From contig MFSH01000002.1 in NCBI GenBank assembly GCA_001784875.1, positions 1,220 to 65,219 of the forward strand: a DNA stretch of 64,000 bases, given 5' to 3'. Shown here piece by piece: positions 1-64,000 of this stretch. Below the pieces are notes generated by a model. That model worked only from the letters and a program-made list of their open reading frames with translations. It did no database searches and was not told where the DNA came from. Positions within the stretch are counted from its first letter, which is position 1; every line of letters begins with the position of its first letter. The DNA comes from Candidatus Moranbacteria bacterium RIFOXYB1_FULL_43_19 (GTDB taxonomy: Bacteria; Patescibacteriota; Minisyncoccia; Moranbacterales; UBA11712). Made by a program: the position numbers and the translations under genes.

Positions 1-522
1 TCCAATTTGGACAGCCGGGATTTTGAGATCAAGAATCCGCCGCATCACCGAGGCGTGAGAAAATTTGCTGCCCTCATATTCGTCCATGAGATCTGTGTGA
101 GCGTCAAACTGAAGAATTGATAGATCTTTATACTTTTTCTTGAGCGCTTTGACGACGCCAAAAGTGATTGAGTGTTCTCCTCCCAGAACTAGCGGCTTTT
201 TATTTTTTGAAACAATTTCTTTTTCAATCGCCTGTTCAATTCCAGCCATTGCTTCCGGAACGCTGTTTCGCGAAACAACAATTTCGTCGAGCGTGAAAAC
301 ATCCATTGGATCGAGACCCATCAATTTCCCTTCATGCGCGTCCAATAACTCGTCGATGTAGCGCGAAGCGTTGATTATCGCGAAAGGCGCGTTGCGTTGC
401 CCCGTTCCATAAGAGCTTGTCGCGTCATAGGGAATTTGCGCGATTACAATTTTCGCTTTCTTGAAATCCTGCTCGTGGATCGCACCGAAGTTAAACGGCC
501 ATTGTTCGTAAAGCTTTCGCAT
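1..522 (-). CDS. speB: Agmatinase/arginase-family ureohydrolase (N-terminal ~174 aa; C-terminus lies beyond the window start)
   Basis: Minus-strand translation reads MRKLYEQWPFNF...LVLGGEHSITFG...LQFDAHTDL..., with the ureohydrolase metal-binding motifs (GGEHS, DAHTD). The ATG complement is at 520-522. The reading frame runs off the left edge of the window. Confidence 0.7.
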   Translation of the reverse strand, partial: MRKLYEQWPFNFGAIHEQDFKKAKIVIAQIPYDATSSYGTGQRNAPFAIINASRYIDELLDAHEGKLMGLDPMDVFTLDEIVVSRNSVPEAMAGIEQAIEKEIVSKNKKPLVLGGEHSITFGVVKALKKKYKDLSILQFDAHTDLMDEYEGSKFSHASVMRRILDLKIPAVQIG

Positions 523-526
523 ATAA

Positions 527-1627
527 TTATTTCTTATCAAGTCTCTCCATTACCGCTTTCAGAATCATCGGCCAGGCGATGGTCGCGTCGCAAAAAACTT
601 CAGCAAAGCGCCCGCCTTCTTTGGGGGGAACCATTTTCCCCCAAGACACTCCTTCGGAATAGGTGCAGCCGGAGAGGCCGCCCCAATGCACCGGCTCGGG
701 AGAAATTCGAACACCATAACTGTAGCGCAAAAATTTTCCGCCGACTCCCACCCTTTTCCCGATCAAATCGAGATAGCACGTCACTTGTTGCGCCCAATTG
801 CGAGGAACACCCCCGCCAATGGTGAAAATCCCAAGTTTTTTTTGCTTTTTTATAAGTTCCGTAAAATGCTCGAGATCCAAATATTCGCTGGTTTGCAAAA
901 TCGGCTTCTTTTCCAGTTTTTGCCGACGATTGAAAATCCCGATATCAAGAAAAAATTCAGAATCTGTGAAGGCCGGAATATAGATCGGCACTTTTTTTTC
1001 ATAAGCGCTTTTCACGATAGCCCGCTCGTTGCCGATTGACTCTTTCAAATATTTTCCGACTTCCGCCAAAATTTCGTTACTGGAATATACTTTTCTGTGG
1101 TCCAGCTTTTTGAAAACCTCGAAAACAATCAGTTCCAGATCATCCAGATTTTTTTCAAGTTCCAGCGTGTCATAAACCCGGTTATATCCGCACTTATAAA
1201 GTGTCTCGTCATTCATTCCCTCGTCATATTTGAAGTGGCTCATGCCGAATCCCTCAACCATACCATGGGTCATAAGCGCTCCCGTTGATACGACCGCATT
1301 CACCATTCCGCGATCAATCATATCGCAAATGAGGAGTCCCATCTTGGCCACTGTCATCGCTCCGGACAGAGTAAGAACGACAAAGCAATCTTTGTCACGG
1401 ACCATCGCTTCGAGAACATCCGCCGCTTCGCCAAGATTTCTTCCTCCAAATGCGGTCTTGGACATTCCGCGCACCAGTTCATCAACATTCCCCGCTTTCC
1501 CCAGATCGAGTGAAGAAATAGGCTTGAGATTATCAGAGAATCCGTCATGCTTCAGATCGCGCTTTGTCTCGTAAGCTTCGTCTATTTTTTTCAATTTGGA
1601 TTTTTTTTCCTTCATTTCTTTTTTCAA
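527..1627 (-). CDS. Deoxyhypusine synthase-like protein (DHS/homospermidine synthase family)
   Basis: 366-aa ORF with DHS-family signatures (GGGVPRNW, ISPEPVHWGG...). Its stop is 5 nt from the agmatinase start, so the two are probably co-transcribed. Confidence 0.8.
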   Translation of the reverse strand: MKKEMKEKKSKLKKIDEAYETKRDLKHDGFSDNLKPISSLDLGKAGNVDELVRGMSKTAFGGRNLGEAADVLEAMVRDKDCFVVLTLSGAMTVAKMGLLICDMIDRGMVNAVVSTGALMTHGMVEGFGMSHFKYDEGMNDETLYKCGYNRVYDTLELEKNLDDLELIVFEVFKKLDHRKVYSSNEILAEVGKYLKESIGNERAIVKSAYEKKVPIYIPAFTDSEFFLDIGIFNRRQKLEKKPILQTSEYLDLEHFTELIKKQKKLGIFTIGGGVPRNWAQQVTCYLDLIGKRVGVGGKFLRYSYGVRISPEPVHWGGLSGCTYSEGVSWGKMVPPKEGGRFAEVFCDATIAWPMILKAVMERLDKK

Positions 1628-1673
1628 AAAATATATCTTCTAAATAATAATTTCTTTTGGAAAAAATATCAAG

Positions 1674-2630
1674 TTAAAATCCCACCATTTGCACTTCTTC
1701 TTTGAGCTGGATTCCGAATTTGTTTCGGACGCGCGATTTGATGATCGCAGCGAGGATTATGAAATCTTCTGCTTTAGCTTTCCCCGAATTCACCAAAAAA
1801 TTTCCGTGCGCCTGGCTCACCATCGCCCCGCCTATTTTTTTTCCGCGAAGCCCCAGCCGGTCAATGAGATATCCGGCGGGAATTACATTATTTTTCGCTT
1901 TATCACCAGTATCTTTTTCAAATTCTTCCAGCATTTTTTTGCTTTTCGCCAAAGAATTTTTGAAGAAACTTCCGGAACTTGGATAATCGAATGGCTGTTT
2001 TTCCTTTCTTTGAGCTATTATTTCTCTCACTCGTTTTTCGCTTTTAGTTTTATCTCCCTTTTTTAGATTCAATGCCACGCATAAAATTATCAGGATTGGA
2101 TTTTGCCTAAAAATACTATCTCTATATGCAAATTCACATTCTTTATTTTTGAGATTTAATATTTGATATTTGATATTATTTAGTTTTTCGGATTTAGGAT
2201 TTGGAATTTCAATGACTTTTACTGATTCCACGACTTCACTCATGGAGCCATTAAATGCTCCCGCATTTCCCCAAACCGCTCCTCCAACCGTGCCCGGAAT
2301 ACCCGCCGCCCATTCGAGGCCGGTGAGACCGGCTTTTACGGATTCACTGACGACTTTGCTCAACTGACATCCACTATCGCAAATGATATCCAAATTGCGA
2401 ATTACTAATTGCGAATTTCGGAGTCGTATAACGACTCCATCGAATCCTTTGTCGCTCACCAAAATATTGCTCCCGCCGCCCAAAACAAAAACCGGCTGTT
2501 TCTTTTCTTCGGCGAATTCGAGCGCCTCCAAAATTTCTTCTTCATCCTCCGCCTCACAAAAAAACTTTGCCGGTCCACCGGCTTTGAGCGTTGTATATTG
2601 AGCCAACGCAATGTTTTCCCTGATTTCCAT
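1674..2630 (-). CDS. murB: UDP-N-acetylenolpyruvoylglucosamine reductase
   Basis: 318 aa with an FAD-binding N-terminus (VFVLGGGSNIL, GIPGTVGGAVWGNAGA) and a MurB C-terminal domain. Confidence 0.85.
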   Translation of the reverse strand: MEIRENIALAQYTTLKAGGPAKFFCEAEDEEEILEALEFAEEKKQPVFVLGGGSNILVSDKGFDGVVIRLRNSQLVIRNLDIICDSGCQLSKVVSESVKAGLTGLEWAAGIPGTVGGAVWGNAGAFNGSMSEVVESVKVIEIPNPKSEKLNNIKYQILNLKNKECEFAYRDSIFRQNPILIILCVALNLKKGDKTKSEKRVREIIAQRKEKQPFDYPSSGSFFKNSLAKSKKMLEEFEKDTGDKAKNNVIPAGYLIDRLGLRGKKIGGAMVSQAHGNFLVNSGKAKAEDFIILAAIIKSRVRNKFGIQLKEEVQMVGF

Positions 2631-2632
2631 AA

Positions 2633-4015
2633 CTAAATACTAGATACTAATCTTTCTGCCACTTCCCAAACATTTCCCGCGCCCATAGCAATGACAAGGT
2701 CTTCGCGGCAGATTTCACTGGCGAGATATTCAACTGCTTCGGAAATTGTCGGGACATATTCGACGCTCCGGTGGTATTTTTTGGCGATTTTCACCAGATC
2801 TTTTGAGTGCACTCCCCCCTGCACTTCGCGGGCGCTGCCATAGATGTCGAGAATGATCACCCGGTCAGCGTCTTCAAAACTTTGGGCAAATTCATGAATC
2901 AAGGCTTTCGTCCGGGTGAAGGTATGAGGATGAAAAACGCACCAGATCCGGCGCTTGGGGAAAAATTCCCGCGCTGCTTTGAGGGTAGCTTTGACCTCTT
3001 CCGGATGATGGCCATAGTCATCAATGAGGATCGCCCCGTTTCTTTTGCCGATATATTCAAAGCGCCGCGAAGTTCCTTCAAAATTCGCGAGAGCCTCTTT
3101 GGCTTTTCCCATATTGGCGTTGAATTTATGGCTCATTGCCACGGCCGCCGCGGCATTCAGCACATTATGTTTTCCGGGAAGCTCTATTTCAAATCGCCCC
3201 AGATTTTTTCCGCCATGCCACAGCTCAAAAATTTGCTTTCCGTCTTTCAGCTCGTGGTTTTTTATTTTGAGGTCATTATCTTTTCCAAAGCCGTATTTTA
3301 TCACATTGCATTTCGCCTTTTTGGCGATTTCAAGCGTGTCGCTCCGGTCACCTGAGACTACCAAAAACCCATGGCGGGGAATTTTTTGTATAAATTCAGC
3401 AAATGTTTTCTTATAATCTTCAAAAGTCGGAAAGAAATCCGGATGGTCCCAGTCAACACTGGTGAGAATGACCGCCTGCGGGCTGTAATATTGGAATTTC
3501 CCCTGGTATTCATCAGCTTCAATGATCATGAATTCGCTCCTTCCGACAAGAGCAGAGCTTCGCCACTGGCGAACTTGAGAACCAACAACGGCTGTCGGAT
3601 CAAGCCCGGCTGATTTGAAAATTTCGGCGAGCATAGCCGTGGTCGTCGTTTTTCCATGCGTGCCCGAAACCGCTATGCCATATTTTCGGTTGAAAAGGAG
3701 TCCTAAAATTTCCGGATAGGAAATCACCGGAAGCCTTTTGAAGAGCGCGGCTTTGAACTCTTCGTTGTTTTTTTCATTGTAGGCTGTCGAGTAAACAACG
3801 AGATCAATGTCGCCCGTGATATGATCGGCATCGAACCCTTCATGGAATTTTACAAACAGTTTTTTCTTAAGGATATCGTCTGTGAAAAATTTCTCGTCCG
3901 TGTCAGAGCCGGTAATTTGATGTCCCTGGCGTTTCAAAATTTCAACCAGAGCCACCATTCCGGAACCCTTGATACCGATGAAATATATTTTTTTTGCTTT
4001 AGATAAATCAACCAT
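2633..4015 (-). CDS. murC: UDP-N-acetylmuramate--L-alanine ligase
   Basis: 460 aa. The N-terminus FIGIKGSGM and the Mur-ligase P-loop GTHGKTTTTAML are present. The gene abuts murB with a 3-nt gap. Confidence 0.9.
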   Translation of the reverse strand: MVDLSKAKKIYFIGIKGSGMVALVEILKRQGHQITGSDTDEKFFTDDILKKKLFVKFHEGFDADHITGDIDLVVYSTAYNEKNNEEFKAALFKRLPVISYPEILGLLFNRKYGIAVSGTHGKTTTTAMLAEIFKSAGLDPTAVVGSQVRQWRSSALVGRSEFMIIEADEYQGKFQYYSPQAVILTSVDWDHPDFFPTFEDYKKTFAEFIQKIPRHGFLVVSGDRSDTLEIAKKAKCNVIKYGFGKDNDLKIKNHELKDGKQIFELWHGGKNLGRFEIELPGKHNVLNAAAAVAMSHKFNANMGKAKEALANFEGTSRRFEYIGKRNGAILIDDYGHHPEEVKATLKAAREFFPKRRIWCVFHPHTFTRTKALIHEFAQSFEDADRVIILDIYGSAREVQGGVHSKDLVKIAKKYHRSVEYVPTISEAVEYLASEICREDLVIAMGAGNVWEVAERLVSSI

Positions 4016-4087
4016 AAATAAACTGAAAGATAAAATCGAAAATCTAAAAATTTCAGATTTTAGTTGTTTTTTTTTATATTTTAGATT

Positions 4088-5047
4088 TTAGTTTTTAGTT
4101 AACAGCCCTCTTATTTCCTCCATCTTATCCTCCGCCGCCTTCCTCCCCTCTTCGATCATCATTTTCGCCTGGGAAACATCAGACCGCCTGAAATGAAGAA
4201 CGTCCGGCCGAATAGCAATATCGCAGTCATCGTCCAAAAAAAGTCCTTTTTTATAGTCAGCGCTGATCGCCCGAAGACCGATTAGATAAGCTTCGAAAAA
4301 ATTAAATCGGTGCTTCTCATAATCGTCTAAAAGTTTCAGCTTTCTCATGAGACTTTTTACTGCTCCGAAAAATTTTTCTTCTCCCCCATTCAGTGCCTTA
4401 TCGCCCATTTTGAAAACCGGATTGAAAACCCGCCTCAATGTGCTTTTTCTCATCATTTTTCTAAAGTCGCCCACGGCCCGGGTAATGACGCTCCGCCCCA
4501 CACTTACATCAACTCCGATAACTTTTTCAGCCCCCAAATTATAGGCAATTCTGGCTGGAACAAGCATAGCCGTTCCGCCGTCGAAAACCAGCCTTCCTCG
4601 GTAGCGTTTGATTGGAGCAAGGCCCGGAAGGGCCGTAGTGATTTCCAAAGCTTCGGCGATGCTGCCGGAATCAATCACTACTTCGTTTCCAGCCAAAGCG
4701 TCAGTCCCGACAAAAGCCAGTTTCAGCCCTTCGATATCCTCGAATTTTTTCCCATCAGTCAAAAAATCAAAAAGGGACCTCAACTGTTTCCCTTTTATCA
4801 GACCTCCACCGGAAAAGCTCAAATCAAGCATTTTGCGGCGGTCTTTGTTTTTGAGAAGGATGGCCGTTTCTTTGAGCTCTTTTAGTTTTCCGCAGGCATA
4901 AGCGGCCGCCACAATCGCTCCGCTGGAACAGCCGACCAGAAAATGAATCGGGAAATTGTTTTCCTCAAGAACCTCCAGTATGCCTATATGGGTCATTCCT
5001 CTCATTGTCCCCCCGCCGAGAGCTACTCCGATTTTCTTACGTGGCAT
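4088..5047 (-). CDS. Patatin-like phospholipase family protein
   Basis: 319 aa with the oxyanion/Gly-rich motif GVALGGGTMRG, the nucleophile elbow GCSSGA and the DGG catalytic-Asp motif. Confidence 0.8.
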   Translation of the reverse strand: MPRKKIGVALGGGTMRGMTHIGILEVLEENNFPIHFLVGCSSGAIVAAAYACGKLKELKETAILLKNKDRRKMLDLSFSGGGLIKGKQLRSLFDFLTDGKKFEDIEGLKLAFVGTDALAGNEVVIDSGSIAEALEITTALPGLAPIKRYRGRLVFDGGTAMLVPARIAYNLGAEKVIGVDVSVGRSVITRAVGDFRKMMRKSTLRRVFNPVFKMGDKALNGGEEKFFGAVKSLMRKLKLLDDYEKHRFNFFEAYLIGLRAISADYKKGLFLDDDCDIAIRPDVLHFRRSDVSQAKMMIEEGRKAAEDKMEEIRGLLTKN

Positions 5048-5110
5048 AAATATTTTGTTACACCCAGCCTTTGGGCTGGAAATTTTTTGTCGCTTGTTAT
5101 TGTTCGACTA

Positions 5111-6253
5111 TCAGTCAGCGATTTTTGATATTTCGCCGGCAACTACTTTTGCTGCTTCTGGATTATAAAAATTTTTTATTCTCTCGCTAAGCTCGAACCG
5201 AAGCTCTTCATTTTCAGCCAGCTTCTCGATTCTTTCATACAAGATATTTTCGCCAAGATTCTCTTGCTCGAGCATGACAGCCGCTCCAGCCTGCGAAAAC
5301 GCGAAAGCATTTTGCTCCTGGTGGTTGTTGGCTGATTCCTTGATGGGGATTATGAGGGCTGGCTTCTTGTTGGCCGCAATTTCAGTGAGAGTGACAGCCC
5401 CGGCCCGGCTAATCACAAGATCAGCCGCCGCAAAAGCATGCGGGAGCTCTTCCGAAAGAAATGGAAAAACCTTGAAGCCTTCACGGCCTGATTTTATGCC
5501 CAGTTTTCCTGCTTCGTTAACAACGCTCTCGTATTCTTTTTTGCCCGTCACTTGAATAACCTGCCACTTTTTGAGGATTTTCGGAAGCAAGGCTACAATA
5601 GCCCGATTGATGACTCTGGCCCCCTGGCTCCCTCCGACAACCAGAATTGTTTTTTTGTCTGGATGCAGTGAAAATATTTTTTGCCCCTCTTCTTTGCTGC
5701 CCCGGATCATTTCCTCCCGGATCGGATTTCCTGACAAAAAAACCTTTCTTTCTGGAAAAAATTTCTCCGAACCAGGAAAAGAAACGGCCACCCTTTTGGC
5801 AATCCTTGCTATTAGCTGATTAGCCAAACCGGGAACAACATCTGATTCGTGGATTAGGATTGGAATCCTATAGGTCCAGGCTGCCGCCGCAACCGGTATA
5901 CTCGCATAGCCGCCTTTGGCAAAAACCGCGTCCGGCATAAAAACTAAAAGATGCCAGAGCGACTGCAAAAAACCGAAAGGAATCCTAAAAACGTCCAAAA
6001 AATTGAGCGGCGAAAAATACCGGCGCAATTTTCCGCATTGGATTTTTTTCATGGGAATGAATTCTTTTCCCATAGCCCCTTTCTCCAGTTCGCTGTCCGG
6101 CCCAAGAAAAAGAAATTCCACGTCTTCTTTTTCCCCTGCTTGTTTTTTGATTTCCCGCGCCACGGCAAGAATTGGAAAAATATGGCCTCCAGTCCCGCCA
6201 CCGGTTAGTGCAATACGCATAAATACTATGCTAATAATTCGAATAAATGCCAA
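5111..6253 (-). CDS. murG: Undecaprenyldiphospho-muramoylpentapeptide beta-N-acetylglucosaminyltransferase
   Basis: 380 aa. The N-terminus contains ALTGGGTGGHIFP and the C-terminal GT28 domain is present. An alternative start 12 codons in (MRIALTGGG, at 6217) is possible. Confidence 0.85.
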   Translation of the reverse strand: MAFIRIISIVFMRIALTGGGTGGHIFPILAVAREIKKQAGEKEDVEFLFLGPDSELEKGAMGKEFIPMKKIQCGKLRRYFSPLNFLDVFRIPFGFLQSLWHLLVFMPDAVFAKGGYASIPVAAAAWTYRIPILIHESDVVPGLANQLIARIAKRVAVSFPGSEKFFPERKVFLSGNPIREEMIRGSKEEGQKIFSLHPDKKTILVVGGSQGARVINRAIVALLPKILKKWQVIQVTGKKEYESVVNEAGKLGIKSGREGFKVFPFLSEELPHAFAAADLVISRAGAVTLTEIAANKKPALIIPIKESANNHQEQNAFAFSQAGAAVMLEQENLGENILYERIEKLAENEELRFELSERIKNFYNPEAAKVVAGEISKIAD

Positions 6254-6336
6254 TCCGCAAATTACGAACCCTTCAAGATGTTACTCATATATTCGCAATT
6301 CGTTGATTCGCATCTATTGGCAGATTCGCATCGCAA

Positions 6337-7440
6337 TTACATTTTCCCACATTTTTTAGAAATATTCAACAAGATTCCCACTCCGACCATGGAAAAAATA
6401 ATCGAAGTCCCGCCATAACTGATAAACGGCAGGGTCACTCCCGTGAGCGGGATAAGCCCGGTTATTGCCGAAATATTCACGAGCGCCTGAAAAATTATCC
6501 ATGAGGTTATTCCAATGGCTACCAATTTTCCAAAAACATCTGGCGCATTTTTGGCGATTTTGAGCCCGCGCATGGCAAAAATAACGAACAAAAAAATCAA
6601 AACAGCCGCCCCAATCAATCCGATCTCCTCGCAAATTATGGCGAAAATCGAATCCCCCACCGGCTCCGGAAGATAATTGAACTTTTGCCGGCTGTGCCCC
6701 AGCCCCAGGCCGAACAATCCTCCTGACCCGATGGCAAGAAGAGCCTGATTGATTTGATATCCGATTCCCCTCGGATCCAGCTCCGGATGCAGAAAAACCA
6801 AAAGCCGGTTCATTCGATAGGATTCAAACTTCACCAAAGCCAGAAACGCAAGGATTCCCGCCCCAATCATCGAGGCAACATGGGATGTTCTGGCGCCGGA
6901 AAGGAAAAATATTACTACGGAAATGATTACGATGATTCCCAGCGTTCCCATGTCCGGCTGTTTTATAATAAGAAATCCCACTATCCCAATAATTGCCAGA
7001 AAAGGTATAAGCCCCTCAAAAAGATCTCTTTTCAAGTCTCTTTTACTTTCAAGCCAGGCGGCAAGATACAAAATCATCGTAAGTTTCAGCATTTCGGTGG
7101 GCTGAAAAGAAAAAGGACCGAGCGTTATCCAACGGCTGGCTCCCTGGAAACGGAGCCCTAATCCGGGAATGAAAACCAGGATGAGCAGGAGAAGATTGGC
7201 CGCAAAAAGAAAAAAAGCAATCCGGCGCCAAAAATGATAATCTATTTTTTGGACAATATACATAAGGACCAATCCCGGCAAAACTCCGTAAAAAAGCTGG
7301 TGTTTGAAAAAATAATATCCGTCATTGAAACGAAACTGCGAAATGGCTACTCCCGCTGAAGAAATCATCACCAGCCCAAAAACAATGAGGGCGAAAGTGG
7401 TTATGGAGAGAATTTGATCAGGCCTGCTATTCGATTTCAT
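6337..7440 (-). CDS. ftsW: FtsW/RodA (SEDS) family peptidoglycan glycosyltransferase
   Basis: 367 aa, about 10 transmembrane segments and SEDS conserved blocks (ISYGGTSI, PEPVGDSIFA). The gene sits next to murG. Confidence 0.85.
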   Translation of the reverse strand: MKSNSRPDQILSITTFALIVFGLVMISSAGVAISQFRFNDGYYFFKHQLFYGVLPGLVLMYIVQKIDYHFWRRIAFFLFAANLLLLILVFIPGLGLRFQGASRWITLGPFSFQPTEMLKLTMILYLAAWLESKRDLKRDLFEGLIPFLAIIGIVGFLIIKQPDMGTLGIIVIISVVIFFLSGARTSHVASMIGAGILAFLALVKFESYRMNRLLVFLHPELDPRGIGYQINQALLAIGSGGLFGLGLGHSRQKFNYLPEPVGDSIFAIICEEIGLIGAAVLIFLFVIFAMRGLKIAKNAPDVFGKLVAIGITSWIIFQALVNISAITGLIPLTGVTLPFISYGGTSIIFSMVGVGILLNISKKCGKM

Positions 7441-7512
7441 GAAAAATCTTAAAACTAAAATCGAAAATCCAAAAGCTTTTGGATTTTAGCTGCTATTTTT
7501 ACATTTTAGATT

Positions 7513-8205
7513 TTAATTTTTAGATTTGCTGTTCTTTCTCCTCCATTCATCAATTCTCTTGTGGTTGCCAGATAATAGCACACTTGGGACCTTCATTTTT
7601 TGAAATTCCGCCGGCTTCGTGTATTGCGGATGCTCCAGATAATTCTTTTTGGAAAACGATTCATTTTTTGAAGACTCTTTGTTTCCCAAAACACCCGGAA
7701 TGAGCCGCGCGACCGAATCAACAATCGCCATTGCTGGTATTTCACCACCGGTCAACACATAATCTCCAATAGAAACCTCTTCATCCGCCAGATATTTCAC
7801 CACCCGCTCGTCCACTCCTTCATACCGCCCGCAAATCAAGATTAAATTTCTATACTTCGCTAACCTCTTTGCGTCCGCCTGCGTGTATTTTTTGCCTTTG
7901 GCAGAAAATAGAATGATTCTTGTTATTGAATTTTGCTTGCCCGCCAAAGCTTTAGCGGCGGCGGTACTTTTTATTTTTGATTTTAAAAATCGAAGACAAT
8001 CATAGATTGGCTCGATTTTCAATACCATCCCCGCCCCTCCCCCATAGGGCGTGTCGTCCACTGTTTTATGCCGGTCTTTTGCGAAATCCCGCAAATTATG
8101 AATTTTTATCCTAATTTTTCCACTTTTTTGGGCACGGTTAACAATACTCTCGGAAAAATAAGAATCAAATATCTTGGGAAAAATTGTAATCACATGAAAA
8201 TTCAT
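7513..8205 (-). CDS. trmD: tRNA (guanine37-N1)-methyltransferase
   Basis: 230 aa. The N-terminus reads HVITIFPKIF...DDTPYGGGAGMV, which is the SPOUT TrmD signature. Confidence 0.9.
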   Translation of the reverse strand: MNFHVITIFPKIFDSYFSESIVNRAQKSGKIRIKIHNLRDFAKDRHKTVDDTPYGGGAGMVLKIEPIYDCLRFLKSKIKSTAAAKALAGKQNSITRIILFSAKGKKYTQADAKRLAKYRNLILICGRYEGVDERVVKYLADEEVSIGDYVLTGGEIPAMAIVDSVARLIPGVLGNKESSKNESFSKKNYLEHPQYTKPAEFQKMKVPSVLLSGNHKRIDEWRRKNSKSKN

Positions 8206-8488
8206 TCGTATATTCGCCCGCCTGCATTGAAATGCTTCTTGTTAGCGTGTTATCCGCTAAATCTGCCGCACATTCTTTTGTATATATGCCTTTTAATAAA
8301 CAGCAAAGCCTTTCGGACAGGTACGAGATTGGTAATTCGTAAAGAATAATAACAAAAACCGCGTCTGTATAATAACACGGTTTTTGCTTGAAATAAAGTG
8401 ATAAATCACCTTGATGTCTTCGCTCGCTAGGGAATAAAAAATTTTATTCCACTCGCTTCGCTAGACAATAAAGTCTTTTTACGGACTT

Positions 8489-8803
8489 TTAGACATTGAT
8501 ATCATTGACAACATCGTCAATGCTCTTTTTGGCATCTCTGCGTTCACCCCTTTGAGAACCTTCCGGTTCGTTGATTTTGAGGTTCACTCGAGCATTGTTT
8601 TTGGCTCCGACCACTCGAAGAAGGGTCCGGATGGCCTTGGCTGTCGCGCCTTCACGGCCGATGATCATTCCCATGTCCTTCGGATCAACATCCAAAGTGA
8701 TGAGAACTCCTCTTTCATCGATCGTTCGGTTGGCTTTGACAGCTTTCGGTGTGTCAACAAGCGCTTTCACGACATATTCCACAAATTCTTGGTCTTTTTC
8801 CAT
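8489..8803 (-). CDS. KH-domain RNA-binding protein (KhpA-like, from the usual rpsP-KH-rimM-trmD neighbourhood)
   Basis: KH motif IIGREGATAKAIRTLL. The long ORF runs to 8968, but an internal Met (MEKDQEFVEYV...) at 8803 gives a more typical size. The start is uncertain. Confidence 0.6.
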   Translation of the reverse strand: MEKDQEFVEYVVKALVDTPKAVKANRTIDERGVLITLDVDPKDMGMIIGREGATAKAIRTLLRVVGAKNNARVNLKINEPEGSQRGERRDAKKSIDDVVNDINV

Positions 8804-9225
8804 CTTTTTCAGATTTAGGCTAATAATTTCGGAACTTGGCTGACCGGCTTCGACTACTGCCCCGCCATCTTTCCGCTTATCGTAAATTATACCCAAAATC
8901 CCAATCCTGTCAAATTTAATACCGGATCCCCTTGCTAGAAGATCCGGCTTGCTGAAATGTTGACCCAAACACGCTGGTTTTCATCCACAGCAGCGACGCT
9001 GATAGCGATTGCCGTGGCCGTTTTGCTGCCTTTTTACGGGCCTTTTTTTCTTCTTTTTCTGAAATGTCCGCTGGCACATATCGCAATGGCCGGTTTCGGG
9101 ATTGATGTCTCCCCCGTAGCAGCAACTGCATTTCTCCGCTGAATTTGCCATATTCTCCCTCCTCAAGCGAAAAATGATATTTATAAAAAGCGGACGACCG
9201 GTAAATCATCCACCCAAATAACAGT

Positions 9226-9666
9226 TTACTCTTCTTTTTTATTCTCTTCTTTCTCTTTCTTTGGCTCTTCGGCTTTTTTTTCATCAGTATTTTCCTCTCC
9301 TTTTTCTTCCTTTGCTTCTTTTTTAGGTTCGTCTTTTTTTTCTGCATTTTCGGCTGGAGCGGGAGTTTTCCCGGCACTTTCAGCTGATTCGGGTTCTTCC
9401 TTTTTTCTCATTTTCACTGGCCTTTTTGAACCCTTAACAATCCCCTCTTTCACAAGCAGGTTATGAACCGTGTCCGAGCATTGCGCCCCTTTTTCAATCC
9501 AGTGTTTGATCTGATCGGCCTTGAAACTTTTTTCTTTGGTATGCGGATTCAAAAAACCAAGCACTTCCAAAAACCGCCCTTTGATCGGCGAAGTATGTTC
9601 GGCTACTACCAGACGAAAAAACGCCTTATTCCTTTTTCCCCGTCTTGTGAGTCTTATTTTCAGCAT
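9226..9666 (-). CDS. rpsP: 30S ribosomal protein S16 with a ~60-aa Lys/Glu-rich C-terminal extension
   Basis: The N-terminus MLKIRLTRRGKRNKAFFRLVVAE is a classic S16 start. The C-terminal half is a low-complexity KKEEP.../EEKGEE tail. Confidence 0.85.
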   Translation of the reverse strand: MLKIRLTRRGKRNKAFFRLVVAEHTSPIKGRFLEVLGFLNPHTKEKSFKADQIKHWIEKGAQCSDTVHNLLVKEGIVKGSKRPVKMRKKEEPESAESAGKTPAPAENAEKKDEPKKEAKEEKGEENTDEKKAEEPKKEKEENKKEE

Positions 9667-9827
9667 ATCTGGTAGTGCAATAATTTAATAATAGATCCCG
9701 ATGGTACACAAATATATTGTACTACCGGGCATAAATATATTTTGGCAAAACTAAAATACTCTGGTATTCTAGCCATTAAACATGTTTCTGTCAACTATCA
9801 AGACTATTGCATTGCCTTTATATTTTC

Positions 9828-10385
9828 CTATTCTGCTATTTTCAGGATTTCTCCAAAAACCAGCGGAAACTCGAAATATCCGTTGCCGGCATTGAGATGT
9901 TCCCCATCGGTCACAATAATCAGCTTGGCTTCAAGTTTTTCCCGCAAGATTTCTCCGTGCTCCATCGGAACATATGGGTCGTTGTCGGAATTTATTACAA
10001 TAAAATGCTTCACCGCCCTCTTTATCTTTTTATAATCAAAAGAAGTCTCAAAAAAATTTTCCAACTCCTCGATGCCGATTGACTTTGCGACACCGGCAAC
10101 CAGAATCGCGCCGCCAACTTTTTTGCCGCCGGCAAGAGATTCCAGATAGCGAAGAATTGCTGTCACACCCAAACTATGCCCGACAAGATACGTATTTTCG
10201 TCCGGCTTGCCGATAACTTTCTGCATATGCGAAACCCACTCGCCCATTTTCGGAAAATCAGCATTCGGCATTTGAGGAACAAATATCTCAAATCTCTTTT
10301 TCTCAAGTTCCGACGCGAGCCAGGGGAACCAATTGCTGTCCGGTGTCCCTTCCCAGCCGTGGATGATGAACACTCTTTTTGACAT
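9828..10385 (-). CDS. Alpha/beta hydrolase (RBBP9/YdeN-like serine hydrolase)
   Basis: 185 aa. It has the HGWEG oxyanion region and the nucleophile elbow GHSLG. Confidence 0.6.
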   Translation of the reverse strand: MSKRVFIIHGWEGTPDSNWFPWLASELEKKRFEIFVPQMPNADFPKMGEWVSHMQKVIGKPDENTYLVGHSLGVTAILRYLESLAGGKKVGGAILVAGVAKSIGIEELENFFETSFDYKKIKRAVKHFIVINSDNDPYVPMEHGEILREKLEAKLIIVTDGEHLNAGNGYFEFPLVFGEILKIAE

Positions 10386-10391
10386 AAATTA

Positions 10392-10994
10392 TCACTTATT
10401 TAACTTTTCAATCGACTTCGCTAAATCTTCAAAATTATGAATGATGATATCCGGTGATCCTTTTCTGAGCCGTGTTGCGCCATGGTATCCCCAAGTGACA
10501 GCGATCGTCGGCACCATGACCTTCTTTGCCTCTTTGAGATCCCCTAAAGAATCTGTCACAAAGATACATTCTTTTGGCTTTAACTTATGCTCCTTAAACA
10601 AAAGTCTGAATTTCTCGACTTTTGATTTGTGCGTTTCTAATCCCAAGACTCTTTGAAAGTATTTCGAAATTCCCGCCATTTTCAAGAATTTCTCAATTCC
10701 CTTCTCGGGACTACTAGAAATAATCGAGAGTTCATATTTTTTTGCCAGATTTTTGATCTGATTTTCGAGAGGAAAAAAATATTTATCGCTTATGCGATCG
10801 TTGTAATTTACACAAAAATATTTGATTTCTTTTTCTGAAAAAGTCAGAACGGGGCTCGCGAAAACATTTCCGTCCAGAAGATCTTTGTATTCTTTTATCG
10901 TAATATCGACCTTTTGTTCCCGATTTATGCCAAAACAAAGATCGAATGTATCCGCAATCACCCCGTCGAAATCGAAAACTATTGCTTTTAGCAT
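10392..10994 (-). CDS. HAD-superfamily hydrolase (phosphatase)
   Basis: 200 aa. HAD motif I is present as AIVFDFDGVIADT. Confidence 0.7.
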   Translation of the reverse strand: MLKAIVFDFDGVIADTFDLCFGINREQKVDITIKEYKDLLDGNVFASPVLTFSEKEIKYFCVNYNDRISDKYFFPLENQIKNLAKKYELSIISSSPEKGIEKFLKMAGISKYFQRVLGLETHKSKVEKFRLLFKEHKLKPKECIFVTDSLGDLKEAKKVMVPTIAVTWGYHGATRLRKGSPDIIIHNFEDLAKSIEKLNK

Positions 10995-11004
10995 AAATAT
11001 AATA

Positions 11005-11031
11005 TAGTACAGTATACTGTATTACTGTACT
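11005..11031. promoter_or_regulatory. Palindromic operator-like box, copy 1 (TAGTACAGTATACTGTATTACTGTACT)
   Basis: 27-nt element containing the perfect 14-bp palindrome TACAGTATACTGTA nested in the inverted repeat AGTACAGT/ACTGTACT. It lies between the TrpR-like gene stop and the HAD gene start, and is identical to the copy at 11491-11517. Confidence 0.6.
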
Positions 11032-11037
11032 AGCTTT

Positions 11038-11463
11038 CTAGTTTTTATCCAGCGCGTTGAGAAGCAGAAAATGAAGCGGATATTTTTTCTTGATCGCCCG
11101 CCATGAAAACGGCACCGCCGGCATATTTTCAACCCGTCGCTTCGCTTCTTTTTTGCTATGTCTTTTTATAATCTCCTTATATCCCCCGAATCCATTGTTC
11201 AGCCATTTTTCAACATGGCTAATGGTGGTTTTGCCAACTTTTAGCTGTTTTCTTATTTCTTCATAATCAAATCCATCCAGAAGCATTTTCGCAATTTGGA
11301 TCCGGCGAGAAATCATCACGACTTCGCTCAAAGTTAAAAGATCTTTGAAAAATTTTTTGACCTCGTCTCTGCCACGCAAAAGAGAAATCATCGAATAAAA
11401 TTCACCCAGAAACTTTTTCTTTTCAAAATCGGATAGTTGATTGTATCTTACTTTCCCCGGCAT
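11038..11463 (-). CDS. TrpR-like DNA-binding protein (YerC/YecD family)
   Basis: 141 aa. The sequence LSEVVMISRRIQIAKMLLDGFDYEEIRKQLKVGKTTISHV matches the Trp-repressor-like HTH. Confidence 0.65.
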   Translation of the reverse strand: MPGKVRYNQLSDFEKKKFLGEFYSMISLLRGRDEVKKFFKDLLTLSEVVMISRRIQIAKMLLDGFDYEEIRKQLKVGKTTISHVEKWLNNGFGGYKEIIKRHSKKEAKRRVENMPAVPFSWRAIKKKYPLHFLLLNALDKN

Positions 11464-11490
11464 ATTTTTGATTTTGTTTTTTATAAAGTT

Positions 11491-11517
11491 TAGTACAGTA
11501 TACTGTATTACTGTACT
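11491..11517. promoter_or_regulatory. Palindromic operator-like box, copy 2 (identical 27-mer)
   Basis: Exact repeat of 11005-11031, located 28 nt upstream of the TrpR-like gene start (minus strand). Confidence 0.6.
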
Positions 11518-11590
11518 GGAAGTAAAGTGCGTTTTCTGCTAAACGGCTTTGAATCATGGATTTCAGCGGGGATTTGAAGAGTTGGAAAAA

Positions 11591-12226
11591 TTATTTTATC
11601 GGGAGCTTTATTTCACGCTTTTCTCGAGTTTCCGCTTCGTATTCCCTCTGCCTTTCAACAAGTTCTTCCCTTGCCAGCGATTTAGCAGATTCGGAATAGA
11701 AGAAATTCTCTTCTTCAATTCTTTTTTCCATTCGATTATAATATTCATGAAATTTCATTTCCCTTCTTCTGATATCGGCCTCGAGACCAATCTTGGAAAA
11801 TCTCCAGAGTTTATCCGCGTCTCTCATGACTCCATCTTCTTTGGAGAAAAATCCTTTTCTGGTATCATGCTGCGAAATTATTTCAAGAATTTTCTTGATT
11901 TGATCCAAAGGATATTCCAGTTTTTCCAATATTTCTTTTGCCAGTTTCACTCCTTCCTTCTGATGTCGAATGCGGACATGCAACATTTCCTCTTTTGTGG
12001 CATTCGAATTAAAAATAATAAATTTTTCTTCTTCAGACAGCTGACTCCAACCAATATCGTGCAAAATCGCCGCGGGAACGACGATATCATCAGCCTCTTT
12101 TTCCAATTTGCAAAGCTTTGTGGCAAATTTTGTGACAATCTCGGCATGGCCCACATCATCTCTTTTATCTTGATACGGGAGCGCCGCATCCCAAATTTTT
12201 TGATATAGTTCTTTTTTGAAATTCAT
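11591..12226 (-). CDS. HD-domain phosphohydrolase
   Basis: 211 aa. The HD motif AAILHDIGW is preceded by a conserved His (VGHAEIV). Confidence 0.7.
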   Translation of the reverse strand: MNFKKELYQKIWDAALPYQDKRDDVGHAEIVTKFATKLCKLEKEADDIVVPAAILHDIGWSQLSEEEKFIIFNSNATKEEMLHVRIRHQKEGVKLAKEILEKLEYPLDQIKKILEIISQHDTRKGFFSKEDGVMRDADKLWRFSKIGLEADIRRREMKFHEYYNRMEKRIEEENFFYSESAKSLAREELVERQREYEAETREKREIKLPIK

Positions 12227-12228
12227 GG

Positions 12229-13083
12229 CTAAATTATATCTTTTATTAATTCCACTACAAAATCAAACGGCGGGTCGTCGAGAAGCACGACATCGAACAA
12301 TTTTTTGTAATGTTCAAGATTTTCTTCCACTTTTTCATTGAGAAATCCAACTTTTATGATATTTTCCGCGTCGAAGCCATCGCTCATGCCGGCATCTCCG
12401 GCATGATCGCCGAGAAGCAGAATATTTTTCCTGTTTTTTATCCGTTCATGGGCCGGAAATCTGTGAATCGCGGTTTCGTCTTTGTTGTGGCTGTGGATTA
12501 TGGGCTCACGGGCTCGCATCATATATCCTTGAGCGTCCCATTCAAAAGAATTCGCGACAATAAAAACATTCTCAAAGAATTTTCCCCTTTTGTTGAGAAA
12601 TATTTCGATAACTTCTTCACCGATACCGGAGGCAGACATAATCACAAAAGGAATTTGAAAACTGTGAAGATAATCCATGAAATCCTCAACGCCCCGGCGC
12701 AGATTTATCTTTCCCGAAGAGACAACTGTTTCCAGGTCTTTCACGTTGAGTTTTGATTCCCGAAGAAGATCGAACATCTTTGTCCACCACTCATCCATGG
12801 CTTTTTTCCGCTCAGGAAGCGGAATTGAAAGATCAAGCTCGATTGGCATATATTTATCCCTTAGCGCAAGAGCTTTTTCCGGATAATCCGGTGTCAGGCA
12901 ATTTTCTTCGCGAAGAATGGCGATAAGCGACGCTTTTTTCTGACCATCGAAAGTGTTGTGAGTCAGCGTCCGGTCGAAATCAGCCAAAACGTGCAATTTT
13001 TTCGCTCCGCCACGACGAATCGCCTCTTTTTTTCTTTCAAGTTCTTCCGGGTTCGCAATGATGATGTTTTTGTCATTTTTCAT
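12229..13083 (-). CDS. HAD-type 5'-nucleotidase (pyrimidine 5'-nucleotidase/UMPH-1-like)
   Basis: 284 aa. Motif I is LADFDRTLT, and the protein has the HAD cap-domain architecture. There is a 3-nt gap to the HD gene. Confidence 0.55.
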   Translation of the reverse strand: MKNDKNIIIANPEELERKKEAIRRGGAKKLHVLADFDRTLTHNTFDGQKKASLIAILREENCLTPDYPEKALALRDKYMPIELDLSIPLPERKKAMDEWWTKMFDLLRESKLNVKDLETVVSSGKINLRRGVEDFMDYLHSFQIPFVIMSASGIGEEVIEIFLNKRGKFFENVFIVANSFEWDAQGYMMRAREPIIHSHNKDETAIHRFPAHERIKNRKNILLLGDHAGDAGMSDGFDAENIIKVGFLNEKVEENLEHYKKLFDVVLLDDPPFDFVVELIKDII

Positions 13084-13128
13084 GAGTATAATCGAAATTA
13101 ATCATTTCCAAGCGGAAAAATCAAAAAT

Positions 13129-14124
13129 TTATTTTTGAGAAGCCAATTGTCCGCAGGCGGCTTCGATGTCGTTGCCGAAGCGATATCTCTGGGTGGTGAA
13201 AATTCCGGCTTTTTCAAGAATGGCTTTGAATTTTTTTATTTTTTCGGGCGGCGACGCTTTGAAACGCCCAGTTGGATTATATGCGATGAGATTGATCATA
13301 TATAGAGGCCTTCTTAGAAGCTTCACCAGTTCTTTCGCCTGTTCTTCCGAATCATTCACGTCTTTTATCATCACATATTCAAACATCACTTTGCGGTTGG
13401 TATTTTTAATGTATTCATCGACAGCCCTCAATACTTTTTCGAGCGGATATTTTTTATTCACCGGCATGAGTTTTCCCCGCAATTTTTCGTCCGGTGCGTG
13501 AAGCGAAATAGCGAGATTGACTTGGGGAAATTCGCGAGCCAATTTTTCAATTCCTTCAGTGATTCCGGATGTCGAAACGGAAATTTTTCTCGCGCCGATT
13601 CCAAAACAATTATCGTCATTGAGAATTTCAATTGCTCTTTTTAGATTTTCCCAATTCAAAAACGGCTCCCCCATGCCCATGAAGACAACATTAGTTATTT
13701 TTTCGTCCTTATCTTTGAGATGCCGCGCAAAAAACAAGACTTGTTCCACAATTTCCATTGCTGTCAGATTTCTTTTGAACCCCCCGCGCCCGGTTTTGCA
13801 AAACTCGCATCCCAAGAGACAACCCACTTGCGAAGAAACGCAAATCGTGTTGCGCTTGTCTGTATGCTTCATGAGAACAGTTTCGACTAAGAGACCGTCT
13901 TCAAGTCTAATTCTAGCTTTCACTGTTCGTCCGTCTTTTGACGGAAAAACTTCGGCTGAAAATTCAAGCGGCGCTTCCTTTTCCAGTCTTTCCCGAAGGC
14001 TTTTCGGAAGGGTCGTCGCTTCGATCCAGTCCGCGATGAGATCATGAAAAACCGCTTTTTTGACTTGTTTCATGCGAAAATCCGGCTCGGACTCGGCAAT
14101 TTTTTCAAGTTTTTCAATATCCAT
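13129..14124 (-). CDS. rlmN: 23S rRNA (adenine2503-C2)-methyltransferase, radical SAM
   Basis: 331 aa. The radical-SAM cysteine triad CLLGCEFCKTG sits in the RlmN/Cfr context (VSSQVGC...). Confidence 0.85.
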   Translation of the reverse strand: MDIEKLEKIAESEPDFRMKQVKKAVFHDLIADWIEATTLPKSLRERLEKEAPLEFSAEVFPSKDGRTVKARIRLEDGLLVETVLMKHTDKRNTICVSSQVGCLLGCEFCKTGRGGFKRNLTAMEIVEQVLFFARHLKDKDEKITNVVFMGMGEPFLNWENLKRAIEILNDDNCFGIGARKISVSTSGITEGIEKLAREFPQVNLAISLHAPDEKLRGKLMPVNKKYPLEKVLRAVDEYIKNTNRKVMFEYVMIKDVNDSEEQAKELVKLLRRPLYMINLIAYNPTGRFKASPPEKIKKFKAILEKAGIFTTQRYRFGNDIEAACGQLASQK

Positions 14125-14190
14125 ATGTAAAATGAAATAAAATCAGCTGTCCCGTGCTATAATAATTATATAAGCATTAAAACGAAAATT

Positions 14191-14586
14191 ATGAAAGGCT
14201 ATGTTGGAAACATAGAGGAAGCGGCAAAAGAGAACGAAAATTTCCGGCAGGTTCTTTATACGGGGAAAAATAGCCAGCTAGTAGTGATGGCTTTGAAGCC
14301 CGGCGAAGAAATCGGAGAAGAAGTCCACACGCTGGATCAGTTTATCCGAATCGAAGCCGGAAAAGGAAAAGCCGTTCTCGCCGGCACCGAACATGAAATT
14401 GAAGACGATTGGGCAATCGTCGTTCCGGCCGGAATGAAGCATAACTTCGTGAATACTGGAGACGAACCGATGAAGCTCTATACTATCTATTCCCCGCCGG
14501 AACACCGCGACGGCGTCGTTCACGCCACAAAAGAAGACGCGATGGCCGATAAAACAGATGAATTTGACGGAAAAACGACGGAATAA
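14191..14586 (+). CDS. Cupin-domain protein
   Basis: 131 aa with the cupin motifs EEVHTLDQFIRIEAGKG and PAGMKHNFVNTG. Confidence 0.7.
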   Translation: MKGYVGNIEEAAKENENFRQVLYTGKNSQLVVMALKPGEEIGEEVHTLDQFIRIEAGKGKAVLAGTEHEIEDDWAIVVPAGMKHNFVNTGDEPMKLYTIYSPPEHRDGVVHATKEDAMADKTDEFDGKTTE

Positions 14587-14614
14587 CGGAACCAAAACAT
14601 ATCTCCAACAAAAA

Positions 14615-14640
14615 AGCATCCTTACGGGTGCTTTTTTTTG
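14615..14640 (+). terminator. Rho-independent terminator after the cupin gene
   Basis: An AGCATCC-TTAC-GGGTGCT stem-loop is followed by T8. Confidence 0.6.
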
Positions 14641-14862
14641 GCGGAGACGACCCTCTGAATAATCTCGTATATTTTTTCAATCTTCGCTGGGCGGGCTACT
14701 CGGGTCTAGAACCCGCTCTCTTCAAGCATTCTAGGGCGTTTTTGACGATTCGTCCAGCATAAGGATTTGAGGTGTTCGGGTCTCAATTTTGAAAACAAAA
14801 TGAGACAAATGAGACACAGGACAGCCCGTGTCTTATTTTAGGAAATAAGACAGCAGAGTGTC

Positions 14863-15942
14863 TCATTTTCTAAAGTCTTTTTCAATAAGCTTTCGGAGGT
14901 TTTCTTCGCCTTCTACGCCCCTAAGGCGACCTTGAAGGAATCCAAGGCGGTATCTGACTCCGTCGCTCATTAGACGCCAATTTGTCGGCTTCAGAGCCTT
15001 CTTAAGAAGCCTTTGGAGATCGTGGATACTATCATATTCTTTTCGGCCAGATTTGGCATCCTGCAGGTTAAATCCTAAAATGACATCTTTCTGAAGTTCG
15101 GGTTTTTCAAGTTCAAGTTTTATGTAGCCAGACTTTTCAATCAGTGGGTTGAGTAAATTTTGGATCTCTGGAATAGTGAGTTTTTTTATATTATCAACTG
15201 CGTTATAAAGTTCCTTGTTTTCTTTTTTATCTCTCCAGCTATCCACAATATTTTTCATCTCTTCTATCTGCCTCATAAATTCAGCCCCCTCGTGTTCGGG
15301 AATGCAATATTTCTTTCGATTGGCTTCAAAGTCAGGATCAATTATTTCTTCCTTCTTCTCATCTAAATCCATTCTATCAATTTCAACGTGGCCACACTTC
15401 GAGCAAGTAGATTCCGTGGTAATAATATTGCCTTTTCGGACACTTTTTTCTTGGACTCCTGCTTTACATTTTATGCAAGTCGGCTTGTATTCCCATTCCT
15501 TGCCGTTTTCCCAATAGGATCTGCGCTTACCACATTTCTTGCACTCGAACATAAAAAGGACTTCTTCCTTGCCTTGATGGTTATCCATAAGATCACGAGA
15601 AGTGCAGTTTTCCAAAGGCGAACTGCATCCGAGGCACCGAATTCCTTGTGGCTCTCTGGCATTGGCAAGTTTTTCGTCTGTTGCTTGGTCACGCTTCATC
15701 CATTCTTGAATCGCTTCTGATTTTTTAGAAGCGCAATCAGCTTTCATAATATTAAGAACAAGCTGGACAGCTACATTTTCAAAATATTCCTTTTTAATTT
15801 TTTCCAGCTTTTTTTCTTTGCTTTTTAATTTGGAAATGTCTTTAGGATATTTTGTGTTATCCCAACGCTGGCATTTTTCAATAGTGACCTTATCGTAAAG
15901 CTCACTATAATAAATATAATCTTTAAGATGTTGATACGACAT
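14863..15942 (-). CDS. Hypothetical protein with multiple CxxC zinc-ribbon pairs
   Basis: 359 aa containing CLGCSS, CKKCGK, CIKCKAG and CSKCGH. It is the last gene of the four-gene minus-strand operon, and its start overlaps the upstream stop. Confidence 0.5.
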   Translation of the reverse strand: MSYQHLKDYIYYSELYDKVTIEKCQRWDNTKYPKDISKLKSKEKKLEKIKKEYFENVAVQLVLNIMKADCASKKSEAIQEWMKRDQATDEKLANAREPQGIRCLGCSSPLENCTSRDLMDNHQGKEEVLFMFECKKCGKRRSYWENGKEWEYKPTCIKCKAGVQEKSVRKGNIITTESTCSKCGHVEIDRMDLDEKKEEIIDPDFEANRKKYCIPEHEGAEFMRQIEEMKNIVDSWRDKKENKELYNAVDNIKKLTIPEIQNLLNPLIEKSGYIKLELEKPELQKDVILGFNLQDAKSGRKEYDSIHDLQRLLKKALKPTNWRLMSDGVRYRLGFLQGRLRGVEGEENLRKLIEKDFRK

Positions 15943-16577
15943 TATTGCGTATTAGGAGAATCCGAATTTATTTCAATAAATTTATTAAAAGTAATTGCTT
16001 TCCCGCCTACTGCTTGCACTTTATTTCTAAAAGATTCGTCATTAGAAACTAGGATTAGATTTTTAACAATCGCAGTCTCACCAATGAGCGCATCTTCGAT
16101 ATGTTTTAAATTGCCATTCTGCAATGCTTCAAAATATGTTGTGCCATCTAATTTTGCCTCGCCATCTAATCTAGACACATCCAACACAAAACTTTCCGTT
16201 GGAATCTTAACGCCGTTTCCCCATTTGCATTCATTCCATTTTGAAACGCCCCAAACTGCTGCTTCTGTGGGAATTTTTACTCCATTACCAAACTTGCAAG
16301 CTCCAAATTTAGAAACACCCAGCATATTAGCTTCGGTAGGAATCATTTCTCCATTGAACCTGCTTAATATTAAAAGTAACTGATTTTTCTTTTCTTTTTT
16401 ATCCTCGCCCATAGATTCAATCTCATCTTCCTGAATGTGGGTAATATAATATTTCAAATTTTTCGGCAATAAATTTAAGTCTATTTTATTGTTCAATAGT
16501 TCATCGAATATATTGGTATCAAACATAAACCCTTGTGAGTTTTCTTGTCTTTTTGATTTGGTTTTTATTTTTGTCAT
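15942..16577 (-). CDS. PIN-domain protein interrupted by three ~23-aa tandem repeats
   Basis: The N-terminal FMFDTNIFDELL and C-terminal GETAIVKNLILVSNDESF are PIN-like. The middle has three IPTE..GVSK..KWGNGVK repeats, encoded by three 69-bp DNA repeats. Confidence 0.5.
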   Translation of the reverse strand: MTKIKTKSKRQENSQGFMFDTNIFDELLNNKIDLNLLPKNLKYYITHIQEDEIESMGEDKKEKKNQLLLILSRFNGEMIPTEANMLGVSKFGACKFGNGVKIPTEAAVWGVSKWNECKWGNGVKIPTESFVLDVSRLDGEAKLDGTTYFEALQNGNLKHIEDALIGETAIVKNLILVSNDESFRNKVQAVGGKAITFNKFIEINSDSPNTQ

Positions 16578-19500
16578 TTCTTATTTAGATCCCAATATTT
16601 ACTCGGATTTCTATTAAAAAGGTTCTTTATAATCTTCTTGGCATCTTTATCTGATTTGGATAATTCTCTTATGACAGAAACTATTGCATCTGATTCATGT
16701 AAATCTATTTCATTAGGAAAAGAAAAGAATATCTTTGCAACTTCCATAAATTTATCTTTTCCCATTTTTTCACTAATAAGTTCCAGGATCCTCGAATGAT
16801 ACAGTGTAGGATACCATCTCACTTCCGAAAGCTTTCCAGATTTCTTTGTTTGCTCATAGAAAATAGCTTCGTTTTTAAAACATTTAAGAAGCAAATTATA
16901 CCAATTGTTTATATGCTTGGCATCCTTTTCCTGAAGTTTTTTCTCTATGGTTTGGTAGATAAGATTGTATATGTTATGAGCATATTTATCAGTCATAAAA
17001 TCAAGATATTCAAGGGCAAGCTTCTCATATTCATCGACCTTGTTTTCTTTAACCGCAATTTCTCGCATTAGATGTTCGACGGAAGCAGCAAATTTGAAGC
17101 AACTGTCGGGATCTTGTTTCTGCATATCCTTTATTATTTCTTTTATTGCTTTTTTGAACTTCTTGTCGTTAAACTTACCTGGCCCGAGATCGTCATAAAG
17201 TCCCGGCAAACTAAACCTCCACTTTATGTAGGCATCTTTTCTGAATTCAGCAAGGTATATAAACAAGGATGCTGCTTCATCAATCGCTTCTATTGGAAGT
17301 TTTCTTAAATTTGTAACCAATTTCCATGAATCAGCCTCATTCAGTGATCTTATAGGATCAAAAGCATGCAATATACTTTTTGTCATTGCCTTTTGAACAT
17401 TAACTGGCCATGAAACAAGCCTATCCAGTAGATCAAAAGCTATTTTTTCCACTTTCTTTGACATTTTCAATGCTTTCTCTTTGTTATCATCAAAGAAAAG
17501 GGTGTTTCTATCCGAGGGCAAGACAGTCAGTCTGTTTCTTGCGAGTTGTCCGAGAGCAAAACAAGCCATGTGAATAACATAATAATTTTTGTCTTCGGAA
17601 AGTTTTTTTACCAGTTTAATTATTTCATTAAGTTGGCTCCGTCCTTCAAGAATCGGACATTTCATCAATGTCCATCCGCACCATCCCCTGACTGAAGTTA
17701 TTGTGCTTGGTTCTTCTCCCTGCTCAATTTTCTTGTGTTCATTATATTTATCTTCTTTATCATTAGGATCTTCTCCTGAAAGATATGGATCGGGATCATT
17801 AATAAAAACTTTTATAATTCTTATCGCCTTATCTATTTGTTTATGGGCAGCCAATCTCACCGCAAATTGAACGAATGCAGAACGACAACTATCATCATAA
17901 AATCTCTGGTAAATTTTTTTGATATCATTTCCAGTGGATTTTAGATATGGATCTAGGGCATCCTTATAAATTTTATTCAAAAATGTTAAGTCGGTAGCCT
18001 TATCATTTCCTCGGTTATTAAATAGACTATAAGCAAATATTATTTGCTGACTTTTATTTAACCTTTTCTCTCCTTCCAAATCCCTAAGTATTTCGAGCCC
18101 TTTAGAGTAATCTTTATTTAAAATGTCATGGAGTAATCCCGCTACATCGTAAGCACCAAATGCGTCTCCTTTTTCTGATTGGACATATTCACTTTTTAAA
18201 AAAGATTTAAATAATTCAACAGAAAAATCACTATCAACATCCAAAAAAGCTCTAATACTCAAAACAGAATCAATTTCAAGTAAGCGATGTTTATAATAGT
18301 CCGGGCTAGCAAACCATTTTTTTAGCTCCGCTTTTGCTTTAGCATGACCATTCTTTGCAAGATTAGTTATGATCTGCTCTACAAATGGATTTACAGGCAC
18401 TCCATATTTTTTTGTTGTTAACTCAACCAGCCTCCATTTTTTGTCGTCGATTAAGTCACTGCCAACAACTGCTTGATAAATCAAATCAGATTTGTGCGGA
18501 ATGCCTCTCCTAGAGAGGATGAGTTCCTTTAGAATTTCAAATGCTTCTCCAGACGTTTTTTTATCAGCACTGGCATATCTTTTTAATACAATATGATAAA
18601 CAGAACGATTAAGAAAATCTGGTCTTTGTTTTGAAACCGGTTTTGTAATTACTTTATTTTTTGCTTTTTTATCGGTCTTACTCAGGCATCTTTCTTTGAT
18701 AAAATTCCAGCAATCATTTTCATTTTTTGTATAATATTTATCAATAGCATTAGTAAATACATTGACAAAATGACGATCATATACATGATGCGAACCGCTG
18801 AATGATATACCTCCACCAGAATGTTCCCAACCATCAAAGCTTATATTTTTGCTGTATGTTTTATAGAACTTGTCATATTGGTTAACGACTTCCTTAACCA
18901 ACCCTTCGAAACGGTTGAGAAAATCTTTCCCCTTAGTTAATTTATTAATCCAATCAATAAGAATGTCAAAAACTTCCTTGGGTGAGTAATGACTAAATTC
19001 GCTGTCGTCTTCAATAATATTAAAAACATTTATAATCAAACGAAATGTTTTTTCTTCAATATTGGGGTCTCCAATATTATAAATTTTATGCAATAACTTG
19101 CAGATCTGTTCTTTTTCCCATTTTCCATGATCAAAGTCGTTGTCTTTAATATAGAAAAACTGCTGACCATCAAACGTTAATAAATCCTTTACAATAATAA
19201 ATGCATCATCAAGATACTTTTTCCCATTTTTACTATCAATAATTTTTGTAAGTATTTTAATAACATCAACATCAAAGAAATCTGAGCGATAAAAACTTCG
19301 ACTTGTTTTAGTGTATTTTTTTATGTATCCAAGCACATATTTTATATTTTTCTCCGTTTGCAGATTATTTTCAAAAACGTCAAAAATACCAAATGTAAAA
19401 TGATACACCTTATTCAACTGCCATAACTTATCCCATTTTTTTAGATCAAGTTCGGTTCGTGTTTTAAGTCTGTCCATGGCAAACGACATTAAATCCCAAC

Positions 19501-20236
19501 GAATAGAAAAAGCGGATATCGAACGACTACCTAATGTAATTTTCCCATTACTATTAACAATCTTTTCTAATGCTACAAATTGTTCCTCTCTCTTTATTTT
19601 TAGATTAAAATAATCACTACTTGTTTGGATTTCTTCTTTAAATTTTTCTATTTCTTCAACAATATTATTTCTACTATATGTCGCTCCACTTGCTGATCCT
19701 TTATAAATTTTTTGAATCAAAATATTATCAACAAATCTTTTGATATCCTCCGGTGGAAGCCAAAAATTGATTAGTTCTGCAAATAGAGAATAAATTACAT
19801 TCTCGTTAAAAGCTGCTGGAACTACCCAAAACTGAACTTTTGGCAGAAGAGATAATAATTGAGCTGAATAACCCTTTTTAACAAATTTGTTTTGAAGTTG
19901 TTTAAAATACTTAACATTATGAACATCGGAGATTAAGTCAGTATTCGCTTTACTGCATATAATAAGTACTTCATCTTTGTCGCCTAGTGATCCTTTTTTT
20001 ATAATATTTTCCAATATCTCCTTTAATTGTGGGTAGCTAAACTTTTCTTTTCTATCTTTTGATTCACAAATAATCTTTTTTCCATCATCGAAAACAATAT
20101 TGAAGTCCTCAAAATTTGCTGCTTCGAGCTGAATAGATAAAAATTTTGGATCACGGAGATACTGAAAGAACAAAGACATCGCAGCCCATGCCTGTGAATT
20201 TATTCCCTTATAATTATATTGTCCGGCTTTGCTCAT
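16574..20236 (-). CDS. Large (1220 aa) hypothetical protein with an N-terminal PD-(D/E)xK-like motif and a long alpha-helical-repeat body
   Basis: The N-terminus carries FEDFNIVFDDGKKIICESKD (a D...E-x-K pattern). I find no Walker A motif. The gene is very AT-rich. A 4-nt overlap with the downstream PIN gene suggests translational coupling. Confidence 0.5.
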   Translation of the reverse strand: MSKAGQYNYKGINSQAWAAMSLFFQYLRDPKFLSIQLEAANFEDFNIVFDDGKKIICESKDRKEKFSYPQLKEILENIIKKGSLGDKDEVLIICSKANTDLISDVHNVKYFKQLQNKFVKKGYSAQLLSLLPKVQFWVVPAAFNENVIYSLFAELINFWLPPEDIKRFVDNILIQKIYKGSASGATYSRNNIVEEIEKFKEEIQTSSDYFNLKIKREEQFVALEKIVNSNGKITLGSRSISAFSIRWDLMSFAMDRLKTRTELDLKKWDKLWQLNKVYHFTFGIFDVFENNLQTEKNIKYVLGYIKKYTKTSRSFYRSDFFDVDVIKILTKIIDSKNGKKYLDDAFIIVKDLLTFDGQQFFYIKDNDFDHGKWEKEQICKLLHKIYNIGDPNIEEKTFRLIINVFNIIEDDSEFSHYSPKEVFDILIDWINKLTKGKDFLNRFEGLVKEVVNQYDKFYKTYSKNISFDGWEHSGGGISFSGSHHVYDRHFVNVFTNAIDKYYTKNENDCWNFIKERCLSKTDKKAKNKVITKPVSKQRPDFLNRSVYHIVLKRYASADKKTSGEAFEILKELILSRRGIPHKSDLIYQAVVGSDLIDDKKWRLVELTTKKYGVPVNPFVEQIITNLAKNGHAKAKAELKKWFASPDYYKHRLLEIDSVLSIRAFLDVDSDFSVELFKSFLKSEYVQSEKGDAFGAYDVAGLLHDILNKDYSKGLEILRDLEGEKRLNKSQQIIFAYSLFNNRGNDKATDLTFLNKIYKDALDPYLKSTGNDIKKIYQRFYDDSCRSAFVQFAVRLAAHKQIDKAIRIIKVFINDPDPYLSGEDPNDKEDKYNEHKKIEQGEEPSTITSVRGWCGWTLMKCPILEGRSQLNEIIKLVKKLSEDKNYYVIHMACFALGQLARNRLTVLPSDRNTLFFDDNKEKALKMSKKVEKIAFDLLDRLVSWPVNVQKAMTKSILHAFDPIRSLNEADSWKLVTNLRKLPIEAIDEAASLFIYLAEFRKDAYIKWRFSLPGLYDDLGPGKFNDKKFKKAIKEIIKDMQKQDPDSCFKFAASVEHLMREIAVKENKVDEYEKLALEYLDFMTDKYAHNIYNLIYQTIEKKLQEKDAKHINNWYNLLLKCFKNEAIFYEQTKKSGKLSEVRWYPTLYHSRILELISEKMGKDKFMEVAKIFFSFPNEIDLHESDAIVSVIRELSKSDKDAKKIIKNLFNRNPSKYWDLNKK

Positions 20237-20238
20237 TG

Positions 20239-21333
20239 TTATTTAAATTCAAAATAAAAATGTATAGCGTTGTTTGATTCAAAATCCAATGCAGCCAACT
20301 CTTTAATCGGTAAACTAGCTAGTAATAAATTATCGGATGGACATAAAAAAGATACAATTCCTTGCGGATGGGAGAGGCAAAAATCTTTTATAATGTTAAA
20401 TAAACATTGCATATCGGTGTTTATTTTAAACAATTCAATCAAACTAGCTTTCTTCCTATCAATTATTTTCCGATATTCATTAATATCAAAAATCTTTTTT
20501 TCTGCGATTGTCACTTTTCTCACTGTCTCAACTTCCGGGTTTAGTTTTATTTTCAAATCATCGTTTTTTACCGAAGCATCAATGTATGGATAAGCGTTTA
20601 TCGAAAGTGCACTTAGATCATTGGCATAAAAAATAAATTGATGGGAATTCGTGCTAAAACTAAATTGGGGCGGATTAGATGGATCATCAGAAGAAATTTT
20701 TTCTATTTTTATATGCAACACATCATCTACTAATAAGCTATGCTTTGCATCCCTTTCCCTTATATAGGAACGTTTATGTAAATAGCCATCAACCGACTCT
20801 TTTTCTAATTCATTCTCAATTTTCAATACTATTTCCCCGTGCTTACTCTTATCTACTGAGGATGCATTTGGAAAAATATCATCTGCATCAGAAATATTTA
20901 AATGGGGAATTTTGTCCTTCAAAAAATCGAAATCCCATAACACAATCTTAAATGGAAACTTATTAATAACATTCAAACTTGTTAATCTCTCAAAAAAAAC
21001 CGTGTTACTTTTATATCTCTTATGCGGAATAAAAATGCAGAAAACATCAGGATAATAGCTATTCCCCATAGACATTATCTCTAAAATCTTATCACTAAAA
21101 TCGGAAAACTCTATTTCGGATATATTCCTATAATCTTTGTTATGCTTTAGCCGATTATAATCTTTACATTCAAACTTCCAGAGATACTCTTTCCCTTTTA
21201 TTTTAAAATTAGCATATGCATCATATCCGTTCTGTAAACCTGAACGATTAGGCCAATAAAGAGAAGTGAAGATATTTCTCATTATGTTTGCCAAATTTTT
21301 TTCTAATTGTTGGCCACTACTCATATCTTGCAT
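20239..21333 (-). CDS. Hypothetical protein with an N-terminal PD-(D/E)xK-like (restriction-endonuclease-like) motif
   Basis: 364 aa. The N-terminus GYDAYANFKIKGKEYLWKFECKDY is paralogous in pattern to the start of the 1220-aa protein. It is the first gene of the operon. Confidence 0.45.
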   Translation of the reverse strand: MQDMSSGQQLEKNLANIMRNIFTSLYWPNRSGLQNGYDAYANFKIKGKEYLWKFECKDYNRLKHNKDYRNISEIEFSDFSDKILEIMSMGNSYYPDVFCIFIPHKRYKSNTVFFERLTSLNVINKFPFKIVLWDFDFLKDKIPHLNISDADDIFPNASSVDKSKHGEIVLKIENELEKESVDGYLHKRSYIRERDAKHSLLVDDVLHIKIEKISSDDPSNPPQFSFSTNSHQFIFYANDLSALSINAYPYIDASVKNDDLKIKLNPEVETVRKVTIAEKKIFDINEYRKIIDRKKASLIELFKINTDMQCLFNIIKDFCLSHPQGIVSFLCPSDNLLLASLPIKELAALDFESNNAIHFYFEFK

Positions 21334-21407
21334 GTTTTGTTAAAAATTAGATATGATAGCCTTTTAGCTACTATTAGTTTATAACTTAAAAAACTAGAAG
21401 TAAAATA

Positions 21408-21436
21408 TTGCGTTAAGTTAAAAAATCTGCTATAAT
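21408..21436 (+). promoter_or_regulatory. Sigma70-like promoter (TTGCGT-17-TATAAT) in the divergent intergenic region
   Basis: Near-consensus -35/-10 hexamers with a 17-nt spacer. It points toward the ParB-MTase gene. A GGCAC-AATAA-GTGCC hairpin followed by a T-run lies at 21599-21623. Confidence 0.4.
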
Positions 21437-21705
21437 ACATACAGTTCTTTCAATTATGCACAATTTAATCAGACCGCTAATCTCGATTCGAAGAGGCTAA
21501 GCGGATGGAGAAAATATCCTTTTGAACCTTTTGCTATCTTTTTTCACAAGAAGCTTGTTTCATGGGATATGTAAAAAACTAAGTTATTAATGGAGTACGG
21601 CACAATAAGTGCCCCGAGTTTTTTACGTATCTTATAGAATAAGCTTCTTTTTGTATAAGAAAACGGAAAAACTCAAAGTTCAAGCTAATTATTAACACGA
21701 AAACT

Positions 21706-23028
21706 ATGGACTCTGAGTTATCAACGAAAAATAGCGATTCTTTAAAAGTGCCTTTAATTTGGCACACTGAGAAAAAAAGGGTTAGTGATCTCCTTCCTTA
21801 TGAACGTAATCCTCGCACTATCAGCGAGAAGCAGCTCAACGATCTGCGGCGCAGTTTTGAGAGATTTAATCTTGTGGAGATCCCGGCAATCGACACGGAC
21901 GGAAAAATTGTGGCCGGACATCAGCGCATCAAAGTTATGCAGATTCTTGGCCGTGGCCAGGAAGAAATCGACGTTCGCGTGCCTAATCGGAAACTCACCA
22001 AGGAGGAGTATGAGCAGTATCTTCTAACAAGCAACGCAACAGGCGGCGAATGGGATCTTGAAATTTTGAAAGACTTCGACGTTGAGGTGCTTTTGGACGT
22101 AGGATTTGATGACAGCGATATCGCGAATATTTGGGACGATTCTCTGGAGGTCGAGGATGACGAATTTGACGTACAAAAGACACTGAAGGAGATAAAGGTA
22201 CCAATGACTAAGCCCGGAGACCTTTACCAGCTAGGAGCACATTTGCTGCTTTGCGCCGACGCGACCGATGCAACAGTTATCGCACGACTCACCGATAAAC
22301 AAGAAGTTGTGATGATATATTGCGATCCGCCTTACAATATTTCTCTTGATTATGATAAAGGCATCGGGACGGCGGGAAAATACGGAGGCATTCGGACGAA
22401 CGACAAAAAGTCCTCTGGGGAATACAGAGAATTTCTCAAGCGGACGATTATGAATGCTCTAAGTATTTCCAAGATTGACGCTCACATCTTCTATTGGTGT
22501 GATGAAAGTTATATCGGAATGCTTCAGGATATTTATCGTGAGATTGGAATCAATCAGAGGCGTGTGTGTTTGTGGATAAAAAATAATGCTAATCTGACCC
22601 CGCAAGTGGCTTTCAATAAAGTTTACGAAAGCTGCATTTACGGGACTATTGGTAAACCGGGCCTTTTTTCCCAGAAGAACCTCAATGAAGTTCTCAACAA
22701 AGAAATCGGGACGGGAAACAGTGTTTTGGATGATATTTTGGATATCATCGACATTTGGATGGCTAAAAGGTTACCTACGCAAAACTACGAACATCCTACG
22801 GAAAAGCCCCTTACCCTGCATGAAAAACCGCTTCGGCGATGCACTCAAACAGGAGACATTGTTCTTGATCTGTTTGGTGGATCTGGATCCACTCTTATCG
22901 CCTGTGAGCAGATGAAACGCAAATGCCTCACAGTCGAATGGGAACCCGTATTTTGCGACCTCATCGTAAAAAGATTCGAAGCGGCAACGGGAGAAAAAGC
23001 CAAGCTCATAACCACACAACCGCAATGA
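21706..23028 (+). CDS. ParB-like nuclease domain fused to a DNA methyltransferase (DPPY-type N6A/N4C MTase)
   Basis: The N-terminus has ERNPRTISEKQLNDL...AGHQRIKV (ParB/Srx fold). The C-terminus has IYCDPPYN and the SAM-binding FGGSGST. Confidence 0.8.
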   Translation: MDSELSTKNSDSLKVPLIWHTEKKRVSDLLPYERNPRTISEKQLNDLRRSFERFNLVEIPAIDTDGKIVAGHQRIKVMQILGRGQEEIDVRVPNRKLTKEEYEQYLLTSNATGGEWDLEILKDFDVEVLLDVGFDDSDIANIWDDSLEVEDDEFDVQKTLKEIKVPMTKPGDLYQLGAHLLLCADATDATVIARLTDKQEVVMIYCDPPYNISLDYDKGIGTAGKYGGIRTNDKKSSGEYREFLKRTIMNALSISKIDAHIFYWCDESYIGMLQDIYREIGINQRRVCLWIKNNANLTPQVAFNKVYESCIYGTIGKPGLFSQKNLNEVLNKEIGTGNSVLDDILDIIDIWMAKRLPTQNYEHPTEKPLTLHEKPLRRCTQTGDIVLDLFGGSGSTLIACEQMKRKCLTVEWEPVFCDLIVKRFEAATGEKAKLITTQPQ

Positions 23029-23780
23029 GCGTCGAAATACGAACAGGGAATCTTTTTCGGCTCGGCGATCATCGCCTTATTGCCGGCGATGCCAGAAATC
23101 CGGAAGCAATCGCCAAATTAGTTGGCGAAGAAAAGGTGGCACAAATTCTGACGGATCCGCCTTACGGTGTAGCGGTCGTTGAAAGTAAAACGGGATTTTC
23201 TCAAGCGAAAGGAAAACACAGAGTAATTGCCAACGATCATCTTCAGAGCGAAGAAGAATATCGGACATTCTGTCAGGAATGGCTGACAGCCGCAAAGCCG
23301 TATCTTACGGAAAAGAACTCAGCTTACATCTTCAACTCGGACCGCATGATCTTTTCTCTGCACGATGCTATACGACAAAGTGGTTTTCATTTTTCGCAGC
23401 TGCTTGTCTGGGTAAAAACCCAGGCAGTGATCGGTCGGATGGATTATCTCTCGCAACATGAATTGATAGCCTATGGCTGGCTCGGAAGAAGAAAATTTCG
23501 TCACTCAAAAAACAAAAGCGTCATCGTGCATCCAAAGACCGCTAAAAACACCCTTCATCCGACCATGAAACCCGTTGGTCTTCTTCGAAAGTTAATTCTG
23601 AACGGCACCGAACTGCACGATATTGTTTATGACCCTTTTGCTGGATCCGGATCAACGTTGATCGCAGCAGAGCAAACCAAAAGAAAATGCTTTGCAGTCG
23701 AATGCGATTTGGAGTACTGCCGCAAAATCATCAAACGCTGGGAAAAACTCACCGGGTTACGCGCGCAGAAATTGACATAA
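23025..23780 (+). CDS. DNA methyltransferase (DPPY-type N6A/N4C), translationally coupled to the upstream MTase
   Basis: It starts MSVEIRTGN at an ATGA overlap with the upstream stop. It contains LTDPPYG and FAGSGST. The longer ORF-track start at 22923 lies inside the previous gene. Confidence 0.75.
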   Translation: MSVEIRTGNLFRLGDHRLIAGDARNPEAIAKLVGEEKVAQILTDPPYGVAVVESKTGFSQAKGKHRVIANDHLQSEEEYRTFCQEWLTAAKPYLTEKNSAYIFNSDRMIFSLHDAIRQSGFHFSQLLVWVKTQAVIGRMDYLSQHELIAYGWLGRRKFRHSKNKSVIVHPKTAKNTLHPTMKPVGLLRKLILNGTELHDIVYDPFAGSGSTLIAAEQTKRKCFAVECDLEYCRKIIKRWEKLTGLRAQKLT

Positions 23781-23790
23781 CTTCACCACT

Positions 23791-24315
23791 ATGAAGAAGC
23801 CAGCCAAAAAAGTGAGTAAGAAAGTGTCGAAAGCGATAGAGGCGCGTCAGAAGATGCAAAAAGAGGAATTAATTGAACAGTTTCTAAAAGTGGGAATTGT
23901 TCAAATTGCCTGTGAAAAGTTGGGCATTCCGCGAGCTAATTATTATCGATGGATAGAAGAAGATGAAGGTTTCGCTCAAGGCGCTCGAATTGCGCTTAGG
24001 CTGGGCAGAGAACCAATAAATGATCTAGCCGAAGCAAAAATAATTCAGGGTATCAAAGAAGGGAAAAGATGGGCAATTGAATTTTGGCTGAAACACAATC
24101 ACGATAGATACCGCTATAAACCGGAAACTTTAAGGGAAATAGAACAGAATGCCGAGAACGAAAAAGATCGATGGAAAATTGGGATGATAGTTGAAGAAGT
24201 TCGCAAGAAATTTGGAGACTTGAAAATGCCTTGGCAAACAAATCCCAAGACCGGATTCAGTGATGATTACAATATTGCGAAGAACATACAGAAGGAAAAT
24301 TCTGTTGAGGATTGA
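23791..24315 (+). CDS. HTH DNA-binding protein (phage terminase-small-subunit/transposase-like HTH)
   Basis: 174 aa. IACEKLGIPRANYYRWIEEDEGF is a helix-turn-helix. Confidence 0.45.
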   Translation: MKKPAKKVSKKVSKAIEARQKMQKEELIEQFLKVGIVQIACEKLGIPRANYYRWIEEDEGFAQGARIALRLGREPINDLAEAKIIQGIKEGKRWAIEFWLKHNHDRYRYKPETLREIEQNAENEKDRWKIGMIVEEVRKKFGDLKMPWQTNPKTGFSDDYNIAKNIQKENSVED

Positions 24316-24480
24316 TTATAAATATTCCCGAGTGTAGCTTGAAAATATTTATTCTTTTCTATTCTTTTTTGGCCCATACAAAGAGATTAAAATCTCGAAA
24401 AATGCACAAAGCAAAGCCTTTTTCAAAGCTTTTCAGGGTCTGGACAAGAGTTCGGGTCTGCGTCATTCATTGGTGTAGGT

Positions 24481-25875
24481 ATGAATAAAGCAACTATCCA
24501 ACAAAAAATCGACAATCAGCAGCAGGTTCAAATTGAGGAACCGCCGAAGGTCAAATACTGCCTCTACGCCAGAAAATCAACCGAGTCAGAAGAACGGCAG
24601 GTGCTTTCTATTGATTCCCAGGTAAAAGAAATGCTTCAAATCGCGGAGCGGGACGGGTTGGAAATTGTCGAGATTCGGCGGGAAAGCCATTCAGCCAAAG
24701 ATTCCGCCCAAAGACCGGTATTCAACGAACTGATTGAGGATATCAAAAAAGAAAGGTTTAACGGTATTCTCACCTGGGCGCCGGATCGGCTGAGCCGAAA
24801 CGCCGGAGATTTGGGATCACTAGTCGACCTCATGGACCAAAAACTGCTGATCGAGATCCGGACATTTGGACAACAATTCAAGAACTCACCGAATGAGAAA
24901 TTTCTTCTTATGATTTTGGGATCGCAGGCGAAACTCGAGAATGATAACCGAGGCATCAATGTGAAGCGCGGACTACGCACTCGATGCGAAATGGGACTTT
25001 GGCCGACCATTGCCCCAACCGGATATCTCAATGAAAGAACCTCGGAGCGAAGCTGTCGAGTGATCATTGATCCGCAAAGAGGATCGGTAATCAAGAAGAT
25101 GTTTGAGAAGATGGCCTATGAAAAATGGAGCGGCAGGAAAATATACCACTGGCTCAAGTTCGAGCTCAATTTTAAAAGCAAAGGTAACAAAAATCTCTCG
25201 CTCGGGAATATTTATCGACTGTTGCAAATGTCTTTTTACTACGGACCGTTTGAATTTCCCCGAAACTCTGGCAATTGGTATCAGGGGAAGCATGAGCCGT
25301 TGATTACTAAAGAATTATTTGATCTCGTGCAGGAACAATTGAAACGTGACCGGATAGTTCTCGAAAGCCGGGAGTTCGCGTTTACGAAAATAATGACCTG
25401 CGGATTATGTGGATCGGGTATCACGGCACAGGAGAAATACAAGAAACTCAAAAACGGTAGCGTCAACAAATATATCTACTATGGTTGCACAAGATCGAGA
25501 GATAAATACTGCAAATGCGGATATATGCGGGAAGAAGAAATAATCTCGCAGCTGATACGAATTATCGATAAAATTGATATTCACGAAATTGGTATCAAAA
25601 AACAATTCCAGGAAGAAGTGGAAAGATTCAACCGCTTCCAGAGAATAGTTCTCCGTATGAACGGCAAGGAAAACGAAATCGACAAACTGCAAGAATTCGA
25701 TATGAAAATGTATGCTAAATATCTCCTCAAGGATGGGAGCATCACCGAGCAGAGAGAGCTCATTGCGACGATGAAAAGTAGATTGATTATCAAGAACCGG
25801 AAGGTGAGCCTGGAGCCGGAAAAAGTTGATGAAAAAGCAGAAAAGCGGTATATTGAAATTAACAATAATGCCTAA
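24481..25875 (+). CDS. Large serine recombinase (resolvase catalytic domain + recombinase domain + zinc ribbon)
   Basis: 464 aa. The N-terminal YCLYARKSTESEE...SIDSQ carries the catalytic Ser. The sequence RLSRNAGDL is present. The C-terminal zinc-ribbon cysteines are CGLCGS...YYGCTRSRDKYCKCG. Confidence 0.85.
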   Translation: MNKATIQQKIDNQQQVQIEEPPKVKYCLYARKSTESEERQVLSIDSQVKEMLQIAERDGLEIVEIRRESHSAKDSAQRPVFNELIEDIKKERFNGILTWAPDRLSRNAGDLGSLVDLMDQKLLIEIRTFGQQFKNSPNEKFLLMILGSQAKLENDNRGINVKRGLRTRCEMGLWPTIAPTGYLNERTSERSCRVIIDPQRGSVIKKMFEKMAYEKWSGRKIYHWLKFELNFKSKGNKNLSLGNIYRLLQMSFYYGPFEFPRNSGNWYQGKHEPLITKELFDLVQEQLKRDRIVLESREFAFTKIMTCGLCGSGITAQEKYKKLKNGSVNKYIYYGCTRSRDKYCKCGYMREEEIISQLIRIIDKIDIHEIGIKKQFQEEVERFNRFQRIVLRMNGKENEIDKLQEFDMKMYAKYLLKDGSITEQRELIATMKSRLIIKNRKVSLEPEKVDEKAEKRYIEINNNA

Positions 25876-26011
25876 ACTTACGCCTCCGGCGTAAGCATGG
25901 CGCAATATCGAAATCCTACGTGAATAGAGACGGCCTCATGGTCGGCACTTATTCACGTAGGTCGATGTTCCGAAAGGACATCGGGCAGTTCGAAAGGATT
26001 GTCGCTGCACT

Positions 26012-26434
26012 GTGGGGCCTTTTGTGTACCCCGTTGCAGTGAATCTAGATATTTTTATGGAATCTTGCACGGAATTCATCCAAAGAAAAAATAAGCAATT
26101 CAGTCAGGGAAACCTGATAGCTATGAAAGACGTGGGAAGAAAAGGAAAACACTTCTTTAAGAGAGAAGCCTGGACTTTCATGCCCCAAGGAAACATTGAT
26201 AAGAAAGTTTTCATCTTCGAAAGGTTGAGAGCTGTCAAAATCGAAGGTGAAGTTGCCTATCGCAACACAACCACCGAAGATGTCGAATACCGAATCGGAT
26301 ATTACATCGTCGGTCAGATTGGAAGAAAAAAAGACGTGTGGACCTGGGGGCAATTTTGCCCGATGATTCCGAAAGATGATTTTGAAAAATTGATAAACAA
26401 AGCAAGAGAAGACGGAGTAATTCTTAATACATAA
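26012..26434 (+). CDS. Hypothetical protein
   Basis: 140-aa ORF with no recognisable domain. The start is uncertain. Confidence 0.3.
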   Translation: MGPFVYPVAVNLDIFMESCTEFIQRKNKQFSQGNLIAMKDVGRKGKHFFKREAWTFMPQGNIDKKVFIFERLRAVKIEGEVAYRNTTTEDVEYRIGYYIVGQIGRKKDVWTWGQFCPMIPKDDFEKLINKAREDGVILNT

Positions 26435-26451
26435 ACCATAACCATAAAAAA

Positions 26452-27066
26452 ATGGAACAAAAAAGTGAACTAGCGGGACAAACGAAAAAATGTCCCCAAT
26501 GTGGAGAGGAGATTTTAGCCTCCGCCAAAAAGTGCAAACATTGCCAAGCAGATCTGCGCAATTGGTTTGTTAAGCACAAGATAGCCACGGCAATATTAGC
26601 ACTACTGGTTTTGATAGTCATCATAAGTGCCGGCGGGAAGAACGAAGAAGAAAACAAAAACATACCCGCGTCTTCAAATGCTGAATCTAAAAGTACTGCT
26701 CCCTCCAAGAAAACCGTGCCGTTGGTCAACGATCCAACTATCAAACAAATCGGTAGCATTCCTGCTGATTACATCGGCCAATCTTTTGTTCTAAAAGTAA
26801 ATGCAAAAACAGCTGACTATTACAATTATGGATTCGATGACGAGACGAAATATTATGCACTGGAGATATGGGACGATTCGGTGGACGGAGATTTGGACAG
26901 CATTTACGCCTACGTCGACAAAAACGACACCAATAAACAGCTGGTAAATCAACTTCTTGATTCCAGCGTTCAGCTGGAAATCAACGCTTCGATACCGAAA
27001 GCCAAATACGAAAGCGGATCGAACGCTTTTATGAAAATCGATAGCTGGAAGACGCTGGGAAATTGA
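26452..27066 (+). CDS. Membrane-anchored zinc-ribbon protein (hypothetical)
   Basis: The N-terminal CPQCGEEIL...CKHCQ is followed by one transmembrane helix and a Ser/Asn-rich extracellular part. Confidence 0.45.
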   Translation: MEQKSELAGQTKKCPQCGEEILASAKKCKHCQADLRNWFVKHKIATAILALLVLIVIISAGGKNEEENKNIPASSNAESKSTAPSKKTVPLVNDPTIKQIGSIPADYIGQSFVLKVNAKTADYYNYGFDDETKYYALEIWDDSVDGDLDSIYAYVDKNDTNKQLVNQLLDSSVQLEINASIPKAKYESGSNAFMKIDSWKTLGN

Positions 27067-27295
27067 GAAAAAAATACCGCCCGTCAAAAACCAAGTCGGC
27101 CAAGATCATAAAACGGCAAAAAGAAGCTATCGCAGAACAGCTAGCTTCTTTTTTCTTTGAGTTTTGGAAAAGAAGAAATAGGACAAAAAGAAAGTGATAA
27201 ATCTTTAGCAGGTTCAGAATTTCTTGAATAATTACATGCTTAGTGATAACATAAAATTAGCTAAAAAACCTTTATTTATGGCTTGAAAAATAATT

Positions 27296-28546
27296 ATGGC
27301 TACTAAGTCTCTAAACAAAAGTCTGCACAAGGCGAGCCAAGCGAAGAACGATGAGTTTTATACCCAGCTTGGTGATATTGCCAACGAGCTTAAGCACTAC
27401 CGCGACCAACTTCGCGGCAAGGTGATTTTTTGCAATTGTGATGATCCGTTTGAAAGCAATTTTTTCAAATATTTTGCCGCCAATTTCAATACGCTAGGTC
27501 TTAAAAAACTTATTTCTACCAGCTTTAGTGGTTCACCAATTGTGGGACAACAAATGCTTCCTGGTTTGATGGAGGGTTTAAAAAAAGCAGAAAAGAAAGA
27601 GCCGTATGTGGTGGAGATTAACGAAGTCTCCGACATGAACAAAGACGGGGCGATAAGTTTGGACGACGTAGAGCATTTATTGAAGCATGACAAGAATGTT
27701 GCGACGCCACTTAGAGATGGTGATTTTCGTAGTGAAGAATGTGTCAAGTTTCTTAAACAAGCGGATATTATTATCACTAATCCACCATTTAGTCTTTTTC
27801 GTGAATTTGTAGCGCAGCTAGTAGAGCATAACAAAAAATTTCTTATTATCGGGAGCAAAAACGCCATAACCTATAAAGATATTTTTAAATTGATTAAAGA
27901 AAATAGGTTGTGGCTCGGCTATGGCTTTGCTGGGGGTAATGCTTATTTCAAAATTCCGCCAGAGAAAGCGCGCGAGTTTGCGGCTGGTGTATATGACTCA
28001 AAAACTGGCCTTGTAAAATTTCGCAATGTCGGTTGGTATACAAACCTTTATGTAGATAGGTCTGAAAACCCACTTACGCCATATCTCACCTATAAGCAAG
28101 GCCGCAAAAAAGGACTTTATCCGAAATATGACAACTATGATGCTATTGAAGTATCGAAATTAGCTGAAATCCCAATTGACTATGATGGCGTAATGGGGGT
28201 TCCAATAACCTTTTTGGATTATTGGACACCAGATAGTGGTATAGAAATAGTCAAATTCAGAAAAGGCAATGATGACAAAGACCTAGCGTTTACGAGAGAG
28301 AGTACAACCGTACTTCAGAATACTCATTCGCTATCGTCGGATCAAACCGAGGAGTTGACCAAGACCCAAACGGCATCTATGGCAGAGGAACAATGCTCAA
28401 CGGAAGGGAAACATTCAAGAGATTATTCATTAAACGAGTTTGAAATTTTGGGAATTGCTAACTCGGCACGATGGATAGGTTGCGAATTGTATACGATTAT
28501 AGACGGGAGAAAAATTTACAATAGGATTATAATTAGACGAAGATAA
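27296..28546 (+). CDS. N6-adenine DNA methyltransferase (gamma-class, NPPF motif), orphan/partnerless arrangement
   Basis: 416 aa with the DEFYTQ block and the catalytic motif IIITNPPFSLF. Confidence 0.7.
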   Translation: MATKSLNKSLHKASQAKNDEFYTQLGDIANELKHYRDQLRGKVIFCNCDDPFESNFFKYFAANFNTLGLKKLISTSFSGSPIVGQQMLPGLMEGLKKAEKKEPYVVEINEVSDMNKDGAISLDDVEHLLKHDKNVATPLRDGDFRSEECVKFLKQADIIITNPPFSLFREFVAQLVEHNKKFLIIGSKNAITYKDIFKLIKENRLWLGYGFAGGNAYFKIPPEKAREFAAGVYDSKTGLVKFRNVGWYTNLYVDRSENPLTPYLTYKQGRKKGLYPKYDNYDAIEVSKLAEIPIDYDGVMGVPITFLDYWTPDSGIEIVKFRKGNDDKDLAFTRESTTVLQNTHSLSSDQTEELTKTQTASMAEEQCSTEGKHSRDYSLNEFEILGIANSARWIGCELYTIIDGRKIYNRIIIRRR

Positions 28547-28550
28547 TAAT

Positions 28551-29648
28551 ATGAAAATAGAACTCAAAAATATCAAAATACGCGACGTGGTGAAGGGCTA
28601 CAAAGACAGTGGCGAGAGTGGAGTGGTTGGCTACAGCGGCAAACTCAACATTCGTCCGGCGTTTCAGCGCGAATTTATTTACGGCCAGAAAGAGCGCGAT
28701 GCTGTTATAAGGACAGTACGGTCTAGCTTTCCGCTCAACACAATGTATTGGTCGGTGGATAGAGACGGCGGCTTTGAACTCATGGACGGCCAACAGCGCA
28801 CTATTTCTATTTGCCAATACGTCACAGAGATTATCCCAATCAAGTTTGATGACGGCTACGAATTGGCATTTAATAATTTAACCACCGACCAGCAAGAGAA
28901 GATTTTGAATTACGACCTTTCCGTCTATATCTGCGAAGGAACGGAAAGCGAAAAACTTGCGTGGTTTCGAACAATCAATATCGCAGGCAAGCCATTGACC
29001 GATCAGGAACTCTTAAACGCCATGCACACTGGACCGTGGCTTGCCGATGCCAAACGCTGGTTTAGCAAGACAGGTGGACCGGCGTATCAGATTGGCGAAA
29101 ATTATGTAAACGGTTCGCCGATTCGACAAGATTATCTCGAAAAGACACTTGACTGGATTTCGGACGGAAAGATTGAGAATTACATGAGCCGCCACCAGCA
29201 AGACAAAGACGCGCAGGAGTTGTGGCAGTATTTTCAAGAGGTCGTAGCATGGGTTGAGCGCGTATTCCCCGAGTATCGAAAAATTATGAAGGGCTTAGAA
29301 TGGGGGCGACTTTACAATGAGCACAAGGGTGACAAATTAAATGCGGCAAGCTTGGAAAAACAAATTGCGGAATTGATTGAAGATGACGAAGTAGATAATA
29401 AGAAAGGTATTTATGAGTATCTTTTGACCGGAGACGAGAAGACGCTCAATCTGCGCGCCTTTGATGAAAAGACAAAAGTAACGCAGTACGAAAAACAGAA
29501 AGGGATTTGTCCGGTATGCAAAAAACATTTTGAGATTGAGGAAATGGAGGCAGACCACATCGTCCCATGGCATTCTGGCGGAAAAACTGTCGTGAAGAAT
29601 TGTCAGATGTTGTGTAAGCAAGATAACCGGACCAAGTCGGGAAAATAA
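28551..29648 (+). CDS. DUF262 (ParB-like, DGQQR) + C-terminal HNH nuclease protein, GmrSD/SspE-like type IV restriction-type enzyme
   Basis: The N-terminus has FQREFIY...MDGQQRT. The C-terminus has CPVCKK...ADHIVPWHSGGKT...NCQMLCKQDN (HNH). There is a 5-nt gap to the upstream MTase. Confidence 0.7.
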   Translation: MKIELKNIKIRDVVKGYKDSGESGVVGYSGKLNIRPAFQREFIYGQKERDAVIRTVRSSFPLNTMYWSVDRDGGFELMDGQQRTISICQYVTEIIPIKFDDGYELAFNNLTTDQQEKILNYDLSVYICEGTESEKLAWFRTINIAGKPLTDQELLNAMHTGPWLADAKRWFSKTGGPAYQIGENYVNGSPIRQDYLEKTLDWISDGKIENYMSRHQQDKDAQELWQYFQEVVAWVERVFPEYRKIMKGLEWGRLYNEHKGDKLNAASLEKQIAELIEDDEVDNKKGIYEYLLTGDEKTLNLRAFDEKTKVTQYEKQKGICPVCKKHFEIEEMEADHIVPWHSGGKTVVKNCQMLCKQDNRTKSGK

Positions 29649-29669
29649 ACAAATTAATTTTCTGAATGC

Positions 29670-30194
29670 ATGAGCAAAATAAAAATTTCATTGGACTACA
29701 GCATTCCGAAAGAAGACCGTAAAAAACTTATAAGTATAGTCAAGAAGGCAGATGCCGGCGCAGAAGTTACCGAGGGTGATCTTAGCGCAATGGGAGGCAT
29801 CACATGGTATCCGAGAGACTTGATTATTTTTGTCGCAAGTCTTACTGCAGCAGGCTTTTTTGCTGCATTAGGGAAAGATCTCTATATTCAATTAAGAGAT
29901 CGAATAAAAAAACTTCTTTCAGAGGATCAGCCCAAGGCTGGGGCGATATATTACTCATATCTGGCTTTCGATATTGGAAGTACGGTCTTGTATTTTGAAG
30001 TTGACAGAATAAATGTGTATTCAATTGATAGGGCCTACGAAAAAATAATTGAGGATTTTCCCATTATAAAAAAAGAAGTTGAACGACTCATTCAATTCAA
30101 ACCTAATAAACTCACAGGTAAGTTTGATAGCATTACATTCATTTTTGATGATTTGGATGATCAGTGGATTATTGCTCATTTCAATAAATATTAA
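29670..30194 (+). CDS. Hypothetical protein
   Basis: 174 aa with one hydrophobic segment and no known motif. Confidence 0.35.
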   Translation: MSKIKISLDYSIPKEDRKKLISIVKKADAGAEVTEGDLSAMGGITWYPRDLIIFVASLTAAGFFAALGKDLYIQLRDRIKKLLSEDQPKAGAIYYSYLAFDIGSTVLYFEVDRINVYSIDRAYEKIIEDFPIIKKEVERLIQFKPNKLTGKFDSITFIFDDLDDQWIIAHFNKY

Positions 30195-30980
30195 GTGAAT
30201 AGTACAACTGCGAGAACTGTTTCAAGTTTTATGTATAAAGTAGAATCTATAAAGAAAATTGAAAACAGTTTAAAGGAACTATTTCCCGATGAAACAAGAT
30301 ATATAGGACGACTCTCCGAAGCAATTGCATCTCTTTATGCAAGACAGAAAGAAGTCGCCATCGCAGAAAGCAAGCTTTCCAGAGCTAACGACATTTTTTT
30401 CGGAGGATTTGTAAATTTTTTCAAGCTATTGTGGAAAAATCTTACAAAATCAAATACATTATCTGAATGCCAACAACAATTTTTCGACAAATATATTTCA
30501 TATACTCAGGGGCTTTACGGAGTCTTAAGTGCAACTATACTCTTTATCAAAGAGACAGAAGGTGTAGATAAAAGTAATATTTCAACCGGCACTAGCACAA
30601 AGAAATTTTTAGAGAGTTGTTTGGGCCAAGATATAATTGACGAATCAACATTTAATCTCTTATATCAGACAACAATTATTAGGAGTCTGACATCGGATCA
30701 TATTCAGGATGGTTTGATGACATGGGGCACTGTCAGTTTCAACACAATTGGTCATCGCAAAGACAAGATCATTGAAACCCCGACTGAATTCGCATCCATG
30801 TATACACTTATTATTTGGCCCATGAAGTCTTACGATGAATTAAGGAAAGACACTCAGGCGCAATTAGAAAGATTGCTTTTTACGGATGTTCCTTTGCCAT
30901 CTTTCTTTTGTCCCCATTTTTCACATATTACCCAGGCATATTCGAATTTACTTGCAGGTTTTTCCAATCGTAAAAAGTAA
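30195..30980 (+). CDS. Hypothetical protein (GTG start, or ATG at 30231)
   Basis: 261 aa. It abuts the previous ORF, so the two are probably co-transcribed. Confidence 0.35.
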   Translation: MNSTTARTVSSFMYKVESIKKIENSLKELFPDETRYIGRLSEAIASLYARQKEVAIAESKLSRANDIFFGGFVNFFKLLWKNLTKSNTLSECQQQFFDKYISYTQGLYGVLSATILFIKETEGVDKSNISTGTSTKKFLESCLGQDIIDESTFNLLYQTTIIRSLTSDHIQDGLMTWGTVSFNTIGHRKDKIIETPTEFASMYTLIIWPMKSYDELRKDTQAQLERLLFTDVPLPSFFCPHFSHITQAYSNLLAGFSNRKK

Positions 30981-31065
30981 TACAGGTTTTACACTTGTAG
31001 CTATATTACAGCGGTGAAATCGAAAAAAAATAATAAAAACAGAGATATAACCAACTTAGAAATAA

Positions 31066-31257
31066 ATGACCGAACCTTCAAATGATTTTGTTTTGTATAT
31101 TCAAAAAATGGTTAAGGAGAAGACCGGAAAAGAGCCGACATATCAGGAAGCAAAAGAGGGAGTTGATAATCTGATTGGTTTTTTTGATTTGTTATTGCGA
31201 ATCGATCGTCGAAATAACAGGAGAGAATATAAACAAAACAAACCAATCAAGAAATGA
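31066..31257 (+). CDS. Small hypothetical protein
   Basis: 63-aa ORF, weakly supported. Confidence 0.2.
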   Translation: MTEPSNDFVLYIQKMVKEKTGKEPTYQEAKEGVDNLIGFFDLLLRIDRRNNRREYKQNKPIKK

Positions 31258-31431
31258 AGCTGGATTGTTTGTTTGATCAATCAAAAAACAGCAATTCTAG
31301 CGCTGTTTTTTTTGATTATCCCTTAATTGGTTCCAATTCCCGGACACCCTCGGCCTTTTGTGGCCCAGTATGGCTTCCGGGAAAATACCTTAAGCATGCG
31401 GAGATCTCGCGTCTCCTCGATACTGAAGGCT

Positions 31432-31509
31432 TGGTGCGGGGCCGACGGGACTCGAACCCGCGATCTTCTCCGTGACAGGGAGACGTGATAACCGCTACAC
31501 TACGGCCCC
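31432..31509 (-). tRNA. tRNA-Asp (GTC)
   Basis: Cloverleaf: acceptor GGGGCCG/CGGCCCC, anticodon stem TCTCC/GGAGA with loop CTGTCAC, T-loop TTCGAGT. Confidence 0.8.
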
Positions 31510-31523
31510 AATATTCAGTTTTG

Positions 31524-31597
31524 TAGCGGCGAGTGGACTCGAACCACTGACCCCAGCCTTATGAGTGCTGTGCTCTAACCAGCTGAGCTACGCCGCC
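31524..31597 (-). tRNA. tRNA-Met (CAT) elongator type (could be tRNA-Ile2/lysidine)
   Basis: GGCGGCG...acceptor with a G1-U72 pair, D-loop AGCTGGTTA, anticodon loop CTCATAA, T-loop TTCGAGT. No encoded CCA. Confidence 0.75.
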
Positions 31598-32265
31598 TCG
31601 TTTAAAGCTTCAATCCATCCAAGTATTTGATACAACAGATCGCTGCTTTTTGCAATCCTAATTGACAGAGTGCCGTAATGATGAGAAAAATTTTCGTAGA
31701 ATTTCTTATTTTTCGCTTTTATTAGAATTGGTTTTCTGAACTGACTAGCGGAAACCTTCGTTATTTTAGACCAATATTTTACCACTTCACGTAATCTCGC
31801 TTTGTGAATTTCATTAATATTAACATACATCAAGAATCTTTCCCTTTCAACCTTTAAAGATTTTCTGAACCAATTCATCGCAAACTGAATCGCTGCTGGA
31901 TCAGAATTATGAAATCTGACTCCCGAAGAACTTTTTGAACCCTCTCCCCAATATAAAGCTAATCCGGCAATAAACAATTCCCGTTTTCTCAGCGCATAAA
32001 TATCCTTTCTGGCCTTTCGCAAACATTCTTCAATCCTTTTCCTTTTCTTTTCTTTCTGCAATTTCGCTCCAACCATTCTTCCTTTGTAACTTCCACGAAT
32101 CATCTTAGTATGCAACTTTTGTGTTTGTTCCTCGGTTAACTGAATATCAGAACACCAAAGACTGGCTGAACTTTTTGAAACGTTTAACTTCTCCGCAATT
32201 TCCTTTATACTTAATCCTTTTTTTCTTAAATTACGGGCTAGAAATTGTTCTTTTGATTTTGCCAT
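31588..32265 (-). CDS. HTH-domain protein, possibly a LAGLIDADG-like endonuclease (weak)
   Basis: 225 aa. The N-terminal HTH is KKGLSIKEIAEKLNVSKSSASLW. The block LFIAGLALYWGEGSK is reminiscent of a LAGLIDADG motif. The gene sits between tRNAs, and its 3' end overlaps tRNA-Met by about 10 nt. Confidence 0.35.
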   Translation of the reverse strand: MAKSKEQFLARNLRKKGLSIKEIAEKLNVSKSSASLWCSDIQLTEEQTQKLHTKMIRGSYKGRMVGAKLQKEKKRKRIEECLRKARKDIYALRKRELFIAGLALYWGEGSKSSSGVRFHNSDPAAIQFAMNWFRKSLKVERERFLMYVNINEIHKARLREVVKYWSKITKVSASQFRKPILIKAKNKKFYENFSHHYGTLSIRIAKSSDLLYQILGWIEALNEAA

Positions 32266-32368
32266 ATCGAACTGACGATTATTGTTATATAGGCATTATA
32301 CCATCAGTTCTAGAATATATCAAAAAAACAACCACGCTTTTGCGCTTCGGAATTTTTTGCGGACGTTT

Positions 32369-32443
32369 GTTGCGGGGGTGGGATTTGAACCCACGACCTG
32401 GTGGTTATGAGCCACCCGAGCTACCAGACTGCTCTACCCCGCT
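32369..32443 (-). tRNA. Initiator tRNA-fMet (CAT)
   Basis: Near-identical in pattern to bacterial initiator tRNA: xGCGGGG...GGTGGCTCATAACCACC...TTCAAATCC...CCCCGCA. Positions 1 and 72 are unpaired (A1 x A72). No encoded CCA. Confidence 0.75.
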
Positions 32444-32581
32444 GTATTGCCATGCCATACTATAGCATTTTTGGGCTTTTGTCAATTACTTGACGCAATC
32501 CTATATCTTTCCTAAGATTAAAAGCTGCACCTTAAATCAAAAATAACCGAGAAAACTCGGAAAAAAGGATGGGTCAACCCA

Positions 32582-33061
32582 ATGAATTGGTTTTATTTTT
32601 CTCTTGCCTGCCTGTGTTTCTGGACGCCTACCGGGATTTTCCTTGGCAAGGCAAATGGGGCACACGGTTTTGTCATGACTTTCCATGTCCAAGCCGTCAT
32701 CATGATTATTTTTTCCTTTTTCCTTCAATTCATTGAGCCCCCGAATATGACTCTGGTCACCAAGCCCTCAATGGCGTTTTCCATTGCCAACGGGATCTGC
32801 TCGGGCTTCGCTTATGTATTTTTCATGAAGTCCTTTGAGGTCGCCCCGGGCAAAGTTCCGGAGATAGAGTTTGTCACCGCTCTTTATCCGGTGCTATGCG
32901 TTTTCCTGATTTTCGCTATCCAGCAAATCCGCCCGAGCTGGGTTGATGAGATAGTGAAAATCAGATTCAACCACTTGCTTAGCGCCGTTCTTTTTGCCAG
33001 CGCTTTCGCCAGCTGGTTCTGGCAACCAGAATGGACTGAAAAAGTGAAATCATTTTTCTGA
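32582..33061 (+). CDS. Small integral membrane protein (hypothetical)
   Basis: 159 aa, with 4-5 predicted transmembrane helices. Confidence 0.4.
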   Translation: MNWFYFSLACLCFWTPTGIFLGKANGAHGFVMTFHVQAVIMIIFSFFLQFIEPPNMTLVTKPSMAFSIANGICSGFAYVFFMKSFEVAPGKVPEIEFVTALYPVLCVFLIFAIQQIRPSWVDEIVKIRFNHLLSAVLFASAFASWFWQPEWTEKVKSFF

Positions 33062-33090
33062 TTATCTCTATTATTCATAGGAGGATCAAA

Positions 33091-33306
33091 ATGCTCAATC
33101 GCAAGAGCCAGTTGTTGCAAGCGGCAATTTCCTTAGCCGAGTTAGAATACTTTTCCGAAGAGTTTGAAAACGGAAAATATTGGTGGTATAGAAACCGGGG
33201 TTATTTATTCTATCACGCCGCTAGAGGTGACAACTTCGCGGCGAGATCTTTGCGCCATATTAAAGCGACGAGAGATAATTTCTACGTGATCTTTCGATCC
33301 TTATAG
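33091..33306 (+). CDS. Small hypothetical protein
   Basis: 71 aa. A strong AGGAGGA Shine-Dalgarno lies 7 nt upstream of the ATG. A GCGGGAGGC...GCCTCCCGC hairpin follows. Confidence 0.45.
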   Translation: MLNRKSQLLQAAISLAELEYFSEEFENGKYWWYRNRGYLFYHAARGDNFAARSLRHIKATRDNFYVIFRSL

Positions 33307-33484
33307 GAAAGCGGGAGGCACCGATACGTTCGGGCCTCCCGCCCCAGAATTTCAAATCCTGCCAAGGGATTTTTTTTGTTTTCAAAAAAATATTTTTACT
33401 GGACAAAATAACAAATTCGCCCTAAGATAACATGCTGCTCTTTGACAGCAAAATATTCCAAATTCCCGAAAAGGAGGCATAACC

Positions 33485-35077
33485 ATGCCCAGATGGCCGG
33501 AACGGATCACGGCGGAACATTTGGCAACCATGCCGGAATGCCTCCCGTTCGGAGACATCCTCTATCTTTCAAAAATGATCAGCTCAAGCAAAGAGATGAG
33601 ACTTGCCAAAAGCATTCTTCTTCGCCAGCCAAAAATTCTCAACCAATTGCCGGCATTTGTCCGCGAAAGCGCAAAACGCTCATCGCCCTACGGCCTGCTC
33701 ACTGCATTGCGTTTCGAGTTCGAACACGCCTGCGACATTGACTACAGGAATGGAAAAATAATCGAGCCTGAATGGTCAAAAAATCTGCCCGACTTCTTGA
33801 AAGCAGACCTGCGAGCGAACCTCGCAATTTGCGATTTGCCCCAAGATATCGAGTTTATTGTGCCAAATATTCCCCACGCGGGACTTGGCTATATCATTCT
33901 CGAGGATGGCTTGGTTTCCAATGTCGGACTCGCAATCGGCCTTTGGCGGCTTCAAGGGATCGCTCAGCTTGCGAATCTCACTGACCCGGTTGTCAACGAG
34001 CTTGAAATCGGATCCTGGTCAAGGCGATTTGAGCACACCAGATTCTGCCATAGCTTGGATACATATGTGATTATGGCTTTAATCCTTCACAACAACCGCA
34101 ACGTCCTTAATGATTCGCTAATCCTCAATGGGAAAGTTGCCGCGCTTCTTCATGATCTTGCGACACCGGCTGGCGGAGACGGAACGAAGCCGATCGACCC
34201 GCAAGCCTTTTCCGAAGAAAAAAATATCGAAAGGTTTTTAACCGGAAAAAAATGGCTGGCAATTTGCGAACGCCATGGTCTTGATACGGAGATGATCATC
34301 TCCGCAATTCAGGGAAAGGGAATTCTCGGAAAAATTCTTGATGTGGCAGACAGGATCGCTTATGTCGCCCGGGATGTTCGGATATATCTGGGAAGATACT
34401 TTCCAAAATCAACCCTCCCTTGGCCGATTTCGTATGAAACCATCCGCCTTTTCGCCGAATCGAAACCTGAATTTTGCACCGTCTGGGATTGTGTGAAAAT
34501 TTCGGACGAAGAGGTTGTCTTCACTGATCCGGCAAGGCTAGCAGATTTTCTTCTTGGCCGCGTTTATATGTGCAAGAACCTTTACTACAACAGCCATGCC
34601 CGGTCTTTTGAAACAATTCTGGCTAATACGGTTCTTCGTTATATGTATAGGCAAGGAATCGTCAAATGGGAAGATTTCTACCGGAATGAGGATTATTATC
34701 TCGACCGGATTATCGAGGATTTCATTGGCCGCCGATACGCAATGAACAACGCTTTCGCGATAGGCGAACCATATGCTGAAACATTTTCTTCTCTTGAAGA
34801 AGCGGTGAAGAGAAAAAAGCAACTCCTTGAAGAAGGAATAATTTTTTCCGTAATGGAAGACGCAAGAAGTAAGATAAAAACAGCGACCGAATATCTCGTT
34901 CTCCAGAACGGGAAAATTATGCCTTTTTTCGAGGCATCACCAAAGGAAGCGGCGAAAATTCAACAGGTCGCGGTTATTGAAAAACCTTTTTACCTCTTCT
35001 ATTTGAAAGATATGGATATCAAACCGGAGGCCGAAAAAGCCCTCCGCGAATTCTATCTCAACGAACACACAAAATAG
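33485..35077 (+). CDS. HD-domain phosphohydrolase (dGTPase/SAMHD1-like fold, divergent) with an N-terminal extension
   Basis: 530 aa. RFCHSLDTYVIMA matches the His/Asp region, and AALLHDLATPAGGDG is the HD motif. An AGGAGG-type RBS is present. A hairpin terminator lies at 35087-35122. Confidence 0.6.
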   Translation: MPRWPERITAEHLATMPECLPFGDILYLSKMISSSKEMRLAKSILLRQPKILNQLPAFVRESAKRSSPYGLLTALRFEFEHACDIDYRNGKIIEPEWSKNLPDFLKADLRANLAICDLPQDIEFIVPNIPHAGLGYIILEDGLVSNVGLAIGLWRLQGIAQLANLTDPVVNELEIGSWSRRFEHTRFCHSLDTYVIMALILHNNRNVLNDSLILNGKVAALLHDLATPAGGDGTKPIDPQAFSEEKNIERFLTGKKWLAICERHGLDTEMIISAIQGKGILGKILDVADRIAYVARDVRIYLGRYFPKSTLPWPISYETIRLFAESKPEFCTVWDCVKISDEEVVFTDPARLADFLLGRVYMCKNLYYNSHARSFETILANTVLRYMYRQGIVKWEDFYRNEDYYLDRIIEDFIGRRYAMNNAFAIGEPYAETFSSLEEAVKRKKQLLEEGIIFSVMEDARSKIKTATEYLVLQNGKIMPFFEASPKEAAKIQQVAVIEKPFYLFYLKDMDIKPEAEKALREFYLNEHTK

Positions 35078-35209
35078 AGCAGTTAGCCCACGCGGCCAGC
35101 TGCTCTTTTTCATTTCCAGATAATAAACTCACAAAGTTCTTCTGGTCTAATAATTATACTATAGCAATTTCATTAGAACAGATTTTTTTTAATTAATTCG
35201 GACAGGAAA

Positions 35210-37000
35210 TTATTTCTTTCTATTCGTATATTTCGTATGCAGCAGTTCCTCCGCTTTTTCGGATCCGGGATGGCCGAGAAATTCTTTATAGATTTTCTTT
35301 AATACTGGGTTTTCGTGGGATTTCCTGATCGGCATCCCTTTATCACGCGCCATGACACCCGCGATGCGTGCTTTGCGAACGGCCGGACCGGTTGGCACCG
35401 GCTGCCCTCCGCCCCCGATGCATCCGTTCGGACAAGCCATCACTTCGACGAAATGATAGTCGCTTTTCCCCTTTTCGATTTCCTCCAAAAGATTCTTTGC
35501 ATTCCGTATTTCATGCACCACCGCCACCCGAAGTTTCATGCCGTCAACGTCAATTTCCGCGCAGCGCGCCCCCGATTCGCCCCGCACCATTTCAAATTCC
35601 ACTTTTCCAAGTTCTGCCCCAGTGATTTTTTCCACCGCCGTCCGGAGAGCCGCTTCCATCACTCCTCCGCTTTGGGCAAAAAGCATTCCTGCTCCGGTCG
35701 AAATTCCCAGTGCCGGGTCGAATTTCCTTTCTTTCAGCTTTTTCGGGTCGATCTTCTTTTTTCGGAGAAGCCTTGCCAGCTCCCGAATAGTGAGCACTAT
35801 ATCCACATCCTGGTGCCCACTTGCATTTATTTCTTCTCTCTGCGCTTCATATTTTTTTGAAGTGCAGGGCATGATCGAGACTGAAACGATCTGCTCCGGA
35901 TTTATTTTTTCCTTTTGAGTCCAGTAGGTTTTCACGAGCGGCGCGAGCATCTGTTGGGGCGATTTGCAAGTTGAAAGATTGGGAATGAATTCGGGATAAT
36001 ATTTTTCAACATATAAAACCCAAGACGGACAACAACTGGTGAACATCGGGAACGGCCCCCTGTTCTTGATGCGCCTGATGAGCTCATGGGCTTCTTCGAT
36101 GATCGTGAGATCCGCTCCAAGAACTGTGTCAAAAACTTTGTCGCACCCGATCTCCTTGAGAGCCGCGACCAGTTTCCCCTCCCAAAAAGTGCCGGGGGCC
36201 TCTCCAAATTCTTCGCCGATTGTGAAACGAACCGAGGGAGCCGTCTGGACAACGACCATTTTTTGGGGATCTTTGAGGGCTTTTTCAAATTTTTCGATAT
36301 CGTCTTTTTCGGTGATTGCCGCTGTCGGACAAACTGCGCTGCACTGTCCGCAGAAAATGCAGTCAAGCGGAATTTCAAAAGGTGTACCGACATTCGTTTT
36401 TGAACTGCGATAATTCATCCCATAGGCTTCGACTGTTTGCATATCTCGACAAATCCGGATGCAGCGCCGGCATTCGATGCAGTATTCGCTATCCCGCGCA
36501 ATGCACGGATTTTTTTCGTCTATCGCCACATGCGACCAGTTGTCTTTGAGTAAATCCAGCTCATTTTCGCTTCTTAGCTCTTTTCGTCGCGGCACAAATT
36601 TGAATTCATCGACTTTATACTCTTCCGCCAGATTCTGAAGCTCGCATCGCCCGTTTCTTTTGCAGGACGCGCATTTTCCGGCGTGATCCGCCCAAAGAAG
36701 CTCGAGATTCACTTTCCGCGCCCTTTTCACATCTGCTGTTTCTGTTTTGATTTCCATCCCCTTGCATACTTTTTGGGTGCAGGAAGATACCAAGCTTTTC
36801 GATTGGTTTGTTTCTACAAGGCACATCCGGCAAGCGCCTTCGCTCGGCAGCAAATCCGGGTGGGCACAAAGAGTGGGAATGCGAATTCCATTTCTTTTGC
36901 AAACAGAAAGAATCGGTTCGCCTTCGTCAGCCTGATATGATTTATTGTTGATTTTTATCTGCATGCCTTTTTTATAAATAATTCTAGTCTTTGGTAACAA
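35210..37000 (-). CDS. hydA: [FeFe]-hydrogenase catalytic subunit (HydA-like; 2Fe-2S + 4Fe-4S ferredoxin domains + H-cluster)
   Basis: 596 aa. The N-terminal 2Fe-2S fold has C...C..C. The H-cluster motifs are present: TSCCPSW (L1), MPCTSKKYE (L2) and EVMACPNGCIGGGGQP (L3). Confidence 0.85.
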   Translation of the reverse strand: MLPKTRIIYKKGMQIKINNKSYQADEGEPILSVCKRNGIRIPTLCAHPDLLPSEGACRMCLVETNQSKSLVSSCTQKVCKGMEIKTETADVKRARKVNLELLWADHAGKCASCKRNGRCELQNLAEEYKVDEFKFVPRRKELRSENELDLLKDNWSHVAIDEKNPCIARDSEYCIECRRCIRICRDMQTVEAYGMNYRSSKTNVGTPFEIPLDCIFCGQCSAVCPTAAITEKDDIEKFEKALKDPQKMVVVQTAPSVRFTIGEEFGEAPGTFWEGKLVAALKEIGCDKVFDTVLGADLTIIEEAHELIRRIKNRGPFPMFTSCCPSWVLYVEKYYPEFIPNLSTCKSPQQMLAPLVKTYWTQKEKINPEQIVSVSIMPCTSKKYEAQREEINASGHQDVDIVLTIRELARLLRKKKIDPKKLKERKFDPALGISTGAGMLFAQSGGVMEAALRTAVEKITGAELGKVEFEMVRGESGARCAEIDVDGMKLRVAVVHEIRNAKNLLEEIEKGKSDYHFVEVMACPNGCIGGGGQPVPTGPAVRKARIAGVMARDKGMPIRKSHENPVLKKIYKEFLGHPGSEKAEELLHTKYTNRKK

Positions 37001-37124
37001 GGTTATTGGCAGTGAGTCTGGTCATTGGTTATGAGTCATCGGATTTTTTTAATAACCAAAGACTAAAGACCTGTCCCACAGCTAATGACTTTGTTACTAA
37101 TGACCCATTCTTGATTCGTAGAGA
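36972..37124. repeat. Intergenic ~130-bp repeat family, copy 1 (between hydA and hydB)
   Basis: GTCTTTGGTAACAAGGTTATTGGCAGTGAGTCTGGTCATTGGTTATGAGTCAT...AAGACCTGTCCCACAGCTAATGAC.... It is homologous to the copies at 38352, 41700, 52025 and 62245. Confidence 0.7.
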
Positions 37125-38351
37125 TCACCCGAATATTTCTTTTCCAAACATCTTCATCGCATCGCTCCATGCAATCGCCGCGAAATTTCCCAGTGGACAG
37201 AAAGTCGTATTGGATAAAGTCCACAAAATATCTTCAATATTTTCTTTATCCCGCTTGAGAATTTCATTTTTTTTGATCCGTTTGGCAATTTCCCAAAGAC
37301 GGTAGGTTCCCTCCCGACACGGTACGCATTTTCCGCATGACTCCCGATGAAAAAAATCCGCCCAGGAGAAAAGCAAATTTTTGAGGTCAGTGCTCTTGTC
37401 AGCCACAAATATTGATCCGCACCCGAGATTATATTCGCCGGCGCCATACGCCAAAGGCTGATCAAGTTTTCCAGCCGTTACCAGTCGCCCCGACGCTCCT
37501 CCGATTTGAGCAAACAAAAAATCTTTTCCGCTCGCCATTCCCCCGCCGTATAAAGAGTTGTATATCAGTTCCTGGGCCGTAGTCCCGAGAGGAGCTTCGA
37601 AAATTCCTTGCTTTTTCACTGCTCCTTCAAGAACAAAGAGTTTTGTTCCCGGTGAACCGCTCACGCCTATTTGTGAATAGGTTTTAGCTCCCCGCTTTAT
37701 AATAAAGGGAACATTCGCCAGAGTTTCCGCGTTGTTCACGATCGTAGGTTTTCCAAAAAGTCCCGCTACCGGCGGATAAGGGGGTTTCAAGCGCGGCTCA
37801 CCCCGATTTCCCTCAACGCTGTTTATGAGAGCTGTCTCTTCGCCGCAGATATAAGCCCCGGCTCCCTGAAAAATATCCACCTCAATATCAATAGCGCTTC
37901 CCAACATAGAGCGTCCGATAAATTCTTTTCCCCGGGCCTGCTCAAGCGCGATTTCCAGGATTTCGTTTTGTTTTCGATAGTATCCGTTTATATAAATAAA
38001 GGCTTTTTTCGCCCCAATGGCTGTCGCGCCGATGAGAAGCCCTTCAATGATCTGGTGCGGATTTTTTTCAGCAATTGTCCGGTCCTTATACACTCCCGGC
38101 TCCGACTCGTCAAGATTGCAAATGAAATATTTTTCTTTGGCTGGAGTTTTTGCCGCCAAATCCCATTTATCGCCCGTTGGAAAACCGGCCCCGCCTCGGC
38201 CACGAAGACCGGATTTTTTCACTTCCTCAATTATTTTTTCCGGCGTCATTTCCCGAATGGCTTTGCGCAAAGATTCGTAACCGCCGGTTTTTATATAGCT
38301 GTCGATTCTGAGCGGATCTATTTTATTCCAGTTTTTTGTTAGTATTTGCAT
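37125..38351 (-). CDS. hydB: NADH-binding flavoprotein subunit of bifurcating hydrogenase (NuoF/HndC/HydB-like)
   Basis: 408 aa. It has the NuoF FMN/NADH region GLRGRGGAGFPTG and the 4Fe-4S motif ESCGKCVPCREG. Confidence 0.8.
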   Translation of the reverse strand: MQILTKNWNKIDPLRIDSYIKTGGYESLRKAIREMTPEKIIEEVKKSGLRGRGGAGFPTGDKWDLAAKTPAKEKYFICNLDESEPGVYKDRTIAEKNPHQIIEGLLIGATAIGAKKAFIYINGYYRKQNEILEIALEQARGKEFIGRSMLGSAIDIEVDIFQGAGAYICGEETALINSVEGNRGEPRLKPPYPPVAGLFGKPTIVNNAETLANVPFIIKRGAKTYSQIGVSGSPGTKLFVLEGAVKKQGIFEAPLGTTAQELIYNSLYGGGMASGKDFLFAQIGGASGRLVTAGKLDQPLAYGAGEYNLGCGSIFVADKSTDLKNLLFSWADFFHRESCGKCVPCREGTYRLWEIAKRIKKNEILKRDKENIEDILWTLSNTTFCPLGNFAAIAWSDAMKMFGKEIFG

Positions 38352-38479
38352 TTATAATATTTCATTGGTTACATTAGGCATAGGCTGTAAGACAAGTCAT
38401 TAGTCACTGGTTATTAGAAAGATACTATTGACTAAAGACCAACAACCAAACCCACTGCCAATAACCTTGTTACCAAAGA
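38352..38479. repeat. Intergenic repeat family, copy 2 (inverted relative to copy 1; between hydB and hydC)
   Basis: It ends ...CCCACTGCCAATAACCTTGTTACCAAAGAC, the reverse complement of the start of copy 1. Confidence 0.7.
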
Positions 38480-38920
38480 CTATAAGTAACTTTGTATGAT
38501 ATCATCCACCATCTCCGGTTTCACTCGCTCAAAAATCTGTCCTTCCACTTCAACCACCGGTCCCCGGTCGCAAAGCCCCAGGCAGCTTATGTATTCCAAT
38601 TTATATTTCGGGTGAGCGTCATTTCCAGCCTCAAGACCAAGAAGCATTTCAATTTGACGGGCTACTTTGGCTGAATCTTTCGAGAGACATGGCCCCCCGG
38701 AGCAGATTCTGATATTTTTTTTGGTTTCTTTTTTGGTCCGGATTTCATTGAAAAAACTGGCGAAGCTGTATATTCGCGCCAGAGGCAACGAGAAATAGTC
38801 GGCAATTTTTTCACATTCTTTTTCCCCGATGTATTTGTTTTCTTTTTGAGCGGCTTTGAGCGCCCGGAGCAAATTTTCCGGCTTTGGCTCAATTTGGACA
38901 AGAATCTTTTGAAGAGACAT
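38480..38920 (-). CDS. hydC: NuoE-like thioredoxin-fold 2Fe-2S subunit (HndA/HydC-like)
   Basis: 146 aa with the cysteine pattern CSGGPC...CLGLCDRGP. Confidence 0.75.
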   Translation of the reverse strand: MSLQKILVQIEPKPENLLRALKAAQKENKYIGEKECEKIADYFSLPLARIYSFASFFNEIRTKKETKKNIRICSGGPCLSKDSAKVARQIEMLLGLEAGNDAHPKYKLEYISCLGLCDRGPVVEVEGQIFERVKPEMVDDIIQSYL

Positions 38921-39090
38921 ACATGTATTTTAACATAATTGCGGAAAAGGGAGAAGTTTTGTAAAATAAACTTGAAGAATTGTGAATTTGGAATTTTGAA
39001 TTGAGAACGGGAATCTAGAACGAGAAATTCAAAATTCAATATTCCCATTTATAATTCTCAATTCACAGTTCTAAATTCTAATTTAAAAAT

Positions 39091-39636
39091 ATGATCGAAA
39101 ACAACAACACGGAGACAATTGCGACAACTTTTCCTGTCGCAACTTACCAAACCAAAGACCTCGCCTGGACGCTTATTATGATTCTTGCCGCCGTCGTTCT
39201 TCCTGCCCTTCTGGCCCATACGCCGCAAAACCAGTGGGTCACGGGCACAATCGTGAACGCCCTGCTATTTTTAGCCGTTTGGCGCGTGGGATTCGTAAAC
39301 GCAGCTTTCGTCGCCACTCTGCCGTCGTCAATCGCTCTCATGCGCGGTCTGCTCCCCGCGCCGATGGCGGTATTGATTCCGTTTATCATCTTGTCTAATA
39401 TAATTCTCGTCGCCGCTTTTTACACCTTGAAAAAATACCCGCTTGCGGGTATTGTCTCGGCATCTTTTCTAAAATTCTTTTTTCTTTTTGCGATTACTTC
39501 TTATCTCATAAAAGTCGCTTCGCCCCTTCTTGTCATGATGCACTGGCCGCAGCTTTTCACAGCTCTCGCCGGCGGATTGATTGCAATTGGAATCGTCAAA
39601 ATAACCAATTCACTTGTTCCTAAAGTCCGACTTTAG
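39091..39636 (+). CDS. Integral membrane protein (hypothetical; possibly an ECF-type S component)
   Basis: 181 aa with about 5 transmembrane helices. The last 7 codons are encoded by a REP palindrome. Confidence 0.4.
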   Translation: MIENNNTETIATTFPVATYQTKDLAWTLIMILAAVVLPALLAHTPQNQWVTGTIVNALLFLAVWRVGFVNAAFVATLPSSIALMRGLLPAPMAVLIPFIILSNIILVAAFYTLKKYPLAGIVSASFLKFFFLFAITSYLIKVASPLLVMMHWPQLFTALAGGLIAIGIVKITNSLVPKVRL

Positions 39637-39639
39637 GAA
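39617..39639. repeat. REP-like 23-bp palindrome, copy a (TTCCTAAAGTCCGACTTTAGGAA)
   Basis: Perfect 10-bp arms. It is one of five copies clustered around the RAYT gene. Confidence 0.75.
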
Positions 39640-39644
39640 TAGCT

Positions 39645-40310
39645 TTACTCAAAAACCATATCCTTGTCTTGTTTTCTCATTTGAAAGTCGGCAATATTTT
39701 CTGCCGCGTATTCTTCTAGTTCCTTGGGATTTCTAAAATCTCCTCTAAATTCTTCATCTCTTGCTAAAGTATCTCTGCTTTTTCCAATGTGATGCGAAAA
39801 ACTGCACCAGGAATAACTTTTCGCCGCACAAACTTTATGCACTTCACTATTGCAACTCACGTAAACTGAAAATCTCGAAAGTGAACCCTCATTTTTTATC
39901 TGCGAAGATTTGAATTTACCCTGAAATAAGGCGCCGTTTCGCTTATTCTTCTCGTTGAAATATTTCGTATAACTTGTGCCTAGTTTTTGCAAAAATTTTT
40001 CAATTCCTTTTTCGACTTTTTGCTTCAAAATCATATGATAGTGATTTGACATAAGGCAATAGCTGACAATATCCACAAGATATTCTCTTTTCCTAAAGTT
40101 CGACTTTAGGAAGTGATTGAGGTTGGCATTTTTGACGCATTTCTTGTAGTCGCGCCACTTTATCATCGCTCCGTCTTCCATATCATTCAGAAGATTCATC
40201 GAGATAAGAAACCGAGAAAAATCTCTGTCATCCAAAAAAACATTTCGCTTGTCCACGCCGCGATTATAGATGTGATAGTATTCATTTTCTACGAGAGGCG
40301 TTTTTCTCAT
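39645..40310 (-). CDS. IS200/IS605-family HuH tyrosine transposase, REP-associated (RAYT-like)
   Basis: 221 aa. It has the HuH motif MSNHYHMIL and downstream tyrosines (GTSYTKYF / FSVYVSCN). The N-terminal YYHIYNRG resembles RAYT N-termini. It is surrounded by REP palindromes. Confidence 0.7.
   Translation of the reverse strand: MRKTPLVENEYYHIYNRGVDKRNVFLDDRDFSRFLISMNLLNDMEDGAMIKWRDYKKCVKNANLNHFLKSNFRKREYLVDIVSYCLMSNHYHMILKQKVEKGIEKFLQKLGTSYTKYFNEKNKRNGALFQGKFKSSQIKNEGSLSRFSVYVSCNSEVHKVCAAKSYSWCSFSHHIGKSRDTLARDEEFRGDFRNPKELEEYAAENIADFQMRKQDKDMVFE
40089..40111. repeat. REP-like palindrome, copy b (inside the RAYT coding sequence)
   Basis: TTCCTAAAGTTCGACTTTAGGAA, in frame, encodes FLKSNFRK of the RAYT. 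Confidence 0.7.
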
Positions 40311-40325
40311 CGTATTTCATCTCTC

Positions 40326-40346
40326 TCCTAAAGTTCGACTTTAGGA
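40326..40346. repeat. REP-like palindrome, copy c (slightly degenerate)
   Basis: TCCTAAAGTTCGACTTTAGGA, immediately upstream of the RAYT start. Confidence 0.65.
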
Positions 40347-40402
40347 TAACAGATTTTTTGAGATTATACAAAAAACGAGCTGAAAATGCCCGTTTTTCTC
40401 TA

Positions 40403-40425
40403 TTCCTAAAGTCGAACTTTAGGAA
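40403..40425. repeat. REP-like palindrome, copy d
   Basis: TTCCTAAAGTCGAACTTTAGGAA. Confidence 0.75.
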
Positions 40426-40445
40426 GGGTTAACTTTAGCAAAACT

Positions 40446-41195
40446 CTATTTCGAGCACAAATACGCTTTGCCAAGAGCGGCTTTGTATGGAAATACACTT
40501 CCGCAACTGCTTCCGGGAGAATAAAAAAAAGTGCCAGTTCCGCCAATGCCATTAATGTTGCATCCAGAATATCCACACCAATCAGACGTAGAACCATAAC
40601 AAACCCCCCACTCACCCAAGTCTTTTGCCACATTAAATCCGCTGTCACAGAGCCCCTGTGTCCCTATAACAACAGAAGCGGGACATACAGGAGTTGCCAT
40701 TTTAGCATCGTACAAACAAGTGGCTGTATATGAAAAACTTCCTCCCGCCGCCACCGCCGCTTCGATGGCGCGCTGGGTGGGATCCCCGGTGGTTTGGGTT
40801 CCGACAGCGCGGACGGCTTTGACGGTTGAGATATCTGCGTCAGCGATGATAACTTTCCCATTTTCATCGAGAAGATAAAGATCACAGCCAAATCCCGTGG
40901 GACAAGGTATTTTTCCTCCCGCAGTAAAGTCATCGAAAACACTGATAATTGTGGTTCCAGTCGCGTTAGCTATCTTGTTGAGCGCCCATTCTACTCCGGA
41001 GTCGGCTTTGAAGAAGGAGCTGACGGAGCTTTTGGTTTTGGAGCTCATTTGCTGTTCCATGACCGTCACATAGGAAAGGCTCACTACCATGGAAAGAACT
41101 ACGAAAAGGAGAATGGTGGTGAGAAGGAGGGCGGAACCTTTGCCTACTGGCGGGCAAGCTTTTTTTGATTGTTGACGCTTTGTTTTGGTTTTCAT
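40446..41195 (-). CDS. Cys-rich secreted/membrane-anchored hypothetical protein
   Basis: 249 aa. It has an N-terminal transmembrane/signal anchor and many Cys and Gly residues. It is flanked on both sides by REP copies d and e. Confidence 0.4.
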   Translation of the reverse strand: MKTKTKRQQSKKACPPVGKGSALLLTTILLFVVLSMVVSLSYVTVMEQQMSSKTKSSVSSFFKADSGVEWALNKIANATGTTIISVFDDFTAGGKIPCPTGFGCDLYLLDENGKVIIADADISTVKAVRAVGTQTTGDPTQRAIEAAVAAGGSFSYTATCLYDAKMATPVCPASVVIGTQGLCDSGFNVAKDLGEWGVCYGSTSDWCGYSGCNINGIGGTGTFFYSPGSSCGSVFPYKAALGKAYLCSK

Positions 41196-41290
41196 TGGTT
41201 TTTTTTGTGAAGAATTACTTTTATACCTTCAGAATACCCCCCCCCCGACGCTTGGTGTCAAATCGAAAAATGCGGATAAACGTGGTATCA

Positions 41291-41313
41291 TTCCTAAAGT
41301 TCGACTTTAGGAA
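41291..41313. repeat. REP-like palindrome, copy e
   Basis: TTCCTAAAGTTCGACTTTAGGAA. Confidence 0.75.
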
Positions 41314-41369
41314 TAAAAAAAACAGCCTCGACGTGACGTCGGAGCTGTTTTTTATATAGAATATCAATA

Positions 41370-41675
41370 TTATATCTTCGTAATTTCCACTTCGGTGAAC
41401 ATCTGGCGATGCCCGAATTTAACCTTATACCTTTTTTTTGCCTTATATTTGATTCCCCAAACTTTTTTGGCTTTTGCCTGCTTCAAAATTTTCCCTTCAA
41501 CAACCGCGCCTTTCAAGAAAGGATTTCCGACTTTGACGGACTTTTCGTCGCCCAAAAACAAAACTTCGGAAAATTTCGCCGCGCTTCCCTCTTTCCCCTC
41601 GATTTTTTCAATTTTTATCTTATCGCCCTTTTTGACAAGATACTGCTTTCCGCCAGTCTTTATTACAGCTAACAT
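41370..41675 (-). CDS. rplU: 50S ribosomal protein L21
   Basis: 101 aa. MLAVIKTGGKQYLVKKGDKIKIEK is the classic L21 start. Confidence 0.85.
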   Translation of the reverse strand: MLAVIKTGGKQYLVKKGDKIKIEKIEGKEGSAAKFSEVLFLGDEKSVKVGNPFLKGAVVEGKILKQAKAKKVWGIKYKAKKRYKVKFGHRQMFTEVEITKI

Positions 41676-41699
41676 AATATTTCTTTCTTAAAATCACTT

Positions 41700-41861
41700 A
41701 TACAGACTATAGAAATTCCGGTGCAATGTCAAGGTTATTTGCTGTGAGTTACAAAGCTGTGGGCAATGGGACTGGTTGTGAGTCATAAGTTGTGGGACTC
41801 TTGTCCCAACGACCCACTGCTAATGACCTGACCCACAACTCACTGCCTTGTTACCAATAAC
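41700..41861. repeat. Intergenic repeat family, copy 3 (divergent)
   Basis: ...AAAGCTGTGGGCAATGGGACTGGTTGTGAGTCATAAGTTGTGGG...CACTGCCTTGTTACCAATAACC. Confidence 0.6.
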
Positions 41862-43097
41862 CTATTCTAAAACCGCCTTCAACTCTATTTCTTGCCCATC
41901 CCGCATGACTTTCAGGCTGATTTCCTCCCCCGGCTTATGCTTTGAGACAAGGCGCGCCAGATTATTTTCCGCGTTCACTTCTTCTCCGTTCACGGACAGA
42001 ATCACATCCTGAATTTTGAGCCCCGCCTTTTCGGCCGCGCTTCCCGCGATGATCGCCAAACCTTGCTGTCCGCTGGGAGAATATACCAGAGCTCCCCGGT
42101 CTGGACTGCCGAAAAGAGCGGCTGACTCGCTAGTTAGGGAAAAATAATAGGCCCCCAGAGTTCCCCTTTTCACCGATCCGCTTGAAATATAATGGTTCAT
42201 AAGCTCCTGGATCAAGTCTGAAGAAACAATGAAATATTGTTTTTGGCCGGATATTTTTCGAACACCCAGAATTCCAATCACGCTCCCGCTATAATTGGAC
42301 ACTGCTCCGCCGACCACTTTATCGTCTCCCTCTTCATTCATGTCAAAATCGGCAATATAAACACCTTGCAGCTTGTCCGAGAGCGGCAGTGCACCCGCCA
42401 GCGAAAAATCAGAATCATATTGGCTCACGAGGCCGGCTTTATAAATAGCCTGGAAATTGTTTCCGCTTCTCCCGATAGCAACGGCTTTCATTCCAACTTT
42501 CATGTCTTCGGATGCGATAAAGGAAGCCACCGGAAGACTGGGAGCGCCGTCAATCTTGAGAAGGACAAGATTTGTGAAACTGTCTATCGCCACCAGCCGG
42601 GCGTCAAAGAACTTGTCTTTTTGGATAAAGATACGATATTTCGACTTTTCATCTAAAATAGCTTCCCTGTGGGCGAGAATCAGCCCGTCAGCGGTGATAA
42701 CCAGTCCGCTCCCGTATTTCACAAAATCCGCGTCTTTCATTTTTCCCGGATCTTTACTTTCGTCTTTCAGGGATAAAATCTCAACCACGCTCGAAGCCGA
42801 CTCGTTTGAATATCGTGAAATTGTCTGGTCCTCGGAAACTGTCACTTGCTCGGTTTTGTTCACCACGACAATGTCTTGGGTGGCTTTTTTGAAAAAATCG
42901 TATTTTCCCGCCCATTTCACAGTCGCAAGATACGGAAATATATAGCGGTCAATGACAATCAAGCTGGCTCCGGAAAGAAAAAATACAAGCAAAACAAAAA
43001 AAACGATCCTCACAATTTTTCGGATCCAGTTTTTCCTTATTCTGTTTTTTCCTTCTTTTCCAGTCATGAAGTTAAACAGCCGGATACCATTTCGCAC
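41862..43097 (-). CDS. Trypsin-like (S1C/HtrA-like) serine protease with a C-terminal PDZ domain, membrane-anchored
   Basis: 411 aa with an N-terminal transmembrane segment and a protease core. The PDZ sequence is GLAIIAGSAAEKAGLKIQDVILSVNGEEV. The GNSGG box is divergent (SNYSGS). Confidence 0.6.
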   Translation of the reverse strand: MRNGIRLFNFMTGKEGKNRIRKNWIRKIVRIVFFVLLVFFLSGASLIVIDRYIFPYLATVKWAGKYDFFKKATQDIVVVNKTEQVTVSEDQTISRYSNESASSVVEILSLKDESKDPGKMKDADFVKYGSGLVITADGLILAHREAILDEKSKYRIFIQKDKFFDARLVAIDSFTNLVLLKIDGAPSLPVASFIASEDMKVGMKAVAIGRSGNNFQAIYKAGLVSQYDSDFSLAGALPLSDKLQGVYIADFDMNEEGDDKVVGGAVSNYSGSVIGILGVRKISGQKQYFIVSSDLIQELMNHYISSGSVKRGTLGAYYFSLTSESAALFGSPDRGALVYSPSGQQGLAIIAGSAAEKAGLKIQDVILSVNGEEVNAENNLARLVSKHKPGEEISLKVMRDGQEIELKAVLE

Positions 43098-43878
43098 TGA
43101 GAAGAATGAGCGAAGCTGTTCCGGCCAGAAACAGTATGTTGAAAGCCAGCCTTTTTGCCGTCATTTTGTCCAAGAAATAATTCCGGATAATTTCCCATCC
43201 AGAATAAAAGATTATAAGGGCAGCCACGCCGGTTGTCAAGTATCCAAAAGGCCAGGAACTTTGAAACCAGATTGAAACCGCTATCAGGTAGGAAAGAAAA
43301 ACCCCATAGAAAACACGTTGGCTGCGGTTCATCTTGAGTTCATTGACGATAAACAAGGCGTAAGCAATGGGAAAAGTGATAATCGCGAAAAGAATCATGA
43401 TTATCCAGGCTGGTGAGGCAATATTGAGATACCAGCCATAACCGGCCGTAAACCAGCAAAAAAGGGCGGAGAGTGCCGCCAGATTGGACATCGCCTTGGC
43501 GGTCAGATCTTTTTCATATTTTCCGAGCCGATACGCGCCGAGAACCGCCAGATAGAAAACTCCGGCCGAAAGAACCAGGAAGGCTTTGGCCTGGGAGGGT
43601 GAATCAATAAGCGGCAAAAGAAGGACAGAGCCGACAAAAAGAAAAGCGAGAATAATGAAGTGGAAATATTTTCGGGAAATCCACTTTATGGAAATAAGAA
43701 GAACCAAAAGAAAAATTATCCCATTCCAGAGAAAATTGGCCGGATAGCTAAAGGCCATCCAGAGCGCCCCGAAATACAAAAGGGTGAGAAACAAAATACT
43801 AAACTCCCAAAGCAAAGTCGTAATGTGTAATATATAATCTGTAATTGGGATAGGATTACAAAAAGTCCTAATTACCAA
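43072..43878 (-). CDS. Polytopic membrane protein (hypothetical)
   Basis: 268 aa with about 8 transmembrane helices. It overlaps the protease gene start by 26 nt. Confidence 0.4.
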   Translation of the reverse strand: MVIRTFCNPIPITDYILHITTLLWEFSILFLTLLYFGALWMAFSYPANFLWNGIIFLLVLLISIKWISRKYFHFIILAFLFVGSVLLLPLIDSPSQAKAFLVLSAGVFYLAVLGAYRLGKYEKDLTAKAMSNLAALSALFCWFTAGYGWYLNIASPAWIIMILFAIITFPIAYALFIVNELKMNRSQRVFYGVFLSYLIAVSIWFQSSWPFGYLTTGVAALIIFYSGWEIIRNYFLDKMTAKRLAFNILFLAGTASLILLSAKWYPAV

Positions 43879-43917
43879 TTACTAATTACCAATTACTTTA
43901 TATTTACAATTTACAAT

Positions 43918-46527
43918 TCAAACAATTGATATTTTTCCGCCTTTCACACCGACTTTTACCCGGCTTCCTTCTTTTATTTTCCTTTCAATGATCCGAAGGG
44001 CCAATTCGTCCAAAACCATATTCTGAATGGCGCGTTTCAGGGGCCGCGCCCCGAAAACCGGATCAAAGCCGGATTTGGCAAGAAGATTTTCCGCTTCCGG
44101 ATTCACTTCCAGCTTGATATTTTTTTGAAGGAGGCGAAGGCGCACCAGCTCCAGCTGAAGTTCAATGATTCTTTTTATCTGCTCGGTTCCAAGCGGATGG
44201 AAGATTATGGTTTCATCAACCCGGTTCAAAAATTCGGGCTTGAATTTTTCGCGCAAGGATTGCATCACTTTTTCTTTCATTTCTTCTTCGCGAAGAACCA
44301 TTTTTTCGCTTTTCCCGTCACGAAAGCCAAAATCCTGCATTTTGTAGATTATCTCCGAGCCAACGTTTGAAGTCATCACAACAACGGTATTTTTGAAATT
44401 TACCACCCGCCCCTTGGCATCCGTGAGACGCCCTTCGTCAAGAATCTGAAGAAGGACGTTAAATACATCATGATGGGCTTTTTCAATTTCGTCAAAGAGA
44501 ATAAGGCTGTAGGGCCTTCGGCGCACTTTTTCCGTAAGTTGACCACCTTCTTCATATCCGATATATCCCGGGGGAGATCCGACTATTTTGGCCACCGAAT
44601 GCTGCTCCATATATTCACTCATATCCACCCGGATCATGGCGTTTTCGTCGTTGAACAAGAATTCAGACAAGGCTTTGGCCAGTTCTGTTTTTCCAACGCC
44701 TGTCGGCCCAAGAAAAATAAATGATCCGATTGGCCGGTTTTCCTCGGAAATTCCGGCCCTCGAGCGACGCAGGGAATTTGCCACGGCCCGGATAGCCTCA
44801 TCTTGGCCGACTACCCGCTTTTTGAGAACTTCTTCAATTCTCGAGAGTTTTTCCATTTCCCCTTCCAGCATTTTAGTAACTGGAATTCCCGTCCAGCGGG
44901 AAACCACTTTGGCAATATCTTCTTCAGAAACTTCTTCTTTGAGAATCGGGTTCTTTTTTTGGAGTACGACCAGTTTTTTTTGCTCGGTTTTTATTTTCTT
45001 CTCCAGTTCCGGAATCCTTCCGTAGCGAATTTCAGCCACCATAGCCAATTCTCCTTTCTGTTCCTTAATTTCCGACTCGCTTTTCAGCCGGTCAATTTCG
45101 CTTTTATGAGCCCTGATATTGGTAATTAGGTCCTTTTCGCTTTTCCATTGCAATTTCCAGCTGTTCACTTTTTCCTTGATGTCGGCCAGCTTCCTTTCGA
45201 TTTCTTTGAGGCGTTTTTTGGAATTTTTGTCCTTTTCTTTTTTGATGGCTTCTTTTTCGATTTCCAGTTTTCTTTTCTGGTGTTCAAGGTCGTCAATTTC
45301 AGCCGGCAAGCTGTCAATTTCCATTCGGAGCGCCGAAGAAGCCTCGTCGATGAGATCCACCGCTTTGTCGGGAAGATTGCGGTCCGTGATATAGCGGCTC
45401 GATAATTTGGCGGCCGCGACAAGCGCCGCGTCAGTCACTCGGACTCCGTGATGAACTTCGTATTTTTCCTTGAGTCCCCGGAGAATGGCAACCGTGTCTT
45501 CAACTGAAGGCTCGCTGACATACACCGGCTGAAAACGCCTCTCGAGAGCAGCGTCGCGCTCGATATATCTTTGATATTCCTTGAGAGTTGTCGCGCCGAT
45601 GGCTTTTATTTTTCCGCGGGCCAGGGCGGGTTTGAGCATATTCGATGCGTCCATTGCCCCTTCCATCGCCCCGGCTCCGACCAGAGTGTGAAGCTCGTCA
45701 ATAAACAAAATATAGCGGCCGGCCGATTTTTCGATTTCCTTGATAACCGCTTTGAACCGCTCTTCAAATTCCCCCCTGAATTTCGAACCGGCCAGAAGAA
45801 GTCCCAGGTCAAGCATCAGAATCTCTTTTCCTTTCAAGTTTTCCGGAACATCGCCGGCCACGATCCGCTGGGCGAGCCCCTCGACAATGGCTGTTTTTCC
45901 GGTTCCGGCTTCGCCAATCAGGACCGGATTGTTTTTTGTCCGGCGCGTGAGCACCTGCATGATGCGGCGGATTTCTTCCTCGCGGCCCACGACCGGATCA
46001 AGTTTTTTCTGGGCCGCTTCTTGAGTTAGGTTTATGGTGAATTTTTCAAGCACTTGGTATTTTCCTTCCGGCATCGGACTGTCCACTTTTTGGCTCCCGC
46101 GAACTTCTTTCAATATTTTTGCGACTTTGCTCTTCGCAATCCCGTTTGCTTCCATCATTTTTTTGGCGTTGCTCGGCACCTCAAGAAGAGCCAAAAACAT
46201 GTGCTCGGTGCTGACAAATTCGTCTCCCATCGCTTTGGCCTGACTGAAGGATTCTTGAAGGACGCTTGCCATTTCAGTGGAAAGATAAAACTGGGGCGTG
46301 CCGGTCACCTTCGGAATTTTTTCTATGTCGGCGTATATCTTTTGCTTCAGTTTTTCCCTTTCTACCTCAAGTTTATCGATAATCGTCGGAACAATGCTTT
46401 CCTGCTGGCCGAGAAGGATGTAAAGAAGATGCAAAACATCCACCATATTTTGCTGGAGATTTTGTGAAATTTGCTGGGCTCCCTGGAGAGCCTCCTGTGA
46501 TTTGACAGTAAGCTTATTTAAGTCCAT
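43918..46527 (-). CDS. clpB: ATP-dependent chaperone ClpB
   Basis: 869 aa with two AAA+ modules ([18 protein letters not shown]), the middle coiled-coil and the Clp N-domain. Confidence 0.9.
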
Positions 46528-46635
46528 TATTTTGTAATTTATTGATTAGCACTCTCTTCAGACGAGTGCTAATTTATTATACTTTCTTCATGCATTATGT
46601 CAAGACATAGTTTATTACGAAAAAGTTCGCCAAGT

Positions 46636-47259
46636 TTATTCATTCTGATTCACCAGCGGAACGAACGCAAATCCCGGATATTCAACTTCATGAAAAACTT
46701 TGTCAGAAATTTTTTCAACCGTCCAGATGCTGTTTTTCACCGGAATCACGAGGCGCCCGCCGACGGCTAATTGCTTTTTAAGCTCTATCGGAATTTCATC
46801 CGCGGCGGCGGAAACCAGGATGCGCTGGTAGGGCGCTTCATTGACATAACCTTTAGATCCGTCAGCGCAGATGATTTTCACCCGTCCGCCCTCGACGAGG
46901 TGATATTTGCTCACGTTATTCATCCCGAAATGGCAAAGATCTTTGAATCTTTCCATTCCGATGATTTTTCCTTTTTCTCCGACAATATAAGCGAGAAGCG
47001 CTGTTGTCCAACCGGAACCGGAGCCGATATCCAGAACTTTATCTCCCGGCAGAGCCCCGAGTTCTTCCAGCATAAAAGCCACCGTAAGTGGCTGGGAAAT
47101 GGTCTGCCCCTGTCCAATGGGGAGCGGAATATTGGCTTGTGAGGCGCTTTCCAGTTCAACTGGCACGAAATCCACCCGCCGGACTTTCGAAAAAGCGTCA
47201 ATTATCCGGTCTGTTTTGAGATAACCCTGATATATCAAATCCTTTATCAAGTTATTCAT
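46636..47259 (-). CDS. pcm: Protein-L-isoaspartate O-methyltransferase
   Basis: 207 aa. The SAM motif is VLDIGSGSGWTTALLA. Confidence 0.8.
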   Translation of the reverse strand: MNNLIKDLIYQGYLKTDRIIDAFSKVRRVDFVPVELESASQANIPLPIGQGQTISQPLTVAFMLEELGALPGDKVLDIGSGSGWTTALLAYIVGEKGKIIGMERFKDLCHFGMNNVSKYHLVEGGRVKIICADGSKGYVNEAPYQRILVSAAADEIPIELKKQLAVGGRLVIPVKNSIWTVEKISDKVFHEVEYPGFAFVPLVNQNE

Positions 47260-47396
47260 AGATTTTAAAAATCCTAAATCCTAATATCTAAATTCTAAAC
47301 AACACTAAAATCTAAAAAACCAAACTCGAAACGTTTCGAAAATTTGGATTTTGATATTTGGATTTGTTTAGGATTTAGTGCTTGGGATTTAGGATT

Positions 47397-47837
47397 TCAC
47401 TCGCCGATTATTTGCACAATCACTTTCCTTTTTCTCCCCCCGTCCATTTCGACCAGGAAAATTTTTTGGAGGCTTCCCAAAAGCATTTTTCCATTTTCGA
47501 CCGGCACGGTTTCACTAACTCCGATAAGAAGGTTCTTGCAATGGCTGTGGCCATTGCTTCTCCCGTCGGAGCGGGTTGTTCGTTTCAGCTCAAAAAGGTC
47601 ATGGGAATATCTCTCGTCAATCGGCACCAGCCGATAAAGGAGCCTTTGGAAATCCTGGAGAAGCAAAGATTCATTTTCGTTTATGGTGATTCCGGCCGTT
47701 GTGTGTCCGGAGAAAACCAGCACTTGTCCGTTTTGAATCTTTGATTCCTTGACGGCTTCATCGACTTCGTGAGTAATGTCTATGAATTCAATTTGGCTTC
47801 GAGATTCCTGTTCAATTGTTTTTTTGTGTATTTTCAT
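47397..47837 (-). CDS. YjbQ/UPF0047-family protein (secondary thiamine-phosphate synthase-like)
   Basis: 146 aa. The block FSGHTTAGITINEN...GHSHCK is typical of YjbQ. Confidence 0.65.
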   Translation of the reverse strand: MKIHKKTIEQESRSQIEFIDITHEVDEAVKESKIQNGQVLVFSGHTTAGITINENESLLLQDFQRLLYRLVPIDERYSHDLFELKRTTRSDGRSNGHSHCKNLLIGVSETVPVENGKMLLGSLQKIFLVEMDGGRKRKVIVQIIGE

Positions 47838-47929
47838 TTTTATATAAGAAATTAGATATAAGAAAGCAAAAACAAAATTAGAAATAAAAAAGACAGAAAA
47901 TAAATTTCTTATTTTTTATTTCTTATATC

Positions 47930-49072
47930 TTATCTGAAAGCTCCTGCCACTGCCTTCGCCACCCGCTTGTCCAGCACTTCTGGCACAATTCTATCATTTT
48001 TTGGGTTTTTCACCAAGCCTGCAATGGCGAGAGCCGCTTTTATCTTGATTTTGTCTGAAATAATTTTTGTCCGGGTGTCGAGCGCGCCTCGGAAAATTCC
48101 CGGAAAAACAAGAGCGTTGTTAATTTGATTTGGAAAATCGCTCCGGCCTGTTGCAACAACTGTTGCTCCGCCCAATTTGGCTTCCTTATAGGATATTTCC
48201 GGTTCCGGATTGCACATGGCGAAAACGATTGCTCTCTTGTTCATCTTCGAAATATCCGATTTTTTCAGGAGATTTGACGCCGAAACTCCGACAAAAACAT
48301 CGGCTCCCTGAAGAGCTGTTCCCAAATCCTTTATGTATCTGTCATTGTTCGTCGCGCAGGCAATTTCTTTTTTAGCGCCCTGCACATCTCGCGCGCACCG
48401 GCAGCAAAGCGACCCCTTGCTGTCAAAAACAATGATATTTCTGGCTCCATATTTTTTCAGCAGTTTCGTGATAGCTGTTCCCGCCGCTCCCGCACCGGAA
48501 ACCACGATCCGGACACGGCTGATATCTTTCTTTACGACTTTGAGCGCGTTTATGAGACCCGCCAGAACGGCAATGGCCGTCCCATGCTGGTCATCATGAA
48601 AAACGGGAATATCCAGCTCCCTAACCAGTTTCTCTTCAATTTCAAAACATCTCGGAGCGGAAATATCCTCAAGGTTGATTCCACCAAATCCGGAAGCAAT
48701 ATTTTTCACCGTTTCAATGATTTTTGTCGTGTTTTGAGTGCTCAAGACTATCGGCACAGCATCAATATTCGCCAGTTCTTTGAAAAGCGCCGCTTTCCCT
48801 TCCATCACCGGAAGCGCCGCCTCCGGGCCCAAATTCCCCAATCCAAGAACTGCGCTGCCGTCTGTCACAATTGCCACATTGCTGCCTTTCCAAGTGAGAT
48901 CATAGACCCGTTTTTTTTTCCTTGCTATTTTTTGAGAAAGTTTGGCAACACCGGGAGTATAGATTAGCGGTAAATTATGCTTCGTAAGTTTATTGCGACT
49001 TCTGATTTCTATCTTAGATCCGGATATACGTTTAATTGAATTTTGAATTTTGAATTTTGAATTTTGAATCAA
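47930..49072 (-). CDS. NAD(P)-dependent malic enzyme (short form)
   Basis: 380 aa. It has LIYTPGVA and the Rossmann motif GAGAAG. Confidence 0.8.
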   Translation of the reverse strand: MIQNSKFKIQNSIKRISGSKIEIRSRNKLTKHNLPLIYTPGVAKLSQKIARKKKRVYDLTWKGSNVAIVTDGSAVLGLGNLGPEAALPVMEGKAALFKELANIDAVPIVLSTQNTTKIIETVKNIASGFGGINLEDISAPRCFEIEEKLVRELDIPVFHDDQHGTAIAVLAGLINALKVVKKDISRVRIVVSGAGAAGTAITKLLKKYGARNIIVFDSKGSLCCRCARDVQGAKKEIACATNNDRYIKDLGTALQGADVFVGVSASNLLKKSDISKMNKRAIVFAMCNPEPEISYKEAKLGGATVVATGRSDFPNQINNALVFPGIFRGALDTRTKIISDKIKIKAALAIAGLVKNPKNDRIVPEVLDKRVAKAVAGAFR

Positions 49073-49175
49073 TTTATAATGATTGAATTTATAATTTCGA
49101 AATTAAGTAATTCAAAATTAATTCGAAATTCGAAATTGGAAATTCAAAATTAAATCTAATAAATGGCAAGCCAAT

Positions 49176-50102
49176 TTAAGTTGATATCTGCAATTTTTTA
49201 TAAACGCTTCCCGCCGCCACCGCTCCTTCCGCCGCCGCAGTGATAATCTGCCTCAATTTGTTTGATCCGTTGGTTGCGTCTCCCGCCGCCCAAACACACA
49301 GAGCATTCGTACTTTGGCCGGAATCCACCTTAATATATCCCTGCTCATCCGTTTCCACGCCCAGCTGTTTTGTGAGTTCGATTCCCGGCTCGCTTCCGAT
49401 TTCAATGAAAACGCCCTGAACTGCCAATTCGCCGCTCCCATCTCGCTCCTTGTCCAGAACAATTTTTTCAACCGCCTTATCCCCTTTTATCTCTTTGATA
49501 TTCGTATTATAAATAATTTCTATTTTCCCCTCGGCTGAAATTTTCTCCCCGTAAGCCGGATCCACTTTGAGTTTTTCTCCCCGATAGATCAAATATACTT
49601 TTCTAGCGTATTGAGCAAGAAGCAAAGCGGCTGACCCGGCGCTGTTTCCCCCGCCGACGACGGCCGCAATTTTATCTTTGAAAAAAGCCGCGTCGCAAGT
49701 CGGGCAATACGAAACTCCCTTGCCCTTGAATTCAGTTTCCCCGGGAATTTCAAGTTTCCTGTATTCCATTCCCGAAGCCAAAATGATATTTTTTGCGTGG
49801 TACTGGGAGGCATGAGCCGTGATCTTGAATATATCCCCTTCCTTGGCGACGCTGGATACTGAATCCATCAGAATTTCTGCTCCCAATTTCTCGGCGTGCT
49901 GGCGCATTTTCTGGAGAAGCTCAAAGCCGGATATTGAAATCGTCCCCGGCCAGTTTTCAATCTGGTGGGCTTCGTTGGCTTGTCCGCCGGGCTCTTTGCC
50001 AACCACGAGATGCTTCACCTTGTATCGGGAAGAATAGATTGAAGCTGTGAGCCCCGCCGGCCCGGAACCAATTATCATTAAATCATAAATCTTGTTTTCC
50101 AT
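49176..50102 (-). CDS. trxB: Thioredoxin-disulfide reductase
   Basis: 308 aa. The FAD motif GSGPAG, the redox CPTCDA (CxxC) and the NADPH motif GGGNSA are present. Confidence 0.85.
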   Translation of the reverse strand: MENKIYDLMIIGSGPAGLTASIYSSRYKVKHLVVGKEPGGQANEAHQIENWPGTISISGFELLQKMRQHAEKLGAEILMDSVSSVAKEGDIFKITAHASQYHAKNIILASGMEYRKLEIPGETEFKGKGVSYCPTCDAAFFKDKIAAVVGGGNSAGSAALLLAQYARKVYLIYRGEKLKVDPAYGEKISAEGKIEIIYNTNIKEIKGDKAVEKIVLDKERDGSGELAVQGVFIEIGSEPGIELTKQLGVETDEQGYIKVDSGQSTNALCVWAAGDATNGSNKLRQIITAAAEGAVAAGSVYKKLQIST

Positions 50103-50271
50103 AAGTGTAGCTTAATACAAGAAAATTATGCAATTCAACCAAAAATTCTAAATCCCAAGCACTAAATCCTAAATAAATTCAAATATCAAAAATAAAATTT
50201 TCAAAAAGTTTTGAGTTTTGGTAATTCAGACTTTGAAATTGTTTAGGATTTAGAAATTAGAATTTAGGATT

Positions 50272-50586
50272 TCACACCTTTTCTAGCTCTTCCTTCAATC
50301 CTTCTTTTGATTGCGCTCCCACCAATTGCTGCATTTCCTTGCCTCCTTTGAAAATAATCAATGTTGGAATTGACATTATCCCGTATTTCGCCGCCGTTTC
50401 GCGGTTTTCATCAACGTTTACTTTCCCGACTTTGAATTTATCCTTCACTTCTTCCGCCAATTCCTCGATAATCGGCCCCATCATCTGGCAGGGTCCGCAC
50501 CAGGCCGCCCAAAAATCAACGAGGACCGGCTTGTCGCTTTTCAAAACTTCGGCTTCAAAATTTTGGTCTGTGAACTCATGCGCCAT
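50272..50586 (-). CDS. trxA: Thioredoxin
   Basis: 104 aa with the WAAWCGPCQ active site. Confidence 0.9.
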   Translation of the reverse strand: MAHEFTDQNFEAEVLKSDKPVLVDFWAAWCGPCQMMGPIIEELAEEVKDKFKVGKVNVDENRETAAKYGIMSIPTLIIFKGGKEMQQLVGAQSKEGLKEELEKV

Positions 50587-50597
50587 ATTTTTTATTC

Positions 50598-51119
50598 TTA
50601 AGTTTTTTTACGATTTAGATAAACAAGCGCTCCTCCCCCGACAAGAACGAGCGCAAAGATTAATACGGGAAAAATGCTTTTTTTGTTTCCGTTTTCATTT
50701 CGAACCGGCTGGCTTTCCTGCTTGGTGTCATTTTCATTTGCATTTTCAGCATTTCCCGCGTCCGGCAACACATTGGCGTTCTCCGCCAAGTCGATTTCTC
50801 GGACAAAATTATCAATAATCGGCTGATCGCCAACAATAAACTTATCAGCAAAAGCAATTGCCGGAACGCTTCCCTTGAACTCACTGTTGAACTTTTCTCC
50901 GAATTTCATGAGAAGTCGCGCGTTGAAAGGATTTGAAAATTCGAGTTTGGTGATGTCATACTTTTCGTGTATCCCATTCGCCTGGAAATATTCGTCCACG
51001 TTTTTGCAATGTGGACACTGCTCACCGTAGAAATAGTAGGCCTTTTTTTTAGAGCTGTCCTGAGCAAACACAAGAACGGGAATGACAAAGGCTAACGCAA
51101 ACAAAAATATTTTTTTCAT
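50598..51119 (-). CDS. Secreted thioredoxin-fold (CPHC) thiol-disulfide oxidoreductase with a C-terminal membrane anchor
   Basis: It has a signal peptide, the active site YGEQCPHCKN, and a C-terminal transmembrane segment after an Asn-rich linker. Confidence 0.55.
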   Translation of the reverse strand: MKKIFLFALAFVIPVLVFAQDSSKKKAYYFYGEQCPHCKNVDEYFQANGIHEKYDITKLEFSNPFNARLLMKFGEKFNSEFKGSVPAIAFADKFIVGDQPIIDNFVREIDLAENANVLPDAGNAENANENDTKQESQPVRNENGNKKSIFPVLIFALVLVGGGALVYLNRKKT

Positions 51120-51231
51120 AAAATTTCTAATTTTTTAATTTTAAATTTTGAATGACCGAATTTTAAATATTTCAAAATTAACTAATTCGAAACTGATTCG
51201 AAATTCGAAATTAGAAATTCAAAATTGCACG

Positions 51232-51948
51232 TCAGCGTCCAAATCTCCTTGCTCGCCTTGAATAATCCGCAATCGCTTCACGCATTTTCTTTTCATTGAA
51301 ATCCGGCCAGAGAACGGGCGAAAAATACATTTGGGCGTTCCGAAGGTCCCACATCATGAAACCGGCGCTCATATGCGGCTCGCCGCCCGTGCGGACAAGA
51401 AGATCAACCGGCGGAAGATCCCGCGTCATTAGGTGGTCCTTTATCATCTTTGACGTAATACGCTTCATTTTGCCTTTGCATTTCTCAATGAGGCTGTTCG
51501 CCGCCTCAACCAGCTCGTCGTCTCCTGAATAGGCTAAAAGAAAATTGAGGAAAAATTTCTGGTATTTTTCTGTTTCGCGCATGCACTTCCGGATGATTTT
51601 TTTGATCGTTTCCGGAAATTGTTCCTCCCATTTTCCTATTACATTCACCCGCACCTCATTTTTGTGGATATCTTCGCTGTCAATCAACTTCAAAAAGTAC
51701 CTCCGATATATATCGAGCAGCGCTTTTTTTTCACGAAACGGCCTTTTGCGGAGATTATCAAGCGACGATCCCCAGAAAGTGACGTACTTCACTCCCAAAT
51801 CCAAATTTTCCCGCAAAACTTTTTCGAGATTCTTTGCTCCCGCGTCATGGCCGTCCCAGGGCTTGAGTCCTTTTTTCTTCGCCCAGCGCCGATTTCCGTC
51901 AGGAATGATAGCGACGTGGGTAGGAATGTTTTTAAACTTATCGGACAT
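51232..51948 (-). CDS. uppS: Undecaprenyl-diphosphate synthase (cis-prenyltransferase)
   Basis: 238 aa. HVAIIPDGNRRWA and other UPPS blocks are present. Confidence 0.85.
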   Translation of the reverse strand: MSDKFKNIPTHVAIIPDGNRRWAKKKGLKPWDGHDAGAKNLEKVLRENLDLGVKYVTFWGSSLDNLRKRPFREKKALLDIYRRYFLKLIDSEDIHKNEVRVNVIGKWEEQFPETIKKIIRKCMRETEKYQKFFLNFLLAYSGDDELVEAANSLIEKCKGKMKRITSKMIKDHLMTRDLPPVDLLVRTGGEPHMSAGFMMWDLRNAQMYFSPVLWPDFNEKKMREAIADYSRRARRFGR

Positions 51949-52024
51949 AATAAAAACAAAATTAGAAAGTCCAGCTTTCCGTTTGGTCTAAGATAATTTT
52001 ATAACAGAAATGAATATAAGACAA

Positions 52025-52166
52025 ATATTTTGTTTATTGTAACAAGGCTGTGGGCAGTGGGTCTGGTTATCGGTCATAAGTTACTGGATTTATTTTATAA
52101 TGACCCAAGACCAAAAACTAAAGACCTGTCCCACAGCCAATGACCATTGTAACCAACGACCAAAAC
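52025..52166. repeat. Intergenic repeat family, copy 4
   Basis: TTGTAACAAGGCTGTGGGCAGTGGGTCTGGTTATCGGTCATAAGTTACTGG...AAAGACCTGTCCCACAGCCAATGACCATTGTAAC. Confidence 0.7.
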
Positions 52167-53285
52167 CTAGACCTCCCTCTTCACTATATAATCCGCGATT
52201 CCGACCAGGAATTCCCTGGTAACTTTTTCAAAGTCAGATTTTTCAATGGCTTTTTTGCCCCTTTCGACATATTTTTTCGCCAAAGCTTGGGAATAGTCGA
52301 GGGAGCCAGTTTCCCGTATCGTTTGCCTGAAGCTTTCTATGCCACTTTCAGAAACATTTTTATTCCCTAAAAGTTTTTTTATCAGCCTTTTCTGCTCCGC
52401 ATTTCCATTCTCGAGCGCTTTGGCAATGAGAAGGGTCTGTTTCCCTTCCCGAAGATCGGAACAGACCGGCTTGCCCAGTTTTTTCTCATCTCCGAAAGCT
52501 CCCAGGATGTCGTCCTGAATTTGGAAAGCAATTCCCACTGGAACGGCGTATTCGCTCAAGACTTTCAGCATTTTTTCATCCGCGCCGGCGAGAAGCGCAC
52601 CGAGATGTAGCGGGCCTTCGACCGTATACTTGGCAGTTTTGTTCCGATGGACCTCGAGAATTTCTTTTTCGCTTGCCTGGCCTTTGGCTTCGAGCATCAC
52701 GTCCAAAATTTCCCCGGAAACAGTGTTTACGACAATTTCCTGAAGTTTGGAAAGGGCCTTCTGCTTTCTCTCTGGCGCAAAGCGGGAATTGAAGATTATG
52801 TCGTTTCCAAAGGCCGCCGCCATGTCCCCAACTACAATCGCCATCGAATCCCCGAAATGCTTCGGGTCAACTTTTTTATAAAATCTTTTCGCCAGATTTT
52901 CATATTTTTTGTGGATCGCCTGGACTCCATGGCGGAAATCGTCCCGGTCAATTATATCATCGTGGATGAGAAGAAAAATATGAGTGAGCTCGATGCTCAT
53001 TGAGGCTTCGATGATTTTTTCAAAGTCCTTGCCGTTTGCCGCCCGGTATCCCCAATACATAAAACTGGCCCGCACCCGTTTCCCGCCGGCGAGCAACATA
53101 TCGCGAATGCTTTTCACCGCGTCCCGCGCCGATGGCCCAACCTCGTGCATTTCCTGAAGCTTTTTGGTGAAATATTGGGCAAGTTTCTGGTCAAGCGCTT
53201 TTTTGTAGTTTTGCAGTTCGATTTTGGCGTCCATATAATCTAAATATGCTTTATATAAAGCAATTTGTTGGATTTTATTTGACAA
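52167..53285 (-). CDS. trans-Polyprenyl diphosphate synthase (IspA/GGPPS family) with an N-terminal extension
   Basis: FARM (LIHDDIID) and SARM (FQIQDDILG) motifs are present. Confidence 0.75.
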   Translation of the reverse strand: MSNKIQQIALYKAYLDYMDAKIELQNYKKALDQKLAQYFTKKLQEMHEVGPSARDAVKSIRDMLLAGGKRVRASFMYWGYRAANGKDFEKIIEASMSIELTHIFLLIHDDIIDRDDFRHGVQAIHKKYENLAKRFYKKVDPKHFGDSMAIVVGDMAAAFGNDIIFNSRFAPERKQKALSKLQEIVVNTVSGEILDVMLEAKGQASEKEILEVHRNKTAKYTVEGPLHLGALLAGADEKMLKVLSEYAVPVGIAFQIQDDILGAFGDEKKLGKPVCSDLREGKQTLLIAKALENGNAEQKRLIKKLLGNKNVSESGIESFRQTIRETGSLDYSQALAKKYVERGKKAIEKSDFEKVTREFLVGIADYIVKREV

Positions 53286-53409
53286 AAGAGATTTTTTTGA
53301 TTATTATATTAGCTAACAAATAGAAAAGAAAGGAGGTCCTTTGCAGCGGCAAGGGTGGCGGAATGATCAACCGCCGAAGCCATTCTTGAACAAACTATTA
53401 TTTTAAGGA

Positions 53410-53595
53410 GTGGGTTTTATGACTGGAGTATGGTCATTAAAGGGTAAAGGACCCGAAAAAAAAGTGATTGGGAGCCCTGTTGAAGCAGCAAATGCCCTCG
53501 ACTCCCTCGGCTATTCGGAAATGACTTACGTGGGTCCAGCGCCCGCCATCAACGGAAGGAGCAAAACCTTCAACTCCAGACGCAGGGATAATTAA
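53410..53595 (+). CDS. Small hypothetical protein
   Basis: 61-aa ORF (likely ATG at 53419) with a TAAGGAG RBS. It is followed by two hairpin/T-run terminators (53660-53681 and 53710-53733). Confidence 0.35.
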   Translation: MGFMTGVWSLKGKGPEKKVIGSPVEAANALDSLGYSEMTYVGPAPAINGRSKTFNSRRRDN

Positions 53596-53777
53596 CCCTG
53601 TATAACCGCTAACATACCGCCCTGCGGCACTAGGACGCCATCGCGCGTATCATTACCTAGTGCCCGGGGCACCTTTTTTTATAAGGACAATTGATACAAA
53701 ACTGCAAATCGCCTAACCCAGGCGTTTTTTTTATTCTAAAATACAAAATACTAGATACCAAATACTATATACTATTT

Positions 53778-53849
53778 TTGACCCTACGGGGAATCGAACC
53801 CCGGTTACCAGGATGAGAACCTGGCGTCCTGGCCGCTAGACGATAGGGC
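53778..53849 (-). tRNA. tRNA-Glu (CTC)
   Basis: Acceptor GGCCCTA/TAGGGTC, anticodon stem CCAGG/CCTGG with loop TTCTCAT, T-loop TTCGATT. No encoded CCA. Confidence 0.7.
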
Positions 53850-54198
53850 CGCAATATTTTCAAGGATGCCTGTCCGCCTGTGGTGGAAGAACCTAGTGTC
53901 CTGGGCCGGGCTAGACCTGCCCGAAATGCTTTCATCTTTAGTTTGCTCGCTCGAGAATAAAACTATCTTGGTCTTGATTGGGCCTTTATACTATTAAATA
54001 ATAGCATTTCAAAGCAGGCGGGCGAACTCAGCATATGAATAAACGGGTGTACCAACCCATACATTACACAAAAATTCCTCTTTTGTCTACAAGATACAAG
54101 TAGCGAGAATGTAACTAGTATCCGCATCATTGCGCTATTGCATTGATTCAACAATACCGGGTAACAAACTTTGTTTTGATACTCCAGAACATTGAAGC

Positions 54199-54250
54199 AA
54201 AATAAAGCACTACCGTTATCTGTAATACGGTAGTGCTTTATTTTCTTGTT
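54199..54250 (+). terminator. Long perfect hairpin (14-18 bp stem) followed by a T-run
   Basis: AAAATAAAGCACTACCGT-tatctgtaat-ACGGTAGTGCTTTATTTT then TCTTGTT. It lies in a gene-free region. Confidence 0.45.
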
Positions 54251-55070
54251 GATATTTTATTCGGATAATTAAAATTTTTCCAAAAAGAAAAGGGGCCAGC
54301 TGAAGTAAACTGGACCCCGAGAGTAAAAAGAGTATCAGGATTCGCATTTGTATTTCTCCGTTGAGAATCAAGCTGAGGGTTGGCGAAGGATTTGATGGGT
54401 TCCCAGGTGCTGGAACAGTGTGCCCCTATACGTTGGGCACACGTGCGTTTGGCTATTTCCGCAACGCTTATTTGCAGCGTTCCATTCCCACCAGAGACAG
54501 TTGACACATTCTCCCTTCCTTGCCTCGTTAAGGCAAATCTGGCCAACATTTTTTAAATCTACCATGACGCCTCCTCGAGACCCCTTGGGGGGATCCGGAA
54601 AAATTTTATAAAAAATTTGGTTAGTCTTGCGCCCGACTTGAGAATCAAATTTTCGTTTGATTCCTAAATCGGACCCAAGACTTCCCGTTCTTTCCTCCTG
54701 AAAACCCCGCACCAGTTCCGGCTATTTTTTTTCCAAAATTCACGAAATAGCGCGAAGCGGCTTCGCCCCTAGACGGTTCAAAAACCAAGATTGTAGCTTG
54801 AACTGGCGCGGGGTAAACACAAAACGACCCAGCGTATCGCATGGATCGTTTGTTAAAGAGCTGACGGCTGTCCCCTACTTGCCCCGTTAAATTCGCGAAG
54901 CGAATATTTAATGGGGTTTATTTTCACAACCGCAAGCTCTCTTTAGATATTTAATTTTCCCGAATTTTATTTTCCTCTTTTCATTTCAACGCTTCTTTAT
55001 TTTATTCCTCTTAACAGACTGCTGTCAATAGGGTTTATCCACAGGCTTTTTTTATTATATTTATCACTAA

Positions 55071-56507
55071 TCACTTGTCTTTCCATTCTTCAGTTTGTCT
55101 GGGAAGCAATTTTTTGGCCTGCTGGGGATGGCGCATGATTTCCTCGGATAGACGCTCCATCCTGGCTCCCTGGGAACCTTTTATCAAAATTACATCGCCT
55201 TCGGCAAGCTCTTTCTGAATAGGGATTTTAGCTTCGGAGGAATCATTATAGAAAAATATTTGGTTTTTGTCAAGGCCAGCCTTCTCCGCTTCGTCGGCGA
55301 TGAATTTGGCTTTATCCCCCACCGCGAACAAAACATCCGCCACTTCCGCCACTTTTCTTCCGACTTCCCTGTGTCCCGATTCTGTTTCTGATCCAAGCTC
55401 AAGCATATTTCCAAGAGCCACAATTTTTCGGCGGGCTTTTATTTTTTCAAGCACCTCGAGCGCCGCCAGGGTTGACTGCGGCGCGGCGTTGTAGCTGTCT
55501 TCTATGATAACTGTATTTTTTATGCCGTCGATGATGTTGAGCCTCCCCGCGGGAGATTGAAAATTTTTGAGAGCGTTGGCAATTTCAAGAAGATTCATCC
55601 CAAAATGGACGCCAGCCGCAGCCGCTGCCAAAACGGAATAAATTTGCGGCCGGCCGACTGACTGCATCAGCCTTACCGGCACAGACGCACCATCATAATT
55701 CAACTTGAAACTGATCCCTTTTATCTTATCGAGATCTCCTCCATAAAAATCCTCCGTCCTTTCATATCCGAAAAAAATATCCGAAGCCCGAACGTTTGCT
55801 TCTTCTGAAAAACCATAAAATATTTTTTTTACCCCCACACCAATCCCACCTTTTTCTGCTTGATAAATATTTCTGTCTTTCTGATTTTTTTTAACCGAAG
55901 AATTGGTGTGGGGGTGAATCTCTTCTGTCATTTTTCTCACTTCGACGTCATCAAAATTGAGAATGGCCATTCCTTCTTTCGCAAGATATTTGACCAGCGT
56001 TCCTTTTTCTTTGGCAATTTGCTTTTTATCTTTGAAAAATTCGAGGTGGCTAATCCCGACCGCTGTCACAACTCCCACTTCCGGCTTCAAAAAATTGACA
56101 AGATATCTGATATCCCCCGGCCGGTCGGCTCCCATTTCAAGGACCAAAATTTCCGGATATTTTTTTTTGCTTCCAAAAAAAGAATTAAAAAAGGAATCAA
56201 TCAGCACAAAAACCCATTTCAGCAAATTTCCCCCCCCGCTTTCCAGTCCGAGCACGGCGAGCGGAAGTCCAATTTCATTATTGTAGTTTTTCTCATTTTT
56301 TCGAACCTTAAACTTCGAAGAAAGAACTGTATATATTGCTTCTTTGGTCGAAGTTTTCCCGACTGAACCTGTCACACCGACAACCCGGGGCTTAAAACGG
56401 CGCAAGGTTTTGGTTGCGAAATACTTCAATATTTTTTCTAATAGCAGTATCTTGCAAGATTTCATAACAAGATCTAAAAACTTAAATCTAAAAACAGAAA
56501 ACGACAA
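55071..56507 (-). CDS. murF: UDP-N-acetylmuramoyl-tripeptide--D-alanyl-D-alanine ligase
   Basis: 478 aa. The P-loop VGVTGSVGKTSTKE and the MurF-specific NNEIGLPL are present. Confidence 0.8.
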   Translation of the reverse strand: MSFSVFRFKFLDLVMKSCKILLLEKILKYFATKTLRRFKPRVVGVTGSVGKTSTKEAIYTVLSSKFKVRKNEKNYNNEIGLPLAVLGLESGGGNLLKWVFVLIDSFFNSFFGSKKKYPEILVLEMGADRPGDIRYLVNFLKPEVGVVTAVGISHLEFFKDKKQIAKEKGTLVKYLAKEGMAILNFDDVEVRKMTEEIHPHTNSSVKKNQKDRNIYQAEKGGIGVGVKKIFYGFSEEANVRASDIFFGYERTEDFYGGDLDKIKGISFKLNYDGASVPVRLMQSVGRPQIYSVLAAAAAGVHFGMNLLEIANALKNFQSPAGRLNIIDGIKNTVIIEDSYNAAPQSTLAALEVLEKIKARRKIVALGNMLELGSETESGHREVGRKVAEVADVLFAVGDKAKFIADEAEKAGLDKNQIFFYNDSSEAKIPIQKELAEGDVILIKGSQGARMERLSEEIMRHPQQAKKLLPRQTEEWKDK

Positions 56508-56565
56508 CGAAAATGCAAAAGTTTTTTGTTTTTAGCTGTTACTTTTACATTTTAGATTTTCATTT

Positions 56566-58482
56566 TTAGTTTTTATTTTTCTTCTTTTCTTTCTTTTCTT
56601 CATCTGGCAGCGTTGGCTGCTCCGGAGCAACTTCTTCCTCTTTCGGTGCCTGATATATCGAAACGTCGTGGGTGGCGTTAAATATATCTACATCTTTATC
56701 AGTGTATTCCTCTGTCGGCTCGACACTGAAATAATCTAACATGAATTTTGCCATTTCGCCAAACGTCGGAGCGGCGCTTGATTCGGCCCACTCGACGTTT
56801 TTTGGATTGTCCAGCTTTACAAGTATAGCAAACTTCGGATCATAAGCCGGCGCATATCCGGCAAAAGAGCCGACATGCGCATTCTCTTCATAACCGCCAC
56901 CTTCTTTTTTCGGAACTTGAGCCGTTCCGGTTTTCCCAGCCACAAGATAGCCAGGAACTCCCGCTCTTTTTCCATGCCCGTTTTGGACAACGCTGACGAG
57001 CATTCGTGTGAGATCCAGACTGGCTTCCCTCGATATCACCCGCTTTTCTTCCTGAGGCTGGGTTTTTGTTTCTTCACCATCGCCTTTCACGGTCTTATCA
57101 ACCAGATAAGGTTTCATCAATTCGCCTTCGTTGGCAACTGCCGCGAAAGCGTTCGCGAGCTGAAGCGGCGTCATTGAAATCCCCTGTCCAAATGACGCTG
57201 TGAATGAATTTATGTTTCGGAGCTCCGCCACACCTGAAATATTCCCTGAAACCTCTCCGATTGTTTCAATTCCCGATATTTGCCCAAATCCGAAATTTTT
57301 CACATATTCGTAAAAGCGCAAATTTCCCAGAAGCTTTTCAACAAAAATCGCTCCCGTGTTCAAAGACTTTTCAAGGACCTGGGTCATCGTCTGAACTCCA
57401 TTTGTTTTCCCGTCTGAATTTTTGATCGTGTATCCGGCTTCGTTTACCGCGCCCGTGTCAGTATATGTTGAGTCCGGTGTTACCACTTTTGTGTCGAGCC
57501 CCGCCGCCATCGTGATGGGCTTGAAAATTGATCCGCATTCATACGTCCCGCTCACTGCCGGATTGGAAAAAACCGACATATCTTCCACTCCGGAAAAATC
57601 ATTGGCATTGAAAGTCGGCCAGGACGCCATAGCCAGGATTGCTCCCGTATGGGGCTCTTGAATGACTATTGTTCCGCTGTCGGCGCTATATTTTTCAACC
57701 GATTTTTTGATCGCCATTTCGGCGCGATACTGGATTGTGTGATCAATCGTAAGATAGAGATCGGCTCCGTTTTCCGCCGGCACAACATTCCTGTCGCCGA
57801 TTGAAATCCAGCGACCACCCGTGTCCCGCTCCTGTTCCAGCCGGCCTTCTTGCCCGGCCAACTCTTTATCCCAATAGGCCTCCAGCCCATACCGGCCTTT
57901 GGTCCGGTTGCCGTCGGAACCGATAAAGCCGACAATTTGCGAGGCAAAAGTCCCGCCGGGATAAAAACGTTCTTCTTCCGGAGAAAAATAAATGCCTTTC
58001 AACTTTTTTCCCCTTATCTCATCAGCTTTATTTTCGTCCACTTTGTGTTTCAGCACCGCATACCAGCCGTCGGGCTGGTCCAGTTTTTCCCTTGTCTCCC
58101 TCTCATCAAGCTCAAGGATAGGGGCAATTAGGCGGGCGGTTTCTTCCGGATTTTCGACCTCGCGCGGCACGGCATACACAAGATTTAGCTCTTTGTTAAC
58201 CGCCACGGGATAATATCCGTCCCCATCTTTGACAAATATTTCTCCGCGCTTTGAGACAAGGTCGTCAAAAACTTTGTGCTGGTCAAAAGCCAGTTCCTGA
58301 TAATATTCGTGAGCAAGAACCTGAAGGCCATAAAGACGAAAAATCACAACTCCGACAACTGTCAAAATAAAAACGACCAGAACATATATCCGGAAGTTTG
58401 TTTTGAGAGAACCGGTTTTTTGATTGGAAAATTTGCTCTTAGTCATCTTTATAAAATAAATCATGCGCGAAGCGCATACCAA
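56566..58482 (-). CDS. ftsI: Penicillin-binding protein (class B transpeptidase, FtsI/PBP2-like)
   Basis: 638 aa with an N-terminal transmembrane anchor and a dimerisation domain. The transpeptidase motifs STFK-like (SIFKP), SLN and KTGT are present. The C-terminus has a Lys/Glu-rich tail. Confidence 0.8.
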   Translation of the reverse strand: MVCASRMIYFIKMTKSKFSNQKTGSLKTNFRIYVLVVFILTVVGVVIFRLYGLQVLAHEYYQELAFDQHKVFDDLVSKRGEIFVKDGDGYYPVAVNKELNLVYAVPREVENPEETARLIAPILELDERETREKLDQPDGWYAVLKHKVDENKADEIRGKKLKGIYFSPEEERFYPGGTFASQIVGFIGSDGNRTKGRYGLEAYWDKELAGQEGRLEQERDTGGRWISIGDRNVVPAENGADLYLTIDHTIQYRAEMAIKKSVEKYSADSGTIVIQEPHTGAILAMASWPTFNANDFSGVEDMSVFSNPAVSGTYECGSIFKPITMAAGLDTKVVTPDSTYTDTGAVNEAGYTIKNSDGKTNGVQTMTQVLEKSLNTGAIFVEKLLGNLRFYEYVKNFGFGQISGIETIGEVSGNISGVAELRNINSFTASFGQGISMTPLQLANAFAAVANEGELMKPYLVDKTVKGDGEETKTQPQEEKRVISREASLDLTRMLVSVVQNGHGKRAGVPGYLVAGKTGTAQVPKKEGGGYEENAHVGSFAGYAPAYDPKFAILVKLDNPKNVEWAESSAAPTFGEMAKFMLDYFSVEPTEEYTDKDVDIFNATHDVSIYQAPKEEEVAPEQPTLPDEEKKEKKKNKN

Positions 58483-58515
58483 ATTTTGATTTTTTATATT
58501 TGACTTTTGATATTC

Positions 58516-58875
58516 TTATCTCATCGCCATATCTCCCGGCAAGTTGAGATAACTCACATCTTTTGGAACAACCATATTGAGATCTCTGGTCTTTTCTTCA
58601 ATCTTATACATCGATTTGAGCTCCGCTTCCTGGATTCGGAGATTCTCGTTTTCCTTTTTCAGCTTACTGAGCTGGTTTTCCAAATTTCTGATTTCATAGC
58701 CTTTCGTCGCCAAATTGTTCACTTCGAAAATATAAAAAACTCCCGCCGCGCAAACCAGTGCCACGAGAAGGAAACTCAAAGTCACCCGTCCCATTTTCGG
58801 ACTGGAATCAATGGATCTTTTTCTTTCACCGAACTGGACAGAACTGGAGTTGGTGATGGTAAGATAACGGCTCAT
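58516..58875 (-). CDS. ftsL: Cell-division protein FtsL/FtsB-like (septum formation initiator)
   Basis: 119 aa with a single transmembrane segment plus a coiled coil, sitting between the PBP and rsmH. Confidence 0.6.
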   Translation of the reverse strand: MSRYLTITNSSSVQFGERKRSIDSSPKMGRVTLSFLLVALVCAAGVFYIFEVNNLATKGYEIRNLENQLSKLKKENENLRIQEAELKSMYKIEEKTRDLNMVVPKDVSYLNLPGDMAMR

Positions 58876-58967
58876 TGGACTTTCGTCCCCCTTTACCCTG
58901 TTAAATAATTTCGCGGAGCGAAATTGCCGCTAAGCGGCATTCAACAGGGTGAATTTTTTGTTTATTT

Positions 58968-60005
58968 TTATATTTTCTCTGCTATTCTCATTTTTGCGCT
59001 TCTGGATCTTGGATTTTCCCGAATTTCTTTTTCGCTTGGTTGAATCGGTTTTTTGGTGATTATTTTGAGATTTTTTTTGTGGTTGCAAACGCATTTGGGA
59101 AATTTCGGCGGGCAAATACAGTCTCTTGATTCCTTTCGAATGAAATTTTTGACAATCCGGTCTTCAAGTGAATGAAAACTGATAACTGCCAGTCTCGAAC
59201 TTCTGCCTAAAATTTTCTCTGTTTTCTCTAAAAATGTCTCCAGATTTTTGAGTTCCTGGTTTGTTTCAATTCGCAAAGCTTGAAATGTTCGAGTTGCAAA
59301 ATGAATTTTGTCGCGCTTATAATTTTCCGGAACTGCTTTCGAAATAATTTCTACCAACTTCTCAACATCATCAATTTTGCTGCCTTTTCTCTCTATTGAA
59401 ATTTCTCTGGCAATTCTGCGTGCGTATTTTTCTTCTCCATATTGCCAAAAAATATCAGCGAGATTTTTTTCGGAATATTTGTTGACAACGTCCGCCGCCG
59501 TCATCTTCTGCGTTTCGGGAGAATAGCGCATATCGAGCAATCCGTTGTGAAGAAAACTGAATCCCCTCCCCGCGTCTTCGATCTGGTCAGAACTGAACCC
59601 AAGGTCAATCAAAATCGCATCTGCTTTGTTGAGTCCCAATTCTCCAAAGATCTTATCTAAATTCGCGTAATTGTCATTCACCCCGCACCAGTGGCAGACA
59701 ATTTGGTCCCCCCGCCATACTGGCCTAAAAGAATATAAGGGAATTTTGTCATGATTATTACTTTTCACTGGTGCGGGGCTTACCCCTTCCTGAATATCGT
59801 AACCTTCCTTTTTTAATCTTTTTTCAAAATTTTGGATTGCTCGCCTATCCCAGTCGATCGAAACTAATTTTCCGCCCGGCAAAATCTTTTTGAGAATCGC
59901 GAGAGAATGTCCTCCCGCTCCAAGTGTTCCATCGACAACCGTCATCCTCGGTTTCAGATTCAAATTCTCGATAACCTCCTCAAGCAAGACCGGTTTATGC
60001 GTCAT
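58968..60005 (-). CDS. rsmH: 16S rRNA (cytosine1402-N4)-methyltransferase
   Basis: It starts MTHKPVLLEEV. The ORF-track start at 60056 adds 17 unlikely residues. The SAM motif is VDGTLGAGGHS. Confidence 0.85.
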   Translation of the reverse strand: MTHKPVLLEEVIENLNLKPRMTVVDGTLGAGGHSLAILKKILPGGKLVSIDWDRRAIQNFEKRLKKEGYDIQEGVSPAPVKSNNHDKIPLYSFRPVWRGDQIVCHWCGVNDNYANLDKIFGELGLNKADAILIDLGFSSDQIEDAGRGFSFLHNGLLDMRYSPETQKMTAADVVNKYSEKNLADIFWQYGEEKYARRIAREISIERKGSKIDDVEKLVEIISKAVPENYKRDKIHFATRTFQALRIETNQELKNLETFLEKTEKILGRSSRLAVISFHSLEDRIVKNFIRKESRDCICPPKFPKCVCNHKKNLKIITKKPIQPSEKEIRENPRSRSAKMRIAEKI

Positions 60006-60080
60006 GGAGCATGGAGCACATAATATGGAGCAGGCAGCAAAGTTTTTTTGTTCCATGTTCCATGCTATGTGTTATGTGAT

Positions 60081-60515
60081 CTAATATATTCCGAGTTTAC
60101 CAAGTTGCTCTGCAATTTCGTCTGTGTTTTTTTCAGCTTCCTTTTTGTACTTGTTCCAGCTCTCGCCGTCCCAGATTTCGAGACGGTTATAGAGTCCCGC
60201 GATCACCACTTCTTTTTTGAGCCCGGCATACTCTTTGAGATAGTCCGGGATAAGCACCCGGCCAAGCTTGTCCATGTCGACGTCAACCGCGCCTGCAAGC
60301 ATCAGCCTCACGAAACTTCTTGTTCCCGACTCCCCCATCGGAAGACTTCCAAGTTTCGAAGACAAATCCTCCCAAGTTTTCATGGGATATACAAAAAGAC
60401 ATTTATCAAGTCCTCGCGTGACAACCGCCCGCCCTGAAAAAACTTCCCGGAATTTTGAAGGAATAGCCACACGCTTTTTCGGATCTATATTGTGAGAATA
60501 TTCGCCGATGAACAT
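60081..60515 (-). CDS. mraZ: Transcriptional regulator MraZ
   Basis: 144 aa. MFIGEYSHNIDPKKRVAIPSKFR and the duplicated MraZ domain are present. Confidence 0.85.
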   Translation of the reverse strand: MFIGEYSHNIDPKKRVAIPSKFREVFSGRAVVTRGLDKCLFVYPMKTWEDLSSKLGSLPMGESGTRSFVRLMLAGAVDVDMDKLGRVLIPDYLKEYAGLKKEVVIAGLYNRLEIWDGESWNKYKKEAEKNTDEIAEQLGKLGIY

Positions 60516-60729
60516 TATTTTTGAGACGACAAAGAAAAATACAAACCGTGTTCCCCCGTTTGCTTATCCACAAAGTGGCCTAGTTATCCCCACTTCTATC
60601 CACTTTGCAACACTATGATTACATTTTAAACCACCTGAAAACATCCGTCAACACTTCCCGCCAAAATAAAAAATCGCTTATACAAGCGACTCAATGCAAA
60701 TATTACACACAAGTTATCCACTTTTTCAC

Positions 60730-62244
60730 TTAAATTTCTGAAAAAACACTATCTTTATTCTTTTCCGCTTCATCAGAATAGTCCTTCGAAGATTCTCGCA
60801 GTGTAAGCGCGGTGATCGCGCCGACAAGCATGACAAATGATGCGACAAAAAAGACATGGCTATATGACGCTACTTCAGCCTTGAGAACAACGAGCCCGGG
60901 AACAATATTCTGGAATATTGGCGAGGAAGAATTGATGGTTGTATTGGCGCTTATGCCGATTATATTTTTTTCAATATTTCTGGTGAGCAAAGTCCCGAAA
61001 ACGGCAATCCCGATCGCTCCAGAGATATTCCGCGTGAGGTTCAAGATACCAGAAGCAATTCCCACTTCGCGGGGCAAAACAGAACTGGCCACGGCGTTGG
61101 TGAGTGGTGCCATTCCAAGCCCCATCCCAACCGCAAACAAAAACAGTGGAAAAATCAAATCACTTCCTTTCATCAATGGATCAAGGCGCTGAGAGATAAT
61201 AAAAAAACCAATTGTCGAAATAAGCATTCCGCCGGAAACCGACCAGCGAGGCGCGACATATTTTGATATTTGCGCCCCAAGCGGTGAGATAATCATCATG
61301 GTGAGCGCCAGCGGCAAGAAAAGATATCCTGTCTCCGTTGCGCCATATCCCAAAAAAGTCTGGACGAAAATCGGAATGAGAAACATCGCTCCCATAAATC
61401 CGCCAAAAGAAACGAAGGTTGCCGAAAGCGCTGAGACAAAAATCGCATTTTGAAAAAACTTGAGATCAATCAGCGGATTTTTCATCCGCTTTTCGAGAAA
61501 ATAAAATGTAACTCCCGAAATAAATGTCGCCAAATATGCAATGAAACTTTTGAGCGACGACCAACCCCACTCTTGCCCTTTATCAAGAACCAGGACCAAG
61601 CTGGAAAGCGCAATTGCCAAAATAATAGACCCGGCATAATCAAATTTTTCCTTAGTTGCCAGCGACCGGTCTTTGGGAAGGAAAGCCAGAACCATCAAAA
61701 TTCCAATGATTCCAATCGGGAAGTTTATGTAAAAAAGCATCCTCCAGGAAAAGTTGTCGATGAGGGGGCCACCGATGAGGGGGCCAATAACAGCTGATGC
61801 CGCAAATGAACCGGCCCAAATGCCGAGCGCCTGGGCTCGGGCTTGCTTGTCTCGGAAGGTTTTCGTGATGAGCGACATGGCCGTCGGATAAATAGCCGCT
61901 CCGACCAGCCCCTGAATAGCCCGGAAAAAAATAAGCGACCCGATGCTCCAGGAAAGCCCGGCTATAAGAGAGATGATCACGAAAGCGACAAAACTCCAAA
62001 GATATATGAAACGGTCGCCAAGCATGTCACCCAATTTTCCGAAAACGGGAACGAAGACTGCGTTGGAAATTATGTAAGCGGTTGCGATCCATCCGGCGGT
62101 CGTCACGGTGATTCCAAACTCGCTCATCATCTTCGGCACGCCCAAATTGACCACTGTCCGGTCCAAACCGATCAGCAGCGTCCCAACCATCACAGTGGCA
62201 AGAATCAGCCAGGGGGAATAAATTGCTTCTGATTTATTTGGCAT
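60730..62244 (-). CDS. MFS transporter, DHA2 (EmrB/QacA-like, 14-TMS) drug/H+ antiporter family
   Basis: 504 aa with about 14 transmembrane helices. The MFS motif A is GKLGDMLGDR. Confidence 0.75.
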   Translation of the reverse strand: MPNKSEAIYSPWLILATVMVGTLLIGLDRTVVNLGVPKMMSEFGITVTTAGWIATAYIISNAVFVPVFGKLGDMLGDRFIYLWSFVAFVIISLIAGLSWSIGSLIFFRAIQGLVGAAIYPTAMSLITKTFRDKQARAQALGIWAGSFAASAVIGPLIGGPLIDNFSWRMLFYINFPIGIIGILMVLAFLPKDRSLATKEKFDYAGSIILAIALSSLVLVLDKGQEWGWSSLKSFIAYLATFISGVTFYFLEKRMKNPLIDLKFFQNAIFVSALSATFVSFGGFMGAMFLIPIFVQTFLGYGATETGYLFLPLALTMMIISPLGAQISKYVAPRWSVSGGMLISTIGFFIISQRLDPLMKGSDLIFPLFLFAVGMGLGMAPLTNAVASSVLPREVGIASGILNLTRNISGAIGIAVFGTLLTRNIEKNIIGISANTTINSSSPIFQNIVPGLVVLKAEVASYSHVFFVASFVMLVGAITALTLRESSKDYSDEAEKNKDSVFSEI

Positions 62245-62367
62245 AAAATAAAATTAGGTCATTGGTTACATTGGTTATCGGCAGTGAGTCAGGTCATAGG
62301 TCGTTGGATTTATTGCGACCAAAGACTAATGACTTGTCTCACGGCTAATGACCTAGTTACCTATGAC
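62245..62367. repeat. Intergenic repeat family, copy 5
   Basis: GGTCATTGGTTACATTGGTTATCGGCAGTGAGTCAGGTCATAGGTCGTTGG...CCAAAGACTAATGACTTGTCTCACGGCTAATGACC. Confidence 0.65.
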
Positions 62368-63024
62368 CTATCTATAGATCCACACTTTCGCCGACATTCC
62401 GTTTTTGAGTTCCGGATACTGGCTGAGATTGAAGCGAATTTTCACGTTGAATTCTTTGGTCGGTCTTTGTGATGATATATCGAAGGTCAGGGCTGATTCT
62501 CTCGAACTTGCTCCTATTTCATCGACGATACCTTGATATTCTTTGGACTCGAAAGCATCAACCGTGAAAACAACGCGCTGTCCGACTTTTATTCGTGTTA
62601 GACCCTTGTTTTCTTCGACTCTCGCGACTACCCGAAGGTTGGCCGGATTTATCATTGTCACCACCGGATCACTTGGATTGGCAATTTTTCCGATTTCCTT
62701 GGCGGCAAAGATAACCAGACCTTCTTCTTTTGTCTTGACCAGTTCCTCGCCTACTTTCGCCACAACAAAATTTTTGGGCACGATTTGTCCTTCCTGGACA
62801 AAGATTTCCCTCAAAATACCGGGATTTGGGGCCGATAGGATTATCTCGGGCGCGGAAACCTCAGCGTCTTCATCATAAACCCGGCTAGCCGAGACTCTCA
62901 AATACAGAACTGCGACGATTATCCCGGCAAGGAATAGAACAGCCGCCGCAACTATAAGCAGCTGCCTGTTAGAAAATTTTTCATTTTCCGAATCCCGTTG
63001 GAATTGCTCTTTTGATTCTCCCAT
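62368..63024 (-). CDS. HlyD-family membrane-fusion protein (EmrA-like)
   Basis: 218 aa with an N-terminal transmembrane anchor and a biotin-lipoyl-like/beta-barrel region. Confidence 0.55.
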   Translation of the reverse strand: MGESKEQFQRDSENEKFSNRQLLIVAAAVLFLAGIIVAVLYLRVSASRVYDEDAEVSAPEIILSAPNPGILREIFVQEGQIVPKNFVVAKVGEELVKTKEEGLVIFAAKEIGKIANPSDPVVTMINPANLRVVARVEENKGLTRIKVGQRVVFTVDAFESKEYQGIVDEIGASSRESALTFDISSQRPTKEFNVKIRFNLSQYPELKNGMSAKVWIYR

Positions 63025-63064
63025 ATCTATATTTATTCTTTATTCCGAAATAATCCTAAAATTA

Positions 63065-64000
63065 TTATTTTGAAAAACTGACGACCCTTTCCCCTTCGTT
63101 GATGCCGGACAATATTTCCGCCATTCCGCTTTCTTCCTCAATGCCAATTTTCACTTCCTTTTCCTTTAGACCTTGCCCGCTATCCTCTGTCAATACAAAA
63201 TTCTGGCCGCCTCGCTTGATGACTGAAGACACAGGCACTGCCAAGGCATTTTTCCTTTCTGCAGCGACAATTTCAACATTGGCCGTCGCGCCTGATTTCA
63301 AGCACTCGGTTGATTTTCCAAGCGCAAAGGAAACTTTATAAACCGGATTGCCGTTTTCCTGGCTTTCGGCCGGATCAACCGCAGCCACCGGCAATTCAAC
63401 TTTTTCTCCTCCCAAACAGCTGTCAAAAGTTATTTCAGCCATATCTCCTTCTTTGATTTCTGAAACATCTCTCTGATTGAGGAAAGCTTCAACCTTGAAA
63501 GTGTCCTGGCTTATCACAGAAAATGCCGGGCTGGCCGGATTGGCAATCTCGCCTATATCGATATTTTTTTCGGATACTATTCCCTCGATCGGAGATGAAA
63601 GTACAATTTTCTTGTGCTGATCTTTCGCGCTTCGAAGAGCGGCTTGCGCTGATACGATCTGTGCTTTTTGGATATCAACCAGGGCTTGTGCCGACTTTAT
63701 CTGCGCCCTTTGGACATCGACAGTGTATTTGGAGGCGTGGGTATTCACTAGCTCATCTTTGCGCTCCTTTTCTTTTTTCAGGTTCGCCTCCGCCTGCGCA
63801 AGGCCCGCCTGGGCAATTTCAAGGCCCGCCAAAGCCTGGTTAACTTGGTCCGAATAATCAGTCTGGTCCAAAATCGCCAGCTGCTGCCCAAGTTTCACTT
63901 GGTCTCCGACTTGGACATTGATGGCCGCGACTTTTCCCGTTTTTTCAAAAGCCAGATCAACTGCCGCAACTGGTTTCACCGAACCCGACACCGAAATTGT
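63065..64000 (-). CDS. Efflux periplasmic adaptor (HlyD/RND MFP family); N-terminus probably lies beyond the window end
   Basis: It has a coiled-coil hairpin (QAGLAQAEANLKKEKER) and lipoyl-like flanks (VGDQVKLGQQLAILD). The frame is open to the window end. Confidence 0.6.
   Translation of the reverse strand, partial: TISVSGSVKPVAAVDLAFEKTGKVAAINVQVGDQVKLGQQLAILDQTDYSDQVNQALAGLEIAQAGLAQAEANLKKEKERKDELVNTHASKYTVDVQRAQIKSAQALVDIQKAQIVSAQAALRSAKDQHKKIVLSSPIEGIVSEKNIDIGEIANPASPAFSVISQDTFKVEAFLNQRDVSEIKEGDMAEITFDSCLGGEKVELPVAAVDPAESQENGNPVYKVSFALGKSTECLKSGATANVEIVAAERKNALAVPVSSVIKRGGQNFVLTEDSGQGLKEKEVKIGIEEESGMAEILSGINEGERVVSFSK

What the first reader, a model, noticed from the sequence alone, without database searches (positions are those of the whole stretch)
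39617..41313. REP-RAYT module: HuH tyrosine transposase surrounded by five copies of a 23-bp perfect palindrome
The palindrome TTCCTAAAGT-(YSR)-ACTTTAGGAA occurs five times within 1.7 kb (39617, 40089, 40326, 40403, 41291). The copies bracket an IS200/IS605-like HuH-Y1 transposase gene (HYHMIL motif) and the neighbouring Cys-rich surface-protein gene. This is the architecture of REP/BIME sequences with their REP-associated tyrosine transposase, which is mainly characterised in Proteobacteria.

One palindrome is embedded in frame inside the RAYT coding sequence (encoding FLKSNFRK) at a position where canonical RAYTs are shorter. Another supplies the last 7 codons of the upstream membrane-protein ORF. 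Either REP insertions have remodelled these coding sequences, or the RAYT is a decaying pseudogene.
Basis: seen in the sequence. Interest (0 to 1): 0.6.

Follow-up and report, generated by a model that had tools for sequence, protein, structure and literature searches.

The report
Hairpin repeats around a RAYT-like gene
An intact single-strand-DNA enzyme gene in a tiny uncultured (Moranbacteria) bacterium sits among copies of the DNA hairpin it probably recognises, one copy inside its own coding sequence; this is a known kind of system in a group where I found no description of it.

Summary
There are four perfect 23-bp palindromes and one copy with a 9-bp stem at 39617, 40090, 40325, 40403 and 41291. 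None occurs elsewhere in the 64 kb, and none is expected by chance.

The ORF at 39645-40310(-) is an intact HUH/Y1 protein of 221 aa, not a pseudogene. It passes the Pfam Y1_Tnp cut-off, and its AlphaFold model best matches the E. coli RAYT-REP complex. It belongs to a large, length-conserved family, mostly from Patescibacteria.

The same palindrome is dispersed in this genome (at least 9 copies at 4 or more loci) and in related metagenomes, mostly just after stop codons and often as inverted doublets. Each paralogue in the genome has its own hairpin family. This is a REPtron-like module, although it lacks the GTAG foot and has a low copy number.

The in-frame copy is neither a recent insertion nor decay. 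Across 69 homologous loci the locus-specific hairpin recurs inside the CDS in 33, against 1.35% for non-cognate hairpins. These copies sit at two fixed sites and co-vary with the flanking copies down to loop and synonymous bases.

In-frame REPs inside tnpAREP genes are already published, but at another position and in other phyla. In the Moranbacteria clade the module usually follows a PilX-like pilin gene with a variable C-terminus. The verdict is a new variant of a known kind.

The parts
39617..39639 (.). REP-like hairpin copy 1 (10-bp stem, loop CCG). It lies 5 nt after the RAYT-like stop codon and supplies the last six codons and the stop of the convergent membrane-protein ORF.
   Evidence: the orthologous locus L214 has the same arrangement
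39645..40310 (-). Intact RAYT-like HUH/Y1 gene, 221 aa. HUH motif NHYH (H90, H92); Tyr motif Y150-x3-N154.
   Evidence: Pfam Y1_Tnp 32.5 bits, cut-off 23; invariant residues; AF2 pLDDT 91.5; best PDB fold match 4er8_A
40090..40112 (-). In-frame intragenic hairpin copy (codons 67-74, FLKSNFRK). On the gene strand it is identical 21/21 to the proximal upstream copy.
   Evidence: joint probability of the codon choice 1.5e-4
40325..40347 (.). Proximal upstream hairpin copy (9-bp stem at 40326-40346). It ends 15 nt before the ATG, probably in the 5' UTR.
40364..40399 (-). Spacer elements between the two upstream hairpins. A stem-loop with a T-run (about 40372-40398) looks like the terminator of the PilX-like gene. 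A TATAAT box (40369..40364) lies ahead of the RAYT-like gene. The layout is conserved in L091, L209-L212 and L214.
   Evidence: read directly from the sequence; function is inferred. The consensus scan did not list either element.
40403..40425 (.). Distal upstream hairpin copy (loop CGA, inverted relative to 40325), 20 nt after the PilX-like stop codon. With the copy at 40325 it can form a REPIN-like long hairpin.
   Evidence: 111-nt fold, -27.7 kcal/mol, z -7.7
40446..41195 (-). PilX_N-type minor-pilin-like gene, 249 aa, with a conserved N-terminal ~140 aa and a variable Cys-rich C-terminus. It is the usual upstream partner of this RAYT clade.
   Evidence: Pfam PilX_N 30.6 bits, cut-off 25.5
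41291..41313 (.). Hairpin copy 5 (11-bp stem at 41290-41314, loop TCG), upstream of the PilX-like gene and next to the rplU terminator.
39091..39636 (+). Membrane-protein ORF (181 aa) whose 3' end is formed by hairpin copy 1.

Best explanation
This is a REPtron-like module of a RAYT-like (class-2 TnpA-Y1) family found mostly in Patescibacteria. It comprises an intact HUH/tyrosine single-strand-DNA endonuclease gene and its cognate 23-bp hairpin.

The hairpin is present in four settings: (a) directly after the gene; (b) in its probable 5' UTR, plus an inverted partner 55 nt further up; (c) in frame inside the gene; and (d) at low copy number elsewhere in the genome, mostly just downstream of stop codons.

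By analogy with E. coli TnpAREP and IS608 TnpA, the inferred mechanism is as follows. The protein binds the hairpin when the DNA is single-stranded, uses the loop for strand and sequence discrimination, and cuts and rejoins DNA next to it. That activity would spread the hairpins or keep them uniform.

The intragenic copies sit in two surface-exposed segments (between helix A and strand 2, and after the Tyr helix), where a 7-8 residue peptide is tolerated. They are kept identical to the external copies by a constraint at the DNA level. That constraint could be recognition by the enzyme or hairpin-limited replacement.

The gene itself behaves as a resident, divergent-paralogue gene and not as an active insertion sequence.
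For: Sequence and profile matches:
- Five copies are present where none is expected by chance.
- The ORF passes Pfam Y1_Tnp, and its best NCBIfam hit is REP_Tyr_transpos.
- The AF2 model (pLDDT 91.5) has 4er8_A (RAYT bound to a REP hairpin) as top PDB match at E=1e-6, followed by the IS608 and ISDra2 TnpA structures.
- H90, H92, Y150 and N154 are invariant in 80 homologues.

Hairpin-gene linkage across 87 homologous loci:
- 64 loci have a perfect hairpin within 130 nt upstream and 45 have one just downstream.
- In 33 of the 40 loci with both, the two hairpins belong to the same family.
- Hairpin sequences differ between genomes.
- The cognate hairpin lies inside the CDS in 33 of 69 loci, against 63 of 4668 for non-cognate hairpins.
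- Internal copies cluster at nt 154-217 and 433-493, which map to the same alignment columns.

Fine-scale co-variation:
- Close relatives show it in stem, loop and synonymous positions.
- The six palindrome-forming codons have a joint probability of 1.5e-4 under the window's codon usage.
- 26 of 37 internal 3-nt loops form one codon. In 10 of these the inverted loop would be a stop codon.

Dispersal and paralogues:
- The three paralogues in this genome (53-58% identical) each have their own hairpin family.
- Palindrome copies next to A2359_00165 and A2359_04550, and next to a Fic gene whose accessions overlap those of the A2359 proteins, place at least 9 copies at 4 or more loci in this genome.
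- 109 unique instances were found in low-GC metagenome contigs, many as inverted doublets.

Published context:
- Loop bases are decisive for recognition of perfect-palindrome REPs in vitro (PMC8266576).
- In-frame REPs inside tnpAREP genes have a published precedent (PMC6006769).
Against: - No biochemical data exist for this family.
- There is no conserved GT[AG]G or other tetranucleotide at the hairpin foot.
- The NCBIfam RAYT equivalog scores 36 bits against a cut-off of 80.
- A profile of the family does not reach any PDB sequence.
- The copy number seen so far is tens at most, far below classical REPs, and the window has no copy outside this 1.7 kb.
- Half of the homologous loci lack a detectable internal copy. 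The two paralogues inspected, P0037 and P0069, also lack one at this site. The internal copy is therefore not essential.
- A complete genome was not scanned.
Confidence: 0.78

Rival explanations
1. It is an autonomous IS200-like insertion sequence of about 730 bp (39617-40347): left-end hairpin, tnpA, right-end hairpin. On this view it still transposes as a unit, and the extra hairpins are solo ends or miniature derivatives.
For: Hairpins abut both ends of the gene (15 nt before the ATG, 5 nt after the stop), and the unit is IS200-sized. The whole unit is present or absent at one site: PilX|RAYT|LigA in L209, L210, L212 and L213, against PilX|LigA with no hairpin in L215. Different RAYT lineages occupy that site. 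RAYT fragments bounded by hairpins exist. Half-site tandem duplications next to hairpins are enriched, 15/379 against 9/1895.
Against: The places shown for this exact protein share one gene neighbourhood, and 13 further places with mostly the same neighbouring genes were collapsed. Paralogues in the genome are only 53-58% identical and each has a different hairpin. The Tyr motif is the class-2 type (Y---N[PS]), not the Y---Q of IS200. The protein has a conserved ~70-aa extension beyond the IS200 core. An internal copy of the end hairpin would make an IS excise defectively.
Confidence: 0.12
2. The module is functionally coupled to the neighbouring PilX-like gene. On this view RAYT and its hairpins promote exchange or relocation of the variable C-terminal (adhesin-like) part of a minor pilin, as a targeted diversification device.
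For: A PilX-like gene lies immediately upstream of the RAYT at several distinct genomic contexts: the window, L207/L208, L211, L209/L210/L212, L213 and L214/L216. Of four PilX homologues chosen without regard to RAYT, three have a Y1_Tnp gene next door. Fourteen exact contig-length coincidences occur between the two top-120 hit lists. The N-terminal ~140 aa are 52-74% identical, while the C-termini are unrelated and include Collar, H_lectin and Fib_succ domains. PilX identity does not track RAYT identity: in L091 the RAYT is 90% identical and the PilX N-terminus 52%. Nucleotide similarity to the orthologous locus stops at 40438, beside the hairpin at 40403. There is a published analogy with prochlorosin genes.
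Against: No PilX neighbour was seen in the 80 more distant homologous loci. No silent donor cassettes were found. The one breakpoint resolved between near-identical strains (L207 against L208) lies in the conserved PilX 5' UTR, not at a hairpin, which fits ordinary homologous recombination between paralogues. The authors of the prochlorosin analogy later weakened their causal claim.
Confidence: 0.15
3. The hairpins are mainly RNA or transcription elements (3'-UTR stabilisers, attenuators, a translational operator in the 5' UTR), and their link to the HUH gene is incidental.
For: Most copies lie 5-25 nt after stop codons. The proximal copy lies between a -10-like box and the start codon. REPs in E. 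coli have 3'-UTR effects (bioRxiv 10.64898/2026.03.23.713779, abstract only).
Against: No T-tract follows the hairpins, and none was called as a terminator. There is no Rfam match. This view does not explain locus-specific co-variation with the gene, the private hairpin of each paralogue, or the in-frame copies. It may be a secondary role rather than a true alternative.
Confidence: 0.04
4. One reading: the RAYT gene is a decaying pseudogene disrupted by a REP insertion.
For: In other populations (L120, L139, L196, L204) a RAYT fragment covering residues 67-106, with an in-frame stop, begins exactly at the internal palindrome. Such decay therefore does occur elsewhere.
Against: In the window the ORF is full length. 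All invariant residues are present, the model is confident, and the palindrome-encoded peptide is a conserved motif (DFLKLNFRxRE) in orthologues.
Confidence: 0.01

Closest known systems
E. coli REPtron: TnpAREP/RAYT (YafM, PDB 4ER8) with REP/BIME sequences (Bertels group 2, Quentin subclass 2.2)
   Same: HUH/Y1 fold (top Foldseek hit). The gene is flanked by its cognate hairpins, including an inverted pair. The hairpins are dispersed intergenically. There are few gene copies, and each paralogue has its own REP family.
   Different: 10% sequence identity. Here the hairpin is a perfect 10-bp palindrome with a 3-nt loop and no bulge, and there is no GTAG foot. The protein is 221 aa, with two extra helices before strand 2 and a long C-terminal helix. 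The copy number is tens rather than hundreds. The host is a Patescibacteria MAG.
Quentin et al. 2018 TnpA-Y1 subclass 2.4 (Bertels group 4; Cyanobacteria and Bacteroidetes), with REPs inserted in frame inside tnpAREP (PMC6006769)
   Same: Cognate REP copies lie inside the transposase gene without breaking the frame, in peripheral parts of the protein.
   Different: [quoted passage not shown] Here there are two other fixed sites (before the HuH strand, after the Tyr helix), the hairpins are short and footless, and the motifs are NHYH/FQ/YVSCNS rather than NH[IFV]H/WQ/YIxNNP.
Quentin subclass 2.1 / TIRYT (Bertels group 1)
   Same: Motif pattern NH[YF]H, FQ and Y[IV]HLNP in the wider family, length above 200 aa, a WSS-type tail motif and a C-terminal extension.
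   Different: Subclass 2.1 was reported to have no REP-like hairpins and to carry HTH-type C-terminal domains. Here hairpins are the rule, and Pfam reported no family other than Y1_Tnp. Membership was not tested by phylogeny.
IS200 / IS608 TnpA (IS200/IS605 family, subclass 1.1)
   Same: Pfam Y1_Tnp, the same fold, hairpins next to both gene ends, and a unit of about 0.7 kb.
   Different: The Tyr motif is the class-2 type, not Y---Q. There are no near-identical copies, the hairpins are perfect rather than imperfect, and there is no tnpB.
TnpAREP-prochlorosin association in marine picocyanobacteria (bioRxiv 10.1101/2020.03.09.984088)
   Same: A RAYT-type gene lies next to a gene family with a conserved N-terminal part and a hypervariable C-terminal part. 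The adjacent genes are not phylogenetically linked.
   Different: The cargo (a pilin-like surface protein rather than a lanthipeptide precursor) and the phylum both differ. Causality is unproven in both cases.

Membership tests
RAYT / TnpAREP REPtron (class 2 TnpA-Y1) | HUH metal-binding motif | tested here: met
   NHYH at residues 89-92; H90 and H92 are invariant in 30 and 80 homologues.
RAYT / TnpAREP REPtron (class 2 TnpA-Y1) | Catalytic Tyr in a Y---NP motif | tested here: met
   Y150 and N154 are invariant. This clade has S155 in place of P. More distant family members have the canonical YIHLNP.
RAYT / TnpAREP REPtron (class 2 TnpA-Y1) | Fold of a Y1 HUH transposase, closest to TnpAREP | tested here: met
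   AF2 pLDDT 91.5. Foldseek PDB top hit is 4er8_A at E=1.1e-6, followed by the IS608 and ISDra2 TnpA structures.
RAYT / TnpAREP REPtron (class 2 TnpA-Y1) | Gene flanked by its cognate palindromes, specific to each gene lineage | tested here: met
   Window copies. Of 87 loci, 64 have an upstream hairpin and 45 a downstream one, and 33 of 40 with both share one family. Each paralogue has its own family.
RAYT / TnpAREP REPtron (class 2 TnpA-Y1) | The same palindrome dispersed in many intergenic copies in the host genome | tested here: inconclusive
   It is dispersed: at least 9 copies at 4 or more loci of the A2359 MAG, all extra copies intergenic.
RAYT / TnpAREP REPtron (class 2 TnpA-Y1) | Conserved 5' GT[AG]G tetranucleotide at the hairpin foot | tested here: not met
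   The position table for 109 unique instances shows no conserved flank beyond extension of the stem.
RAYT / TnpAREP REPtron (class 2 TnpA-Y1) | Score above the curated NCBIfam NF047646 (REP_Tyr_transpos) cut-off | tested here: not met
   36.1 bits against a cut-off of 80.
RAYT / TnpAREP REPtron (class 2 TnpA-Y1) | Strand-specific binding, cleavage and strand transfer on the single-stranded hairpin | not testable with these tools
   This needs the purified protein and oligonucleotides.
IS200/IS605 TnpA (subclass 1.1 insertion sequence) | Pfam Y1_Tnp above the gathering score | tested here: met
   32.5 bits against 23, residues 67-151.
IS200/IS605 TnpA (subclass 1.1 insertion sequence) | Y---Q Tyr motif and a core-only protein of about 150 aa | tested here: not met
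   The motif is YVSCNS and the protein is 221 aa.
IS200/IS605 TnpA (subclass 1.1 insertion sequence) | Several near-identical copies per genome | tested here: not met
   The places shown for the exact protein share one gene neighbourhood. Paralogues are 53-58% identical.
Quentin subclass 2.4 (tnpAREP with internal REPs) | Cognate REP in frame inside the gene | tested here: met
   Codons 67-74 in the window; 33 of 69 loci overall.
Quentin subclass 2.4 (tnpAREP with internal REPs) | [quoted passage not shown] | tested here: not met
   The sites lie before HuH and after the Tyr helix. The motifs are NHYH, FQ and YVSCNS. The hairpin is short and footless.
PilX-type minor pilin (neighbouring gene) | PilX_N domain above the Pfam cut-off; position in a type IV pilus operon | tested here: met
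   30.6 bits against 25.5. Orthologues are the last gene of a PilC-pilin-PilD-minor-pilin operon in L209, L210, L212, L213 and L215.

The most novel reading that the evidence does not exclude
The hairpins inside the RAYT gene are not merely tolerated passengers but working sites. The enzyme acts on copies in its own 5' UTR and coding sequence, for self-limitation or to keep gene and repeat inseparable. The whole REPtron is tied to the 3' side of PilX-like minor-pilin genes, where it drives exchange or relocation of their variable adhesin-like C-termini. That would give host-dependent CPR bacteria a dedicated single-strand-DNA mechanism for varying pilus tips.
Probability: 0.12. Interest if true: 0.85.

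Novelty: new variant of a known kind. Interest (0 to 1): 0.58.

Why it matters
REP/RAYT systems have been studied almost only in Proteobacteria, with surveys in Cyanobacteria and Bacteroidetes. This locus shows a large family of such modules in the reduced genomes of Patescibacteria, with 1,212 clusters at 50% identity scoring E<=1e-30.

The module here takes a simple form: a short perfect hairpin with no GTAG foot. It gives an unusually clean natural read-out of enzyme-repeat co-evolution, because the repeat is written into the enzyme's own reading frame at two fixed sites and changes with the external copies.

That makes two questions directly testable: which hairpin bases the enzyme reads, and whether RAYTs homogenise their repeats. 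The recurrent placement after a hypervariable pilin-like gene is a lead to how these episymbionts vary a surface structure they depend on.

Tried and rejected
- **Rfam (region 39000-41800, E<=1):** only sub-threshold chance hits.
- **Consensus terminator and promoter scan:** the palindromes were not called as terminators, and no T-tract follows them.
- **Profile of the family against PDB sequences:** no meaningful hit, so fold comparison was needed.
- **Search for a GTAG-like guide next to the hairpins:** none found.
- **Other hairpin families of this genome (CYAACAT type) in the window:** none.
- **PilX neighbour in the 80 distant homologous loci:** absent apart from isolated pilin-like neighbours such as L029. 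The PilX link is therefore clade-limited.
- **Phase variation of the G10 tract upstream of the PilX-like gene:** assemblies differ only as G10T against G11 at constant length, which gives no support.
- **Breakpoint between the near-identical strains L207 and L208:** it lies in the conserved PilX 5' UTR, not at a hairpin. This weakens a hairpin-driven rearrangement reading.
- **Literature searches for RAYT or REP in CPR/Patescibacteria:** nothing relevant in the held library.
- **Pseudogene reading:** rejected.
Full report
**1. The observation**

The window is from Candidatus Moranbacteria bacterium RIFOXYB1_FULL_43_19 (Patescibacteria/CPR). The exact RAYT-like protein is A2359_02300, carried on NCBI, JGI and ENA contigs. 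Window G+C is 42%.

The palindrome TTCCTAAAGT-NNN-ACTTTAGGAA occurs perfectly at 39617, 40090, 40403 and 41291. A fifth copy at 40325 has its outermost pair broken, leaving a 9-bp stem. No copy is expected in shuffled sequence. A relaxed core search and an exhaustive hairpin scan find no further copy and no comparable hairpin family in the 64 kb.

Loops are CCG, TCG, TCG, CGA and TCG on the + strand, so the copy at 40403 is inverted relative to its neighbour at 40325. All copies fold stably as single-stranded DNA. The 40325/40403 pair can also form one long REPIN-like hairpin.

Codons 67-74 of ORF 39645-40310(-) are the palindrome (FLKSNFRK). The last six codons and the stop of ORF 39091-39636(+) come from the copy at 39617.

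**2. The gene**

The 221-aa ORF passes Pfam Y1_Tnp (32.5 bits, cut-off 23). Its best NCBIfam hit is the RAYT equivalog, but well below that model's cut-off (36 bits against 80).

About 2000 homologues were retrieved, and nearly all of those listed are 212-243 aa. Sources name them Moranbacteria, Parcubacteria group or Patescibacteria group, and JGI labels several 'REP element-mobilizing transposase RayT'. An exhaustive profile search finds 1,212 clusters at 50% identity with E<=1e-30 and 13,410 with E<=1e-10.

H90 and H92 (NHYH), Y150 and N154 (YVSCNS; YIHLNP in more distant members) are invariant.

An AlphaFold model built from 80 homologues has pLDDT 91.5. Its best match among solved structures is E. 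coli RAYT bound to a REP hairpin (4er8_A, E=1e-6), followed by the IS608 and ISDra2 transposases.

Relative to those proteins, residues ~41-78 form two extra helices and there is a long C-terminal helix. The palindrome encodes the end of helix 64-71 and the loop before strand 79-86. The gene is therefore intact, and the long region is a family trait rather than a product of a 23-bp insertion.

**3. The palindrome is a dispersed, lineage-specific repeat**

After removing duplicates and high-GC contigs, 109 unique instances remain. Loops are mostly TCA, TCG or TTA. Most instances are not near a RAYT and lie where no long ORF covers them. Several are head-to-head doublets separated by 2 nt.

ORFs next to four copies carry locus tags or accessions of the same MAG as the window: A2359_00165, A2359_04550 and a Fic gene. 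This genome therefore has at least nine copies at four or more loci. The extra copies lie 12-80 nt after stop codons. A related MAG (WC858) shows the same dispersal.

The two other RAYT paralogues of this genome, P0037 and P0069 (58% and 53% identical), are flanked by their own hairpins: CTCCCAACAT-CGG and TACCAACAT-TCA. Further doublets of related hairpins are scattered in those loci. No conserved GTAG-like foot exists.

**4. Co-variation, including inside the gene**

I examined 80 loci of distant homologues (30-51% identity) from GTDB species genomes, plus close relatives.
- 64 of 87 loci have a perfect hairpin (stem 8 bp or more) within 130 nt upstream of the gene.
- 45 have one at the 3' end.
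- In 33 of the 40 loci with both, the two hairpins belong to the same family.
- Hairpin sequences differ from genome to genome.

The locus's own hairpin recurs inside the CDS in 33 of 69 loci (2 or fewer mismatches). Hairpins from other loci do so in 63 of 4668 tests, or 1.35%.

The internal copies fall at nt 154-217 (26 cases) and nt 433-493 (14 cases). The first site aligns with window residues 67-74, before the HuH strand. The second lies just after the Tyr helix. Many proteins carry the same hairpin-encoded peptide (L[GR]xxxxK) at both sites.

In 26 of 37 internal copies with a 3-nt loop, the loop is one codon. In 10 of these the inverted loop would be TAA or TGA, which is consistent with selection for an open frame.

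Among close relatives, the proximal upstream and internal copies are identical 21/21 in the window, L091, L209 and L212. Changes are shared:
- A synonymous CTA to CTT change in L212 matches that genome's REP variant.
- A stem change in L008 alters the peptide to FLKRSFRK.
- The window's CGA loop gives Ser70, where TGA-loop genomes have Leu.

Given the peptide, the six palindrome-forming codons have a joint probability of 1.5e-4 under the window's codon usage. Identity does not extend into the flanks. This argues for a constraint on the hairpin itself, not for general gene conversion.

**5. Local layout**

On the gene strand the order is:
1. hairpin at 41291;
2. a promoter-like region containing a G10 tract;
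3. the PilX-like gene;
4. hairpin at 40403;
5. a terminator-like stem with a T-run;
6. a TATAAT box;
7. hairpin at 40325;
8. 15 nt, then the ATG of the RAYT-like gene with its internal hairpin;
9. the stop codon, 5 nt, then hairpin at 39617.

The terminator/-10/hairpin arrangement between the PilX-like and RAYT-like genes is conserved in L091, L209-L212 and L214. The proximal hairpin is therefore probably transcribed in the 5' UTR. This step is inferred.

**6. Is it mobile?**

The places shown for the exact protein share one gene neighbourhood across several assemblies and samples. Paralogues are old. On short time scales the gene behaves as a resident gene, like RAYTs and unlike IS200.

Over longer times the unit comes and goes. 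PilX|RAYT|LigA in L209, L210, L212 and L213 contrasts with PilX|LigA, with neither RAYT nor hairpin, in L215. RAYT lineages with different hairpins occupy that site.

In other populations a RAYT fragment (residues 67-106, with a stop codon) begins exactly at the internal palindrome and ends at another hairpin. Exact tandem duplications of one hairpin arm plus flank are about eight times more frequent at hairpins than at random positions, 15/379 against 9/1895. These are possible footprints of activity, but they are not proof.

**7. The PilX link**

The neighbouring 249-aa gene has a PilX_N domain. In relatives its orthologue is the last gene of a type IV pilus operon (PilC, pilins, PilD, minor pilins), and the RAYT-like gene follows it. 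PilX-then-RAYT pairs also occur at other genomic contexts, including a second pair in this genome.

Of four PilX homologues picked without regard to RAYT, three have a Y1_Tnp gene immediately downstream. Fourteen exact contig-length coincidences link the two top-120 hit lists.

The proteins share a conserved N-terminal ~140 aa and have unrelated C-termini, which are Cys-rich, lectin-like or collar-like. PilX similarity does not track RAYT similarity.

The link is confined to this Moranbacteria clade. The one breakpoint resolved between near-identical strains lies in the conserved PilX 5' UTR. Ordinary recombination between paralogues therefore explains at least part of the pattern.

**8. Comparison with what is known**

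Quentin, Siguier, Chandler and Fichant (2018) defined REPtrons and 12 TnpA-Y1 subclasses. [quoted passage not shown] The words 'Candidatus', 'Parcubacteria' and 'candidate phyla' do not occur in that paper's main text.

Corneloup et al. (2021) showed that loop bases are decisive for perfect-palindrome REPs. That fits the loop co-variation seen here.

The motifs of the present family (NHYH, FQ, Y[IV]HLNP or YVSCNS, and a WSS-type tail) resemble subclass 2.1, which was reported to lack REPs. I did not test that membership by phylogeny.

Searches of the held literature found no description of REP/RAYT systems in CPR bacteria.

**9. Verdict**

The REP-RAYT interpretation is supported in function and architecture, but three canonical features are missing or weak: the GTAG foot, the curated model score and a high copy number. 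The pseudogene and recent-insertion readings are rejected.

I class this as a new variant of a known kind. It is a RAYT-like family found mostly in Patescibacteria, with short footless hairpins, two conserved in-frame hairpin sites that co-evolve with the external copies, and a clade-specific association with a variable pilin-like gene. Binding and cleavage by the enzyme remain inferred.

Noticed in passing
window 41238-41247: A run of 10 C (G10 on the gene strand) lies in the 19-nt spacer between a perfect TTGACA and a TATTCT box upstream of the PilX-like gene. Another PilX locus (L120) has C8A8 in the same place. The assemblies differ only as G10T against G11 at equal length, so phase variation is not shown.
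   Followed up: partly
window 40446-41195; L207 9055-9762; L209-L216: The PilX-like proteins next to RAYT genes share ~140 conserved N-terminal residues and have unrelated C-terminal domains (Cys-rich DLGxWGxC...PPGGxC...AYLC type, Collar, H_lectin, Fib_succ). The Cys-rich module also occurs on a protein with a different N-terminus (L114 195-743), again with the palindrome ~22 nt after its stop codon.
   Followed up: partly
L120 1745-1878 (also L139, L196, L204): A RAYT fragment (residues 67-106, with an in-frame stop) starts exactly at the internal palindrome and ends at a GCTAAGGT hairpin. It lies in an intergenic stretch crowded with four different hairpin families.
   Followed up: partly
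L091 9637-9676; L105 1845-1880; L210 5957-5990; L209 6670-6709; window 40426-40445 (decayed copy): Tandem duplications of one hairpin arm plus 4-8 nt of flank (period 10-20) occur beside hairpins. Exact ones are found at 15/379 hairpins against 9/1895 random positions.
   Followed up: partly
L207 9039 / L208 8129: Two contigs are 99.97% identical from 16 nt before the PilX ATG onward but completely different upstream. In L208 the upstream region holds an extra divergent RAYT with its own TTTTAGACGT hairpins, one of them internal. The PilX 5' UTR (TCTAAAACAAAAA) is conserved among paralogues.
   Followed up: partly
L214 and L216 versus window 36991-41700: The orthologous locus keeps the right flank (membrane protein, NuoE/NuoF-like, Fe-hydrogenase-like genes), but its left flank is FBA aldolase, histidine kinase, response regulator and PilX rather than rplU and PilX. 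In the window's genome, FBA aldolase lies next to the other PilX-RAYT pair (L207). This suggests a rearrangement between the two modules.
   Followed up: no
L105 741 and 1846; L111 13004; L107 1769: The other copies of the palindrome in this genome lie beside accessory-type genes: a 141-aa protein whose sequence looked Fic/Doc-like to me (not profile-tested), a protein named Fic by its source, and 178-aa and 376-aa proteins that looked PIN-like and methyltransferase-like by eye (untested). Two direct copies bracket the 141-aa gene.
   Followed up: no
loci L039, L044, L049, L050, L057, L059, L062, L072, L079, L084, L010, L063: Several homologue-bearing MAG contigs are titled Gammaproteobacteria, Bdellovibrionales or Nanoarchaeia. 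The family otherwise looks Patescibacteria-specific, so these labels may be binning or naming errors. This was not checked.
   Followed up: no
window 40311-40324 (gene strand, upstream of the ATG): A second ATG 10 nt upstream of the RAYT start, 4 nt after an AGGAG that forms part of the hairpin's 3' arm, would open a 12-codon out-of-frame ORF overlapping the start codon. Its significance is unknown.
   Followed up: no
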